From positions 558,001 through 622,000 of the forward strand of contig JAKMXF010000044.1 in assembly GCA_024704765.1 (NCBI GenBank): DNA of 64,000 nt, written 5' to 3'. The translations under genes were made by a program, and so were the position numbers. This DNA comes from Oopsacas minuta. Its lineage: Eukaryota; Animalia; Porifera. The notes under the pieces were generated by a model. The model saw only the letters and a program-made list of their open reading frames with translations, was not told the DNA's origin and did no database searches. This document shows positions 1 through 64,000 of the stretch, piece by piece (position 1 is the first letter of the stretch; each line of letters starts with the position of its first letter).

Positions 1-399
1 CAGTGGGTATAAATTGACTACACGTAATTATCTCAAAAATTCATAATTTGTATTGAATAAGCTTGAAACTTTCAGTATATGGAGTTTAACTATATGGGCT
101 TATAATATATGAAAGTTAGATATATTACTCGACTAATTCCTGAGATATATCATGACCCACAAGACTTATTGAACGCCCTGATATATAGATATTGTATATT
201 TAACGGTGTCATCAGGGCTCTCAAACTGGAAACCTTCTAAATCGTGAGATTCGTCAAAACTCTTACGATTCTACCCTGAGATGTGCAATATAAGACCTGA
301 AATACTGCAGTATTTGTAGACCCGAGAGCCCTGTGTCTACCTCAAGAAATATTTGAAAAATTTCCAAAAATTTTAAAATTTAATATAATTTGTGTAGAA

Positions 400-1077
400 A
401 TGATATCAATGGAATGTCCATCAATGAATCAAGAGCTATTTAAGCAAGGAGCAGAGGCTCGTATATACAAGAGTTCTATATTTAACAAACCCTGTATAGT
501 GAAAGAGAGGTTCCTGAAGTGTTACAGACATCCTACTCTGCATAAGAAGCTGAGTGATAAGAGGATGATACAAGAAGCACGCTCATTAGTCAGATGTCAT
601 ACTATAGGAGTTAGAACTCCGTTAGTATATCACACAGACCTAGACACACACAAACTATATCTAGAGTTATTACCACATCCTCTACTCAATGACCTTATAT
701 CCTCACTAGAAGCCAGAGAGCAACAATCAGCTGATATAACAGACACGATAAGAGATGTAGGTAGACAAATAGCACTAATGCATGATAATGACGTCATACA
801 CGGGGACCTTACTACACTTAATATACTCGTTGATATTAAGTCAGGGGATAGCTACTTTATAGACTTTGGTCTTAGCTCTGTATCAAGCCTATCAGAGGAT
901 AAGGCAGTAGATTTGTATGTGTTAGAGAGAGCTATAACTAGTTCACATCCTAAAATGTCTCAGCTGTTCACTGATATTCTAACCTCGTATGCACAGTACT
1001 CCAGTAAGACTGCTAAAACACTCAATAAACTGAAGGAGGTGAGACAGAGAGGAAGAAAGAGGATCATGATTGGATAG
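400..1077 (+). CDS. TP53RK: TP53-regulating kinase (PRPK/Bud32, KEOPS subunit), intronless
   Basis: KQGAEARIY, KERFLKCYRHPTL, HGDLTT, IDFGL, EDKAVDLYVLERA and a C-terminal VRQRGRKR.MIG are Bud32/PRPK hallmarks. Confidence 0.93.
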   Translation: MISMECPSMNQELFKQGAEARIYKSSIFNKPCIVKERFLKCYRHPTLHKKLSDKRMIQEARSLVRCHTIGVRTPLVYHTDLDTHKLYLELLPHPLLNDLISSLEAREQQSADITDTIRDVGRQIALMHDNDVIHGDLTTLNILVDIKSGDSYFIDFGLSSVSSLSEDKAVDLYVLERAITSSHPKMSQLFTDILTSYAQYSSKTAKTLNKLKEVRQRGRKRIMIG

Positions 1078-1561
1078 AGGGGCAGCTAGTTGATCCAATT
1101 ATCCTGATATCACCTAGTGTGAGATTTAATATACATGAACATATCATATGTATGCATACTACCTAGTACGTACCGACTCATTCGACTCATCACCGACTAA
1201 AACGAAGTTTATCTTACAGCATTGAGAAAATGTCTTACATACAAATCATAAATCACACTGTTTTATACATAAAGTATTGACTCGAATAGTAGCCTCATAA
1301 TAATCACCTCTCTTCGGGAAAACTGTAGTATACCTTCAATCGCCATATAAGCAGGTGGGAGAGGCTACTGATTGAGGTAATAAAGTATAACTATGAGGAA
1401 TTGGGTGACGGTAAGTTGTTCGACCTTCTTCCTAATATCTAAGCATCATATAGTATACTTAACTTTATTTGCGTGGTTTTGTATCTTGTGTAATCAGGTT
1501 ATATTATCGTCTTTGTACCAAAGTAACCTATTAAGCAATATCTGTTAGCTAGCTTATTCTC

Positions 1562-4500
1562 ATGAGTTCTCGTTATCGAGACAGAGAGATAGAGGAGGTC
1601 TCCCCAAGGAGAGGAGGTCGTCGCAGGAGTCGTTCTAGAGAAAGAAATACACGTAATCACAGGAGCAGGAGCAGGTCTCTCTCCCCGTGGGATAGGAACA
1701 GACACTCGTATAGATCTAGAAGGAGTAGATCCAGATCTAGAGAGAGAGGGGGGCAGTCTGGAAGAAGTGGTAGGAGTAGATCTAGGTCTCCTCGAGAGGA
1801 CAGGCGAGACCGCTTGAAGGAGAGGAGGAGAGATAGTAGATCTTCATCTACTGAGAATATGGATACTAACAGGTGCTATACTATATACTATATGCTTACA
1901 GTAAACTCTCGTTATAACGAAGTGATCGCCATCAGAGTTTCATTTCGTTATATGCGCTAATGCGTTGCTAGTGGAGTAAAATCAATTTCTTTCTAGCTAT
2001 AGAGAGTAAGGATTAGGAAGTACGTACTTCATTATACTGGGAGTTTACTCTATTTATTATCATCACAAGTCATTTAAGTAATCTACAGATCACGTAAGAA
2101 TAATACAAAAGATAGAGGAGAAGACTCTCCTATGGATCAGAGCTATGAATACAATAATCTAGACAACGGTCTTGAAGAAGGAGAACTGAGTGCTCCCGTA
2201 AAGAGACAGCCTATATCTCTAGAGGAGTTGTTAGAGAGGAAAGCTCAGAAAGAGAAGGAAGAGTCTAGACCTCTGTACCTATCCAAAGAGGAGAGAGCTC
2301 AGATTGCTGTCGAGAGGAGGAAAAGAGTTAGTTATTAGATGTGTAGCTATTCATATGTTATGACGCAATATATTATAGGAGGTAGAAGAGATGAGAAAGA
2401 ATCAGAATTTGGAGAAGAAACCTCTGTTCTCGGATTTTGATGAAATATCAAGGTTTGGAAAAGATAAAGAGCGTAGCCCGGACACAACAGAGCTGGAGGA
2501 GCGTAGGAGACAGAGAGAGGAGAATATAGTACAGAAGGATCTCCTGAAGGAGCAGGAGGCTATCAAGAATAGATATCTCGGAGGGGAGAAGAAGAGGAGA
2601 CGGATGAGACGTCTCAATGAGAGGAAGTTTGTATTTGATTGGGATGCTAGTGAGGATACTAGTGTAGATCATAATTCTCTATACAAGCAGAAGCATCAAG
2701 TGCAAGTGAGTACTATTTTGTTATATAGCTACAGTCAACTCCAGTTATATCGAAGTCTTAAATTGTACGAATATGGTCTCATAAATTTATGGGTTATATC
2801 AAAGTAATTATTGCAATCCTTTGTATTGAGCTTTGACATAACGGGAGTTTACTGCACATTCATTATTATTGTTGTTATTATGATTATTTACAGCTGTTTG
2901 GTCGCGGACGAATCGCTGGAATAGATATTAACGCTCAGAAGAGAGATCAATCCAAATTCTACGGTGACCTCCTGAGCACACGTCGTACTGACGAGCAGAA
3001 GCTAAGAGCAGAAGAATTAGTCCTGAGACAGAAAGAGAGAGAGAAGAAAGCCCTCTGGGATTCTAGACACTGGTCTGATAAGGAGCTGGATCAGATGGCA
3101 GAACGTGACTGGCGTATTTTCAAGGAGGATTTTAATATTTCTACAAAAGGCGGTAGGATACCCTGTCCTATCAGGTCATGGAGGGAGTCTGCTATTCCTA
3201 GATCTATATTAGATGTAATAGCTAAGCTACAGTATGAGGATCCTACCCCTATACAAAGACAAGCTATTCCTATAGGTCTACAGAATCGTGACGTTATTGG
3301 TATAGCAGAGACTGGTAGTGGTAAGACAGCTGCATTTCTCATCCCACTTCTTGTTTGGATACAGAACCTTCCTGCAGAAGAGAGAGGAACGGAATCAGAT
3401 GATGGACCTTATGCTATTATTCTAGCTCCTACCAGAGAACTAGCTCAACAGATTGTGGAGGATACTAATAAGTTTGCTCAGGGTCTGGGGATTAGGACTG
3501 TAGGAGTTATAGGAGGTCTATCTAAAGAGGAGCAGGGTTTTCTACTCAGAGTAGGTTGTGAGATTGTGGTAGCTACTCCTGGGAGGCTAGTTGATGTACT
3601 AGAGAACAGGTTAGTTCATTATATTATACGTAAGAATCTATTTTAAGTACAGTAATTTATAACGAATTGCTCGTGACCCGGTTTCATTTGTTATAAGCAG
3701 TATTTTGTTGTAAGCGAAGTAAAATCAATTTCGTACTTTCAAACTATATACAATAAAGTACCACTTGATTATAACGAGAATTTCGCTGTATCCGAATTGT
3801 TATCACTGGAGTTTACTGTATCTTTATTTACAAACAATACAACCACACAATGAATGAAAACATTTACATACTTCAGAACTCATCTATTACCTTCCCATAC
3901 TCAGTAGCAGCACTGCCTACGAATAGAACATGATTGTCTAATATTTCTTGTTTAGACAGCTTACCATCTACATTACTGTCTGACATAGAGATTAGGTACC
4001 TGGCCTCTAACAGTGCATGATCGTATCCCTCAGGCATAACCCAACTCCCTACCTCTTCAAAGTCCAGCTTACCGTCATTATTCATGTCCCGATGTTTCTT
4101 GAAATCAGAACTGTGTCTTTCACGATCTTCGTTACTCATATTATCATCATCACGATTCATTTCACTCAAGTACTCGTGTATTTCTATTGTATTACTCTTG
4201 TCTAGATCCAAATCTCTGATCGCTTCCTCGATTACAACAGTCCTCATGTGTGGGAAGTCATCTGGGTGAAGAAAAGCTTTGAACTCTTCAAAGTCTAAAT
4301 GTTTGTCTTTGTTAACATCAGCTAGATCCCATCTCTTCCTCTCCCACACTAATTGCTCCCCAAATGTTATACCCCTTCCCTCATCCGCCATCAAGTGATG
4401 GTTCTCTCCCTGTTGTATTTCTTCTCCGAATGATACCCTAATGTATGCATCCCAGTCCAGTTCTTTCATCTGTGGTTCTGCTGTCTTGTAAGCTGTCCAA

Positions 4501-7500
4501 AATCTCTCTGCTTCATTGAATATCATTCGTCTATTCACATGAGCTATCCAGGAGACTAATTCCTCCTCGGTTACGTGACTATCTCCATTCTCATCTATCT
4601 TATCTACCAACTCGCTCAGTTGCATCTTAGCTGCTCTAGGAGGGAGGTGGTCGTATATCTCAGCCTGGCTCTCTCCAACAAATTGCTCGTGATGATACTC
4701 AGGGTCTTCCCTTAGCTGATCCGCGTGGATACGTTCGTTCCCGAATTTCCCACCATGAGTAGCCCGTGGAATCGTGGGCAATAGTTGTACGTATTCGTAT
4801 GTCAATGCCAAAAATAATGCGAGGTATAAGAACTTCATTTTGATTGATTCAAGCTGTTATACTCAAATATTAGTTAAGTGATAGATTATATACTCAAATT
4901 CTTTGTTATAACTAACTTCAATATTACTGATAGACACTACTGAATAGTATTGTTAGTACATAGAGACAATCAAGCCGTATCATTCTACTGTAACCAGGAC
5001 ACAATTATGTTACTAGCTATATTTGTAACTTGAGCCACGCATATTACTTGTTTGATTTCTATTGGCTATTCTCAATAATATTTTGTATTTTACACTTATG
5101 GACGTAGCCGAAATTTCGTCATTTCTTATACGCAGTTGATGATAATCTTTGCTTTAGTTTGTTTTCTCACTGTTAATTTTGTAGATTATTAGACAAAATA
5201 TATTTATTAATAATATTGTGTATTTTATTGTTCGTTTATTCTCCCTCTTATTCCTTCATTTTATGTTCATTATTAGAACTTCGTCATATTTTATGAGAAT
5301 GCTTAATATTATCCATTCTTTAAATCTGTATCAGATGCATCATTTTTATGTACTGATGTGGATGAATAAGAACTGGTGGCTTATAGCGCACTGTAATTCC
5401 TGCATGAGAGCTAATTGGATATATTAAAAAGTGTGGTAAAATCACTAAAATATTTTATGAATACAGTTGAATAATCGCAGTAGGAATACCGACAATTCGC
5501 ACCACGACAATTCGCACCTAATTTGATTGGCCTACTGTGTCCACTTGCCCAGCCTCAACAGATGCTCCTGGACTTTGAGAAGGGCGTGATTACCAGCTTT
5601 GAGCATGTCTGGCCTAACACAGTAGTGAAGTGCTGCTTCTTCCACCTCACACAGAATATCTGGCGACATGTGCAGTCTGTAGGGCTGCAGTCTGCCTACA
5701 CACATGACGAAGAGTTAGCAAGGGCTGGTATCCTCCGGATGCACATAGCTAACTCTTCGTCATGTGTGTAGGCAGACTGCACATGTCGCCAGATATTCTG
5801 TGTGAGGTGGAAGAAGCAGCACTTCACTACTGTGTTAGGCCAGACATGCTCAAAGCTGGTAATCACGCCCTTCTCAAAGTCCAGGAGCATCTGTTGAGGC
5901 TGGGCAAGTGGACACAGTAGGCCAATCAAATTAGGTGCGAATTGTCGGTATCCGATCGCGGTAATTAGAGAGGTAATGAGTTAGCGATCTGACTGACATG
6001 AAAATTGGCATTTAAATAAGATTTGGTGTAGATGGGGAGTAGAGTCCAACATGATTAATCATAGTTTCACACCTTTACCATATATTTAAAATAGTTTACT
6101 CATATGTCGGCGAGAATTTTCAGAGTCAGAGTTAATAACATTGAGTAGACAATTGATCCTAAGCTACACTCTCAGTCTACCAATAGACCTGTTAACATAA
6201 TTTATGTTCTAATTGAAATTACGTGTATGTAACTTAGTGTTCACATGCTTTCATGCAAATTTAGAAGAATTAGATGCAAGATGATATTATGAGAAAGACG
6301 CTTATGAAACTCACATTATCTCATAATTATATTAGATTTGGCATGTATAAGTAACAGACGTGCATTAGGTCGAATCTCGGTGTTGGTATTATGTCGAATT
6401 CAAAATCCATGCATTTGATCGAATTTCTGTGTTTGGCATTAGGCCGTTCTCGGTATCTCGGTTTCATTTCGTTATAAGTGGGTTTTGTTATAACCGAAGT
6501 GTACGGTATATGTACAGTTGTTTGTAAGAATAGACTTAATTCATTAATCCGAATTCGTATACCGTAATACGTAGTTCGTTGTAAAAAGACATCAATTAGA
6601 GTGGAATCAGAAAAACTGGGATTCTGAATTTTGTTGATTAGCTCAATATTTGTCAATATCAGTATAGTTCGTCTATTAACAATTGCCTTATTAGCAAGTT
6701 TTTTTAGGGTCACAATGGCCCAACTTGCATTAATTATGTTTCCTATTATCAAGTTCGCTATACGCAAGTTTTCTCATAAAAACACGACTTTCTAATAACT
6801 TAATAAGGGAATCTTTAGTTCGTTTATAAGCAAGAAAAACTTGCTAATACACGAACTTTTATTTCGTTTATTAACTTCGGACTCTTTAGGATTCACACAC
6901 ACGTGTACTAAAATATCCTTATACGTATGATATTATCACATACACGTATGTACGTGTACATACAACAATAGAATTTATCAAATTGATTGAGTTGCTCTAT
7001 TAGCAAGTTCGCTTAATAGCAAGCTTTTCTCGTACAAAACCCAATTTGCTAATAAGCGAACTCCACTGTATCTACATTTCAACCATTATATATTATTAGT
7101 TACTATCCTTAGTCGGATATTCGTGATGAAACATTATGCATCAGCCATTTGTCCGGAATTGTCCCACTCATAAATTGATTATACAAGGTTTTCGTAAATA
7201 AAGTAGATACGTATTTATTTGTAGTGTGTTTATCAAGAGATAATATAGAATGTCAATTCTGAATCTGATTTTCACACTTTTATATATTATCTTCTTCCCA
7301 ATTTCAGATATCTGGTCCTCAACCAGTGTACATATGTGGTCCTGGACGAGGCTGACAGAATGATAGATCTCGGTTTTGAACCAGATGTGAATAAAATTCT
7401 AGAATTCCTTCCTGTCTCAAATCAAAAACCAGATTCTGATGAAGCTGAGAATCCAGAGTTGATGGGACGGAACTTACATTCCGCTAAGGCTAAGTACCGG

Positions 7501-8995
7501 CAAACTGTAATGTTCACTGCTACCATGCCTTCAGCAGTGGAGAGACTAGCTAGAACTTATCTGAGAAGACCAGCTGTCGTGTACATAGGATCAGCTGGGA
7601 AGCCTGTTGAGAGGGTGGAGCAGATTGTCTACTTTGTTACTGAAAAAGAAAAACGAAGGAAGATGTGTGAAATATTAGGGAAAGGAATAGAACCACCTGT
7701 AATTATATTCGTTAATCAGAAGAAGGGATGTGATGTATTGGCAAAGTCACTTGAAAAATTGAGTAAGTCACGCAGCTCTATCAACTATCTACTCATATTA
7801 CTAATATATTATTCCAATTCAATAATTGGAATAATCTAATCACGTTATTTATGTAATTATGAGCAGAATTGGGAAATTATTAAGAATCTTAGAATTTGGA
7901 ATATTTAAGTCATTAATTAATTGAGTTTCTCTTTGAACTCAAGAAATATATAACGTAATACATATTGGATATGATTCACGAGTCTATTGGCAGAAATCAT
8001 CAAATCAGTGACCACGAGCTATTTACTTTGATAAAAGAACGTGAAATACAATTTCCTGAAAATTACTATCACATTTACCATTATGTAGTCAGGAAGGATA
8101 TACTAACAATTAATTGTATTTGATTCAATTTTGATTAGCTATAGACTACTTTGTATTATGTCATAGTAAGACAACGTATTATAACCCTATATGGTCTTGT
8201 GATTGAAGTAGCATGACTTTAATTCCCCCAATTTGGGTATCATACAGCTCCAAGTTCTTAGCGTCATAAGCCTGGGTTTGATTTACAGTGATCATGTCCG
8301 GTCCGTCCGTTCACCTATGCGTCTCTACTTGCGGCATTTAATAATATTGGCATGCTTGGGAGAATTTATAAAGATCAAATGTATTAGTTAATGTTTCTAT
8401 TTAGTTATTCAACATAAGTACAGCGCATCTCGTTTTTACAAATACAATTAACACGAATATATGATAAGGAGTACAAATTTGTCATATTATCTGTCCCCTT
8501 CGGTCCGTCCTGGTCGGTTAGGTCCCGGTCTATAGATTGTAGCAATCTGCAACAATATCCTCTAGATAATATCATAACCTTAATGCTTATTTAGATTACA
8601 GAGCTACTGTTCTACACGGTGGAAGGAATCAGGAACAGAGGGAATATGCACTTGCTAGCTTAAAATCAGGGTCTAAGGATATATTGGTGGCTACAGACGT
8701 TGCCGGTAGAGGAATTGATATTCGTGATGTATCAATGGTAATCAATTATGATATGGCTAAGAACATTCAGGATTATACGCATAGAATAGGGCGAACAGGC
8801 CGGGCGGGTAAAGAGGGAACAGCAGTTAGTTTTCTGACTAAAGACGATTCAGGGGTATACTACGATCTGAAACAATTGCTGATAACTAGCCCTGTAAGTA
8901 CCTGTCCTGCTGAGTTAATGAATCATCCAGATGCACAACATAAGCCAGGTACTGTCATGACCAAAAAGAGACATGAAGAAACTATTTTTGCTTAG
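1562..8995 (+). CDS. DDX23: DEAD-box splicing helicase DDX23/Prp28; exons 1562-1872, 2089-2326, 2379-2705, 2894-3609, 7308-7762, 8595-8995
   Basis: RS-rich N-terminus, [52 protein letters not shown]-terminal HPDAQHKPG. All five introns are GT-AG and the exon phases join in frame. Confidence 0.93.
1899..2050. mobile_element. Tc1/pogo-type MITE in DDX23 intron 1
   Basis: Ends cagtaaactc / gagtttactc with TA on both sides. Confidence 0.65.
3650..3818. mobile_element. Tc1/pogo-type MITE, same family as 1899-2050
   Basis: ta|cagtaa...gagtttactg|ta; shares internal ttataacgaa and gtaaaatcaatttc motifs with 1899-2050. Confidence 0.6.
3873..4838 (-). CDS. Calumenin/reticulocalbin (CREC family) secretory EF-hand protein, intronless, nested antisense in DDX23 intron 4
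   Basis: Signal peptide, about six EF-hands ([60 protein letters not shown]), and a C-terminal [12 protein letters not shown] resembling calumenin's HDEF. Confidence 0.9.
   Translation of the reverse strand: MKFLYLALFLALTYEYVQLLPTIPRATHGGKFGNERIHADQLREDPEYHHEQFVGESQAEIYDHLPPRAAKMQLSELVDKIDENGDSHVTEEELVSWIAHVNRRMIFNEAERFWTAYKTAEPQMKELDWDAYIRVSFGEEIQQGENHHLMADEGRGITFGEQLVWERKRWDLADVNKDKHLDFEEFKAFLHPDDFPHMRTVVIEEAIRDLDLDKSNTIEIHEYLSEMNRDDDNMSNEDRERHSSDFKKHRDMNNDGKLDFEEVGSWVMPEGYDHALLEARYLISMSDSNVDGKLSKQEILDNHVLFVGSAATEYGKVIDEF
5483..5954. mobile_element. Fold-back non-autonomous MULE: TIR + transposase DDE fragment, inverted-duplicated
   Basis: Arms 5483-5719 and 5748-5954 with a 28-nt loop. 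Arms encode LLDFE...[15 protein letters not shown] (MULE transposase). Flanks atcgcagta (5474-5482) and atcgcggta (5955-5963) form a 9-bp TSD with one mismatch. Confidence 0.88.
6440..7068. repeat. Cluster of degenerate pogo-type MITE fragments
   Basis: Recurrent ttcgttataag / gctaatag motifs ending in gaactccactg|ta; similar to 37553-37610. Confidence 0.45.
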
Positions 8996-9718
8996 AAACC
9001 GTAGATGATCGGAATTGAATTATGTCGTTTGCCTTAATAGCCAGTTTGAAAGTATATTTCATGATGTGTATCAGTTAGGGCTGATTCATCCATTGCATTA
9101 TATACTAAAATTGATCATACTATGCAGTGTATACTTTATTCTATATTTCTGTATTGTAATGTTTATGGATTTCCTAACCTTTATATGAATTGAAAATGAC
9201 ATCATTTCATTTATTTTATTTGCTCTAAATATTTGTTATCGATTGCAATTCATGGATCAAATACACGATTACAAAACTTAAAGTTGTTACCATTTGATAT
9301 TTAATTTAATAAAATAATCCTAACTAGCTAATCACCTCATTCGTAGTTTACTGGCACAGATCAATACACTTGCTATAATTGCTATGTGTTTAATATTTGA
9401 GCTAATATATAACCTAAAACTACAGGCTCTTGGTCCATGCACGATATATCGACCACAAGCCGATATTATTAATTTCCACTATACCAAATCTCAAAACTCT
9501 ATGAATTTGATATCCTGAGAAATACTGGAAACTTGGACATTATGCCAATTGTACATATTCTACTCTTCCCCTACCCACAAACTAGTTTAATTATGTGCTC
9601 TATGAGCATTCGTTTCGAACGGATCTTTCTTACTAATAAGCCCCGCCTTTCCGCTTCCCTAATTTTTTCAAACTGTTTAATTCCAATTCTAAAGAAAGTT
9701 GGACTATCCCCCACTAGA

Positions 9719-10664
9719 ATGGCGTCAAACAATCCAGGAGATGAAAATGCAGTAATAAATGATACTGAAGATCTGCCACGACAGGTTGATGTTCGTAAAA
9801 TGAAACCTACGATCCTGCGTAGACAATTGACAGCAGCTTGGAATAAACGGACAGATGCTATATATGTGAGACAATTTGGTCCCAAAGCAATACCGATGGA
9901 GTTATACCCCACGCTCCAGAAATATGGAGAGATAGAAGATGCTGACAGTGCCTACCATCTCACATGGGAGTCTCAACCTGAGAATGTTCTCATTGTTAAG
10001 AAACCTGGGGACCCAGCAATTATTGAAAAGTTCAAAGAATTTGCTACATTTTTAATTGACAAAAAAGGTAAGTAATTGTTAGTAGAATTTGTCTATCTAA
10101 TTGTTTGATTCTACCTGAGTGTCTGTTCAGAAAACTAATTTCAATATTCGGAAATTGTTAAATTGAAGCTGGTACATCTGCTGCGGTTTGTCATAGCTAT
10201 TCAATTCAAACAATTCTTGTGGCACAAGTTCCCATAACCTTGCTGTATGCGCCATTCACTATGAATCCTATCATTTCCCATACCTCTCAAATAGCATGTA
10301 TCAGAGTACTAGCATTACTATTGTGTAACATTAGGTACTCTGTAACTACTTTGTTATCGATCCTACTTGTGTATTGGATACTTGTTATTCTTCTTGTAGC
10401 CATTATCTTGTAATGCGATTGAAGTCTTATTTATTGATAAGTACTGTCAATAAGTATATTGTTTATTCATTTTAATTGCTATTGCCTGTATTGGCGTTTT
10501 ATCCTGCAAATTATACGCAATTTTAATGTGTTTGTGTAAGTGTTTTTTGTAATCATCAGGCTAGGTTTCATTAAACATGTATGTAAGATTGTACGCATAT
10601 GCTTGAATGTTATAGAGAAGTACTACTTGTATTTTATAAAAATTTCAATTTTGAAAGACAACAG

Positions 10665-10696
<32 letters not shown>

Positions 10697-13600
10697 CCCT
10701 TCTATGTACTTATCTGTACCTGTCAAGAAAATAGTTGAATAAAATTTTTATTTCAGCATTAACTGATACGAATAGCTTCGCTTGCTCGCTCTGCGCGGCT
10801 TGCGAACACTTTGTATTCGCATGTAACTCAGCACTTCGTGCCTCGAATTTTCATAAGAACTATTATTTACACATGAATACCTTAAAAGTGCGAAAATTGA
10901 AATCAGGGTACTTCATTACTCCCCGGTATAACCGCTGAAAGTAGGTTACTGAGACTATTAAGAAATTTGTTTACTATATATTTATAAAAACAATAATTAA
11001 TTCAGTAATTTGATAGAAGATTTTACATTATTAACTGTACTGACTAATACAAATACATATATAGTGGCTCAGTTCTAAAATGGTTGACTCAGTCTATACT
11101 TATGTATTTACGTATCTAATTAATTTATAAAGACAACAAATACATTTAGATATGATTAATTCAAAAGTATGAACATCAGATTCTGCATATTCGCTATGTT
11201 TAGTCAAGTTTTATTGAATTGTGTTTACTTTCTTGGTTAACACGATAAATACGGTACATAGTTATGCGACATCTCGGAATTGAGAAATTCGAATTAGATA
11301 AAACATTCCATAAATCCTTTCCTTGACAACGGACAGACAGACAGACTAGTAATTCAATAATATAGATTACAGAAAATTATTATGCAGTTTTACTATTAAT
11401 GATATTACCATTTGTAAACACATGGGTTAATTAATTTCAAATAGAATCTCGTGTTTCGTTTTTTGTACTTAAATAATGTCATTTGATACTTTCAGAAAGT
11501 TTGTAATTTTATCTAGTTCAGTAGATTAGGTACATTTACTGTAAAAAGTATTTAAGTAAGAATTGTATTGAAGTTATTCATCAATTTCTCATAAATTCTG
11601 AAAAGAAACAATATGTCACGATACAGTTTTATATCTTATATCGAACCTAATCACTGTATCACTATTAATCCATCCTGCTCCCTTCTTGTCAGACCCGAAT
11701 CACGTCATGTTCAAATTCAAGAAGTAAAATCATATCCTCCTCAAAACAGAGATAGTCAAAAACTAATCAAACGCATTCAAAGAATTAAAACTAGACTTGA
11801 TCGAAAAAATGATAGAACAAAACAAATCCTGAAGTTTAGAGAATTCACTGGAAATTGGGATCTAGTAATATAGTGATTTGACAAAGTTTAAAATTTCTTA
11901 AAATATTAAACATATATATTGCAATATTTGTGATATTTTAATCATTGATTTTATGTGAATTTTTTGTTCAAAACTGTACAACAAATGTTGAAAAACTATG
12001 TTTCCTTCACACTATATATTGCAACTTGTACAATCCAATGTGCTGGTTCGGAATCCGCAGTGTATTTTACTCCAACACGTCACAATTTTGTTGAAACTGC
12101 AACAAATTTTTTTAATTTGTTATGAAAAAGTTATCTGAATTCCTGAACTTTAGTGTATGTGAATATTTAATTATAGAAATAACTCTTCGTATTGTCAATT
12201 TGTATACGCACTACATTTTAAGAATTTTAGTCATTCTTTCTCTATTTTTAACGTTTCATTTTATGATTCATTAGTATTTTGATAAATTTATCCGAAACAC
12301 CGCTTTATTTCGGTTTAGTTAGATCTAAATACAGATAATACAATCCTCAATGTTCTGTTTTCCATTACTACTGGCTATTTCCGCAGGAAAACTTTTGAGA
12401 AAATTAGCAATTATCAAATTTTTGACCTGATTTTAGAAAATTGTGACGTTCTGAAGTATAATGAAATTCATAATCGGAATCAGCATGTTCGATAACATAT
12501 AATGGGATATTTAGTGTCCAAGAAACAGAATCCTTGTTGTACAGTGAATTATTTACCGATTAGTTTTTTAGCCAAAGTTGATCAGACTTTCTTTTTCCTC
12601 GAATGTCTCTTCCGATAGTTTAAATCACTTTCTTAGTTCAACATTATTTCTTTAATTCTGTAGATAAATTTTACGTACACAGTATTGATTTGTAATGGTG
12701 ATTTTCTAGCTATAAATTTGACTGATAAATTCAGTCCTAATCTAGTAGATCACCTTTCATTACTTGTGCATATATATATTGGAAGGATTGATGTATTACA
12801 ATGATAAAGCATGCACTAAACCAAATATTCCAGATGTCTTCAAGCACACAATTTCTCTCAAATGATAAGACTGGATCTTCTCAGAGCTATCAGTACCAAA
12901 GAGATACTTCCTCAAAGGAAAGAATTGAATACAAACCTAGTATATATATTTTATCACACAAATTACACAAAACAAAAGTAGAAAGCGAAGAATTGAACGT
13001 TCAAAACAGATTAGGTCTGGACAAGATTAAAGATGAGCTACAACGAATGCGTTCTGAAACGCAACAGCTGCGAGTGAGAACAGAAAATATCGTCACTGTC
13101 CTCGGCGATATCGATAAAGAGCGCAAGTACCGCGAGTTCACCGGAAACTGGGATCAGCTGTGACGAATTAATCATAATTTAATTCCTCGCTTCTACACTT
13201 TTTATCAGCATTTCATTCACATGACTATACATATGATAATTGAGCTTCTGTTGTTGCTTATTATAATAATAAACCTTCATGAAAATAACACTTATTAAAC
13301 ATCCAAATAAGGAATTCTATTAGACTAACACGCTGATGATAACTTCATTAAATTATATAACGTATTTATTTAATAATTCATCATATTACTCGTATTTTTG
13401 TGGATTAGCCTCAGAAAATTTATATCCAACTCATCAACTTATGTCTCTACCATGTTAATAATCACACATACGTATAACTGTGTGTCGTTACAGATAGTAG
13501 AGTAATGGATGCATCATTAAGTTGCCAAACGAATTCAATTATTTTGGCAAACAAAGCAATTAATTTTAGCAAATGGTTAAAATTATGCGCTCTATATATT

Positions 13601-16600
13601 GGTATCATTTCAACATTTCCCTTTGTAGAGTGTGGATTCATATAGTCAGACACATCAGGTACTTCACTACATCCACATATTCGTCCTCAGGCGTTGCGCC
13701 TTCTCAGCTATAATCCAGCTATAATTGAATTTTCAGTTCAGTTGCCAAAATAATTGAATTCATTTGGCTAGATAATACTAGATTCGTAGTGTAATTTGTA
13801 TAATCATTTTAGGTTACAAATTGTATTTGGAGAAGGATGCCAAGTCTGACCCTCTACTCGAAAACTTCAGCTTGATGTCACAGATTATAACTTTAGAGAA
13901 TCCTCAAATTGTTGATTTCGTGATTTGCCTTGGAGGGGATGGAACATTCCTGTACGCTACCTCCCTCTTCAAATCCTGCACTGTACCACCCATAATGTGC
14001 TTTGGTATGGGAAGTCTTGGCTTCCTAACACACTTTGTAGCTCAGAACTTTAAAGATGATATTGATCGGATAACTACAAAACATATGAGTATAACTCTTA
14101 GAAGCAGGATCGAGGCTATGATTACTCCTACTTACTCCGGTGTGGGTGCACCTACTTCTGATCTTCCTATTTCTAGCCAGTCTCTACCAACAGACTCCCC
14201 CTTGTCCGAAACCAAACCAGAATCACGTGATCAAAGACTAATTAGAAGGAGAACTAGGGCAATGTTCTCTGAATCTGGTTAGCGATCCTGCATATTCTCT
14301 ACTTTGGATTAATATAATTCTTAGAGTAATACTGTTAATTTATAGGAGATGTTAATATAATCGAGGAATTCGGGACACCGGAAGCTAAGTACTTTACTTG
14401 TATAAATGAAGTGACAGTAGACCGTGGTGTATCTCCATACCTTACACAGATAGAGATATATCTGAATAACTTTAAAATAACAACAGCACAAGCTGATGGT
14501 ATAATAGTAGCTACTCCAACAGGGAGTACTGCATACTCTCTAGCTGCTGGAGCTTCTATGCTGCATCCTAGTACTGAGGCTTTTATCATTACGCCTATAT
14601 GTCCTCACTCTCTTTCATTCAGGTATTGTATAACATCATTGACATGTATGTGGGCAGGAAGAAATCTTTGTTAACCTGTGTAATTTATGCTACCGCGCTT
14701 CGCTTCAGCGCTCGCTGCGGAACAGCTAGTGCTCCAGGTTAGCTTATGTATTAAACAGATAAATTTTTAGTGTTATTCACTACGTAACAGAATATCCCTC
14801 GAACTCACAGAATAATTAAAATTTTAAGATTACATTATCCATGGTCCATCCAAATTTCATTGAATTGCCTTCTGTGGTGACACTGGAGATGCTATGTCGC
14901 TTTTGGTTATTAATCTCGGCATTTCACTTCGACTGTATTTGATCTTAGATTAAAACAACAAACAAACAGATAACAATATAGTTTATACTAAAAGTATTTA
15001 ATTGCTTAACTGTTTGGTTAAATAATTAATTTTACTTCTAAGAGTCTCTATTTATTTAGTACAAGTATTAAATTATTAATTAGTGTAGTATTTTGCTGAT
15101 TTCATCTCGATAGGAATAAGCGTGATTATCGCAGAAAATGCTAGCTCTGCAATACCACAGTTATCATTTCTATTTCTGCTCATCATTACATATCCTTCAT
15201 TTCCCCATTCTGTTCCCCAGCTATTCTTCACTATCCAGTAATCTTCCTTCTCTTCTGTGCCATATCCCACCAATAGCATTGCATGGTTCAGATTGTTTGG
15301 GTCGCAATCTTCATCATAGAAAATCCCTGAACTATATACCTGAAAGCTTCTTGTTACATCAATCACCACAAGCACTGGTCCTCTTGTAGCACAAATTATC
15401 TTAAGATCTGTTTCATTACCGCTTATCACCATCTCTAATAGTACTCCTGTTGTTCCCTGCACCACGAGCTTGCTGTTGTACTTACAAGAGGAATTTACAC
15501 CTTGATGATATGGATAGTCAGATTCTCTCTCTAACCCAAATTTATGTATGTACTCTACAATAGGTCCGACTGAATCTAGTCCATCTATCTTGCAAGTAGG
15601 ACAACAGTCGAGTATTTGCTGGATAGATAGAATGTTCAGTTTCCCAGTCCTGACTGCTAGATCACTCTCAATCATATCTACAATAGTCAGGATTAAAGAA
15701 CTACCTAATGCTCCTTGATTCTTAACACTTGTAACTACTCCTTGAGTTCTCCAATCCAGCTGATCAGGAATATCTGTCATTCCAGTTCTTCTACCCACAT
15801 CCTTCTGTAATTCTCTTGTATTAGTACTCTCTCCTATCGAAGGGATTATTCTGCAGTTAGTTGCTACTATTTGCACAAGCAGGAGTAGAATTGCCTGCTT
15901 CACCATTGAATTAATCATCCACCTAATTTTCGTTGAATGATAAATAAATAAATAAATAGTTAGCTTCATTTAATAGACTACTCGTATTCTCGTTAAGCTT
16001 AGAGATTAATCGAGACTACTGCTATTTTCCGTTTAGTTGAGTGGAATATACTCAGACTACTGTAGTGGAGATCGGGATAGTCTAACATTGTATGTAATAT
16101 TACAGCTAACTAGCCCAAATTTAATACACTCCAATTACGTAGACTGCATTATCATATGTCTACTTTATCATATGTCTACTTTATCATATGTTTACTTATA
16201 TGTATATTTTTACCTAATTTGGGTATTCAACGGAGTAATATTTCAATGTCAAATGTGAAATGGATAATTATAGCCAATGCAGTACAAAACTTGAATATTG
16301 CATATGTGAAAGTATGAACATTTCTATATTTGTATTCAGATACTTACTGGTTTAACTACCACGAGGGTTGTTACACAATCACATGTAATCTGAACTGTAA
16401 CCACATTTATATTACTATTGCTATTATATTAGTCGATTTTAATAAACAAGCGATTTCAGTATTTTGTAATTTCAACGAAGGGTTTGCTTGCTAGTGTACT
16501 TTTTTAAATTATTGTATTTCATCATTTCCATATTTAAATTATTGAAATGCATTGCCAGATTTACTATTCAGCAAATCTAGTCGATATGATTGTTGTTGTA

Positions 16601-16904
16601 CAATTCTCCTTTAGATAGCTTAGTACGCCATACTACTTGTTTTAATTACCTCTTTTCCAGGCCTATTGTGGTACCAAATGGAGTACAGATAAAACTGAAG
16701 TTAGCTGAGACAAGTAGACACAGTGCTTGGGTCTCTTTCGATGGTAGAGACAGACAGGAAGTGAAGTTGGATGACGAAATATTATTAAAAATAAATGCTA
16801 ACCCTGTACCTTGTTTGAATAACACTGGACATGTTAGTGATTGGTTCAAAAGTTTGATAAATGGGTTGAACTGGAATGTTCGTGAACCTCAAAAGAAACT
16901 ATAG
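9719..16904 (+). CDS. NADK: NAD kinase; exons 9719-10067, 13813-14277, 14346-14622, 16661-16904
   Basis: [80 protein letters not shown] and LNWN motifs. GT-AG junctions are phase-consistent. Confidence 0.93.
11613..11873 (+). CDS. Small unknown protein (86 aa), basic coiled coil + C-terminal REFTGNWD, in NADK intron 1
   Basis: ATG-stop ORF; C-terminal motif shared with 12801-13163 through synonymous-only differences. Confidence 0.6.
   Translation: MSRYSFISYIEPNHCITINPSCSLLVRPESRHVQIQEVKSYPPQNRDSQKLIKRIQRIKTRLDRKNDRTKQILKFREFTGNWDLVI
12801..13163 (+). CDS. Small unknown coiled-coil protein (109-120 aa) with C-terminal REFTGNWD, in NADK intron 1
   Basis: ATG-stop ORF (second ATG at 12834), more GC-rich than its flanks, heptad-like [18 protein letters not shown]; motif shared with 11613-11873. 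Confidence 0.65.
   Translation: MIKHALNQIFQMSSSTQFLSNDKTGSSQSYQYQRDTSSKERIEYKPSIYILSHKLHKTKVESEELNVQNRLGLDKIKDELQRMRSETQQLRVRTENIVTVLGDIDKERKYREFTGNWDQL
13523..13768. mobile_element. Small inverted-repeat element (MITE-like)
   Basis: gccaaacgaattcaattattttggcaa at the left end vs gttgccaaaataattgaattcatttggc at the right end. Confidence 0.5.
15076..15918 (-). CDS. Cathepsin L-family (papain C1A) protein with catalytic Cys-to-Ser (silicatein-like), no I29 propeptide, intronless, nested antisense in NADK intron 3
   Basis: Signal peptide from Met 15918 (ORF open from 15969), [56 protein letters not shown]. Confidence 0.88.
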   Translation of the reverse strand: MINSMVKQAILLLLVQIVATNCRIIPSIGESTNTRELQKDVGRRTGMTDIPDQLDWRTQGVVTSVKNQGALGSSLILTIVDMIESDLAVRTGKLNILSIQQILDCCPTCKIDGLDSVGPIVEYIHKFGLERESDYPYHQGVNSSCKYNSKLVVQGTTGVLLEMVISGNETDLKIICATRGPVLVVIDVTRSFQVYSSGIFYDEDCDPNNLNHAMLLVGYGTEEKEDYWIVKNSWGTEWGNEGYVMMSRNRNDNCGIAELAFSAIITLIPIEMKSAKYYTN

Positions 16905-18333
16905 CAATCTCTCTTTCTAGTAGCGATTATAGAAAGTTACTTCTGACAAGGTTAATTAATTCTTCTGAACATATTCTACTCAAAATAAAAAAATTCATAT
17001 TCTGTGTTTTTTGCTTTTACTGTTGATTTTTTTTGGTTTTTATTGAATTGTTTACTGTATAGCTTTTCTTCTGTAGAATATGAAATATATTTTAACACTC
17101 CATTCTACGCATGTATATTTTTGCTGTCTGATATGCAAATTGGAGGAGTTGTTCTCAGGCCCCTAGGGTCTTGATAGCAAAATCCCAAGATCGTAGTATC
17201 TTAGCATTATTTCTGGGACCCTAAGGTCCTAGCCTAAATATTCCCTCCAGGACCTTACATTTAATAATGCAATTTAACTTTATATTTTACTATTAAAATC
17301 ACCGTGAAGAAGTACAGACAGTTGAAATAGAATGATTAATCCAATAAAAGTCCATCCAAACACAAGATTAGCATGAAGTCCACATCAACGTCCCTAGGTA
17401 GCTTAATAACGAGTACAAATCAAAACTCCCAGACCCATAAGGTAGTGAACTAAATCCAACGATCCATCTATATATTGATGATCTAGGCGTGAAATAGTAC
17501 AAAATAATACAATAAATGTAAGTCTAAATGTAGGGTCCTAGATATAATTTCCCTACCAATTGAATGCAGTATCTATTAATTATATACAGTATATACACCA
17601 TATAAGAATATTATTCTAATTTAGTATATTCCTAATCCATGATTATATCGACTGGTGGATGTTTCGTCCTTGGATCTTACCTCCCCAATTTTATTATGTG
17701 AAATCAGAAATTCGTTACTGTTAAGTTTATTAATTAATACATGTATGTACAATTAAAAGAAGAGAATACTAATTTGCAAAAAGGAACTGACACGCTTATG
17801 CAAAGAAAGACCCATAACAACAACAAATTGTGCGTTAAGCTACCCTGAAACAATACTCGGTGTTTAATGATATACTAAGTGTTCGTTTCCAAGTAACCTA
17901 TATGTCAATTAGTGATTTTATGAAAGAGACCGTAAATTTGGATCAGAAAAACCTGTGACAACGAGAAATGGCTAATTTTCAGCTAACTAAGAGAATGTGT
18001 AACCCATTAGTTCATTGAAAGAGTTCCAAGCGACGAAACATCCGTTTACTGATTATATCATAAAATTCGCTATTAATATCTTATTATTTGATAATACGTA
18101 TTTATAATGAATTATGTACAGAGGTGCAGTGAGCTGCGAGCAAAATTTGAAATGATTCCATCACTCAATAATATTCTGTCACACACGTACGTATACTTCA
18201 TCCCTCTATGAATGAAGGTATGTTTGAAAGTATGTAAGTTTTATTGACCATAATTATTTGCCTTTGACAAAGTGACAGAAAAACGTGAAAATGCAAAATT
18301 AAACCCAATTAGTTCTTAGCATATAGAGAATAG

Positions 18334-19350
18334 ATGGCATCTCTTAAAGAGAGTGAAGGAAAGTATGACGATCTTTTTGGTGCTATCCTTCAGCAAGAAG
18401 GAAAAATGGAACCGTTTTTCGATCACGTATTTAATTTCCTGTATAGGAGAACTGACTTTTATATAACAATGAAGATTCCTACAGACAAGATGGGATTCAC
18501 TCCTGGAAGAGCTGAGATGATTGTAAGAGAATCATTCAAGAAATACGAAACACAAGCTAAGGCTAGAGAGCTAAGAGCTCAACAACCTAAGAAACATAGT
18601 AACAAAACTATTAATAAAGTTAACCCTATACAGCAGCAAGATAACAGTACTAAGAGTGTTAAAGTTGAAAATGAATCTATTCCTTCAGTTAATAAGAACG
18701 TTATTTCATCTGGACCTCCTATTCCCTCACAAAATATCATGTCAGAAACAGATTCAGGAGTTGAGACAACCAAAAAGAAGGTTCAACAGAGTACTGCTGA
18801 GGACACTTATAACGGAGGAGTAACTGACACATACAGATGGTCTCAGACTCTAACAGAACTCGATGTGCTAGTAGATTTACCAGTTGTTAGCAAAGCTAAG
18901 GATGTTACTGTTATTATACAGAATACTCATCTAAAAGTTACAGTTAAGAAACCTGAAGGAGAGATTGTACTAATTGAAGGAGATCTACCTCATAAAGTGC
19001 TGACTGATTCTTCCCTATGGATGGTGGAGGGCGGAGTTGTGCATGTATCTCTTGACAAAGCTAAGGAAAGAATGTGGGGACATGTATTCGAAGGGGAGGA
19101 GGAAATAGATCTTACGAAAGTTGATGCAATAAAAGAAGTTTCAGATTTGGACACAGAAAGTCACGCAGCAATAAATAGAGTTATGTTCGATCAGCACCAG
19201 AAGATGCAAGGAAAACCTCAGAGTCACGAGTTGGAGACGTATGAAATGTTGGAGAAGGCTTGGGATGTAGAAGGTTCTCCATTTAAAGGAACTCCTTTCG
19301 ATCCTTCAAAAGTTAACCTTTCTAATAATAATTATTCAAATTGTCCATGA
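18334..19350 (+). CDS. NUDCD3: NudC domain-containing protein 3, intronless
   Basis: N-terminal FFDHVFNFLYRRTDFY, CS domain YRWSQT...SLWMVE, C-terminal AWDVEGSPFKGTPFDP. Confidence 0.88.
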   Translation: MASLKESEGKYDDLFGAILQQEGKMEPFFDHVFNFLYRRTDFYITMKIPTDKMGFTPGRAEMIVRESFKKYETQAKARELRAQQPKKHSNKTINKVNPIQQQDNSTKSVKVENESIPSVNKNVISSGPPIPSQNIMSETDSGVETTKKKVQQSTAEDTYNGGVTDTYRWSQTLTELDVLVDLPVVSKAKDVTVIIQNTHLKVTVKKPEGEIVLIEGDLPHKVLTDSSLWMVEGGVVHVSLDKAKERMWGHVFEGEEEIDLTKVDAIKEVSDLDTESHAAINRVMFDQHQKMQGKPQSHELETYEMLEKAWDVEGSPFKGTPFDPSKVNLSNNNYSNCP

Positions 19351-19599
19351 TTGAATTGTATATATAATTTATACTAAGTCTATCTGAACTTCATCCATTA
19401 GGAATGTATCAGAGTGGAGGGTTATTGTCTCAAGTTATATTTAAATATGTTAAATTTAATAGTAATCTACTAAGCTTGCTTATTCACTACAGCAGCGTTT
19501 CTAAACCTTCTTCTAAGTGCACTTATTTATCTAAAATCTTCAAAAAACACCTTTGAAGGGTGAATTCAACTATTTTTCGAACAGGATCATATGTTAAAT

Positions 19600-19900
19600 C
19601 ACTTGGTCAGAGATTTGAAAATGTCAAAATTGGTATCTACATACTCGATTACCTCTGACTAGCAGCTGAAACGAAATCTCTAGCACCATATGAAATATTA
19701 CCGAAAGGTGTGAAGATGGAATTAATCATATGATAAATCTGCGAATTAGTTACTTTCTTCGGACCCTACGCATCCAATTACCCCTGGCAACATGTTAAAC
19801 TTAGTCTCTAGCATGTTTTTTAGGATACCTTTCAAATTCTTATTTGTTCTAAAGCATGTAAAAAGCTAAAATTTATTTTATCTCAAATATCGTGCATTGC
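19600..19900. repeat. Copy of a dispersed family with ~120-bp internal units (other copies ~45200-45700, 58790-59300)
   Basis: Shared gaaaatgtcaaaatt.gtatctacatactcgatta.c.ctgactagcagctg.aacgaa..tctctag blocks. Confidence 0.6.
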
Positions 19901-20119
19901 ATAAATTAATAAGCTATTTAGCGTCTAACCTTATTTTAAGGTTATTCAAATATATAATTACAAATATTGTCTGTTGAGGAATTCTGTAAAGCATTATTGT
20001 GCTTGGTATTTGATATATAGTAATCTGTTCCTGACAGTATTGATTTCTTGCTTATATCCCTGGTTATAGCTATTATAAATATATTGCCAAGTGTACACAT
20101 TTCAAATGTTTCCTCAGTT

Positions 20120-21403
20120 TTAGTGTTTGTTACTACAACTCTTGAGATCTTCCAGAACATCTAGATTCCATTTATACCTCCGTACACCTGGGACTTTATC
20201 AATTATGTCACAATTATAATAATATCTCAACGACCTTGCTACCTTTTCGTATGTCATCTCCTTCATCCCCTTCCTTTCTTTATGTGCCCCCCATTCTCTA
20301 GCGAATTTATGTTGACTTCTTATTTCGAATACTCCTTCTTCCTCTTTTACCCATACTACATCGCTATTTGATGGATCACTGAGCCTCTCCAGTGTGAATA
20401 ACAACAAGTACCTCTGTCCTGAAAATTGGTACTGCTGTTTTATGAGCGTTAAAACCTTTCTCCTTGATTTTCCTTGTTTCTTATCCTCAATCTTAGCTTC
20501 TTTTGCAAAAGTATTTGTATTACTATATCAGAAAGAGTAGAATATGTAAACCAGTTAAGTTTAATACTACTTTTAATTTTCGAAATGATAAATATTTAAT
20601 ACTTATACCTCCGCCAAAGTAATCATATTTCAAAAATATTCCCTATACGTGTATTTGAATATTGTATTATTTGGTTAATGTATTTCAGGCGGTGTATTAA
20701 GTTCTTAAGCATTTATTAAAATTGAATATCGAAGCCGTAATTTATTTAAATAATTTCCTCTAAACCTCTAACTAGGCGTTCTATTAAATTTACCTTTCTT
20801 TTGCTTGAATCGGAGAAGTTTCTTCCATTGTTTGGTTGAAGAGCAAATCTAAATCTGCTAAATACAAAAATTCTAGATAAATATACTGCTTACACTATAC
20901 AGTATACACAATACGGTGACTGTTAATTAGGATTGTTAATATTTCTAATTTATTTGTAATGTTATGAAATTTAATGTAATCGAATTATCTCATATCTTGT
21001 AGATATACCTCAGATTACTTCAAGCATATATTTAGATTTAACTGAATACATCACTTCAACAAATAATATTATTACAATGGGTTACTAGTCATAAGTATAC
21101 TATCTTATTACTGTATAGCTTTTCAGGAATAATATTTTCTAAGTAACAATTTGATGCTCAACCTCTAAATACATGTCACTGAAAGTATCCACTAATTTTG
21201 TTGCTGCATAATCCAGTCTAAGAATTACATAAGTGTATTGTATTAAGAGTATTCAACTTACCCAGTAGATTGTAGCTATAATCTTTCTCCCAGTCATCTA
21301 AATATAGACAATCGTAATCATATTGATTTGTAAAACTTGGTAGATACGAGTCAAGCTCGTCTCTTTCCTCCCAGAGACTTTGAATATCTGGATAATTATT
21401 CAT
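20120..21403 (-). CDS. Divergent ETS-domain transcription factor, 202 aa; exons 21403-21262, 20857-20794, 20522-20120
   Basis: VVWVKEEEGVFEI..FAREWGAHK..MTYEKVARSLRYYY..IIDKVPG..YKW. The three exons join in frame (phases 1 and 2) at GT-AG sites. Acidic N-terminus. Confidence 0.82.
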
Positions 21404-22483
21404 TGTTGTTTGTTTGGTAAATTATGTTGTTGTTTAGTTGTTGTTTATAATTCGACTTTCATTTCCTCTTTTATATCTCTCGATTTTCAGATTTCTTCAT
21501 CAAACAGAAAATAACGATATTTCCCCATCACATTATCCCAGTTTACAATATTTACTAGGTTTATGAACTAACTTCTTTACATCAGCCTAGGAATAGGTTG
21601 AAGCATTAGCTACACATTAATTGGCTGTATTACTCATTAATAATGATACAATTGTGATTGTTTAGCCTTTTTTTTCGTAAAACCACCTGAAATATTTATA
21701 TGATGTTATCTGTAGTAGACTTTAGTGAGTAACAAATCTTATTACAAACTTGCATTCCTAATATGTAACTAATATATATTTGTGCTCTATTGTGTAGTGA
21801 AACTATTACTCTTAATTATTTACGTAATTTTATTACTAATATTGAGGACTTTTGTATTTGTATACTCGAACTCTATTTTCATAGATATGAATCATATGTC
21901 TATTATTTCACGGATATGAATCATTATGTAGTTTTTTTTTATCATAAAATATCTGCTATGAATAGAGAGCTTAGTCCCTTACTTTACGTATAACAACTCA
22001 TTGGAATGGGAAATATTGATAATTTTCTTTTTTGGAGCTGAAACCACTGGGACAAAGGGTTTACCCAGGAGTGTGCGACGCTCCTTTAGGCTTAGTATTT
22101 GAGACAACAATATGATTATTTAGCGTACTGAAAATTTATGCTTGACCTAATTCCAGAATATTTATGTTCTTATTTAAGTTTTACTAGCGCGCTTCGCTTG
22201 CTCGCTCTACGCGGTTGCGAACACTTCGTATCCACAGTCGGGCCTACGGCCTTCGAGTAGATAAATTCATAATCTTAACCGTAGCAAATATAATACTGCC
22301 ATAATGTTTTAATCTGCTTACTTTATTTCCCCCAAAGCGAACAAATATTCACAAAACGTCGTTTGCAATATCATGTTTAGACTCTTCATACTCGATTACC
22401 ACATTACAATGTTGTTTTGTTGTTATGATGTGTAATATTTGGTACTTTATGAACTGAACCTATTTGTGATATATATGGAGCGT

Positions 22484-22484
<1 letters not shown>

Positions 22485-22539
<55 letters not shown>
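22485..22539. repeat. (CA)n microsatellite
   Basis: About 27 perfect AC units. Confidence 0.97.
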
Positions 22540-22542
<3 letters not shown>

Positions 22543-22799
22543 AGATTTAATACATAGATGTTTATGTGTATGAAAATAGGGAGGATTGTTAGGAGCGTGC
22601 TTCTAAGATATAAGAGCCTGCAAATGACCCAGCTATAACTGAACCCGATCCAGACCCGAAAAACCCGAACCGGATTCCAACTCTGATTCCAAGGGTATTG
22701 GTGAAATTTCAATAGATTTTTACTGTCCCGACCATAGTATAGTGGGTCAATATAGAAATCATTTTAATATATTCACACAGTACAAATACACGTACTGTA

Positions 22800-22969
22800 C
22801 AGTAAGACCCTGCTTTATCGAAAATCAAAGGACAACGAAATATAGTTATATAATTATATATTTGGATATAACTTTATCTTAAACAGTGGCTAGTAACCAT
22901 TTTACCTTCGATAATTCAATACAACCTGACATTCCTTGACATCAAGTTCGTTATAACTGAAGTTAACTG
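22800..22969. mobile_element. Tc1/pogo-type MITE
   Basis: ta|cagtaa...ttaactg|ta. Confidence 0.5.
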
Positions 22970-23087
22970 TATTACAAACTTAAAAGTACATACAAAATCA
23001 GATGTGTGAATTCACTACATGAACTACTCCCAAGACACCAACATATTACTTAAATTTCATAGAATAATTTAAACAAGATCTGATTAT

Positions 23088-23290
23088 CTATATTATTAAA
23101 TCACAACTGGTGTTTGTCTGTTTGTTTGTTTGTCCGTTGTCAAGGAAAGGATATACGGTATGCAATTTTGAAATTGTCGCATGACTATGTCTTTATCGTG
23201 TTTATCAAGGCAATAAATAGAATTCAATAAAACTTCACTAAATATATGAAACATGCTGAATCCGATTTTCACACTTTTGGATTAATCATA
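23088..23290 (+). mobile_element. Non-autonomous Helitron-like family; other copies near 11230-11370, 24600-24665, 30520-30715, 31800-31960
   Basis: Begins a|tctatattattaaat, then (gttt/gtct)n and gtccgttgtcaaggaaaggat, in both orientations. Related GC hairpin ends (gcgagcaagcgaagcgcg-ctagt) at ~22185, 10775, 14695 and 53220. The Helitron class is inferred from the TC start and CTAG end. Confidence 0.6.
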
Positions 23291-24145
23291 TGTACATTTA
23301 TTGTTGTTTTTATGAATATAAAGTAAACAAATTTCAGAATTGAGGTAGAATCATACTTTCAACGACTATGCTGGTACATGGTATACTCGGGTATTCTGAG
23401 TCTGAATATGTAAACAATATCAATATTATTAAATCTCAATTGTTGTTTTGTCTGTTTGTTTGTCCGTTGAATACCTCGAAGCGCAATGCGCCGAGTTCAT
23501 CGCGAAGCGGCGAGCCAAAGGCTCGTTATTTCTATTTCTGGATTCTAAATGAACAGCTACGTAGTTGTTAAATTAGACCTGCAGCTCCTGATTAATTATT
23601 TGAATAAAGTCGTCGCTTGATCGGTTAATGGCTTTATGTAGCCATGGGTTACTAACTACCTTCAATGGAACTTAAATTCTTAATTAAATGTACACTCGTA
23701 TACACAGAAATGGATATTATATTGGCTGATGCTATGAGACTCCATCTAATTCTAATATATTCTTCTGATCAGGAGGATAACCGATTACGGCTGAATTGTT
23801 ACCTTCGTAACAACAAAGAACACGTAATTCTACCACTTCCTTTAATCAATTCCGCACCCAAATCGAGAGTTAGCACCTTTTTGAAGTCATAATTTCCCGG
23901 CCGTATTCGATTACCTGTTCAAGATACCAATGTCTCTGGAATATCTGATATCACATGACATCTACATTATCATTTACAACTCTAGATGTGCGAGGAGCAG
24001 ATAGCTATCTGAACTGATTAGCTGGGTTTCCTACCAACTTCAGCTAATTCGCACCACATGGAATACTTTACATAATTACTTTCCTGAGTATAAAATGTAT
24101 AACTGATATATTTCTAAAGATAATATCGGTAAACCGTACACTAAT

Positions 24146-27100
24146 ATGAGGATCGTAATATTGATATTATCATTTCTCTTGATCCAAACATCTATCTCTC
24201 AAATTGTTACCAGAGATAAATGTATAGAAGCTGACATTACCGCCAGTTATTTACCAGAAAGAATTCCCGTAGATAATCCAGGTGTGCTATAAAATATGTC
24301 ATATAGTTAATATACTTAAATAGATGTAATAGCATGAGGTTATTTCTCCATTGCTGTATGCTGTAATCGCCTCTTATACTCTTATAGACAATAGTGGCCC
24401 GTGTACTGACAACATATGTTGTACTACTGCCTACATTGATGAACTGAGAGATAACATCAAAGTAAAAGTATTCAGGAAGTGTATCAGGGGAACATTGGAT
24501 GTTATAATCTCAATTGCTGAAAGATTCTTTGATTACTTTTCAAGTATGTTCTGTAATTCATTAATTAAATATAACAATTCTATTACGTACGTACTGTTTA
24601 AATCCTTTCCTTGACAACGGACAAACAAACAAACAAACAACAATTTATATTTAATAATATATAGATTTATTATTTTATAGTAGTTGTACTTAAGATAAAT
24701 TTTATTTAGATTCGTTTGGTGAGGCTGCGAGGGTTGCCTTGTTTTCAGCTTTCGCAGAGAGAGCTGGAGTCGAAGATGATGACACAAGTAAAGTGTATAT
24801 TTATAACGAGCTCTCCTATTCTTCTCAGCTGCTCGCTAACCTTACCTTTAGTAGAATTAGAGGTGATGAGATAGACGATGTCAATACTAGATTTAGATCA
24901 GCCTTACGTGAGTATGCTTGTGACTACTTAGCATACCTGTTACAAGAAAAATTATACCTCAATTCCCTGAGGATTGGGAGGATAAGCGGGAAATGTATCT
25001 GTCGTGTGACAGATGTAGGAGAAAAAGTAAACAGCTTGATTGACAGTTTTATTCAAAGATTTACAAGGTACGTATCTTCAATGTTGGTATTTTATTTATT
25101 CCTAATACAGTAGACTCCGCTTAAAAGAGCCGCCAGTTAATCGTGTCACTTGGCCAGAAACATAACCATACAAATAATGTTAATTTACTCCTGTTAATCG
25201 AGCTGACATCTTTATTCCGCTAAATCGGGTCAAGATGGCCGATCCCGATGTGAGTCTTGTGACCCTATTACGCGGAATCTACTGTAGTCATAATATTTAC
25301 AGATGAATTATACATTTAGTACGATTGATAATATAGCAAAACTGATAAGAGCAATCTTAGCCATTAGGACTGCTAGTTTACAGAACCTCCAAGCTGCTCG
25401 AGATTTCAATGTCAGTTCTATCTGCACTCGGCAGTACATTAATGCACTAGCATGTCAACATTGTCAAGGTGTTGATACACGAGCTTGTCCTAATAGTTGT
25501 CGACTTGTAGCTTTGTTATGTCTCCAGCCACTCCGCGATGCTTTCACCGGGCCTTATGAAGCTTTCATAAGGTGAGTTTAAAGTTATAATAATTTGCAGT
25601 CTTTACCTCCAAAAATATAATGAATCACAAATTCGAAAGCGACGCGATTTTTGTGGTTAATGCACGTACGTATATTTATGAGTCCTGGTAAGAAACTCTG
25701 TTTTTGGACACCTGATTACCCATATAATGACGTTAAATTTTACTGATGTAGTAATTATTCAATATTTCTATTATTCACACTTCTAAAATCACAATCTAAG
25801 CTATTAACGAATGCGATAGTTACTAATAATCATAATGTCAAATTTTAAAACTTATTCTGCATATGTTACGTTTCCCATCAATAGCCACATCTGAGTTATA
25901 GAATTGATATATGAAATATATTGTTTAGCTTGTTATTGCTGAATATTTTGATAAAATAATCAGCAATTTCAAATAATGACAAAAATAATAGAGTTTGATT
26001 GATGTATTTTAATATATTTATGACAGTATAACTACCATAACTACTTACTTAGTTAATAATGGATATTTTTAGGATTGTAAGATTAGCCATCGATTCCATT
26101 ACCGGTGAAAACTCTGAATCAAACGAACCATTTGACCTCCATAATTTCCAAGAGATAGTTGGAGCACTCAATATACAAGTTGTTACTTTTGCAACAGAAT
26201 TACCTGAGTTATTAAGAGATATTTTCCCTGATAACATCACTAATAACGATGTAGGTTACCTGTCTATAGTTTGGAATGAATGTTTCAGGAATCTAACAAT
26301 GATTAAGATTGTTATCATTTCAATTTGTTTTAGTGCTTTATCACCAGAGATAGAGACATAGCTGATGGAACATTCAAATGTCAGGAAGATTCTGATCGCG
26401 ATGATACTAAGCCCGACTGTACAAGAGAAGAGGGAGGTAAGCAATAAGTTAATATATTTTATAGCACAGGGTTGTTCAACAGTTTTATTTCGCTAACTCT
26501 AAATGTAAATATGAAATTTATTGGAAATAATATCAAAATTATGGTATTTAATGAATAAAGCTAAAGTGCCGTTTGATTCATCCCAACCACACAGGGATTT
26601 TAGTAACTGTGTTGAAACTTTGAACTTTACATTACATAATTGAATAATTCTAAAATTTGTCCTGTCACATATTTACTTATATAAGTTTTCCTATTAATTA
26701 TTCTTTACTTAACTAAAAGACCATATTTGAGCATGTTTAACTCTTCATAGATTTCCCCGTAGAAGGCATAATCGCATAATTGTAAGTATTTGTCAGATAC
26801 AATTAAATTGGTCCCAATACTGTCTATGCAAACCCGATAATGTTGGTTCGGTTGAAATCAGATCAATTGGAGCCACTATGGGTTACCCGATTACAATTAC
26901 TTATTTAGATAAGGAGATTGTTGATGTTGATACATCAGATAGTGGAGTTGATAGGCCAGATACTGATAATATAAGGCCGGATAGTGGAGATAATGCAGGG
27001 GCATCTCAAAAGGTAACTTCTGAGTCTGATGATAGAGTTGATGAATTTGATTATACTACGGATGAGAACAAGTTTGTGGATTTTTTAAAGAATTTGCTAG

Positions 27101-27847
27101 AAAGGTTTAGTTTGCTTGATGATTTCAATAACCTATTCAAACAAAGTAAGTTACAAACTGAGATGATTATTGTTATACTCGAAAAGGTACCACTGCCTTA
27201 CATATACATACCGTAAACTGGGGCTACTTTGGCCCACTGGGTTTGCTTTAGCCCAAATATCAAAGTTTCAAAGCAACTAGATTAGATTCAGTATTATACT
27301 TGAAAATGACTAGCCAAATTTTTAACGAATTTTCTAATATCGGTAGACAATTTCGAATACAAATACAATATCTATTCAATACGTAAGCAAATTTCAATAT
27401 TTAGGCTAAAGCAACCCAGTGGGCCAAAGTAGCTCCAGTTTACGGTATCATATTTGTTTCAATTCAATTATTTTAGTAAACTCGTGCGTATGCCGTGCTA
27501 CATTGAGTGGAGATGCTGATGAAGAGAGGTTTGATTCTCTCTTAGTTTCTCGAAGAGATGATCAAGTTTGTTACGAGAAATTCGCTGGTGACTCATCTAT
27601 TGATGACTTAGATTCTAATTCCGCCTACACAGACCTTACTGCTGATCAGAGGGCAGAAATTAGGCAATTTGATGCTGCTGTGAGTGAGAAGTTCGTTGAT
27701 TTGGAACAGTTAGTTGCTGAGGATCCTGAGACTTCTTCTACCCTAGATCAGCTGACGGGTGATACATCCTCCGGTACAGGACGACTCCTCACTAGTCTCT
27801 TTGCAATGTTCAGTGCCCTCCTATCCATCCTGTTTTTCCTAGTATAA
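24146..27847 (+). CDS. Glypican-like GPI-anchored proteoglycan; approx. exons 24146-24281, 24388-24543, 24710-25071, 25303-25571, 26073-26250, 26334-26436, ~26751/26909-27145, 27477-27847
   Basis: Signal peptide, PCTDNICCT, and CTRQYINALACQHCQG...ACPNSCRLVALLCL matching the glypican Cys pattern; Ser-Gly motifs; hydrophobic GPI-type C-terminus. The exon 7 start is uncertain. Confidence 0.8.
25108..25284. mobile_element. Tc1/pogo-type MITE
   Basis: ta|cagtagactccgc...gcggaatctactg|ta. Confidence 0.7.
27211..27445. mobile_element. Tc1/pogo-type MITE with ~45-bp TIRs
   Basis: ta|ccgtaaactggggctactttggcccactggg...cccagtgggccaaagtagctccagtttacgg|ta. Confidence 0.8.
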
Positions 27848-28027
27848 TTCCTCTTAAATACGTCTATAAGTACATCTTATAACCCTAGTATTAATCTCCT
27901 CTTGTTTGAATATATTTATTATCATTTCTTGTATTTAATCTTAATAATTTGTATTTATAGTATGTTAATGCGTGTATTATCTATTTTCAGCGATGTTTAC
28001 CAATTTTAGCTTGATTTGGTTAACTAA

Positions 28028-28111
28028 AGCCCAATCATACACGTTGCAACTTTGTTCCGTCGTGTATGTTGCCAGTTACATGCAACTAAGTTGCATTGTG
28101 TATGGTAGGCT
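28028..28111. mobile_element. PIF/Harbinger (Tourist-like) MITE
   Basis: taa|agcccaatcatacac...gtgtatggtaggct|taa, 3-bp TAA TSD. Confidence 0.65.
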
Positions 28112-28482
28112 TAACGTATGTCATGCGTAGTGTGAAACTCCTTATAAATATCAATTGGAGTGCCTGGGAAAATGCATCGTTGAATATCTTCCTATTCTAC
28201 GTCTACGTATATCGAAATCTGGATTAACTAATAACAAAAAGCTCACAATAACCTAACATACGTTCCTATATTTGTCATTCACTTAACTTAACCCCTTCAA
28301 ACTAAACATGTTGTTAACGCAGCCATCATATGAGGACACAATATATTATATATGGTAGAAATACAAGGTTGTTCAATTGGAAAGATCTCTCAAAATTTGA
28401 GGTTCAAATTCACTTACTTGGCATACTCTCGAAATCCTTAATAAAAGTACATAAGTTATTAGTTTTTGGTTAAGTTTTGTTT

Positions 28483-29496
28483 ATGGATACAGAGAGAAGA
28501 AAGAAAAGTAGAAAGAGAAAATTAACTGAGTCACAACTCATAATTAACGAGTTAGATAAGAAAGCAGCTCAGGAAAAGGAACATGACAGCAAAAAATTAA
28601 CTAATGATATTATTCCGAGGAAACCTACAGTCAGCATTGCATTACCAGGTTCTATTCTATCTAGTGTACCAACTGATGAATTAAAAACCTACGTAATTGG
28701 GCAAGTAGCAAGAGCTGCTGCTCTTTTTAACATTAGTGAATTGATAATATTCAATGAAATGTCTACTAATCCACAGGCTCTATCAGCACGTAACATTAAC
28801 TTAATGTTTGTTCATGTGTTAAAGTATCTTGAGACTCCACAATATTTGAGGAAAATTATATTTCCCAAACATCCTGATTTACAGCATGTGGGTTTGTTAC
28901 ATCCCCTAAATTGCTCGCACCACATGAAGCAGGATGAATGGAGTGAGTACAGGGAGGGCGTGGTTCTAGATCGACCATCTAAAAAGAAGAGAGGGTCCTA
29001 CGTTAACGTTGGACTAATTAAGGATGCTCGTGTTGACATGTGTATACAGCCAGGAGTACGAGTCACTGTAAAGATGCAAGAGCCAGATATTAACCGAGAA
29101 CTGAGACACTATAGAGGCAGTGTTGTGTCTCCATTGGAACCTTTTGAAACGGATATATACTGGGGCTACTTAGTGAGATATGCGATATCATTCAGTTCTG
29201 TATTTTCTGAATCTACATACAATCAACCATATGACCTCATCATTGGGACAAGTGATAAGGGTGAAGATATTTCTTCCATTAATTTTCCTAATAAATTCAA
29301 ACATTGTTTGATTGTTTTCGGGGGACTTGCTGGCTTAGAGACATGTCTAGAAGGAGATGATGAACTCAAAGTAGAAGACGTGAAGCTGTTATTTGATTAT
29401 TACTTGAATTGTTGTCCTCGACAAGGTTGTAAAACCATTAGAACCGAGGAAGCTATATTTATTACTCTATCTTCATTACAAGGAAAATTGTTATAG
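28483..29496 (+). CDS. SPOUT1: SPOUT methyltransferase SPOUT1/C9orf114, intronless
   Basis: TVSIALPGSI, GQVARAAALF, YLETPQYLRK, GLLHPL..HH, YDLIIGTS, VFGGLAGLE, TIRTEEA. ATG at 28483. Confidence 0.9.
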   Translation: MDTERRKKSRKRKLTESQLIINELDKKAAQEKEHDSKKLTNDIIPRKPTVSIALPGSILSSVPTDELKTYVIGQVARAAALFNISELIIFNEMSTNPQALSARNINLMFVHVLKYLETPQYLRKIIFPKHPDLQHVGLLHPLNCSHHMKQDEWSEYREGVVLDRPSKKKRGSYVNVGLIKDARVDMCIQPGVRVTVKMQEPDINRELRHYRGSVVSPLEPFETDIYWGYLVRYAISFSSVFSESTYNQPYDLIIGTSDKGEDISSINFPNKFKHCLIVFGGLAGLETCLEGDDELKVEDVKLLFDYYLNCCPRQGCKTIRTEEAIFITLSSLQGKLL

Positions 29497-30843
29497 AATT
29501 TATAATATACATATCCTGTCAATACATTTAATTATACTTATTTGTGATAGACAGGAAATTTAGCTACTCTATTCGTCTATTCGGTCCCTAGAGTAGTCCA
29601 TGAAGGAAACAACTACTAGCAATCTTATCTTATTGCTCATTTTATGATAAAAGAGGTATCATCTCATTTTATTTTAAGAGTCATTTTCAGATATTGCTTG
29701 AGGTACACAAATTTTATTCTGTAGATCGTGGGATTACTAATGGCAATAATAGTTTCAATAAGTTATTTTAATTATGTACGGTCAAGTATGTATTATTTTA
29801 ACAATTTTGTCTGACAATAGTATCAAAGGATTACCAATTAATCTTGACGCCCTGGTACCCTTGAGTATTTTATAGGAGCCTGTCCACCGATCATAGATTT
29901 TTGCATAGAGGAGACATTAATTAGAGGGGATTAATGCTATCTAAGCGACGAAGCGTAGTCAATTACTTTGCTGTTTAATTGAGAGCCCAATCGCGGGAAC
30001 CATTAAAGAATTGTTTCCCTGTGCGTTGTGCAGGTCATGTCAGTAGGGGAATATTTTGTTCATCCTCTAAAAATTCCATATTTTAGGCCTTAATAATTGT
30101 GTAATCATCTGGAAAGGTCGATTTTGTAAAAGCAACAAATAATATATCACTGCCTCTTAATTGCAGCTATGATGTATAAAGCGACATTATATATCGTAAT
30201 ATACTGATAACGAGCCTTTGGCTCGTCGCTTCACAATGAACTGGGTGCATTGCGCCTCGAGGTATTCAACTGACGAACAAAAATAACAAACAACAATTGA
30301 GATTTAATAATATTGATTTTGTTTACAATATTCGGACTCAGCGTACACTATTACCTCAGTATAACCATTAAAAGCATGTTTCTACAACAATTTTGATATT
30401 TGTTTACTTTATGTACCTAAAAGTAAACAAATATTCACAATATGTTGTTTATAATACCATAATCGGACTCAGCATCCTCGATTACCTCAATATTGCCGTT
30501 GAAACTATGATTCTACAACAGTATTGAAATTTATCCAAAAGTGTGAAATCGGATTTAGCATGTTCGATTTATTTAGTGAAGTTTTATTGAATTCTATTTA
30601 CTTCCTTGATAAACACGATAAATACAGTTATGCGACAATTTCAAAATTGCATACCGTAAATCCTTTCCTTGACAACGGACAAACAAACAACAATTGTGAT
30701 TTAATAATATAGATTATGTATTTAATTGGGTATTGACAAATTTATCGAAAGTTTGAATAATCTTAGCTCAATTAATAAAACAGCAAATTACTTTAATTTT
30801 GACTTGAGCAGATTTCATATACTTGAATATGAGTGGTTGAGTT

Positions 30844-31596
30844 TTACAATTTAGCATCGTTTTCAGCTACATGTAGTATTTCTTGTTTATTCTCCAAAGC
30901 TCCCTCCAAATTTACTTCTGTTGGGATATCAAGCAGTCTATCATCATCTAATTTATCTGGGTTAATTTCAATATTGGTTAGTATGGTTGTATTTACTGAA
31001 TTTCTTCTCTCCTTCTCTCTTATTCTTTCATTATAATTCTCAATAACTTTTCCTCCAGATAACCTCTTTTCTCCAGTGTATTCTTTCGGGGTTGATATTT
31101 TCCTGGTGTGATAACCCGGAGATATTTTCCTCTCACCGCTAGACCTCTTCATATCAGGCACGGACAGTTTACCAACATCCTTAATTGAGTGTGTCCTATC
31201 TGAATTGTAAACACCCACTTGCATATGGTAAGCGTTCCAATCACTCTTTAGTTTATCGTACTTTTTCCTTATTTCTCCATTTTCAGATTTCATCTTTTTA
31301 TAAGCTTCAGTGGTTATTTGCAGATGATAATTCCCTTTTTCATTCGTATGTTTCATAAGCTCCTCCAATTTATCTTTACTCACATAAAAATCACATCCCA
31401 TCTCACTGTATGAACAGCTTATAATTGGCTTCTTTGTGATATTCCCTGTGGGATAGTTCTGGGCTGTTGTGACGGCGTCTTTCATTGTTGCAAAGCTTTT
31501 TCTCCTGGCTCTAGTAGGTTCATGTCTCATGCGCTCATACTTACTATCTTTCTCACTTTTTATTGGTGATATTTGGTCCGGAATTTCTGTAGTCAT
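30844..31596 (-). CDS. Unknown 250-aa protein with a single TRAF/SIAH-type zinc-finger-like segment and coiled coil
   Basis: Long ORF with CSYSEMGCDF..KDKLEELMKH....NYHL, then a coiled coil and an S/K-rich tail. An upstream exon is possible (ttag|ATG). Confidence 0.6.
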   Translation of the reverse strand: MTTEIPDQISPIKSEKDSKYERMRHEPTRARRKSFATMKDAVTTAQNYPTGNITKKPIISCSYSEMGCDFYVSKDKLEELMKHTNEKGNYHLQITTEAYKKMKSENGEIRKKYDKLKSDWNAYHMQVGVYNSDRTHSIKDVGKLSVPDMKRSSGERKISPGYHTRKISTPKEYTGEKRLSGGKVIENYNERIREKERRNSVNTTILTNIEINPDKLDDDRLLDIPTEVNLEGALENKQEILHVAENDAKL

Positions 31597-32562
31597 CTAA
31601 TTTGTAAAAGAATAGTATATTCCTCGTATTTACCAACTTATGAATGGCACTTATTTATATACTTTCGTATTTCAGTGTTTGTCCTTTATCCCTCATGTGG
31701 ATTATTTTGTAGGCATGAATCTTGTATCAAACAATAGGTTTGTACACGTGAATCTTTCTCATGATTTTCCCTTTCTTCTCAACTCCACGTAATTAGATCT
31801 AAGTGATACGACAATTATACTAATATTCTTTAAATCTCAATTGTTGTTTATTTGTTTGTTTATCCGTTGTCAAGGAAAGGATTTACGGTATGCAATTTTG
31901 AAATTGTCGCATAACTATGTATTTATCGTGTTTATCAAGGAAGTAAATGGAATTCAATGAAACTTTCTTGGCTCTTTATTTCTATGGTTAATACTTAATA
32001 ATATGGAGTAATAGGTCCACCTTGTTATATTATTTGGTAGTTTGGTTGGATGTTGTTATGATTTAAAATTATGGCCAATCACAACTATTGCACCGTAAGG
32101 TGGTGCTCTCTCCATATTTCTTTCCAACAACTAGTCCTAGGATTCCGCCGCGAGGCACGAAGGCTTCAATTGCACAAATGTATCCTAGATCCCAACCTTA
32201 TACTCTCCTAATCCTGGTCATCAACCCTGTTATTGTTACTATTGTCACGCGATGATTCTAGTTTAGTATACGTAAAGTGTGATTACTATAGACTATAGAG
32301 GATCAATATTTTGCTCAGCATCCATGATAATTAAACCTACCTACAAATTGTAAATTTATTCTATGGATCAGTGGATGAGCTACGATTCTTTCATAATGTA
32401 GGGTCAGTATGACAATATCTATCCCTCTTGGCCACATCTGTCTCATTTGCTTTACAGTTTCCTTCCTATAACAGAAATGTTTGTGATGTTTGAACCCTGA
32501 AATATTACTCCATAGATTATCGATTATTGAATTGTGTTTATTTATTAAAAGTTAAAAAATGT

Positions 32563-32888
32563 AAATTACAACCTGTGCCGACAGCTTAGTCTTAATTAAT
32601 TAAATTTGTTTAAAAAGTGGGACTATTAATTGGAGGCATTATGAAAGGCTAGGTTTAACCCCAAATCCCAATACATATAGCGCCATAGCATAGGCGTAGC
32701 TAGGATGTTGCTGGTAACCCCTGGATTACTGAGGATATACGCAATCTCTATGTTATTGGGGTCACTACTTGCTGGCAACCCCAAAGAGGAAAAGTTAGCT
32801 ACGCTTCTGCATAGCGCCTCCAATTAATAGTGCCAATTTTTAAACAAATTTAATTATTAGACTAAGCTGTCAGTACAGGTTGTAATTT
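32563..32888. mobile_element. MITE with ~72-bp TIRs; second copy at 57066-57247
   Basis: aattacaacctgtgccgacagcttagtc...aaaagtgggactattaattggag and its reverse complement; the right flank is also shared with the second copy. Confidence 0.75.
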
Positions 32889-33661
32889 ATATTTATTTCT
32901 TGCTCCGCTAGGATTTAAAATTCGTAAAACAATTATTTACAATTTAATATGATCATCCAGCCTCATTTAGTTGTTTAGAACAATCTTCTACTATCATTAT
33001 TAGCTTATATAATCAGGGAAATACAGTGCAATCTCTATACGTGGGGTCTCGATGAATGGGAAACCTCTATAAGGAGGGAAATGTTGGGCCACCTTCATTC
33101 ATTTCCATAGAAACGAACCCATATATGCCGGGAGTGGGGAATGGGGCATACTTTAGAGATAATTATGCCTTACACAATTGAAATTTACCTCTATAAGTGG
33201 GTCATTATGTGACAAATTTCTTGAATAATCAATTTTTGTGCTAAATTTGGAAAACAATACGTATTTATCACAACAGGATTCCCTAGTGGATAATGTTCGG
33301 GGGAACAGTATTACCTATGACACCGGTATACCTAGTATAGTGGTTCAGTAATAAAATGATTGACTCTTGTTCACTCTCCTAACCACACCTTAGAGATTAA
33401 GACACCAAATTTGGTATATATATATATATCGTAGTGACCTCTAGTTGTGCACCTAACATCCGAAATTTTTCTTATGTGTATATTTTCACACCTCTTCATT
33501 TTAGGCCAATCAGATTGTAGCAGGGTTTGCCGTAGGAAAGGAATTTCACATTTAAGGGAACTGATAAAGTGTATGAATTTGTACTCTTCATTTGGATTTA
33601 CGTCTTAACCGCGTTGGTATTAATTAAGTGGTATTTACTGTATCTGATTTACTAAGCAGTA

Positions 33662-35725
33662 ATGTCTGATTCTAATCCAAACAAGCCATCCCCTAAGAGC
33701 AAGCATCCCAAGAACAAGGAATCATTCAGAAGTAGAATTACTTTACACAAGAAGGCTAATAAGGCGAAGAAGGACCTAGCTGAACCAGGACACCCTTCAA
33801 TCATCAGTAGTATCGAAACTAAAGTTTTTGGAGTGTCATTGCTTGATGCCATCGACCGTAGTGTAATCCAGGACGATATACTGATACCTACAGTATTTAG
33901 AGAGTGTATAGACTACATCGAGGCTTTCGGACTGGAGACAGAGGGTTTATATCGAGTAGGAGGTCCTGTTAAAAGTATTGAGGCAGTCAAACAGCAGTAT
34001 GACAGAGGTAAATACTAAAATAGGTCTTAAACAATTTTTTCAAGCAAATGCTGTCGGGCAGAGGAAGTTGCTGGGGCCTGCCCTGGAATGAATTACAGTT
34101 TCAACCTGTAATTCATTCCAGGGGTAAGCCCGTTCCAGCACGGTCTGGAAACTCTAGATACTGGTGATTTTTGATACCAGATGTCAAGTATATTTGTACA
34201 ATTTCTTTGCTGATACATACGTATAACATGTGTAGTACGTATAGTACAGTAAACTCCCCTTTATACTGAAATGACTCTCTTCCCCTATAGCTGAAAAATA
34301 ATCGACTTACTCCATTTATAACTAAATGAAATCGTGGTCCCAGTCACTTCGTTGTAACTAGAGTTCACTGTATATTATTTATACTATATCATTATTTAGG
34401 AGAGTATATTGACTTCTCAAATGTTATACCCGAGACTATATCATCACTACTCAAACTCTACATTCGTGAGCTTCCTCATTGTCTGATTCCTCAATCAGTT
34501 ATGTATAAACTTGAAGAGGCATTAAGCGTACAGGATTCACAACAGCGATTAAAATCCCTTAAGAAACATTTTTCTCACATTCCAGTTCCAAATACTCTGA
34601 TGCTATCATGGCTATTACTGCACCTGCAGAATGTAATTCATCTTGAGAAAGAGAATAAGATGAGCCTGCATAATCTAATCATTGTATTCTCTCCTACTCT
34701 CCGCATATCTATTAATCTCCTCGTGGCTCTGTATGAAAACCTACACAGTCTTGCTCCCAATGTAGAGATATTTCCTTACAAGAGACCAACCCTGGATGAG
34801 TTTAAATCTGAACTACGTTAGTATTAGTCGATATTCTCATTCTTCAGTAGTCTGGTAGTCCATTGACTTCAGACTACTTTCATTTTTCCAGTTGACTCTC
34901 GTAGTACAAGCTCGGTTTTACATAACTCCAGACTTTACGTACTAATTATTCAATTTTTATTCTTTCTACTACTGTTATATGATACAGTTATTGTTACACG
35001 TATGAATGGAAGTCTACTGTACGTAATTTTACGTGGAGTAAACAAAAATTGTACTAACTAACCGAGTTAAACTGTAATTCTAAGAGTGTTTGTTGTTGTT
35101 TATCTCAAACAATCAAAATAAATAGCAATAATTATAATTGTTTAACCAACTCTATATTCCAATAGAAGTACTTGGGACTCCATTCTCACTTCTCTCCGAA
35201 GCAGAAGTACTTTCCGAGATGAACCAGCTCTCCCGTCTGAGGGAGTCAGTGAATAGAGTAGCTCTAGCCGAAGAGACTTGCTCTACAGGTACACACAGTT
35301 CTGAAGATTGTTCTCTCCTCTTAGAGAGGCTACAGTTACGTGTGCAAGGACTGAAAGAACAGTTGGAACAGCTGCAGACTAGTGAGTTGAGAGAAGAGAA
35401 GGAACTCCAGCAACTTAGACTCAAGGAAAGAGAAATGCAGTTGGAATACGAGATACTTCAGAAACTGAATGAACAGTTTCATAAGAGTATCGAAGAGGAG
35501 AAAATGTTGCTGGAGGAGACTAGAAAAGAGTTTGAAGAGAGAGGACTGGAAGAGGTACCTGATGACTGGACTCAATCTGAGCAAGAGCTTGCTGAGTCTC
35601 TCGAGAAATTGATACAAGCAGAAAAGGAGTTACAACTACAGAACAAAGAAGCTCTAATGGATATGAACGTAGAATTGGATAACTGCGTGAAGCTACGTGT
35701 ACAGCTTGAATTACACAGCACTTAA
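33662..35725 (+). CDS. RALBP1: RalA-binding protein 1 (RLIP76), RhoGAP + coiled coil; exons 33662-34007, 34400-34816, 35166-35725
   Basis: FGVSLLDAIDRS...IPTVFRECIDYIE..G...EGLYRVGG, LLKLYIRELP, NKMSLHNL, then a Ral-binding-like coiled coil. Phase-1 junctions are consistent. Confidence 0.82.
34247..34370. mobile_element. Tc1/pogo-type MITE in RALBP1 intron 1
   Basis: ta|cagtaaactc...gagttcactg|ta. Confidence 0.65.
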
Positions 35726-35893
35726 TTAATTGATATAACATATCCTGAATTCTTCTAATTTCTCACTTTATACAGCATGTTGTATTCCGTAATAATATTA
35801 CTATCCGACTCTCTGTTCAGTTATTACTTATTAGTGAAGAATGGATACTTTCCTATGCAGCCATTAAGTTCTGTGTTCTAGATTGTGATCGAG

Positions 35894-37501
35894 ATGCTGG
35901 GAGATAATTCTTTGACAGAATTCAACATAGATAATACTACAACACTCTGCTCTAATGCTATAATACAGATAGAGTGTACTAAGTTGCATGACTCAACCGT
36001 ACACAGACATTACGTTAGAGTTTATCAAGGAGAGAAAATTAGTGTGAAATATTTTCGCGATATAATTGAGAAGGAAATACACATTCCTATTGTTTGTCAG
36101 GTACAGCTAAATGTAAATGGAATCCCTCTTGACCCACTACCTCCAAATTTCACTGATTTTCCAAGTCGTATGTTCTTGCCTGGAAAACCTATACTCATTA
36201 CACTAGACTATTATACAGCTGGTGCTGATCTGTATACGATACACTCTGCAATCGAACAATTCAATAGATCTATTTCAACAGATGAGTATGATTATCAATT
36301 GCTATCTGATAGCTTGGATGTTCTGGAAGTCAGCTGTTTCAATGTCAGCTGGGATTCTGATGAAGCTGTTGGCGCCAGGCTCTTTATCCATTCTATGGGA
36401 TTTTTACCTAATCTATGTAAGGTTGTTAGAGGTTTAAACTCAAAACTCAAAAGTAGTTTTGATGAACTCTTCACTACAGATGGCAAAAGGACATTGGCTG
36501 ATAATATTCTGTTGTGTTCTCATATTCTTGCTCAAGCATTGAGCGATCTAATGTTATTGTCTGCAAGATGGGAAGATAAAATGATAATATGTAAAATGAA
36601 CTTTCCCTCAGTTATTAGCGATACATTCTTCATAGCTAGACTATTCCTCTCAGTTAAATATAACAGATTGCAAAGGATTGGAGAATCCCTCATCCATTAC
36701 TGCATCCGGGAACTACAACTCTTACTATCCGTGAGATCCGTGTCTGTTGAGTTTGGATTAAACATTAAATTTGTAAAAACATTAAAAGATAGTCTTATTT
36801 TAGGGAGAGGATTATCCAGACACCACATATCAGATGCTATATGTCTGTTTAACCTGTCAGGATCATCCTCTGTATCTAGGCTACTATACTCGTCAGGTAT
36901 TTACTCAGAAGTAATCAAGCATTATTTGAATCAGGATATTACTAAAATTAGTGATTCGAATTTATTTGAGTTGCATTTTAGAATTTCTTTGGTCACCCTG
37001 CATATGTTAAAAACTCCGAATCTGTCTGTGACTTCTGATGAGATCCTACAACATTCTGCAGACCTGCTACGTAGGTTCCTCTCTCATATAACCGCAGAAA
37101 ATATTGCCGATATAGAGAGAGGTTGCTTTTGTTTCGGAACATTAGAAAACTATATCTCAGTGCTTTATATCCCATCAAACTCAATTATTGGTAAGTTAAT
37201 GTCAGACGAAATATATTTAGTCAAGTACAGTGCTCTAATACAGGACTTTGTTAGTATGGGGATACTTACAATGGAAGTTTTGATGATGTTAGAACCTGGG
37301 AGGCGAGTTATCTTAAGCGAGAACCTGTTACCTCATCTCGTTATTGCTGATTGGACTACAGGACATATGTTAAGTAAAGTCAAGCTGCATTTCCCTTCAA
37401 TCCCAAATCTACCTGTTCCTAGTTTATATGACATAGCAGCTATCAAGGCAGTGCATATAGGAATTGGAGATTACAAAGAAATGATGCATTATAAGTTTTA
37501 A
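35894..37501 (+). CDS. Unknown ~535-aa intronless protein: Ubl-like N-terminus, helical-repeat body, BC-box-like C-terminus
   Basis: 1.6-kb stop-free ORF; ISVKYFRDIIEKEIHIPIVCQVQLNVNGIPL resembles a ubiquitin fold; ends PVPSLYDIAAIKAV. Confidence 0.75.
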   Translation: MLGDNSLTEFNIDNTTTLCSNAIIQIECTKLHDSTVHRHYVRVYQGEKISVKYFRDIIEKEIHIPIVCQVQLNVNGIPLDPLPPNFTDFPSRMFLPGKPILITLDYYTAGADLYTIHSAIEQFNRSISTDEYDYQLLSDSLDVLEVSCFNVSWDSDEAVGARLFIHSMGFLPNLCKVVRGLNSKLKSSFDELFTTDGKRTLADNILLCSHILAQALSDLMLLSARWEDKMIICKMNFPSVISDTFFIARLFLSVKYNRLQRIGESLIHYCIRELQLLLSVRSVSVEFGLNIKFVKTLKDSLILGRGLSRHHISDAICLFNLSGSSSVSRLLYSSGIYSEVIKHYLNQDITKISDSNLFELHFRISLVTLHMLKTPNLSVTSDEILQHSADLLRRFLSHITAENIADIERGCFCFGTLENYISVLYIPSNSIIGKLMSDEIYLVKYSALIQDFVSMGILTMEVLMMLEPGRRVILSENLLPHLVIADWTTGHMLSKVKLHFPSIPNLPVPSLYDIAAIKAVHIGIGDYKEMMHYKF

Positions 37502-37633
37502 TCATTTGATTTAATCGCAAATCTATCAAACATATTTTTACAAAGGTTTTCCCTATAGCAAGGGAAAATTCGTGGAAAACACGACTTGCTAATAGGCGAA
37601 AACCACTGTAAGAGATTTTGATTATATAATTAT

Positions 37634-38887
37634 CTCAAGGTTAGACGTACCTGAATGTTGGGATTTTGTATAACCGCTCCTATCCAGTAAATATGGTCAA
37701 TAATAGGTTAAACCATAGCATTCTATACACGAAGGCGGTGGTACTGATCGATGGACTTGGATCAGGGATACGTCAAGTCTGTGCTAAAGACTTCTATTAG
37801 TTGCGATAAATTTAAAACCTTACATTTTGGCCTGAAATGTATTATTGATATTTGACATCACTTACAGTTTACATCTACAAACTATTTTCAAGCCAAAATC
37901 ACGTCATTTGATTGCCTACTTAGTAAATATGTCGAAAATGTTCCAGTTTTGAAACTCTGCAGAGAGTATATTAACACAATTACGGTTTCAAGATTTATAC
38001 CATGGGATTTAAGGATGTTACCGTACAAAATATCAAAATTTTGTTATGATAAAGTTAGCGAATTCCAGAGTTATAATATTGTCCATGGATGGCATATTTT
38101 TGGCAATATTCAACAATAACTGACAACCTCCAATGCTATGGCCAAATCATCAAACAGACATGTATTATATACTCGACTTCCCATACTCTATTCGCAGTCA
38201 TCAATAATTCCATATATGGTCATTTTCAAGATCACGTCATAACCATCATTATTCAGGCCAAAATGTAGCGTTTAAAATTTATCGCAACTAATAGAATTCC
38301 CTAGCACTGACTTGACGTATCCCTTGCCCAAGTCTATCAATCAGTACCATTGCCTTAGCGTATATTAAACCTGTATTGTCTGCCACAATTGTTGCCTATA
38401 TATACATTTCAATCCCCTTAGGAAATTTCAAAAATTATTCTACCTCGCTTCATTGATCAAGGGATTATCTCCAAAAGGCCGATCTTAGTGGGCCTTTTAA
38501 GCCTAACAGGGAGAAAGAGAATTGTCAGGGCTTCCTTCCCAACCCTCCAAAGCTGACGGAGTTATGGCTATTTGAAGGACAATCTTAAGAAAAATTTCAG
38601 TTTGACAAAGCTTAAAACATGTATAACTCCGTCAGCTTTGGAGCGATAGGGCTGGCAATGGACTGAGAATCAAGCCCTGACAATTCTCTTTTCCCTCGCT
38701 TTTTGGAGATAATCTCCGATAAAGGAGGCGAATTCGGATAATATTTTTCAATTTTGGTCCATTTATTAGGCCAAAATATATAGCAATAATTGTGGCAAAC
38801 AATACAGGGCCAATCTATTCTTGACGATATTAATGGAATAGGAGCGGTTAGACGAAATCTGAATATTCAGGTAAGTCTAACCTTGAG
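37634..38887. mobile_element. Compound fold-back element: ~75-bp outer TIRs enclosing two inner inverted-repeat modules
   Basis: tat|ctcaaggttagac...gtctaaccttgag|tat; inner arms 37724-37839/38247-38364 and a module spanning 38367-38809. Confidence 0.7.
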
Positions 38888-39015
38888 TATCCTACTTTCA
38901 TGTATGTATACTTTATAGGTATAGCAATAAATCTTGGGTTTTTGTCTTTTCTTTTAATACAGAATTACTTATTTTGATTGCCAACGAATGAATGATTTGT
39001 AATCGTTTTAGTGTT

Positions 39016-39807
39016 ATGGATGCAGTGAAGATTGTAGGAGGGCCGTTAAGGTTAAAGGGGACTAAATCTAGCCTGTCCAAGCAGAGAAAGAAAAGAATTT
39101 ACAAAGAGAATGGAGAGGAAGTTCCATCTGTTTGTTTGGAGGGAGGTGTAGGACGATGGATACCTATTACCAATTTGGAAGATGTAGTTGGTCCAGTAGC
39201 CTTCAGGACATACACAGGTGGTTTTATGGTTGCTAACGAGGAGGGGACCTTCTGGACAACACCAGAGGGTAAAGAAGAGCCTGGAAACTTAGAACAATTC
39301 AGTTTAGTAATTGTGTCAGAAAATAAAGTTACCATTCGTTCCCCATTCAATCGTTACTTAGGTATAGACGCATCAGGCAAGGTAACAGGACGCTCCGAGG
39401 CTGCAGGAATGAGAGAGCAGTTCGAGTCCGTGTTTGAAGATGGAAAAGTAGCTCTGCTAGCTTCTAATCAGAGATTCCTTAGCTTTTCCGCGAACAATGA
39501 TGCTGTAGCTTCTACTGGACAACTGACTGCTGTTAGCGAAAAAGCTAAATTGCGAGAAATGTTTATTCTACTCTGCGGGAGGAGAGCAACTAAGAAAGTG
39601 GGAGAATGGGAGTCTGAACTCATACAATATGATGTAGATCAGATAGAGAAATCTTACGTACGTCAATACCAGAGTTTTCAGGGTGGGAAGGTTAAGATGC
39701 ACTCGAGTGAGGTTAAGAAACTCTGTAGAGCACAGAGAGACGGACAGCTACACACTATGATGTTGGATCGAAGGAGTAAAATGAAATCTGACAAATTCTG
39801 TAAATAA
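39016..39807 (+). CDS. FRG1: FRG1 (FSHD region gene 1) homolog, intronless
   Basis: LRLKG, GRSEAAGMREQFESVFEDGKVALLASN, YVRQYQSFQ, MLDRRSKMKSDKFCK. Likely ATG at 39016 (ORF open from 38992). Confidence 0.9.
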   Translation: MDAVKIVGGPLRLKGTKSSLSKQRKKRIYKENGEEVPSVCLEGGVGRWIPITNLEDVVGPVAFRTYTGGFMVANEEGTFWTTPEGKEEPGNLEQFSLVIVSENKVTIRSPFNRYLGIDASGKVTGRSEAAGMREQFESVFEDGKVALLASNQRFLSFSANNDAVASTGQLTAVSEKAKLREMFILLCGRRATKKVGEWESELIQYDVDQIEKSYVRQYQSFQGGKVKMHSSEVKKLCRAQRDGQLHTMMLDRRSKMKSDKFCK

Positions 39808-40489
39808 GAACAAGAGCCTTGTCATTGTGAAATTTATTGAATATTCACTGGATTAATATCTGAGGAAGAGACAGGCCAAATATTGTTTTAATGATAAATA
39901 TTGATTATATTCTCTGAAACTATAATGGTACATGAATTACATAAATATCCTTGATCCTTGTCTCCCACTTTTAAAAGGTATCCAGCCGACAGAATAGGAG
40001 TGCAGCTCCCCTTTGAGTCATGTTTCTACACAGTTAACAATGATTAGTCGTTAGAACCAATTAATAATATCATTTCTAATATCATTTCTAATATCAAGCT
40101 AAAGGGGTGATAATATAACTAATTGTTGTGTATAGAATCATAACTATGCACATAGTCACAGACTGTCACTATTTGTAATAACTGTGAACTAACTACGAAA
40201 GTTTGATTAAAGTGTTTCGATATTTTGTTAGTGATATTCACGTTTGGGTTCAAGTACAATTTGTTGAGTACGTACTTGTACTTCTGGCTCGTGTCGAAAA
40301 ACTCGGCCCGTTACGACCTCTATCAGAAATACGAGATTCTTAACTCAACTTGGCACACTCATAAAACACAGATATTAAACATTACAAGACCCTCGTTAGG
40401 CTAAATACTAAACAGAGCGTATAGCAAATCCAGGTAGATAATTATCGGACAACTGCACAGAATAGTAAAAAGAAAAGACAAATTCAGAA

Positions 40490-42405
40490 ACACTAGTCCG
40501 AATTTCTGGAAGTTATTTAACTTTAAAGTACGAAACGTTTGAGCAATCCCTTATAAGATTCATGGAATCTGTCTACATACATCTTACAAGAGGTCTGTTG
40601 CGTAGAATTTTGAGATTCTTGTATTAAGTAACACCATGGAGACTCATATCGTAGTATTTGAGGAGAGTATAGAATTCTGAGATTTAGGGAATACCGACAA
40701 TTCGCACCTCATTTGATTGATCAATTTGATATGATATTAATTAAGTAATCAATTTATTCTAATTACACATAATTAATCCATTTTCTAATAATTATTTCTT
40801 AATACGGACAAGTCTTTCAATTGGATAGATAATCCTAATTTTAGATGACATGCATTCCAATGGAATCAATTAATGATATGAATTCAAAAGATTGCTAAAG
40901 TAAGTAAACACACGAAGTAAATACTCTTAGGGCTATATTTGGTGAAGAGGAATGTAGTACACAGGATGTGATCACCTGTGATATTTGCAATCCTCGGACA
41001 TAAATAGGAAATGATCTCGTTCGAACTCAGATTCGTTTTCTCAATATTACTTATAACATTGTGTATTTGAAATTTGACGATCCTTAATGGCTGAACCTCT
41101 TGATCAGCCGACGTTTAGGCTGATCAAGCCACAAAGAGGAGGAGATAAGCTGTTGGAGAGTGGATATTTATTTGGAGTACAGAGGAGAGTTGGAGATGTG
41201 ACGCATTGGTTATGTGAGCAAAGAGGAGTTTGCAAAGCTAGAGTTCATACCAAAGGGATGGTGATAGTCAAGCGCACGAATGAGCACTCCCGTGGTCCTG
41301 ACGAGCAGGCAGCGGGCTGTTGTGAAGCGAAGGCAGGCATGAAGAGGAAAGCACGGGAGTGCTCATTCGTGCGCTTGACTATCACCATCCCTTTGGTATG
41401 AACTCTAGCTTTGCAAACTCCTCTTTGCTCACATAACCAATGCGTCACATCTCCTTTCTCTCCTCACTCCACTCCACTCCTCTATCCTTTCTATTGAGGT
41501 GCAGCTACCATGGAAGAAGAACCGTGGTTATGACGCGGTAGCTGCACCTCTCTTTATCTTTCTCACTCTCTTCTCATATTCTTTAGACATATATTACTTT
41601 AATTTATCATTATTTTATTCCATTACTTTGTAGACATATTAGACATTCAACATAGTATATTTATAACTTTACTTGATTCATCTGACTTTGTTATCGATTA
41701 GAAACCTAAAAGGGATAATTTCCTGGCACAAACGTGGTGGTCTAAGTCGAATATTCACGATACACCATTCACAACATCATATTCGAACACTCGATTACCT
41801 CTGTAGCCGTTAAAAGTATACGAACTTTTTGAAATTAGTTTACTTTATGTACATAAATAACAAAACAAATTGATCACATGATGCTACAAATCATATTTGG
41901 CATACTCAATTACCCAATTATAGCCTTTAGAAGTATAATTTTAAAACCTTTTGAATTTTTGTATTATTAACCCCTAAGTATGTACATAAAAACAAATAAA
42001 TGTGAACTATGTGAGAAGGTGTTAATATTTTCTTTGGATATTTAAACATGTTTTCTAGAAACGTCATTCCCCACCCCCGTATCAAATTTCAAGTCTGTAT
42101 CTCAAACCAGTTCCTCTATCAATTCGGACAAGCAAAAAATGATAGAGTTTAAATATATAATATATACCCAACACTAGTCCGAATTTCTGGAAGTTATTTA
42201 ACTTTAAAATACGAAACGTTTGAGCAATCCCTTATAAGATTCATGGAATCTGTCTACATACATCTTACAAGAGGTCTGTTGCGTAGTATTTTGAGACTCT
42301 TGTATTAAGTAACACCATGGAGACTCATATCGTAGTATTTGAGGAGAGTATAGAATTCTGAGATTTAGGGAATACCGACAATTCGCACCTAACTTGATTG
42401 ATCAA
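40490..42405 (+). repeat. ~235-bp direct repeats (40490-40724, 42171-42405), each ending in a MULE TIR
   Basis: acactagtccgaatttctgg...ggaataccgacaattcgcacc occurs twice, nearly identical. Confidence 0.85.
40688..41454 (+). mobile_element. 5' portion of a MULE (TIR, leader, FLYWCH-type N-terminus from ATG 41087) ending in a fold-back
   Basis: Same TIR as 5483. RGGDKLLESGYLF..VTHWLCEQRGVCKARVHT..NEHS. Perfect ~103-bp arms 41192-41294 / 41352-41454. Confidence 0.8.
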
Positions 42406-42569
42406 TTGATCTGACAATTATTTCAATTTAGATTATAGGGAAAATAATGAAATTGATAACTAAGTAATAACTGTGGCCTAACTAACTACTATTGTAAATT
42501 ACTAATTCCTGGAAGTCGCTTCCATTTCGTTAAAAGCTGAATTCATTATAGCAGAATAAGATAATATAA

Positions 42570-42673
42570 TTGCAGTTAAAAGTTATATTAAATTACTTCT
42601 TTTTAGGTGCAATTTTGTTATTTGCAGTTAAAAGTTATATTAAATTACTTCTTTTTAGGTGCAATTTTGTTAT
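42570..42673. repeat. 52-bp tandem duplication
   Basis: ttgcagttaaaagttatattaaattacttctttttaggtgcaattttgttat x2. Confidence 0.9.
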
Positions 42674-43531
42674 ATGACTAATATCCGATTTGTTTACAAC
42701 GAGAGTCCACGGTATTAGTGACTCCGCCCCACCAAAAGTTCGCCGAGTGCCCGAACCGAACATAGAGTTTAGAGGCCAATTGGTTACAAATCAAATCGAT
42801 GTCATAATCCAAGGGTTTCTCATGGCTCTATTGTAGGCTAACAACACAACTTAACCCCAGATCCCTTCCTAGAACCAAGGCCGAATTAAGGCATAGGGTC
42901 CCGTACTTTGAGGGGTAAATTTGACTATATGAATGGATTAAACCAATCCAGTATCTTTAATTTCCCTGTTAGACCATGGAATATATATTACATGTTTTTC
43001 ATCCCGAATTTCTTCGAAAACTTGGATGGCGGATGATCGTTTTATTGAGTTAATTTGTAACATATTGTTTAAACCTTCGATAATTATCTACCTAGATTTG
43101 CTATACGCTCTGTTTAGTGTTTAGCTTAATGAGGGTCTTGTAATATTTAATATCTGTATTTTATGAGTGTGCCAAGTTGAGTTAAGAATATCGTATTTCT
43201 GATAGAGGTCGTAACGGGCCGAGTTTTTTGACCCGAGCCCGGTCCGACACGAGCAACAGTACAAGTACCTACTCAACAAATTGTACTTGAATCCAACCCT
43301 GAATATCACTAACAAAATATCGAAACACTTTAATCAAACTTCCATAGTTAGATTCACAGTTATTACAAATAGTGACAGTCTGTGACTATGTCATGATTCT
43401 ATACACAACCTTATCACTCTAACATAGTTACGTACATTATAGATTAACAAATAAAATAATAATACATATTAATATACAACTTAGATGTAAGTTAGTGGAG
43501 CAAAATACGTTAATACTTTTCGACTGAACAT

Positions 43532-46500
43532 TCATACTGTGTAGTCGTTTTGAGTTGAAGTATCCGTAGGGGATTCTTTTTCCATCGCCAAGTCAACTGT
43601 AATATCTTTTTCATCTTTTTCATCTATCTCTGGCAAATATGCCATATTTACGTTAGCAACATGATCATAGATCGCATTAGGAATTGCTGGAAGTTGATAA
43701 AGTTGCGGATTAGTGTGTGAGGTTATTTGACTTCTATTCTTCTTCCTCTTCACAACACAACAAACAATTAGTACTGTCATTATGAAAAAGAGAATTAAGA
43801 GAATTATCATGACGGCTATACCTACAATTAAAATGTAGGATGAATATTGATTGAGTAGGCTTGCACTCTGCAGAACTTGATTTGTAAGATCAGCTGTAGT
43901 GGAACTGGAAGCTGTTGATTGAGTAATGTTGTTGTTGATGACAACAGGAGATGTTGCGGTTGTGGCGTCATTTGATTTGAAAAAATGGTAGATTGTTGAA
44001 GAGATTATTTGAATTGAAAAGGGGATCTGGAATTCCACTCTAATACTGTAATTTACATTTGTAATTAACTGAGTTATTTCATATTGCATATTTATAGTTG
44101 TACCAGCGAGAACTTGGTAATTTGAAAATCCCAAATAGACTGAATATTCTATGTCTGTGTAACTCGAACTTGCTTCCAACAAATCCCATAAAACGAGTAT
44201 AGAACTTTCACTTGAAGCTTCTGTGCTCAAATTTATAATCTTTTGGGTGGATTCTAAGGATTGATAATTTGTGTAACACCAATAGGGAGATACCACAGTT
44301 GCCATGGGAATGATATTCAGTTCCCATTCCAACGGGATCTCTACGGGGATTCCTATTCCCACGTAAACCCTGGGAGATGCAAAAATGATTGGACGATGTA
44401 CGACGTCCGAACGTCCGTTCGGAATCTAGCAGTCCGATTAACATGAAATTGGTATACACATTTTGTGTCGGAGACTTGCATCTCGGGTATGAATTTTGTT
44501 TCACATCTTTTTGGTGATTAATAATATTTCACACCTTTCTTTGTAAATTCAAAACAAGCTAGAGATTAGGTTTCAACATATTGTCAGGGTATTTGTGTGC
44601 GTAGAGTCCGATTTGGAGATTTTCAGAGCCTGAAAGTAAATTACTATTTTGACATTCCAAATTTATACCTACATGATTTATATTATCAATTTATCATATG
44701 ATTAATCATATTTTCACCACTTTACGACAAATCAATTGTATTGCGTAGAAATATGACCAGATGCCTCAACTGCATTCCTAGTCTATAGGCTTGACATTTG
44801 TATTAATAATTAATTAGGTTGAAAACAAATACATGGATAAATATTCAAATTTGATAAATTAATGGCTGTTAATAGCTATAATAATCTTACTTGTTAGACA
44901 CGAATACCGTATTTCCCTGAATAACCGTCGGGGGGGCGCTTATTTGTTTCATAGAATTTTTTCATTTAAATATTTTTACAATATTTGAAAATACAAAATA
45001 TTTTAGGAAACTAATTTTCCTAAAATGTTGCATAGTCAAATGAGACCTAAATTTCATCAAAGGAATTCTTCGAGGGGTGGTGATAATTTTATTCACAAGT
45101 TTTGGAGGCTTTTTCTTGCCTTCGGCGCTTATTTAGGGAAATACGGTAATCATATGATAAATGTAGATATAAATTTGGAAATGTCATTATGTCAATATTT
45201 GAATCTACAAACACAAATACACCTAACAGTTGAAACGAATCTCTAGCATCATTTTGAAATATCAAAAACGTATCAATATATGATTTTAATTAATAATATG
45301 ATAAATCATGTAATATAATTCAAAAATTCACATATTGGAATCCACATAGTCGATTACCCTTGACTAACAGCTAAAACCAAATCTCTAACAAGATCTTGAA
45401 ATATATGCAAAAAAGGTGTGATAATACCATGAATCATATGATAAACCTGTGACTTAGTATTTTTCCAGCTCTGAAAACCTTAAAATCCAACTCTAAGCAT
45501 CCAATTACCCCTAAGAACATGTTGAAAACTATTCTCTAGGATTCTTTAGAATTTAGATAGAAATTGTGAATATATGACCAGTAAATCATAAAACCTGTAA
45601 CAAATTTCATTTTAGAAAATTCATACTCGAAATGCAAATCTCCGGCCTCGCACCTGGAATAGCTCGATAATACAAAATGTTATATATTCTAGAAAGTAAT
45701 ATTACGAACCAGCTGATGAAATTTTCATCTGAATAGCCAGTGTCTCTTCTCCATCCCAATTTGTAACATAGAACTTGTACAATCCTTCATCATATTGATA
45801 GAAAATTAGAAAAGTGATAGAGTTTTGTGTGACACTAGTGNNNNNNNNNNNNNNNNNNNNNNNNNNNNNNNNNNNNNNNNNNNNNNNNNNNNNATTGATA
45901 GAAAATTAGAAAAGTGATAGAGTTATGTGTGACACTAGTGTCATCTGGTTTCTGCCATCTCCCAAACAGATTAGAACTCAGAACTACATTCTGTGTCAGT
46001 ACAGTGACATCAGCTGTATTGACATCAGGAGCCAGGAGAGAGAATGAATTGATTGATCCATGATTCAATGTAATTAGAGGTGGACCTGTGTTCAATAAAA
46101 TTTTAGGAAAAACACAAATTTGTCTGGTTTTCAGCATTTCCTACTTTTGTCATTGCAAAACGTTCAGAGCTATATTCTTGGTCTATTTACTACTTCGATA
46201 TTATAACAAACCTTGGATAAATAGTCCCACACTCAGAATGTTGTTATCAGATTCTATATCGAAACATTCCATTGTTTGATTGTTTGTAAGAATAAGAGTG
46301 TTTCTTAATGAGAATACATCAAGTGGGTTAGAGTAAAATCCAATCCTATCCTTCCTCCTCCAGTATATGTTGGATAGCTGGATTAGACTGTTATTAGTAT
46401 TGCAGAATAGAAATATATTCTCTTCATCTACTTCTATAATGTATGTGTAGTTCTCTGAATCTATGGCTTCTAAAGGATGCAAAATATTATACGCAGTTTG

Positions 46501-49500
46501 AAAGTTACAACTATACTACTATGAATTACATATTAGTGGCATTGTTATTGTTTAGACCTGTCTCATTGTAGAAAGCTTCAGTTGTATTAATCAATGGATT
46601 AGTATTACCTACTTACCAGTATACAAAGTAGTATCCAACATTCTAACAGTATGAGTTCTAGTCATTCCTTGATTAGTGACTTCACAGCTGTAGTATCCTG
46701 GTTGATTACTGTACACATACAGAGTACTAATACCTGTAATAGCATCATTAGCTGTAGGCGGGAGGTTAACTTGTGTACCAGTTGGATCTACATAGCTCCA
46801 TACAGGTTCTGATGTGGTCTTATCTTCTGCAACACAGTAGAGAGTAGTGTCTGTTATTAGAATTGTACCTTCTTCTAGACTGATGTATGTATCGGAGTTG
46901 ATTTGCTGTCCAAAGGAGCTCTCTATAATAACCAAAAACAGGGAATAGATGAATGTGTCCGACATGAACAGATATCCTTTCTATGTTTGTGCCAGTTATC
47001 CATGTGATACTGTATATTGAATTATTTTTCACAGCCATCATTATCACAGATACAATATAGTTCTTTAAACTTTGGATGAATATTTATTTGGCGATAATGC
47101 AACTCATTTATACAAAATTCCCTCTGATACATATACTTGGTTGCCTGAATCTGATAATTGATTGCGAAATACCTTATTTGTCTACTTAGCAAGTTATCAT
47201 GGTCATCTTTCATGGTTTATGTCCGTTTAACATTGTTACATACAATGGAAGCCTCTTTATCGGGACAGCTCAGAAGTCAATGTATTGTCCTGATTATCCG
47301 AGTCCCGAATAAGCGGCTTCCACTGTAATAAGTGAATACACATATTGGTATTACCTTAGCAGGCTATGGCATTACAAATGTAGGTATAATCGACTGATTG
47401 GAAAAAATTGTGCAATTTTCACATTTTTGGAATATGTTACTATGATTGTTCAAATTCATATACGTATAATGTGCGAGTAATACATTTAGTCAAAAGTGTA
47501 CCAGTTTGATGCTATCATAAATTATAGGATATTCTAATTATATTCATTGCTATACATCGCTGTCCTTGTTCGAATTTCAGACACTATCATTGCCCTAACA
47601 TATAGAATGTTATGGTAGAGACTTTGTTTTAACGAAAATGATCCTACTACAGAATTGATCCGGGGGGGACCATTTTCGTCAAATTTAACGAAAGTGGTCC
47701 CCTAATGCTTATAACAATGTATTGTGCAATGAATTTATGTTATATCATTGTGGTATGAAATCACATAATGCTATTCATTATAATCGTAATACGACACAAT
47801 TGGTGATATCTTANNNNNNNNNNNNNNNNNNNNNNNNNNNNNNNNNNNNNNNNNNNNNNNNNNNNNNNNNNNNNNNNNNNNNNNNNNNNNNNNNNNNNNN
47901 NNNNNNNNNNNNNNNNNNNNNNNNNNNNNNNNNNNNNNNNNNNNNNNNNNNNNNNNNNNNNNNNNNNNNNNNNNNNNNNNNNNNNNNNNNNNNNNNNNNN
48001 NNNNNNNNNNNNNNNNNNNNNNNNNNNNNNNNNNNNNNNNNNNNNNNNNNNNNNNNACACAATTGGTGATATCTTATCAGATTCGTAATACGACACAATT
48101 GGTGATATCTTATCAGATTCGTAATACGACACAATTGGTGACATCTTATCAGATTCGTAATACGACACAATTGGTGATATCTTATCAGATTCGTAATACG
48201 ACACAATTGGTGATATCTTATCAGATTCGTAATACCACATAATTGGTGATGTTTCACTTTATTGAGTGATATGGAGCCTGTAATGGTTATATTTCGTGTA
48301 GTGGTGAGTAAGTATACTGTAATAGTTTACAGAAGCATAAAAGCTTTGTCAGTAGCTAAAAAATACAGTGTCTCATAAAATACAATTCCTTTACACAGCA
48401 GTATGGACTCTATCGAGTACGAAACAATTTCAAATTACCTAGATTCAAAATCATACCCTGTACATTCTACTAAGGAACAGAAGAGGATCATTCGCAAGAA
48501 AGCTGAGAGGTACGAGTTAGTGGCAGGAAAACATTTTAGATCCTTAGGAGAATGTCAGTTATTGGTTATCAGACGCAATGAGTTGGAGGAAATTTTCAAA
48601 GAGATTCATGATAATTCTCACCAATGTGCTAGATACACATGTACATAGCAAAAGACCGATATCATTAGCCCAGTATGTACAGAGATATTGAAACTTATGT
48701 CACTACATGTGTTCGCTGTCAAAAGAACCAATCAAGCTTAAAAAGTCCTACTCCTCCTCTGAAACCTTTACCAATCATTACTAAGGCATGATACCGTGTA
48801 GGAGTGGACCTAACAGGTCCGCTAATCGAATAAAATAGCTACAAACATATTTTGAGCATGATTGATCATTTCACCAGGTGGATAGAAACCCGTCCACCCA
48901 AATCTAAAAAAGCCACGGAGGTTGCAAGGGGAATCTACTAGATATATTGTAGACAGGGAGCACCCGTTCGAATAATTACAGATAATGGAACTGAATTCAA
49001 GAATAATATTAGTCGCGCATCTATGAAACTTATAATACCAAGCTAATCTTTCTACTCCTTACCATCCTCAGACAAATGGGTTAGTTGAGTCGTCACTTTA
49101 GTTAAGTCGTTAGAAGAAAAGAATGAAAACTGGTCACTTTTCCTAAAAGAGATTACATTCTCTATCAATATTAGACCAAGAGCAACAACAATTTTCTCAG
49201 CTTTTGAGTTGATCCATGGATCTCGAAAAGCTCGACTCCCTACCGAAGCACAAAACCAGGACTATCAGCATCCAGAAGGCAGTATCCTAGATCAGTGGGG
49301 TGGAGAGCACCAGTTTGAAAAATTAATAGATTTCATGCAAGAAGCCCATGAGTCCAATAGTCAGAAAGCTGGAGAACAGCTATTGCATTCACTAAACCTG
49401 ATAAAGCAGCAGTTTGACAAGAAATTGAACCCAGCCTCATCCAGGAAACTTGAGATCGGGGATAATGTATTGATTGAGAATGGGTAAAAAGGGCCGAAAG

Positions 49501-52500
49501 TTACAGGATAAATAGATTGGTCCATACCCTGTGACTACAGTGAATCGTAGTAATGTTCAGATTCTCCAAATACAGCTACTAGATGTGTGAAGAGATCAAA
49601 AGTGAAACTTTACAGAATACCCAAAAAAGACATACATGCAGTACCAAACAAATATCAGTATTTAGATTGCCAAAGTGATGAGAAAAATATCCAACAAGAA
49701 ATATCAGGTGAAGATATCATGATTCCATCGTCTCCTTTTACTGGGGCCGAAGAGTCAACGTTTGAAACCAATGTGACACGAAAATCACGAGAAGAAGTAC
49801 TCGAATTTCTCAATTCAATGAACGATCGCATAATAGAATCAATTAAGGGGAATAACCCACTTAATGAATTCCATCGAAAACTTGATAATAGACGGGATTT
49901 TTCCTTTAAGAATCTACTCGAATGGGGGGGGCCAAGAACATTTTCGTCTACTAAGATTCCTGAAACGAGATTGATGACTTTTGACACAAGTCAAGAGGTT
50001 ACTCGAATACTAGTTCAATTGTATTTGGAAATTTTTGAAATCAAAATACCTTGCTCCAAAATACTAAAGAAAACTTTAAGTTTTCCACAAAGTGGCAACA
50101 AAAAGCATGGATTATACTACAAAGGTTCTATATCCGGTTTTATCTGAGATGATGATAAACACTCTCAAATCTGAAAAGGAGTTATCCATGTCTCACCTCT
50201 CATTACAAGCACATTTCCAACTGACAACTCCATAGAAGATTTCTGTGTTACCTAGGGTGGCTATGTTCATGGAATTGAATTAATAATACATGCCCTATGG
50301 AGAACTTCATTACATTCTTATTCAAAGTGTTCGCGTATGCGATATCAACGACACAATTTCGGTACCACACGGAGATGATTTGTTGATTGGATTTACTATC
50401 TCTACGGGGGTACATTTTTCTATGAGAGTTAAATATAATAGTATTTGGTACTCTTATGATGGGATGGAAAGACCAAAATTAAACAAACTTGAAGATAAAG
50501 AAATTAACCTTATAGGCCGTGTAAATAGCAATAATTACGTTTTACAAAAATTACAAAAATAATTCTTAAACATTTAATAATTCATTAAATGAAACATCAC
50601 CAATTGTGTGGTATTACAAATCTGATGAGATATCACCAATTGTGTCGTATTACGAATCTGATAAGATATCACCAATTGTGTCGTATTACGAATCTGATAA
50701 GATATCACCAATTGTGTGGTATTACAAATCTGAAGATATCACCAATTGTGTGGTATTACAAATCTGATAAGATATCACCAATTGTGTCGTATTGCGAATC
50801 TGATAAGATATCACCAATTGTGTCGTATTACGATTATAATGAATAGCATTATGTGATTTCATACCACAATGATATAACATAAATTCATTGCACAATACAT
50901 TGTTATAAGCATTAGGGGACCACTTTCGTTAAATTTGACGAAAATGATCCAACCGGGTCAATTCACTATGGGGAATCATTTTCGTGAAAAGTAGGATTTA
51001 CCAGTTATACTAATGGAGTATGATGATTCTAATAATGATATTTTCAAGAACGTATTGTGAATAGTCTTTCATTCCTATTTAGGTGACAAGTAAACAAATA
51101 TCTTATTAGTCTCAGAAATGTGATTCCTTACCCATAATTGAGATATAAATCTGAATAGCCAGTGTCTCTTCTCCATCCCAATTTGTAACATAGAACTTGT
51201 ACAATCCTTCATCATATTGATAGAAAATTAGAAAAGTGATAGAGTTATGTGTGACACTAGTGTCATCTGGTTTCTGCCACCTCCCAAACAGATTAGAACT
51301 CAGAACTACATTCTGTGTCAGTACAGTGACATCAGCTGTATTGACATCAGGAGCCAGGAGAGAGAATGAATTGATTGATCCATGATTCAATGTAATTAGA
51401 GGTGGACCTGTGTTCAATAAAATTTTAGGAAAACACAAATTTGTCTGGTTTTCAGCATTTCCTACTTTATTTGTCATTGAAAACGTTCAGAGCTATATTC
51501 TTGGTCTATTTACTACTTCGATATTATAACAAACCTTGGATAAATAGTCCCACACTCAGAATGTTGTTATCAGATTCTATATCGAAACATTCCATTGTTT
51601 GATTGTTTGTAAGAATAAGAGTGTTTCTTAATGAGAATACATCAAGTGGGTTAGAGTAAAATCCAATCCTATCCTTCCTCCTCCAGTATATGTTGGATAG
51701 CTGGATTAGACTGTTATTAGTATTGCAGAATAGAAATATATTCTCTTCATCTACTTCTATAATGTATGTGTAGTTCTCTGAATCTATGGCTTCTAAAGGA
51801 TGCAAAATATTATACGCAGTTTGAAAGTTACAACTATACTACTATGAATTACATATTAGTGGCATTGTTATTGTTTAGACCTGTCTCATTGTAGAAAGCT
51901 TCAGTTGTATTAATCAATGGATTAGTATTACCTACTTACCAGTATACAAAGTAGTATCCAACATTCTAACAGTATGAGTTCTAGTCATTCCTTGATTAGT
52001 GACTTCACAGCTGTAGTATCCTGGTTGATTACTGTACACATACAGAGTACTAATACCTGTAATAGCATCATTAGCTGTAGGCGGGAGGTTAACTTGTGTA
52101 CCAGTTGGATCTACATAGCTCCATACAGGTTCTGATGTGGTCTTATCTTCTGCAACACAGTAGAGAGTAGTGTCTGTTATTAGAATTGTACCTTCTTCTA
52201 GACTGATGTATGTATCGGAGTTGATTTGCTGTCCAAAGGAGCTCTCTAAAATAACCAAAACAGGGATTGGATGAATGTGTCCGACATGAACAGATATCCG
52301 TTATCCATGCGATACTGAATATTGAATTATTTTTCACAGACATTATTATTTTGCAGATACAGCATTTGGTATTTTATAGAAAGTCCTCTGATACATACGT
52401 ATACCAGAGGCTGTTCAGCAAGTTTCACGACCATCTTTCATATAGTTTAATCTCTTTTAAAATTTTCTGGCATCACGATATATTATCGTTTAGGAATTCA

Positions 52501-55500
52501 AAATTCTGCAATTTTCACCTTTTGTGCATCTCCTATAGGGAGATGCACTAATGGCTTGGACTATTTGCAACGTCCGTATGTTCGTCCGTGCGGTCGTGCG
52601 AATTCTGGCAGTCCGATTCACATGAAAATTGGTACACATATACATTTGTATCGAAGATTTGCACCCAGGGTATGAACTTTTTCTAAAGTGAATATGTCAC
52701 ATCCTTTTGCACATATTTCTAATTGGTGCTAGAGATTTCTTTCCATAAGGTAGCCACGAGAGTAATTGCAGGATAATTAATTGGAATTTATCCATAGGAT
52801 TTGAAGATAGAATCTGAGTTGCAGCGGTTCGGGAATTTCATGCACCCTTCCAAATCGATAAATTAAACCTGGTCAATTCGTGTTCAGCCGCACTAAGATT
52901 TTAGCAAGTTCTGGCGGACCATTTGTCTCAGCATTAAATAGTTGATTTACTATATTAGTACATATGTATATATTTTGTATATACAGTGAAGTGTCCGAAA
53001 ACGGACATTCCGAAAAGCGTACAACTCCATGCAACGGACACACCTCGTGGCACGGATTGAATCTGCCAAGTATGTAGTTAATACTTACTCAGTCTCCGAG
53101 AAGCGGGACAATTCTTTACAACGGATAGAAACCATGTCCCCTACGTGTCCGTTATTCAGAGACTCCACTGTACACACAATTTAACACAGGGACTTAAATA
53201 TATTTATTGCGCTACCGCATGTCGCGAGCAAGCGAAGCACCCTCGTACATTGTAATATTAGTATTTGTTTTCGAATTCTCATAATGATGCTAGTATGTCC
53301 TTAGTCCTTACCCATAATTGAGATGTATAGCTGAATAGCCAGTGTCTCTTCTCCATCCCAATTTGTAACATAGAACTTGTACAATCCTTCATCATATTGA
53401 TAGAAAATTAGAAAAGTGATAGAGTTATGTGTGACACTAGTGTCATCTGGTTTCTGCCATCTCCCAAACAGATTAGAACTCAGAACTACATTCTGTGTCA
53501 GTACAGTGACATCAGCTGTATTGACATCAGGAGCCAGGAGAGAGAATGAATTGATTGATCCATGATTCAATGTAATTAGAGGTGGACCTGATAGAATATT
53601 TATATATTGTCAACATTTATCAGTAAATTCGATATCAATGGTCGAAAATCATTTGTTACAATTAACAAATGTTCGAAAGTTATTGAAATAGGTACACAGT
53701 TAACCGACATCTCAGAATTCCTCTATTTTAATTCGCTAGACATTATTGTTATAAAGTTATCAATGATACCTTGAAGAAGGAGTCCAATACTAACAAAAGT
53801 GTTTCCGAGGTTTGTTTCCAAACATTCCAAGGTAATATTACTTGAAGATGAAATATAATACGTTAGCGAAAATATATCAAGCGGGTTGGGGAAGATTCCA
53901 GGTAGATGATCCCTCATCCAATGAATATTAGTTAGTTGTACTGAGCTATCAGTTGGTGTATACAGAAGATAAATATCCTCACTATCAATGCCAATAGTGT
54001 ACGTGTAGCTAAATGAATTCACAACTTCTAGAAAATGGGATTTTACAATTATAGTATTGATAAAATCCTGGCAAATGATAATTGAATGCAACATATATCT
54101 ACCTGTATATGAATGTATATTGAGAATCCCTACAGTATAAATACGACCAACCCCTCCATTCTCAGTGACATCACAGCTGTAGTAGCCTGGCTGAGTAGTG
54201 TACACTTGTATAGTACTAACTCCTGTACTAGAATCAGTTGTAGCAGTGAGATCAGTTCTGATACCAGCTAGATCTACATAACTCCACATCACTTCTGGTG
54301 TGTTCATGTTCTCTGTGACACAGTAGAGAGTAGTATCTGTTATTAGGATAGCATTGTCTGATAGTGATGATGGTGTGGAAGCAATTATTTCTCCAAATGT
54401 GTTCACTAAGGAAATATTGTTATACATGAATGTATGCTAAGTAAATGTGAATCATATTTCAAGGATCTATTCAGATTTGTAAGAAATCTAAAGTAATGAG
54501 TTGATATATGAGTAACAATCAATTTTCAGAAAGATCATTGTAATGTTCAAGAGTTATGTTTATACAATACAAATTATAATTATCTAACTATACTCTTACC
54601 GTGAGTACTACAGAAGTAGCACGTCAGAATGGGTGTGCATTCAAGATCATTCCAATATGTATTTCCACGAGTGTATACACAATCTTCATCACCAGAGTTA
54701 TTGGGTTCACCAGGGGTCCAATTCCTATATGTACTATCACTACCATCAGCCCAAATAAATGTCCCTTCAGCATTTAGGTCATTTAGTCCTATCCAACAAC
54801 TGGTTGAACCAGATGCTGTGCTATACATCAATGTATTCTCTTCTGTGGATGTCACTGTAGCTAGGTCGTAACCACTCACAACACACTGTAGTCTAGCATC
54901 TGCCCAGTTAGTACCAGTGCTAGTGAAATAACTGAAACATGTCCCATCATTTGTTACTACATCACAACCGGTTGTTGGCACTACAGTTTCAACATGAATA
55001 ACAGTATTACAGGAAAATTATTTCCATGCACCATTCCATTTATCACGACAGGACAACAGACAACAATTTGATAGAAACTTACCTGTATACTCGTTAGTAT
55101 CTGTCATTATTGCTGTATACGTTCTACTAGTTCCTCCATCCTCAGTGACATCACAGCTGTAGTAACCTGGCTGAGTAGTGTACACTTGTATAGTACTAAC
55201 TCCTGTACTAGAATCAGTTGTAGCAGTGAGATCAGTTCTGATACCAGCTAGATCTACATAACTCCACATCACTTCTGGTGTGTTCATATTCTCTGTGACA
55301 CAGTAGAGAGTAGTATCTGTTATTAGGACAGCATTGTCTGATAGTGATGATGGTGTGGAAGCAATTATTTCTCCAAATGTGTTCACTAAGGAAATATTGT
55401 AATATATGAATGTACGTATGCTATGGGAATGTGAATCATATTTCAAGGATTGTACAGATTTCTAAGAAATCTAAAGTTATACGTTTCTATAAGAATAAGA

Positions 55501-58500
55501 ATCAATTTTCAGAAAGATAATTGTAATGTTTCAAGAGCTATGTTTATACAATACAAAGTATATTTATCTTACTATACTCTTACCGTGAGTACTACAGAAG
55601 TAGCACATCAGAAGGTTTGTGCATCTAAGATCATTCCATTTTGGATTTCCAAAAGTCTGTACACAATCTTCATTACCATTGCTATTGGGTTCCCCAGGGG
55701 CCCAATTCCTATATGCACTATCACTACCATCAGCCCAAATATATGTCCCTTCAGCATTTATGTCATTTAGTCCTATCCAACACCTAACAGTTGAATCAGT
55801 TAATGTACCATACATCAATGTATTCTCTTCTGTGGATGTCACTGTAGCTAGGTCGTAACCACTCACAACACACTGTAGTCTAGCATCTGCCCAGTTAGTA
55901 CCAGTGCTAGTGAAATAACTGAAACATGTCCCATCATTTGTTACTACATCACAACCGGTTGTTGGCACTACAGTTTCAACATGAATAACAGTATTACAGG
56001 AAAATTATTTCCATGCACCATTCCATTTATCACGACAGGACAACAGACAACAATTTGATAGAAACTTACCTGTATACTCGTTAGTATCTGTCATTATTGC
56101 TGTATACGTTCTACTAGTTCCTCCATCCTCAGTGACATCACAGCTGTAGTAACCTGGCTGAGTAGTGTACACTTGTATAGTACTAACTCCTGTACTAGAA
56201 TCAGTTGTAGCAGTGAGATCAGTTCTGATACCAGCTAGATCTACATAACTCCACATCACTTCTGGTGTGTTCATATTCTCTGTGACACAGTAGAGAGTAG
56301 TATCTGTTATTAGGACAGCATTGTCTGATAGTGATGATGGTGTGGAAGCAATTATTTCTCCAAATGTGTTCACTAAGGAAATATTGTAATATATAAATGT
56401 ATGCTAAGTAAATGTGAATCATATTTCAAGGATCTATTCAGATTTGTAAGAAATCTAAAGTAATGAGTTGATATATGAGTAACAATCAATTTTCAGAAAG
56501 ATCATTGTAATGTTCAAGAGTTATGTTTATACAATACAAATTATAATTATCTAACTATACTCTTACCGTGAGTACTACAGAAGTAGCACGTCAGAATGGG
56601 TGTGCATTCAAGATCATTCCAATATGTATTTCCATGAGTGTGTACACAATCTTCATCACCAGAGTTATTGGGTTCACCAGGGGTCCAATTCCTATATGTA
56701 CTATCACTACCATCAGCCCAAATAAATGTCCCTTCAGCATTTAGGTCATTTAGTCCTATCCAACAACTGGTTGAACCAGATGCTGTGCTATACATCAATG
56801 TATTCTCTTCTGTGGATGTCACTGTAGCTAGGTCGTAACCACTCACAAGACACTGTAGTCTAGCATCTGCCCAGTTCACACCAGTGCTAGTGAAATAACT
56901 GAAACATGTCCTTTCATTTGTTATTGCATCACAACCGGTTGTTGGTACTACATTTGTAACATGCTATAAATGAATACATTCGGTGGATAAATGTTGGCCA
57001 CAATGCGAGGTACTTTACCCGTTTAAGCGACTTAAGTGCAGTGCTTGCCTATCTCGGTGGAATATAATTACAATATGTGCCGACAACTTGGTCTATTAAT
57101 TTAATTTGTTTAAAAAGTGACACTATTAATTGGAGCCACCAGAGACGTCAGGTTTAATTCCAATATACATAGTGCTTCCTATTAATTGTGTCACTTTTTA
57201 AACAAATTGAATTTATTAGACTAATCTGTCGGCACAGGTTGTAATTTTACATTTTTCTTCGCTCCGCTCGGACTTCAAATCCATCAACAATATATTTACA
57301 TTTTACTTTGATCATCCAGTCCATATAATGTTTAATTTTGTTTGCAATAATTGTCAGCTGACTAAATAACATTAATAGAAGGGAATACTAGAGAAGATTT
57401 CATCGGTACAAATTCAAGAGTGTCAAATTCGGGATCAGCGTATTGAATTACCCCCTTTTGCTGTTTGGAACAATCTTCTACGTATTAACAGAAATTGGCC
57501 AAACAAAAGTGGGACGAAATATCGGACTTTCTAAAATTATATTGTTCTACGAACTGCGAAGTAGAACTCATTAATTCATGATTAATTGTTATTTAACGAT
57601 CTTGAAACATAATATCCTTGCCCCAACTAAAATCCCTAGACATTTTGACCCTATTTCTGGCCGCCTGGACAAATAACGAAATCTCTGGACGTTTGTAAGT
57701 ATGAGATCTCCATGTATATATCCATGGATATTGTGGATATTTATTTCAAAGTTGTACTTTGAAAAATATTCCACACTTGAGGGCTATATACAATAATTAG
57801 CAATAAATACCATTTCTTTTCATATAATCGTTGAGAACTCAAACTAACAGATTTATCATAACAATGCCATGTAATCCCCCTTCACGTAAGTTCTCATTGA
57901 CAATCAACTTCACAAATTTATCTATGGAATTCCATTAAGTCAGTCGCGACGTTATTATTTGAAGATTCTGAGATAAGTCTGCCATCTACATAGATGTATG
58001 GGGATCCCACAACAAAAATCATGCGTATGTGAGGTAGGTTGAAAGCAATCTATCTCATTGAGAAATTGAAACACTCCGTACCTCTCTTGTGGATGTTGTT
58101 ACAAAACATTTGTGTGGTACAATTTGACCTATGGAAAATGGATAAACAGGAGTGGTATGAGCACAGTACAAGCCACCAGGAAATCTGTAGCAATGAGTAT
58201 AGGCCCTAGACTTTTGGCATCTACGTCTACCCAACACTAACAAGCCTCAGGCTTTAGAACAATCCTTCAATATCCATGGATATCCTTGGATATCTATGTA
58301 AATGGCCTTGATATATATGGATATGGAGTGGATGTGATTTTTATTTCCACGGTGAGCCTGTGACTTTCCAAATTATCAAATAGTTTTTATAGCATCAGAA
58401 TTTCAGTTACGGTTGGTTCATATTGGTCACTATATATAGCTGATCCAAAACTAGTGGCGTAGCTTGGGTACTCATTAGATTGTTAAATAATATTTTGCAA

Positions 58501-60730
58501 CTCAGGGATATTTGTTTTTGTCCTTTCAAGGGGGCATGCCTCCCTGAACCCGTGTTGATACCGCAATGCACCAGAACCGTCTGATTTTGGGCTCTGGGAT
58601 CTGAGAAATATTTAAAAATATTCAATATTATTGGTCCCTTACTGTAGTTCAAGTTCTATCCTAAAGTCCTATAAATAGAATTACGAATAATTATCCTGCA
58701 ATTACCCCTGTCAAACTTTTGAATCGAAATCTCTAGAATTAATCTGAAATCTGTGTATAAATATGATTGATCATATGTTAAATCACTAAGTGAGAGATTT
58801 GAAAATGTCAAAATTCGTATCTACATACTCGATTATCCCTGACTAGCAGCTGTAACGAATCTCTAGATGATTTGAAAATATGGAAATATGTGTGAAAATA
58901 TGGCACATCATGTAAGATATAGATTTTAAAATGTGAAATTTGAGGTCTACATACTCGATTACCTCTGACTAGAAGTTGAAATGAAATCTCTAGCATCATT
59001 TTGAAATATTACCAAAAGGTGTGAAAACAGAATTAATCATATGATAAATCTGCGAATTAGTTACTTTCAGTTCTGAAAATCTCAAAATCGGATCATATAC
59101 ACCCAATTACCCATGGCAACAAACTGAAACTTAGTCTCTAGCATGTTTTTTGGTTTTACGAAGAAAGGTGTAAAAATATGATTAATCAACAAAAGGTGTG
59201 AAATATTCACTTTAGAAGAAATTCATACCCGAAGTGCAAATCTCCGACCCAAAACGTATATGTATACCAATTTTTATGTAAATCTGACTGTTAGATTTCG
59301 CACAAAAGCGAAGACAGAAGGACTTACAGACGTCGCACATGGTCCTTGCTATTAGGGCATCTCCCTATAGGAGCTGCACTAAAAATCAAAAAATTATAGC
59401 CAACAATTCGCCCAATATCACTTACTAATTATGATTGATTACGATAGGACTACAAATGATGATAAATAGACACCCATTGGAATTAGCAAGTATCGGAAAT
59501 GCACTTAGGCAAAACGCATTTGTCCTGCAGCACATAAGTACGTAAGAATCAATACTGTGTAGTGTATATTTAGCAGATGCAGTGCTCACGCTCACTTAAG
59601 ACCTCTATACAAAAATCCTCTAGAAAACATTGCAATGGACTCCCTATTATGAGAAATTTTACACGAACAACAACTAAGATACAAACATACCTGCATACTC
59701 GTTAGTATCTGTCATTATTGCTGTATACGTTCTACTAGTTCCTCCATCCTCAGTGACATCACAGCTGTAGTAACCTGGCTGAGTAGTGTACACTTGTATA
59801 GTACTAACTCCTGTACTAGAATCAGTTGTAGCAGTGAGATCAGTTCTGATACCAGCTAGATCTACATAACTCCACATCACTTCTGGTGTGTTCATATTCT
59901 CTGTGACACAGTAGAGAGTAGTATCTGTTATTAGGACAGCATTGTCTGATAGTGATGATGGTGTGGAAGCAATTATTTCTCCAAATGTGTTCACTAAGGA
60001 AATATTGTAATATATGAATGTACGTATGCTATGGGAATGTGAATCATATTTCAAGGATTGTACAGATTTCTAAGAAATCTAAAGTTATACGTTTCTATAA
60101 GAATAAGAATCAATTTTCAGAAAGATAATTGTAATGTTTCAAGAGCTATGTTTATACAATACAAAGTATATTTATCTTACTATACTCTTACCGTGAGTAC
60201 TACAGAAGTAGCACATCAGAAGGTTTGTGCATCTAAGATCATTCCATTTTGGATTTCCAAAAGTCTGTACACAATCTTCATTACCATTGCTATTGGGTTC
60301 CCCAGGGGCCCAATTCCTATATGCACTATCACTACCATCAGCCCAAATATATGTCCCTTCAGCATTTATGTCATTTAGTCCTATCCAACACCTAACAGTT
60401 GAATCAGTTAATGTACCATACATCAATGTATTCTCTTCTGTGGATGTCACTGTAGCTAGGTCGTAGCCACTTACAACACACTGTTGTCTAGCATCTGCCC
60501 AGTTAACACCAGAACTTGTGAAATACCTGAAACATGTCCTTTTGTTAGAAATCGCGTTACAACCGCTTGTAGGCACTACAACACCCGGGACATTTGTTAG
60601 TGGTAATCTCAACATTAAATATTTAACGGTCAATGGACACAAAATTATACATACCTTGTGAATTTACTAGAGTATACAACTGAAGCAAAAAAATCAACAA
60701 TTTGAAACCGATGTATTTCATGGAGCTCAT
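43532..60730 (-). CDS. Large type-I membrane receptor (~1,900 aa if all exons are used): SP, 4x[CTL+Ig], Ig, Ig, 2x[Ig-Ig-Ig], FN3, S/T stalk, TM, Tyr tail. Exons 60730-60655, 60575-60192, 59993-59691, 56947-56567, 56372-56070, 55967-55584, 55385-55083, 54980-54600, 54405-54103, 54027-53770, 53587-53312, 52245-51940, 51792-51535, 51407-51132, 46922-46617, 46469-46212, 46085-(gap, broken), 44253-43532
   Basis: Signal exon MSSMKYIGFKLLIFLLQLYTLVNSQ. CTL exons with WIGL, EPN and WND. Ig exons TTLYC..W..PGYYSC. Last exon FN3-like, then ILIVGIAVMIILLILFFIMTVLIVCCVV and KRKK. All internal exons are phase 1-1. Joining them into one transcript is inferred. Confidence 0.72.
44400..44760 (+). mobile_element. 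Helentron/DINE-1-like non-autonomous repeat; other copies ~52520-52740, 59200-59385
   Basis: (cgtc)n-like motif, catgaaattggtatac, and palindrome gtgcatctcctatagggagatgcac at 52522-52546. The class assignment is an inference. Confidence 0.5.
44907..45146. mobile_element. Tc1/pogo-type MITE
   Basis: ta|ccgtatttccctgaata...tatttagggaaatacgg|ta. Confidence 0.7.
45841..45893. other. Assembly gap (N run) inside a duplicated Ig exon
   Basis: 53 Ns; the same exon sequence occurs on both sides. Confidence 0.98.
47243..47325. mobile_element. Tc1/pogo-type MITE
   Basis: ta|caatggaagcc...ggcttccactg|ta. Confidence 0.65.
47785..48255. repeat. 36-bp tandem array in the left TIR; includes N gap 47814-48056
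   Basis: Unit acacaattggtgatatcttatcagattcgtaatacg. Confidence 0.9.
48403..50562 (+). pseudogene. Integrase/transposase pseudogene (zinc-binding region, DDE core, GPY motif, C-terminal extension)
   Basis: ISNYLDSKSYP..KR, CVRCQK, RVGVDLTGP, IDHFTRW, IITDNGTEF, STPYHPQTNGLVE and K*IGPYPV, read across several stops and frameshifts. Confidence 0.82.
50595..50830. repeat. 36-bp tandem array in the right TIR (reverse complement of the left)
   Basis: About 6.5 copies of gatatcaccaattgtgtcgtattacgaatctgataa. Confidence 0.92.
52984..53170. mobile_element. Tc1/pogo-type MITE
   Basis: ta|cagtgaagtgtccg...gactccactg|ta. Confidence 0.65.
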
Positions 60731-61504
60731 TATAGTTTCTTATTAGATATGTATTATACTTATAGTCCATACAAGCATATTTATATATCACAATCATCTT
60801 GTATCAACTTACAGTTTTATGCTCTGATAACTGAAGGACATATCTTTTTCTCTACAGACATATTAGCTGTGATACTGCTGAGGAGTGGTAACAAGCCATG
60901 TGATCACTAATTCCAATATATCAGTATATTATATATTACTACATATACATATATCCAATATCTATTGCATATCCAATTTTTCCACGTTAGTCCAAACCTT
61001 TTCCACTAGGTTGCTAGGAATTTTGTATGTAAATTTCATTATTCTCCATTTTTATCTCAAATACACGAAGTTATTTTAATTTTAAATGTCAATCAACATA
61101 TGTGTTTTTAGGGAAATACACACATTCACTATCATTTTACCCTCCTAATGGGTCTGAATTTCGTAAGTTTATCTGGTAATATTTCGTTATATACTTTTCC
61201 TAAATATATATTTAGAAATACTGTAAAATTTTCTGTTCCTGTATAGTGTGTATGTAGATACAGCTTATGAACAGTTCCACTAATGTATTTACCAATTAAT
61301 TGTGTTTCTAGGCGATCTTAATTTGACCAATAATGTTCACTTATTTTCCTTTTTAACCACTATTTTGCTAGCCACAGTGACTATCCATATTCACTCCAAA
61401 TCTCTGGTTAGAAGGACATTTATATTTGAAATGATAAATGGGGATTGGGGGTGTTTTCAGGAGATTGCCTGTCCCGACCTCCCCCACTTATAGAGGTTCT
61501 ACTG

Positions 61505-61624
61505 CAGTGGTTCCCAACCTAGGGTCCACGAACCCCTTAGTGGTCTATGGACGACAGCAGGGGGTCCACAGAATATGTTAAAATTTGTATAGGGTCCACG
61601 GGTGAAAAAATTTGTGAACCGCTG
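61505..61624. mobile_element. Degenerate hAT-type MITE
   Basis: cagtggttcccaac / tttgtgaaccgctg TIR; no matching TSD. Confidence 0.55.
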
Positions 61625-62325
61625 TATATTTATTGACAGTTATTATCATTGAAGAAATGTGTAATATATAGGATTTTGTGCATTAACAATCGGATATTCT
61701 TAACAAATTTTCGTGTAAAGAATGTATTTAAAATATTCGGTTTCTGCTGTACAATAGAAATATAATTATCCAATATAATGTCCGAAAAATCCCACAAACA
61801 TCTACGATTGTCAAATATACTTGTACTTGTTTGTATATAAATCCTTTACAAAGTATTTGTATTTAAATACATTCTCATCAGAGAGTATTTGTATTTGTAA
61901 TTAAACACTTTTCAAAGTAATTGACCCATTGTCTGATCACAAGTAAAAATTGTTGGGGCCATGGCTCCACTGGCCCCACTGGCCTCACCTACTCGTACGC
62001 CCCTGTGTACCAGATCCCTCGCTACCCGTAAATTAGCGAGAGCACTTACTATGTGTTTATGGTGATTATACAAATGTCAATAGAATTCAATTTACGGTAG
62101 CAACCTTTTCTTCTTGAAGTGCTGGCAGCACGTTGGGTGTGGTTCTAGGTCATTTGATGTCAAGATATACATTTTCAAGGCTGTATTTCAGTGGCGAAAA
62201 TTTACCAATAAAAGTGGTTAAGGAGGAAAATATATTAGAAATTTTGTTCAAATTTCAATAGAATCATCTACAAATACAAGCTAAGGTTCAATTCAGCAAA
62301 ACTCTTTGCTGAATTCCAAGTAATG

Positions 62326-62542
62326 AGCTAAATACCAAATAAATATTACATAAATATTACATAAGCTGAATACCAAATAAATATTACATAAATATTACAT
62401 AAGCTGAATACCAAATAAATATTACATAAATATTACATAAGCTAAATACCAAATAAATATTACATAAATATTACATAAGCTGAATACCAAATAAATATTA
62501 CATAAATATTACATAAGCTGAATACCAAATAAATATTACATA
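62326..62542. repeat. 38-bp tandem minisatellite, ~5.7 copies
   Basis: Unit agct(a/g)aataccaaataaatattacataaatattacata. Confidence 0.95.
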
Positions 62543-63311
62543 TGTACACAGGAAATTATGCAAACCTAGCGTCGCACCTAAAGGCGCATGAATTTCAGCT
62601 AATATATCTCTAACGATGAGAGAATTCGGCCAAGAGTCTTTGATAATATCATTAATATGCCACTTGAAAATTGCCAAATGCCAAATTGATCAAATTTCAA
62701 GCAAATAATATACACCAGGAGTAGAACTTTTGTGACAATTGACTTTGCGTTATATTTATGTCAATCCAATTTTACATGCTATTTAATTAAATTCAGTAGA
62801 ACGTCAGTTATCCGAACATGATGGGACCGAGGAGGGGGTTTGGATAACTGAAAATGAACTGTTACGCCCCATACCCCGAAGTAGAGTGGAGCCCCGTCTC
62901 TTAGTATCAAATGATAAACATGCTATACAACGATTCGAATAGTGCGTTAAAATACGCTGGAACAACATGTATGGCTTCTTATCCACTAATCCAAGGTAAA
63001 TAATACCTTCAAAAACAACTCAAGTAGTGCGTTAAAATACACTTAACAACACTATGGAATAGCCTTGATTTAACAATTAAATATTTGAATTCAACATGTT
63101 CCGGGGTAGATGTTAATATGTTCCATACCATATTAAAGAATCTTTTAAAATGGCTGTGATAAGACGGAAACGAACACATTCCACTATGATCACTCGTAAG
63201 TTTAATGTAATAAACTCATGTTATTACAATTGTTTATTAATTAACTATCCGAGCAACACCAAATAACAATCCTGACACTAATCCAAACAAACTCCTTACT
63301 ATAGTTAGAAC

Positions 63312-63765
63312 TAAGGCATTAGTCGATCGTGTTGAACAAGATCGCGACCCGACCTCGATCTTAGCTGAAATTCTGATCGGCGATCCCGATCAAGATCCTT
63401 ATTCCAAAAACGATCTCGATCATTTTCCGATCGTTTTGTGTAATATTCAAGACATATATTTTGATAGTTACATCATTTCTTATACCAAAAGTAACATAAG
63501 TGGAGAATCAACGCATTCTACGAACGAATATTACTGATTGTACACAAATTTGGAACAATTGCCTAAGTATAAATAACGCTAATAATAGTAGCATTCGAAG
63601 TATACAAAAATGATCGAAAAATGATCGAAAATTTTTGTGCAAAAAAGGATCGCGATCTTGCATCAGATCCTTAATAAAACAATGATCGCCGATCGTCGCC
63701 AGATCATCAAAAACGTATCGTGATCGTGATCGAGTGATCAATGATCGTACGATCCTAATGCCCTA
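63312..63765. mobile_element. hAT-type MITE with GATC-rich subterminal repeats
   Basis: Perfect 8-bp TSD gttagaac (63304-63311, 63766-63773); ends taaggcatt / aatgcccta. Confidence 0.85.
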
Positions 63766-64000
63766 GTTAGAACTTAGAAGAGTAGACTAAAATTTCAAAA
63801 TACAACAATAGAAGTTTAGAATTAACTGATTAATAATATAACTACAGAAGAACTCTGTTAGGATTAGGGTACCATTGCCAAAATTATTTCCAGGCCATTG
63901 ATTATATTCTCTTTGATCATGAAGAATTGCAGTTATAATTACAAATTCTACTATAAATAGGTTTCCACATACAGCGGAGACATCTAGAATACTTTTGAAC

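What the first reader, a model, noticed from the sequence alone, without database searches (positions are those of the whole stretch)
15076..15918. Silicatein-like Ser-His-Asn cathepsin with no propeptide, hidden antisense in an NADK intron
Seen: the papain motif QGxCGSCW reads QGALGSSL. The catalytic Cys position is Ser (TCT, 15697-15699), C22 is Leu and W26 is Leu. His (NHAM, 15283-15285) and Asn (KNSWG) are intact. Only ~27 aa separate the signal peptide from the mature domain, so the ERFNIN/GNFD I29 propeptide is missing. The GCxGG loop is replaced by CCPTCKIDG. Established: a Cys-to-Ser swap plus LNHAM typifies silicateins, the silica-forming cathepsin L derivatives of demosponges; the rodent testins also carry Cys-to-Ser. 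Inference: this is a possibly independently evolved, pro-less silica or matrix protein or a pseudoprotease. It lacks the GASYAF motif and the serine cluster of classic silicateins.
Basis: partly seen in the sequence, partly recalled or inferred. Interest (0 to 1): 0.82.

Follow-up and report, generated by a model that had tools for sequence, protein, structure and literature searches.

The report
Glass-sponge pro-less cathepsin-like pseudoprotease
This is a real, expressed gene of the glass sponge Oopsacas minuta for a secreted cathepsin-L-like protein that has lost its catalytic cysteine and its whole propeptide. It belongs to a small family conserved in glass sponges that is most likely a non-cutting "dead protease", not a silica-forming silicatein.

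Summary
An intronless minus-strand ORF (CDS 15076-15906, 276 aa) has a strong papain-family domain. It reads Ser (TCT, 15697-15699) at catalytic Cys25, keeps His and Asn, and has no I29 propeptide. It lies antisense inside a NAD kinase intron that an RNA-like run shows spliced out (14620-16657). The genome statistics match Oopsacas minuta (Hexactinellida).

The gene is not a one-off. Eight orthologs exist, one from a Vazella pourtalesii metagenome. All lack the propeptide, all are nested in the same NADK intron, and all have intact ORFs (dN/dS 0.16-0.49).

The silicatein reading is not supported:
- The family forms its own clade (100/100) outside the silicatein clade.
- It lacks Cys22, the CG[AS]SYAF motif, the Ser cluster and the propeptide.
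- Position 25 is Ser in four members, Tyr in three and deleted in one.
- The substrate-binding Gly-Gly and the Cys22-Cys65 disulfide are gone.

The best reading is a secreted, non-proteolytic cathepsin-L derivative specific to glass sponges. Its ligand is unknown.

[quoted passage not shown] The scan has also noted two other papain-fold pseudoproteases elsewhere in this genome, but not this gene. Interest is moderate.

The parts
15076..15906 (-). Coding sequence of the pro-less cathepsin-L-like protein (276 aa plus stop; P0001). The open frame continues upstream to 15969, and an alternative ATG lies at 15918.
   Evidence: ORF list; Pfam PF00112 at 188 bits; identical public gene call P0001; the N-termini of eight orthologs align to the MVKQ start.
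15853..15906 (-). Signal-peptide-like hydrophobic N-terminus, about residues 1-18. The cleavage site is not predicted by any tool.
   Evidence: Mean Kyte-Doolittle hydropathy is 2.97 over [11 protein letters not shown], and all orthologs show the same feature. The AF2 model has a helix at residues 3-15.
15772..15852 (-). Short variable linker, residues 19-45, standing in place of the ~100-aa I29 propeptide. It contains a basic pair (RR) 5 residues before the mature start.
   Evidence: No PF08246 hit. pLDDT is below 50 at residues 17-34. The linker runs from about 10 to 50 residues across orthologs.
15121..15771 (-). Mature papain-fold domain, residues 46-262.
   Evidence: Pfam match over residues 50-263. 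PDB hits to cathepsin K/L/S at E 1e-50. AF2 pLDDT is mostly 90-98, and Foldseek gives target-normalised TM of about 0.88 to cathepsins and to silicatein alpha.
15697..15699 (-). Ser70 codon (TCT) at the catalytic Cys25 position.
   Evidence: Sequence read. Alignments A1 and A2. Orthologs carry TCT/TCG for Ser or TAT for Tyr. No variant appears in four runs.
15715..15717 (-). Gln64 (the Gln19 oxyanion-hole position), invariant across all sequences.
   Evidence: Invariant column in A1, A2 and A3.
15283..15285 (-). His208 (CAT) in LNHAM, the catalytic His position, invariant in the family.
15223..15225 (-). Asn228 in VKNSWG, the catalytic Asn position, invariant in the family.
15592..15609 (-). 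DCCPTC, the family-specific DCCxxC motif. Canonical Cys56 is followed by two new invariant Cys. It replaces the DCS...GCxGG loop, whose Cys65 is lost and whose Gly-Gly is deleted.
   Evidence: Alignments; Cys inventory; lost conserved positions C65, G67 and G68.
15391..15393 (-). Cys172, a third family-specific invariant cysteine. It brings the mature domain to 7 invariant Cys, an odd number.
   Evidence: invariant in A3.
15409..15417 (-). N-E-T sequon (Asn164), a potential N-glycosylation site present in all family members.
15051..15056 (-). AATAAA hexamer 20 nt after the stop codon. It is a candidate polyadenylation signal on motif grounds only.
   Evidence: Sequence read. RNA-like contigs extend to about 14880-15178.
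14620..16657 (+). Host intron of the NAD kinase gene (2038 nt, GT..AG). It contains the whole C1 gene on the opposite strand.
   Evidence: Spliced joint 14619>16658 in run X4, with boundaries good to +/-3. The flanking exons hit NAD_kinase_C.
14345..14619 (+). NADK exon upstream of the host intron (NAD_kinase_C domain).
   Evidence: Pfam PF20143 at 82 bits; joints 14276>14345 and 14619>16658.
16658..16904 (+). NADK exon downstream of the host intron (C-terminal part of NAD_kinase_C).
   Evidence: Pfam PF20143; joint. The same exon lies beyond the C1 gene in all seven other genomes.

Best explanation
The gene encodes a secreted-pathway, cathepsin-L-derived pseudoprotease. It belongs to a small orthologous family that I find only in glass-sponge genomes. 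Two sources are identified, Oopsacas minuta and Vazella pourtalesii. The other six assemblies are unidentified but syntenic.

**What is shown.**
- The protein keeps the papain fold. It retains 50 of 61 superfamily-conserved residues, including Gln19, His159, Asn175 and Trp177 (papain numbering).
- The nucleophile side of the cleft has been dismantled. Cys25 is Ser, Tyr or deleted. The Cys22-Cys65 disulfide is lost. The substrate-backbone-binding Gly-Gly is deleted. The central helix motif GxLEG has become VEMIES.
- The whole I29 propeptide is absent.
- The gene has stayed antisense inside the same NADK intron in all eight genomes. It is transcribed as an unspliced mRNA of about 1 kb.

**What is inferred.**
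- It does not cleave peptides. The inhibitory and chaperone propeptide became dispensable, and new cysteines (CCxxC plus Cys172) re-staple the fold.
- It works by binding a peptide, protein or matrix ligand in the remodelled cleft. Engineered C25S cathepsins trap substrates in this way, and natural C1A pseudoproteases act non-enzymatically.
- Its ligand and cellular site are unknown.
For: **The gene is real and expressed.**
- ORF and Pfam hit.
- In RNA-like run X4, high word-depth contigs lie only over 15156-15925, while the flanking intron is at 35-54. The NADK intron is spliced around the gene.

**It is conserved.**
- Seven further orthologs share 52-64% identity. All are 248-290 aa and carry only PF00112.
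- All are nested between the same NADK exons, with the same neighbours: NudC and a helicase gene throughout, and Ets in three of the loci.
- The host-gene tree recovers the same supported groupings.
- dN/dS is 0.16-0.24 in one subclade and 0.42-0.49 in the other, and every ORF is intact.

**The active site is dismantled.**
- Position 25 is Ser in four members, Tyr in three and deleted in one.
- The lost conserved residues cluster at C22, F28, G32, G36, C65, G67 and G68.

**There is no propeptide.**
- No I29 Pfam hit.
- No I29-like coding anywhere in the 64 kb window.
- No splice joint into the ORF.

**The fold is intact.**
- AF2 pLDDT is 90-98 over the mature domain, and target-normalised TM is about 0.88 to cathepsins.

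**Secretory features.**
- Hydrophobic N-terminus, an invariant NET sequon and 7 invariant Cys.

**Precedents.**
- C25S cathepsin K and V are deposited as inactive, peptide-bound forms.
- SERA5, which has Ser at the Cys position, 'plays a non-enzymatic role' (title of PMC4671257).
Against: - No biochemical data exist for any member.
- Gln19, His159, Asn175 and Trp177 are invariant, and position 25 carries a hydroxyl (Ser or Tyr) in at least 7 of 8 members. Some His-assisted chemistry is therefore not excluded.
- The gap placement in P0003 is best at positions 24-26, but placements that keep a Ser there exist at lower score.
- Signal-peptide cleavage, glycosylation and the disulfide pattern are inferred from sequence only.
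- ω of 0.42-0.49 in the Vazella-like subclade shows only moderate constraint.
- The strand of the transcript is not shown by contig data.
- Six of the eight source assemblies are not taxonomically identified.
Confidence: 0.65

Rival explanations
1. An independently evolved silicatein analogue. On this reading the hydroxyl at position 25 (Ser or Tyr), paired with His, or simply the protein surface, promotes or templates silica or organises spicule matrix in glass sponges.
For: - Ser plus His plus Asn and an LNHAM motif occur as in silicateins.
- Position 25 is hydroxyl-bearing in at least 7 of 8 members.
- The mature domain is acidic and secreted.
- The family is confined to a silica-building lineage.
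- The AU test does not formally reject a sister position to silicateins (p = 0.083).
- The O. minuta genome paper leaves open that cathepsin L genes could act in spiculogenesis.
Against: - The family lies outside the silicatein clade (100/99).
- It lacks Cys22, CG[AS]SYAF, the Ser cluster and the propeptide.
- Hexactinellid axial filament and silica proteins are reported as hexaxilin, glassin and perisilin. No cathepsin is mentioned in the text or in 19 supplementary files of that study.
- The A. vastus Ser-cathepsin, probably the ortholog, was not upregulated in the growing osculum.
- Mutagenesis indicates the triad is not needed for in-vitro silica formation, so the triad is not diagnostic.
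Confidence: 0.12
2. A still-active hydrolase in the Ser-bearing lineages only. Ser70, His208 and Asn228 would act as a serine-type triad (esterase or peptidase), with activity lost in the Tyr and deletion lineages.
For: Gln19, His, Asn and Trp177 are all invariant. Ser is kept in Oopsacas and in the Vazella-like subclade.
Against: - C25S substitutions in cathepsins K and V are used as inactive forms (PDB titles).
- The Gly-Gly substrate-binding wall is deleted and the central helix is remodelled in every member, including the Ser ones.
- Orthologs with Tyr are under equal or stronger purifying selection (ω 0.16-0.24). The conserved function therefore does not need Ser.
Confidence: 0.08
3. A cysteine protease that has moved its nucleophile to one of the new cysteines of the CCxxC motif, or a redox-active CxxC protein.
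For: Three new invariant Cys give an odd total of seven, so at least one thiol may be free. The CCxxC motif lies in the loop that normally forms the cleft wall.
Against: There is no precedent in C1A that I know of. The geometry could not be checked because no coordinates were available. The simplest reading is a replacement disulfide for the lost Cys22-Cys65 bridge.
Confidence: 0.04
4. A decaying or neutral retrocopy of a cathepsin L gene that landed in an intron, with no function.
For: It is intronless, lacks the 5' propeptide part and sits in an intron.
Against: - Eight intact orthologs sit in the same intron, with dS saturated between subclades and dN/dS below 0.5.
- It is transcribed.
- Single-exon genes are the majority in glass-sponge genomes, and this genome's canonical cathepsin L genes are intronless too.
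Confidence: 0.02

Closest known systems
Silicatein alpha/beta of heteroscleromorph demosponges (e.g. Tethya, Suberites; PDB 6zq3)
   Same: Both are cathepsin-L-derived papain folds with Ser at Cys25, retained His and Asn, and an LNHAM motif. Identity is about 38-41% and target-normalised TM is 0.88.
   Different: - The target is in a separate clade.
- Silicateins keep Cys22, the Cys22-Cys65 bridge, the Gly-Gly wall, the CG[AS]SYAF motif, a Ser cluster (DSSRCSSS) and a full I29 propeptide. This family has none of them.
- Ser is not conserved in this family.
Canonical cathepsin L of the same genome (G000:C354 and C298; loci L003, L002)
   Same: Same fold, also single-exon genes, 35-40% identical in the mature domain.
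   Different: The canonical genes have a ~100-aa I29 propeptide, CGSCW, GCxGG and LDHGV. The target has none of these and sits on a long stem of 1.99 changes per site.
[quoted passage not shown]
   Same: It is a single Ser-type cathepsin in a glass-sponge genome, so it is probably the ortholog.
   Different: It is mentioned in one sentence only. It was reported as not differentially expressed in the growth zone.
Plasmodium SERA5 papain-like domain (PMC4671257)
   Same: Natural papain-fold protein with Ser at the Cys position, reported to act non-enzymatically.
   Different: It is a central domain of a large multi-domain parasite protein with its own pro-region. There is no specific relationship, and I did not align it here.
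Engineered C25S cathepsin K and V (PDB 5j94, 5jh3, 7q8g)
   Same: Same single substitution at the nucleophile. They are among the best sequence and fold matches, and they are used as inactive forms that still bind peptides or effectors.
   Different: These are laboratory mutants with an otherwise intact cleft. The sponge family has additionally lost the Gly-Gly wall and the Cys22 bridge.
Rodent testin and TINAG/TINAGL1 (C1A non-peptidase homologues). This comparison is from my own knowledge and was not tested here.
   Same: Secreted papain-family proteins with Cys25 replaced by Ser and with matrix or junction-binding roles.
   Different: Testin keeps a propeptide. TINAG is cathepsin-B-like with extra N-terminal domains. 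They are unrelated lineages.

Membership tests
Peptidase C1A (papain) superfamily | Papain-fold domain recognisable by sequence and structure | tested here: met
   PF00112 at 188 bits against a cutoff of 20.7. PDB cathepsin hits at E 1e-50. AF2 plus Foldseek give target-normalised TM of about 0.88.
Peptidase C1A (papain) superfamily, as an active peptidase | Catalytic Cys25 nucleophile | tested here: not met
   Ser (TCT) in the target. Ser, Tyr or a deletion in the orthologs.
Peptidase C1A (papain) superfamily, as an active peptidase | His159, Asn175 and Gln19 | tested here: met
   Invariant in all eight members.
Peptidase C1A (papain) superfamily, as an active peptidase | Substrate-binding Gly-Gly of the GCxGG loop and the Cys22-Cys63/65 disulfide | tested here: not met
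   C22, C65, G67 and G68 are lost or deleted in 7 of 7 members.
Cathepsin L-like subfamily | I29 (ERFNIN/GNFD) propeptide | tested here: not met
   No PF08246 hit in the target or in any ortholog. No I29-like coding in the window. No upstream splice joint.
Silicatein | Ser at Cys25 with His and Asn retained | tested here: met
   Met in the target. Ser is not conserved in the family: four Ser, three Tyr and one deletion.
Silicatein | Placement inside the silicatein clade of heteroscleromorph demosponges | tested here: not met
   The silicatein clade (100/99) excludes the family, and the family clade is 100/100. A sister position is not formally rejected (AU p = 0.083).
Silicatein | CG[AS]SYAF motif with Cys22 retained | tested here: not met
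   The target reads LGSSLIL. All 14 silicateins listed before the script stopped read CG[AS]SYAF.
Silicatein | Serine cluster preceding the catalytic His | tested here: not met
   Family members have at most 3 Ser in any 8-aa window, and none at that site. Silicateins mostly have 4-6 (DSSRCSSS; Tethya beta 3, Efluv G2 elsewhere).
Silicatein | I29 propeptide present in the precursor | tested here: not met
Silicatein | Location in the spicule axial filament, and silica formation | not testable with these tools
   The literature reports hexaxilin, glassin and perisilin, not cathepsins, from hexactinellid silica. In-vitro silica assays do not discriminate.
C1A non-peptidase homologue (pseudoprotease) | Fold retained, nucleophile replaced, gene kept under purifying selection | tested here: met
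C1A non-peptidase homologue (pseudoprotease) | Demonstrated lack of peptidase activity | not testable with these tools
   This needs recombinant protein.

The most novel reading that the evidence does not exclude
Glass sponges independently recruited a cathepsin-L derivative, as demosponges did with silicatein, by a different route. The route would be loss of the propeptide, a hydroxyl residue (Ser or Tyr) facing the conserved His, and a new CCxxC staple. The protein would take part in silica or spicule-matrix formation, which would make cathepsin co-option for biosilica a convergent event in the two siliceous classes.
Probability: 0.1. Interest if true: 0.8.

Novelty: new variant of a known kind. 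Interest (0 to 1): 0.42.

Why it matters
Whether glass sponges have silicateins was debated for 15 years and is now answered 'no'. This gene is the obvious candidate to be mistaken for one.

The evidence here helps close that question. The gene belongs to a discrete, conserved, propeptide-less family whose 'silicatein Ser' is interchangeable with Tyr. That also explains the lone Ser-cathepsin noted in Aphrocallistes.

For protease biology, it is a natural case of a cathepsin-L fold that has been kept for a long evolutionary time without its I29 propeptide. The propeptide is normally needed for folding and latency. Here the disulfide set is rewired instead, which makes the family a useful test case for how papain folds can fold alone.

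It is also a clean example of a nested antisense gene pair kept together across a whole animal class.

Tried and rejected
- **Retrogene or pseudogene.** Rejected by eight intact syntenic orthologs, dN/dS below 0.5 and transcription.
- **Upstream I29 exon.** A tblastn search of seven propeptides against the whole window gave only chance hits with E above 0.3. No splice joint enters the ORF.
- **Fold search to separate silicatein from cathepsin.** Uninformative. Both give target-normalised TM of about 0.88.
- **AU test of family plus silicateins as one clade.** p = 0.083, so it is not formally rejected. I do not claim rejection.
- **Supplements of the A. vastus paper, to check Avas.s001.g1214.** None are held as text.
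- **Accession search for SAMN14422900 and related terms.** No paper was found by these accessions. The link to Vazella came from Table S1 of PMC7426153.
- **Taxonomic identity of the six ENA assemblies (ERZ accessions).** Could not be established.
- **Model coordinates.** Not available, so distances between the new Cys and His208 could not be measured.
- **Large representative-protein search.** Not used. The word-index search with a family profile already showed a sharp score gap (379 to 253 bits).
Full report
**1. Observation.**
The window holds a 297-codon open frame on the minus strand at 15076-15969. Its product matches Pfam Peptidase_C1 (PF00112) end to end at 188 bits and has no I29 inhibitor-domain match. 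Solved cathepsins K, L and S and silicatein alpha match at E 1e-43 to 1e-51.

Reading the sequence directly:
- The QGxCGSCW motif reads QGALGSSL.
- The Cys25 position is TCT at 15699-15697.
- Cys22 and Trp26 are both Leu.
- The His of LNHAM is CAT at 15285-15283.
- KNSWG is intact.

On the plus strand, NAD kinase exons lie at about 13821-14276, 14345-14619 and 16658-16904 (Pfam).

**2. Organism.**
The window is contig 44 of an assembly of 61,460,524 bases in 365 contigs. The Oopsacas minuta genome paper reports 365 scaffolds, about 61 Mb and 36% G+C. Table 1 of the Aphrocallistes vastus paper lists O. minuta at 61.46 Mb in 365 scaffolds. I take the genome to be O. minuta, a hexactinellid.

**3. 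Expression and gene model.**
Four public runs from one sample hold the region. Three have flat word-depth of about 105-130, as DNA would. The fourth, X4, behaves as RNA:
- It carries GT..AG joints at 14276>14345 and 14619>16658.
- It has zero depth in some intergenic bins and carries Illumina adapter tails.

The second joint removes a 2038-nt NADK intron that contains the whole ORF. Inside that intron, X4 has high-depth contigs (2,400-4,400) only over 15156-15925. The flanks at 15926-16541 and 14694-14847 stand at 35-54. This indicates a separate abundant RNA co-extensive with the ORF.

No joint connects the ORF to another exon, and no run reads a different letter at 15697-15699. A translated search of the entire window with seven I29 propeptides gave only chance hits.

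Caveats: these are contigs, not reads. They give no strand and only approximate ends, and the DNA runs may come from the assembled sample. Ortholog N-termini favour the ATG at 15906, giving 276 aa, which is identical to the public gene call P0001.

**4. It is one of a family.**
The word-index search found six proteins at 53-64% identity. They are 248-290 aa long, carry PF00112 only and lie on long ENA contigs. All other hits are at or below 47% identity, and most of them carry I29. A family-profile search added one more member, P0239, at 379 bits. The score then fell to 253 bits or less.

P0239 comes from run SRR11455651. Table S1 of Bayer et al. 2020 lists that run as a Vazella pourtalesii metagenome, and Vazella is a rossellid glass sponge.

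In all seven other loci the gene lies antisense between the same two NADK exons. NudC lies on one side (seen in six of the seven loci) and a DEAD/helicase gene on the other (annotated in five). A tree of the host NADK exons recovers the same supported groupings as the C1 tree. These are therefore orthologs that have stayed nested since their common ancestor.

All the ORFs are intact. For pairs that are not saturated, dN/dS is 0.16-0.24 in one subclade and 0.42-0.49 in the Vazella-like one.

Nested and single-exon genes are ordinary in glass sponges. In A. vastus, 12.4% of genes are nested, and most genes in both species are single-exon. The genome's canonical cathepsin L genes are also intronless. 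The gene architecture is therefore not odd in itself.

**5. What changed in the protein.**
Against 36 canonical cathepsins and silicateins, the family keeps 50 of 61 positions that are at least 90% conserved. The kept positions include Gln19, His159, Asn175, Trp177 and two of the three disulfides.

The 11 lost positions include the following (cathepsin L numbering of this genome's L003 paralog):
- C22, F28, G32 and G36, on the loop and central helix that carry the nucleophile.
- C65, G67 and G68, on the wall that binds the substrate backbone.

Position 25 varies within the family:
- Ser (TCT or TCG) in the target, P0002, P0007 and P0239.
- Tyr (TAT) in P0004, P0005 and P0006.
- Deleted in P0003 under the best-scoring gap placement.

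For P0003, placements that keep a Ser score 55 or more BLOSUM units lower but cannot be excluded.

Other family features:
- Three new invariant cysteines, in a DCCxxC motif and at Cys172, bring the mature domain to seven Cys.
- An NET sequon is invariant.
- The mature domains are acidic, with pI 4.7-5.6.
- Every member starts with a hydrophobic, signal-peptide-like segment. A short linker of about 10 to 50 residues follows, with a basic residue or pair a few residues before the mature start.

AlphaFold2 with a 43-sequence alignment models residues 46-260 at pLDDT 90-98 and leaves the linker disordered. Foldseek matches cathepsins K, L and S and silicatein alpha equally, at target-normalised TM of about 0.88.

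**6. Is it a silicatein?**
I built a maximum-likelihood tree of 41 sequences: the family, 15 named silicateins, two 'silicatein-like' proteins, sponge and other cathepsin L sequences, and four O. minuta paralogs. I left out the multi-exon O. minuta paralogs because only fragments were in hand.

Results:
- The family is one clade (100/100) on a long stem.
- The silicateins form another clade (100/99) that excludes it.
- The disputed Aulosaccus 'silicatein-like' sequence nests among demosponge silicateins.
- Forcing the family together with the silicateins costs 11.5 log-likelihood units (AU p = 0.083). That arrangement is disfavoured but not formally rejected, and long branches are in play.

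On sequence hallmarks, the listed silicateins keep Cys22 and CG[AS]SYAF, and most have a Ser cluster before the His; the one silicatein in the alignment carries a full propeptide and all carry the I29 Pfam domain. The family has none of these features.

From the literature:
- Silicateins are now regarded as absent from Hexactinellida.
- Glass-sponge silica proteins are hexaxilin, glassin and perisilin.
- The hexaxilin study's text and 19 held supplementary files never mention a cathepsin outside the introduction and reference list.
- Catalytic-residue mutants of silicatein, and even human cathepsin L, form silica in vitro. The triad is therefore not diagnostic.

**7. Mechanism.**
Several points are shown: the gene is conserved, transcribed and carries secretory-type features; the fold is intact; the nucleophile side of the cleft is dismantled; and there is no propeptide.

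The rest is inferred. The protein is not a peptidase. With no latent activity to mask, the propeptide became dispensable, and the rewired cysteines stabilise the fold. The protein then acts by binding a ligand in the altered cleft. This matches C25S cathepsins, which trap peptides (PDB titles), and SERA5, which acts non-enzymatically.

I put this at about 0.65. The main rival (about 0.12) is an independent silica or matrix role using the Ser or Tyr hydroxyl with His, or using the surface. A Ser-type hydrolase in the Ser lineages (0.08), a relocated Cys nucleophile or redox CxxC (0.04) and a functionless retrocopy (0.02) follow.

**8. Novelty and verdict.**
Papain-family pseudoproteases with Ser at Cys25 are a known kind. 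This gene is already predicted in the public annotation, and its probable A. vastus ortholog has been mentioned once.

What I did not find in the papers searched:
- Definition of a discrete glass-sponge family.
- The complete loss of the propeptide.
- The Ser/Tyr/deletion variation at the nucleophile site.
- The rewired cysteines.
- The class-wide nesting in NADK.

I rate it a new variant of a known kind with moderate interest (0.42). Of its alternatives, the pseudoprotease one is supported and the silicatein-like one is not.

The scan's earlier notes list two other papain-fold pseudoproteases elsewhere in this genome, but not this gene.

Noticed in passing
window 13462-13769, 14694-15001 and 17312-17465: In the DNA-like runs the word-depth jumps from about 110 to 1,000-14,000 over these short stretches. 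They are high-copy interspersed repeats. One lies immediately 3' of the C1 gene, and inverted ('opposite strands') joints occur at 13526-13732.
   Followed up: no
window 14763-14834: All four runs, DNA-like and RNA-like, contain a contig that skips 70 bases here (TT..AC, not a splice motif). This looks like an indel polymorphism or repeat-unit difference against the assembly, inside the NADK intron.
   Followed up: no
G000:C133:240471-241610 (locus L004:1021-2160, + strand): A very divergent 380-aa C1 protein with a propeptide-length N-terminus and CSSCAVF at the active site (Cys25 kept, Trp26 is Ala). Its end branch of 4.15 is the longest in the tree.
   Followed up: partly
P0144 (Aulosaccus sp. 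'silicatein-like protein'): In my tree this hexactinellid-labelled sequence nests inside demosponge silicateins (95/91 node). This fits the published view that early hexactinellid 'silicateins' were contamination.
   Followed up: partly
P0141 and P0153 (Halichondria panicea 'procathepsin L-like'): Both fall inside the silicatein clade. One is sister to Suberites silicatein alpha at 100/99. Their automatic names therefore understate what they are.
   Followed up: no
P0240 (Parthenolecanium corni, 336 aa): A scale-insect C1 protein without an I29 domain and with CISSWAF (Ser at Cys25), followed by a second partial C1 domain. It is another independent propeptide-less Ser-type homologue.
   Followed up: no
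same genome, other pieces (scan notes s1-293508 and s1-221517; the latter lies about 128 kb before this window on the same contig): Earlier first-reader notes report a cathepsin-L-like gene with Cys25 replaced by Gly, and a papain-fold protein with Ser at Cys25 and the rest of the triad replaced. O. minuta may carry several independent C1 pseudoproteases. Neither matched my query at E below 1e-5 on contig 44.
   Followed up: no
loci L020-L026: The microsynteny NudC - NADK (with the nested C1 gene) - DEAD/helicase holds across the unidentified ENA assemblies, with an Ets gene before NudC in three of them; the Vazella contig shows the NADK-helicase part. Intron size between the last two NADK exons varies from about 1.5 to 5 kb.
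   Followed up: partly

Follow-up and report, generated by a model that had tools for sequence, protein, structure and literature searches.

The window analysed, a 64-kb stretch of the Oopsacas minuta genome, contains 18 exons on the minus strand between 60730 and 43532, the borders of which were read from the sequence (Table 1). A signal-peptide exon is followed by four pairs of a C-type lectin exon and an Ig exon, three A-B-C triplets of Ig-like cassettes and a single terminal exon, with the Ig of the fourth lectin pair (IgA4) doubling as the first member of triplet 1. All of the internal exons have AG/GT borders and are in phase 1-1, and their lengths (258–384 nt) are multiples of 3, the sole exception being C3 as assembled. 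Most of the introns between cassettes are short (75–200 nt). The 75-nt intron after IgA4 is open in frame.

The first-pass annotation had placed these exons in one gene for a receptor with alternating lectin and Ig domains, and all were found at the minus-strand positions it had given. The public model KAI6660002.1 (LOD99_14343, "hypothetical protein", 1900 aa), which was produced independently using BRAKER/Augustus with RNA-seq hints and in which the individual junctions are predicted (PMC10280926), contains every exon translation, exactly and in order, and joins the terminal exon to the cassettes. The locus is one real O. minuta gene, already publicly annotated and unstudied, and a literature search found no paper on this glass-sponge lectin-Ig family. 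The sequence supports type I topology for its product of approximately 1,917 residues, a long cell-surface protein carrying 4 lectin and 12 Ig-like domains on a membrane stalk.

Table 1. Exons of LOD99_14343 and the transposon within it, in the order of transcription
Feature	Position	Strand	Details
E1, signal peptide	60730..60655	-	76 nt; ATG, 25 codons; donor CAAG/GTATGT; ends in phase 1; residues 1-25 of KAI6660002.1
CTL1, lectin type a	60575..60192	-	384 nt; phase 1-1; EPN and WND; Lectin_C 68 bits; residues 27-153 of KAI6660002.1
IgA1	59993..59691	-	303 nt; phase 1-1; Ig_3 sub-threshold on the exon alone; residues 155-254 of KAI6660002.1
CTL2, lectin type b	56947..56567	-	381 nt; phase 1-1; Lectin_C 64 bits; in KAI6660002.1
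IgA2	56372..56070	-	303 nt; same protein sequence as IgA3; in KAI6660002.1
CTL3, lectin type a	55967..55584	-	384 nt; nearest solved structures CD23, DC-SIGN, SP-D and mannose receptor family; in KAI6660002.1
IgA3	55385..55083	-	303 nt; best PDB matches Ig domains of MuSK and hemolin, E 5e-4; in KAI6660002.1
CTL4, lectin type b	54980..54600	-	381 nt; Lectin_C 64 bits; in KAI6660002.1
IgA4, first of triplet 1	54405..54103	-	303 nt; in KAI6660002.1
B1, Ig-like cassette B	54027..53770	-	258 nt; 39% identity to B2; in KAI6660002.1
C1, Ig-like cassette C	53587..53312	-	276 nt; no disulfide; DNA 98.6% identical to C2; in KAI6660002.1
A'2, Ig	52245..51940	-	306 nt; Ig_3 sub-threshold; in KAI6660002.1
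B2, Ig-like cassette B	51792..51535	-	258 nt; conserved Cys...Trp...Cys pattern; AF2 pLDDT 84; Z up to 6.2
C2, Ig-like cassette C	51407..51132	-	276 nt; AF2 pLDDT 95.5; KIT D1 Z 9.7
Transposon in C2-to-A'3 intron	47627..50990	.	inverted ends including 36-nt tandem repeats; contains gap 2
A'3, Ig, copy of A'2	46922..46617	-	306 nt; in KAI6660002.1
B3, copy of B2	46469..46212	-	258 nt; in KAI6660002.1
C3, copy of cassette C	46085..45710	-	376 nt as written, 276 nt collapsed; gap 1 inside; weak donor GCTG/GTTCGT
Last exon: FN3, Ser/Thr stalk, TM, tail	44253..43532	-	acceptor CCTTAG/AATCC, phase 1; stop 43534-43532

When the whole of KAI6660002.1 was searched, Lectin_C scored 219 bits over 4 domains; the scores of the single lectin exons come from a Pfam scan of ten stretches (Lectin_C cut-off 22.6 bits), which covered the lectin exons other than CTL3. 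In each of the four domains, EPN is followed by a Glu 8 residues past the Glu of EPN and then by WND, which bears out the lectin type first assigned to them. This combination is the Ca2+ site-2 set of mannose-type carbohydrate recognition domains, an established rule of specificity. Mannose-type specificity is a prediction from the motif; counting against it, AVL of Aphrocallistes vastus, the one characterised glass-sponge C-type lectin, is described as a galactose binder (PMC11278381). Only two lectin sequence types, a and b, were found within the gene. In their 3' halves they differ by 20–21 nonsynonymous changes and 1 synonymous change (dN 0.15, dS 0.026; binomial P about 0.04). The 3' half of CTL3 equals that of CTL1 at the nucleotide level, and the 5' and 3' halves have been shuffled among the copies.

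The A exons were recognised as Ig by sequence (Ig_3, 37 bits on the whole public protein), while cassettes B and C were assigned from predicted folds. The model of cassette C superimposes on KIT D1 with an rmsd of 1.6 Å, and the top 50 matches in the fold search were nearly all Ig domains, Dscam Ig among them, so that its predicted fold is Ig-like. Cassette B is modelled as an Ig-like sandwich with a weaker match. The last exon includes an FN3 domain (fn3, E 0.0037; the tail profile also matches FN3 arrays) and a TM segment, a hydrophobic run of about 29 residues with KRKKNR after it. The cytoplasmic tail of 66 residues is Tyr-rich, and its motifs NPxL[Y/F], NE[T/I]Y and NxxAY[L/S]PE are kept across the O. 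minuta paralogs and in transcripts of Vazella pourtalesii. None of these fits the canonical ITAM, ITIM or NPxY consensus: the second Tyr precedes LPE, and NPQLY is NPxxY.

A genome-wide search placed the gene in a very large family whose members differ widely in cassette number. The 61-Mb O. minuta genome contains matches to at least 150 CTL, 109 Ig-A, 101 C and 43 B exons, together with seven full tail exons; six full-length exons paralogous to the last exon of LOD99_14343 are present. Domain order in the paralogs is (L-A)n, then (A-B-C)m, then F, with 1 to 8 lectin-Ig pairs and 1 to 6 triplets, and signal peptides similar to E1 also start two of them (P0081 and P0018). Beyond O. minuta, mRNAs of V. 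pourtalesii have the B, C and tail exons joined at the same points, and the cassettes recur in unchanged order on an ENA contig from a different organism. Repeat units within LOD99_14343 are 97–100% identical, introns included. Change in copy number, one of two routes of diversification raised in the first-pass annotation, is therefore supported on an evolutionary scale by the paralog counts and near-identical units, its scope being differences between paralogs.

Taking these data together, we consider it rather likely that LOD99_14343 is a type I membrane glycan receptor working as follows. The signal peptide would route the protein into the secretory pathway. The four lectin domains, membrane-distal and of two sequence types, each with a full EPN...E...WND site and spaced by Ig domains, would be held off the membrane by the three A-B-C triplets, the FN3 domain and the Ser/Thr-rich stalk. 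The lectins may bind mannose/GlcNAc/fucose-type glycans in a Ca2+-dependent, multivalent manner, on foreign particles or cells or on neighbouring sponge tissue, and the short tail may pass the event on via tyrosine-based adaptor binding or uptake. The family appears to evolve as single-exon cassettes undergo tandem duplication, unequal crossing-over or gene conversion, and also through amino-acid diversification in the lectin's sugar-binding half. The protein probably recognises foreign or neighbouring surfaces, and we infer a role in pattern recognition or adhesion.

Several known systems share part of this design. Members of the mannose receptor family (MRC1, MRC2/Endo180, DEC-205/LY75, PLA2R and the chicken yolk-sac IgY receptor) are likewise type I proteins that have serial C-type lectin domains, cross the membrane once and end in a short tail bearing tyrosine-based motifs, and the similarity of the lectins to this family is why paralogs carry the public name "macrophage mannose receptor 1". 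However, the likeness is confined to the lectin domain (24–30% identity to animal MRC1-like proteins). LOD99_14343 lacks the ricin-type Cys-rich and FNII domains and any FxNxxY-type tail motif, and in it lectin and Ig domains take turns, with Ig-like triplets and FN3 coming after them. The VIgL proteins of the snail Biomphalaria glabrata (FREPs and the C-type-lectin-related CREPs) form a diversified invertebrate immune family combining IgSF and lectin domains, but these are secreted proteins in which a lone lectin domain comes after one or two Ig domains, and they have no alternation, TM or FN3. A counterpart in LOD99_14343 to the somatic diversification of FREPs is hypothetical. The Hydractinia Alr genes form a large, clustered type I family in an early-branching animal, with tandem Ig-like domains and tail tyrosine motifs but no lectin domains; here the likeness is by description only. 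AVL, compared by its description (Gundacker et al. 2001, cited in PMC5400394), is also a glass-sponge Ca2+-dependent C-type lectin and was proposed as an aggregation factor. It is described as a small galactose binder that has a hydrophobic N-terminus and a single lectin domain, whereas LOD99_14343 has four EPN-type domains, about 1,900 residues and Ig and FN3 domains.

The same protein may instead serve mainly in sponge-to-sponge recognition (tissue adhesion, aggregation or self/non-self), binding sponge glycans or partner receptors rather than microbes, a possibility that we regard as real though doubtful. Hexactinellids have no aggregation-factor genes yet allorecognition has been shown in them, and the reported aggregation factor of A. 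vastus is a C-type lectin (PMC5400394). The very large, clustered family with variable cassette number, the amino-acid diversification in the sugar-binding half of the lectin and an Ig and FN3 ectodomain resembling those of cell adhesion molecules also point this way, but all of these features fit microbial pattern recognition equally well.

The number of triplets in the gene is uncertain because both assembly gaps fall in repeats. Gap 1 (45841–45893) lies inside C3, and bases 45794–45840 on one side of it repeat 45894–45940 on the other (46 of 47 nt identical), indicating that the contig ends overlap. Gap and duplicate add 100 nt to C3 and break the frame; once collapsed, C3 is in frame like C1 and C2 and conforms to the exon lengths first proposed. 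The public model splices around gap 1 and so lacks 17 residues. Gap 2 (47814–48056) lies in a terminal repeat of the intronic transposon, which has inverted matches (47627–47813 with 50990–50804, and 48057–48265 with 50787–50582) and is dispersed over the genome in at least 20 copies; this gap touches no exon. The third triplet, A'3-B3-C3 (45.7–47.0 kb), could be a mis-scaffolded or allelic piece, leaving two triplets, or the true number could be higher and collapsed in the assembly. The piece 45894–47813 has a gap at each end, block 45894–46977 is 99.1% identical to the triplet 2 block (51216–52299), introns included, the overlap between the contig ends flanking gap 1 contains a single mismatch, and the three C exons share 98.6% identity or more, a level at which assemblies typically break. 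We nevertheless think an error in triplet number unlikely. The final 7 codons of C3 are particular to it, as is the intron that connects it to the last exon. Upstream, A'3 and A'2 share about 80 nt of flanking sequence before the A'3 side diverges and enters the transposon end. Searches of the other contigs found no near-identical duplicate of the tail, B or C exons, and tandem triplets, up to six, are the norm among the paralogs.

The other route of diversification, skipping of cassettes in many combinations within one animal to give a Dscam/FREP-like somatic repertoire of isoforms, appears improbable. The introns are mostly short, and since all internal exons are symmetric any could be skipped in frame. 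However, phase 1-1 symmetry is a general rule for animal extracellular modules, and no transcript-derived fragment of LOD99_14343 turned up in a word search that used the tail exon. The proteins encoded by IgA1-3, three of the four Ig-A exons, are the same or almost so and the lectin types are two, so skipping would mostly alter length and valency rather than specificity, and the analogy is weak. Insect Dscam1 also has an Ig and FN3 ectodomain and a single TM, and shares the idea of diversity through cassette exons, but it has no lectin domains and draws on large arrays of divergent alternative exons that are chosen in a mutually exclusive way, whereas the repeated exons here are almost identical and constitutive in the public model. 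It is very improbable that the exons are two or more genes, such as a secreted signal-CTL1-IgA1 product and a separate downstream gene, as the unusually long (2.7 kb), repeat-filled IgA1-to-CTL2 intron (59690–56948) might suggest, because IgA1 ends in a good phase-1 donor (GCAG/GTATGT), CTL2 lacks both a signal peptide and a start codon, and the public model and all long paralogs have signal, (L-A)n, triplets and TM in one protein.

The proposed membrane glycan receptor encoded by LOD99_14343 is one of a very large family found so far only in glass sponges. If its main role were sponge-to-sponge recognition, this large, putatively polymorphic family would stand in for the aggregation factors that are absent from glass sponges.

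The lectin–Ig receptor gene was read as 18 exons on the minus strand, running from 60730 to 43532, from stop-free stretches with AG/GT borders in AT-rich, eukaryotic DNA (the window is C44:558001-622000 of an assembly totalling 61.46 Mb in 365 contigs). When the borders were re-read, the exon coordinates and the 258–384 nt size range of the first-pass annotation were found to be correct. All internal exons are phase 1-1 with lengths divisible by three, as had also been claimed, except C3, which is 376 nt as assembled rather than 276 nt. Starting from a close paralog, a search retrieved the public Oopsacas minuta protein KAI6660002.1 (LOD99_14343, "hypothetical protein", 1900 aa), referred to below as P0086. 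The earlier proposal that the cassettes are linked to the terminal exon as a single gene was borne out, as all exon translations were found exactly and in order in this protein, with one junction residue between neighbours. The sole mismatch was in C3, where the model splices around an assembly gap (gap 1) with the loss of 17 residues, and the public model is therefore damaged at this one exon. The match was made exon by exon, as the repeats were collapsed when the public protein was aligned to the window with tblastn; other searches used single exons, and statements about the whole protein rest on P0086. The public model was produced using BRAKER/Augustus with RNA-seq hints (PMC10280926). A word search with the tail exon returned a single ENA protein; fragments of transcripts from the window gene were not among its results, and it yielded no evidence of isoforms. 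The gene is real, and GenBank already lists it as a hypothetical protein. The short intron between IgA4 and B1 (75 nt) is open in frame, and its retention would add 25 residues with no stop.

Exons of the lectin–Ig receptor gene and associated features in the window
Feature	Position	Strand	Details
Signal exon	60730..60655	-	ATG start, encodes MSSMKYIGFKLLIFLLQLYTLVNSQ, donor CAAG/GTATGT, ends in phase 1
Four lectin–Ig exon pairs (C-type lectin, 384 or 381 nt; Ig, 303 nt)	60575..54103	-	
IgA4-to-B1 intron	54028-54102		75 nt
B1 (258 nt), then C1 (276 nt)		-	after fourth lectin–Ig pair
Triplet A' (306 nt), B (258 nt), C (276 nt)	52245..51132	-	
Triplet A' (306 nt), B (258 nt), C (276 nt)	46922..45710	-	C3 longer as assembled
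Last exon	44253..43532	-	predicted FN3, stalk, TM, tail
Gap 1	45841-45893		within cassette C3
Gap 2	47814-48056		in left terminal repeat of the transposon
Transposon	47627-50990		in C2-to-A'3 intron
Transposon ORFs	48403-50562	+	
Shared intronic repeat, first copy	58897-59297		in 2.7-kb IgA1-to-CTL2 intron
Shared intronic repeat, second copy	44423-45644		in C3-to-last-exon intron

Each lectin exon matched Pfam Lectin_C (PF00059) with 64–68 bits against a cut-off of 22.6, and four such domains were detected in P0086 (219 bits). In a search of the PDB, a lectin exon matched CD23 (E 7e-22) as well as DC-SIGN, SP-D and the mannose receptor family. The EPN and WND motifs noted in the first pass could be read in all four domains as parts of a complete Ca2+ site-2 set, with a Glu 8 residues past the EPN Glu and the WND 12 residues on. 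The site-2 segment is EPNSNGNEDCVQTFGNPKWND in type a (CTL1 and CTL3) and EPNNSGDEDCVHTHGNTYWND in type b (CTL2 and CTL4). The spacing rule is that of rat MBP-A, and an EPN...E...WND set goes with binding of mannose, GlcNAc or fucose-type sugars. By motif, the four domains are predicted Ca2+-dependent carbohydrate-recognition domains of this type.

The repeat units within the gene are 97–100% identical, introns included, and the lectin exons (54600-60575) are mosaics, the four copies differing in how a 5' half is paired with a 3' half. CTL1 and CTL3 have nucleotide-identical 3' halves and the 3' halves of CTL2 and CTL4 differ by only two changes, both of which alter the amino acid, while the 5' halves group otherwise, CTL3 with CTL4. 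Between the 3' halves of types a and b, a pairwise count gave 20–21 nonsynonymous changes and 1 synonymous change (dN 0.15, dS 0.026, binomial P about 0.04), and many of these differences sit between the EPN and the WND. The mosaic halves and the nonsynonymous excess point to unequal crossing-over or gene conversion, together with selection on the sugar-binding part. These patterns are evidence for diversification of the lectins on an evolutionary time scale, and not for diversification inside a single animal.

The assignment of the remaining cassettes to the Ig class, made in the first pass for all of them, stands firmly for A, A' and C and weakly for B. The A and A' exons carry a Cys...Trp...YxC signature, readable as LYCV...W...YYSC, and the PDB matches of an A exon were the Ig domains of MuSK and hemolin. 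Single A exons were sub-threshold in Pfam, but Ig_3 was detected on P0086 (37.3 bits, cut-off 30) and I-set on its paralog P0087 (37.9 bits). A Pfam scan of single B and C exons gave no match, and AlphaFold models were built from 33 aligned genomic paralogs for B and 34 for C. Foldseek at E <= 0.001 returned no match for either model and an exhaustive aligner was then used. The C model (pLDDT 95.5) aligned with KIT D1 with a Z of 9.7 (rmsd 1.6 A over 72 residues) and nearly all of its top 50 matches were Ig domains, so an Ig-type beta sandwich is predicted for this cassette. For B (pLDDT 84), Ig-like matches were weaker, with Z up to 6.2 and Foldseek E >=0.01, and the model only tentatively suggests the same fold.

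The last exon matched Pfam fn3 below the cut-off (E 0.0037) and Tenascin-R with E 0.009. A profile of seven paralogous last exons matched FN3 arrays in two public proteins, P0014 (E 7e-23) and P0029 (E 2e-13), and the matched regions of both are FN3 by Pfam. From these sequence matches, the exon is predicted to open with an FN3 domain. Beyond it come a Ser/Thr-rich stretch, about 29 hydrophobic residues, KRKKNR and then a tail of 66 residues. Three motifs of this tail, NPxL(Y/F), NE(T/I)Y and NxxAY(L/S)PE, are kept across the O. minuta paralogs and in the glass sponge Vazella. Identification of these motifs as NPxY, ITIM or ITAM was rejected in every case, as residues depart from the canonical consensus. 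Two public family proteins, P0080 and P0017, end a few residues past the transmembrane segment (e.g. RRHIQKSNM) without any tail tyrosine motif; other members are full-tailed. This mix of tail-less and full-tailed members resembles paired receptors of which one signals and the other does not.

A genome-wide paralog search, suggested in the first pass, uncovered a large family. Single-exon queries, which give lower bounds for every exon type, found at least 150 matches to the lectin exon, at least 109 to the Ig-A exon, at least 101 to the C exon and at least 43 to the B exon, together with at least 7 full-length tail exons and about 10 partial ones. The exons cluster on contigs C343, C14, C16, C111, C11, C277, C312, C345, C99 and others. 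Several clusters are doubled with identical or near-identical scores (C16/C312, C11/C277 and C111:348-358 kb/C111:454-464 kb/C356); these are segmental duplications of recent origin or else haplotigs that were left uncollapsed, and would inflate the counts. Among the public models belonging to the family are KAI6661271.1, KAI6650284.1, KAI6647376.1 and KAI6658464.1, and automatic names given to paralogs include 'macrophage mannose receptor 1', 'low affinity IgE Fc receptor' and 'lactose-binding lectin'. Domain orders were determined using exon-type HMMs on the public O. minuta models, and the shared plan is a signal exon, (lectin-IgA)n, (A-B-C)m, FN3 and a transmembrane segment, with each domain a single phase 1-1 exon and with varying repeat numbers. 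The copy-number change of cassettes foreseen in the first pass is thus seen between paralogs, in both the L-A and the A-B-C units.

Domain orders in public O. minuta proteins (L, lectin; A, B and C, Ig cassettes; F, FN3)
Protein	Domain order
P0086 (window gene)	L-A-L-A-L-A-L-A-B-C-A-B-C-A-B-C-F
P0085	(L-A)x8-B-C-C-F
P0081	L-A-L-A-L-A-A-L-A-B-C-(A-B-C)x5-F
P0001	L-A-B-C-F
P0088	(L-L-B-C)x6

The terminal exon is 42–52% identical to those of six paralogs. The tail-exon profile matched only 60 proteins among 1.84 billion, and the named matches were O. minuta models and Trinity transcripts of Vazella pourtalesii, in whose mRNAs B, C and tail are joined at the same points as in the window gene. A metagenome-assembled contig from another organism (L073, ctg27964 in ENA ERZ25069837, 35% GC) contains two tail-bearing genes of the family, arranged C-A'-B...C-tail and B-C-tail (65–73% protein identity). 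The closest paralog, P0087 (KAI6661354.1, G000:C14:94500-99240 in the O. minuta assembly), has lectin and Ig-A cassettes with 80–89% protein identity to those of the window gene, but here they sit on a GPS motif and a secretin-type 7TM body (7tm_2, 108 bits) resembling an adhesion GPCR. Either genuine shuffling of exons or a fusion in the gene model could account for this arrangement. P0088 ('Macrophage mannose receptor 1', 3731 aa) lacks A-type Ig exons altogether, and its differing order indicates that the cassettes of the family recombine into more than one architecture.

The window gene is predicted to encode a receptor that binds glycans multivalently and in a Ca2+-dependent manner at a long distance from the membrane, and whose tail would recruit adaptors. 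Its ligands may be either microbial or sponge glycans. A role in adhesion or allorecognition is attractive, as allorecognition occurs in hexactinellids and a C-type lectin serves in their aggregation; these syncytial sponges tell self from non-self without the aggregation-factor genes of demosponges (PMC5400394). It is a long shot, in our estimation, that the family, and not an aggregation-factor homologue, is the glass-sponge recognition system for self/non-self and tissue fusion, a lectin–Ig repertoire whose specificity would be renewed by cassette recombination and sugar-loop selection, and in which long-tailed and near tail-less members would be signalling and non-signalling partners.

Because both gaps fall in repeats, the assembly is least certain in its count of triplets. 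The 47 bases before gap 1 (45794-45840) are repeated after it (45894-45940) with one mismatch, indicating that the contig ends overlap there and were left unmerged. The gap and the duplicate add 100 nt to C3 and break its frame; once the overlap is collapsed, C3 is in frame and differs little from C1 and C2. Gap 2 lies within an intronic transposon and so affects no coding sequence. We consider it unlikely that the triplet number is wrong as assembled. The block containing the third triplet is 99.1% identical to the second, introns included, but the last seven codons of C3 and the intron downstream of it are particular to this copy, A'3 has a unique upstream flank, all other contigs lack a near-identical copy of the tail, B or C exons, and paralogs contain up to six A-B-C triplets. 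The absence of a second near-identical tail, B or C exon on another contig also led us to reject the whole locus being a haplotig. The transposon has inverted ends of about 400 nt with 36-nt tandem repeats inside, and at least 20 dispersed copies with 65–89% identity are present in the genome. Its ORFs had no Pfam match, and its identification as a Ginger-type integrase element was dropped, as nothing supports it. A second repeat, common to two other introns of the gene (74–77% identical, partly inverted), probably represents another transposon family.

Dscam-like skipping of the cassettes, also raised in the first pass, is a weak alternative as a source of diversity. A Dscam-like system draws its mRNAs from arrays of divergent alternative exons, chosen either as mutually exclusive options or in combinations, whereas the cassettes here are nearly identical in DNA, and phase 1-1 exons are the general rule for animal extracellular modules. 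The mannose receptor family has N-terminal ricin-type Cys-rich and FNII domains ahead of 8–10 contiguous CTLDs, whereas Pfam found Lectin_C and Ig families only on P0086, and its lectin domains alternate with Ig domains.

Literature searches found no paper on the alternating lectin–Ig head, the A-B-C triplet stalk or the size of the family, and lectins are not mentioned in either glass-sponge genome paper. Taken singly, the lectin, Ig and FN3 domains are of ordinary kinds. The practical yield at the locus itself is more modest. The family also appears to be a clean natural case of exon-cassette shuffling, as the lectin–Ig cassettes that top a single-pass stalk in the window gene top an adhesion-GPCR body in the public model of its closest paralog. 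Given that cassette numbers vary between paralogs, that the sugar-binding half of the lectin has an excess of amino-acid changes and that the signalling tail is conserved, the well over 100 lectin and Ig cassettes in this compact 61-Mb genome are concrete candidates for the recognition of microbes or of sponge tissue.
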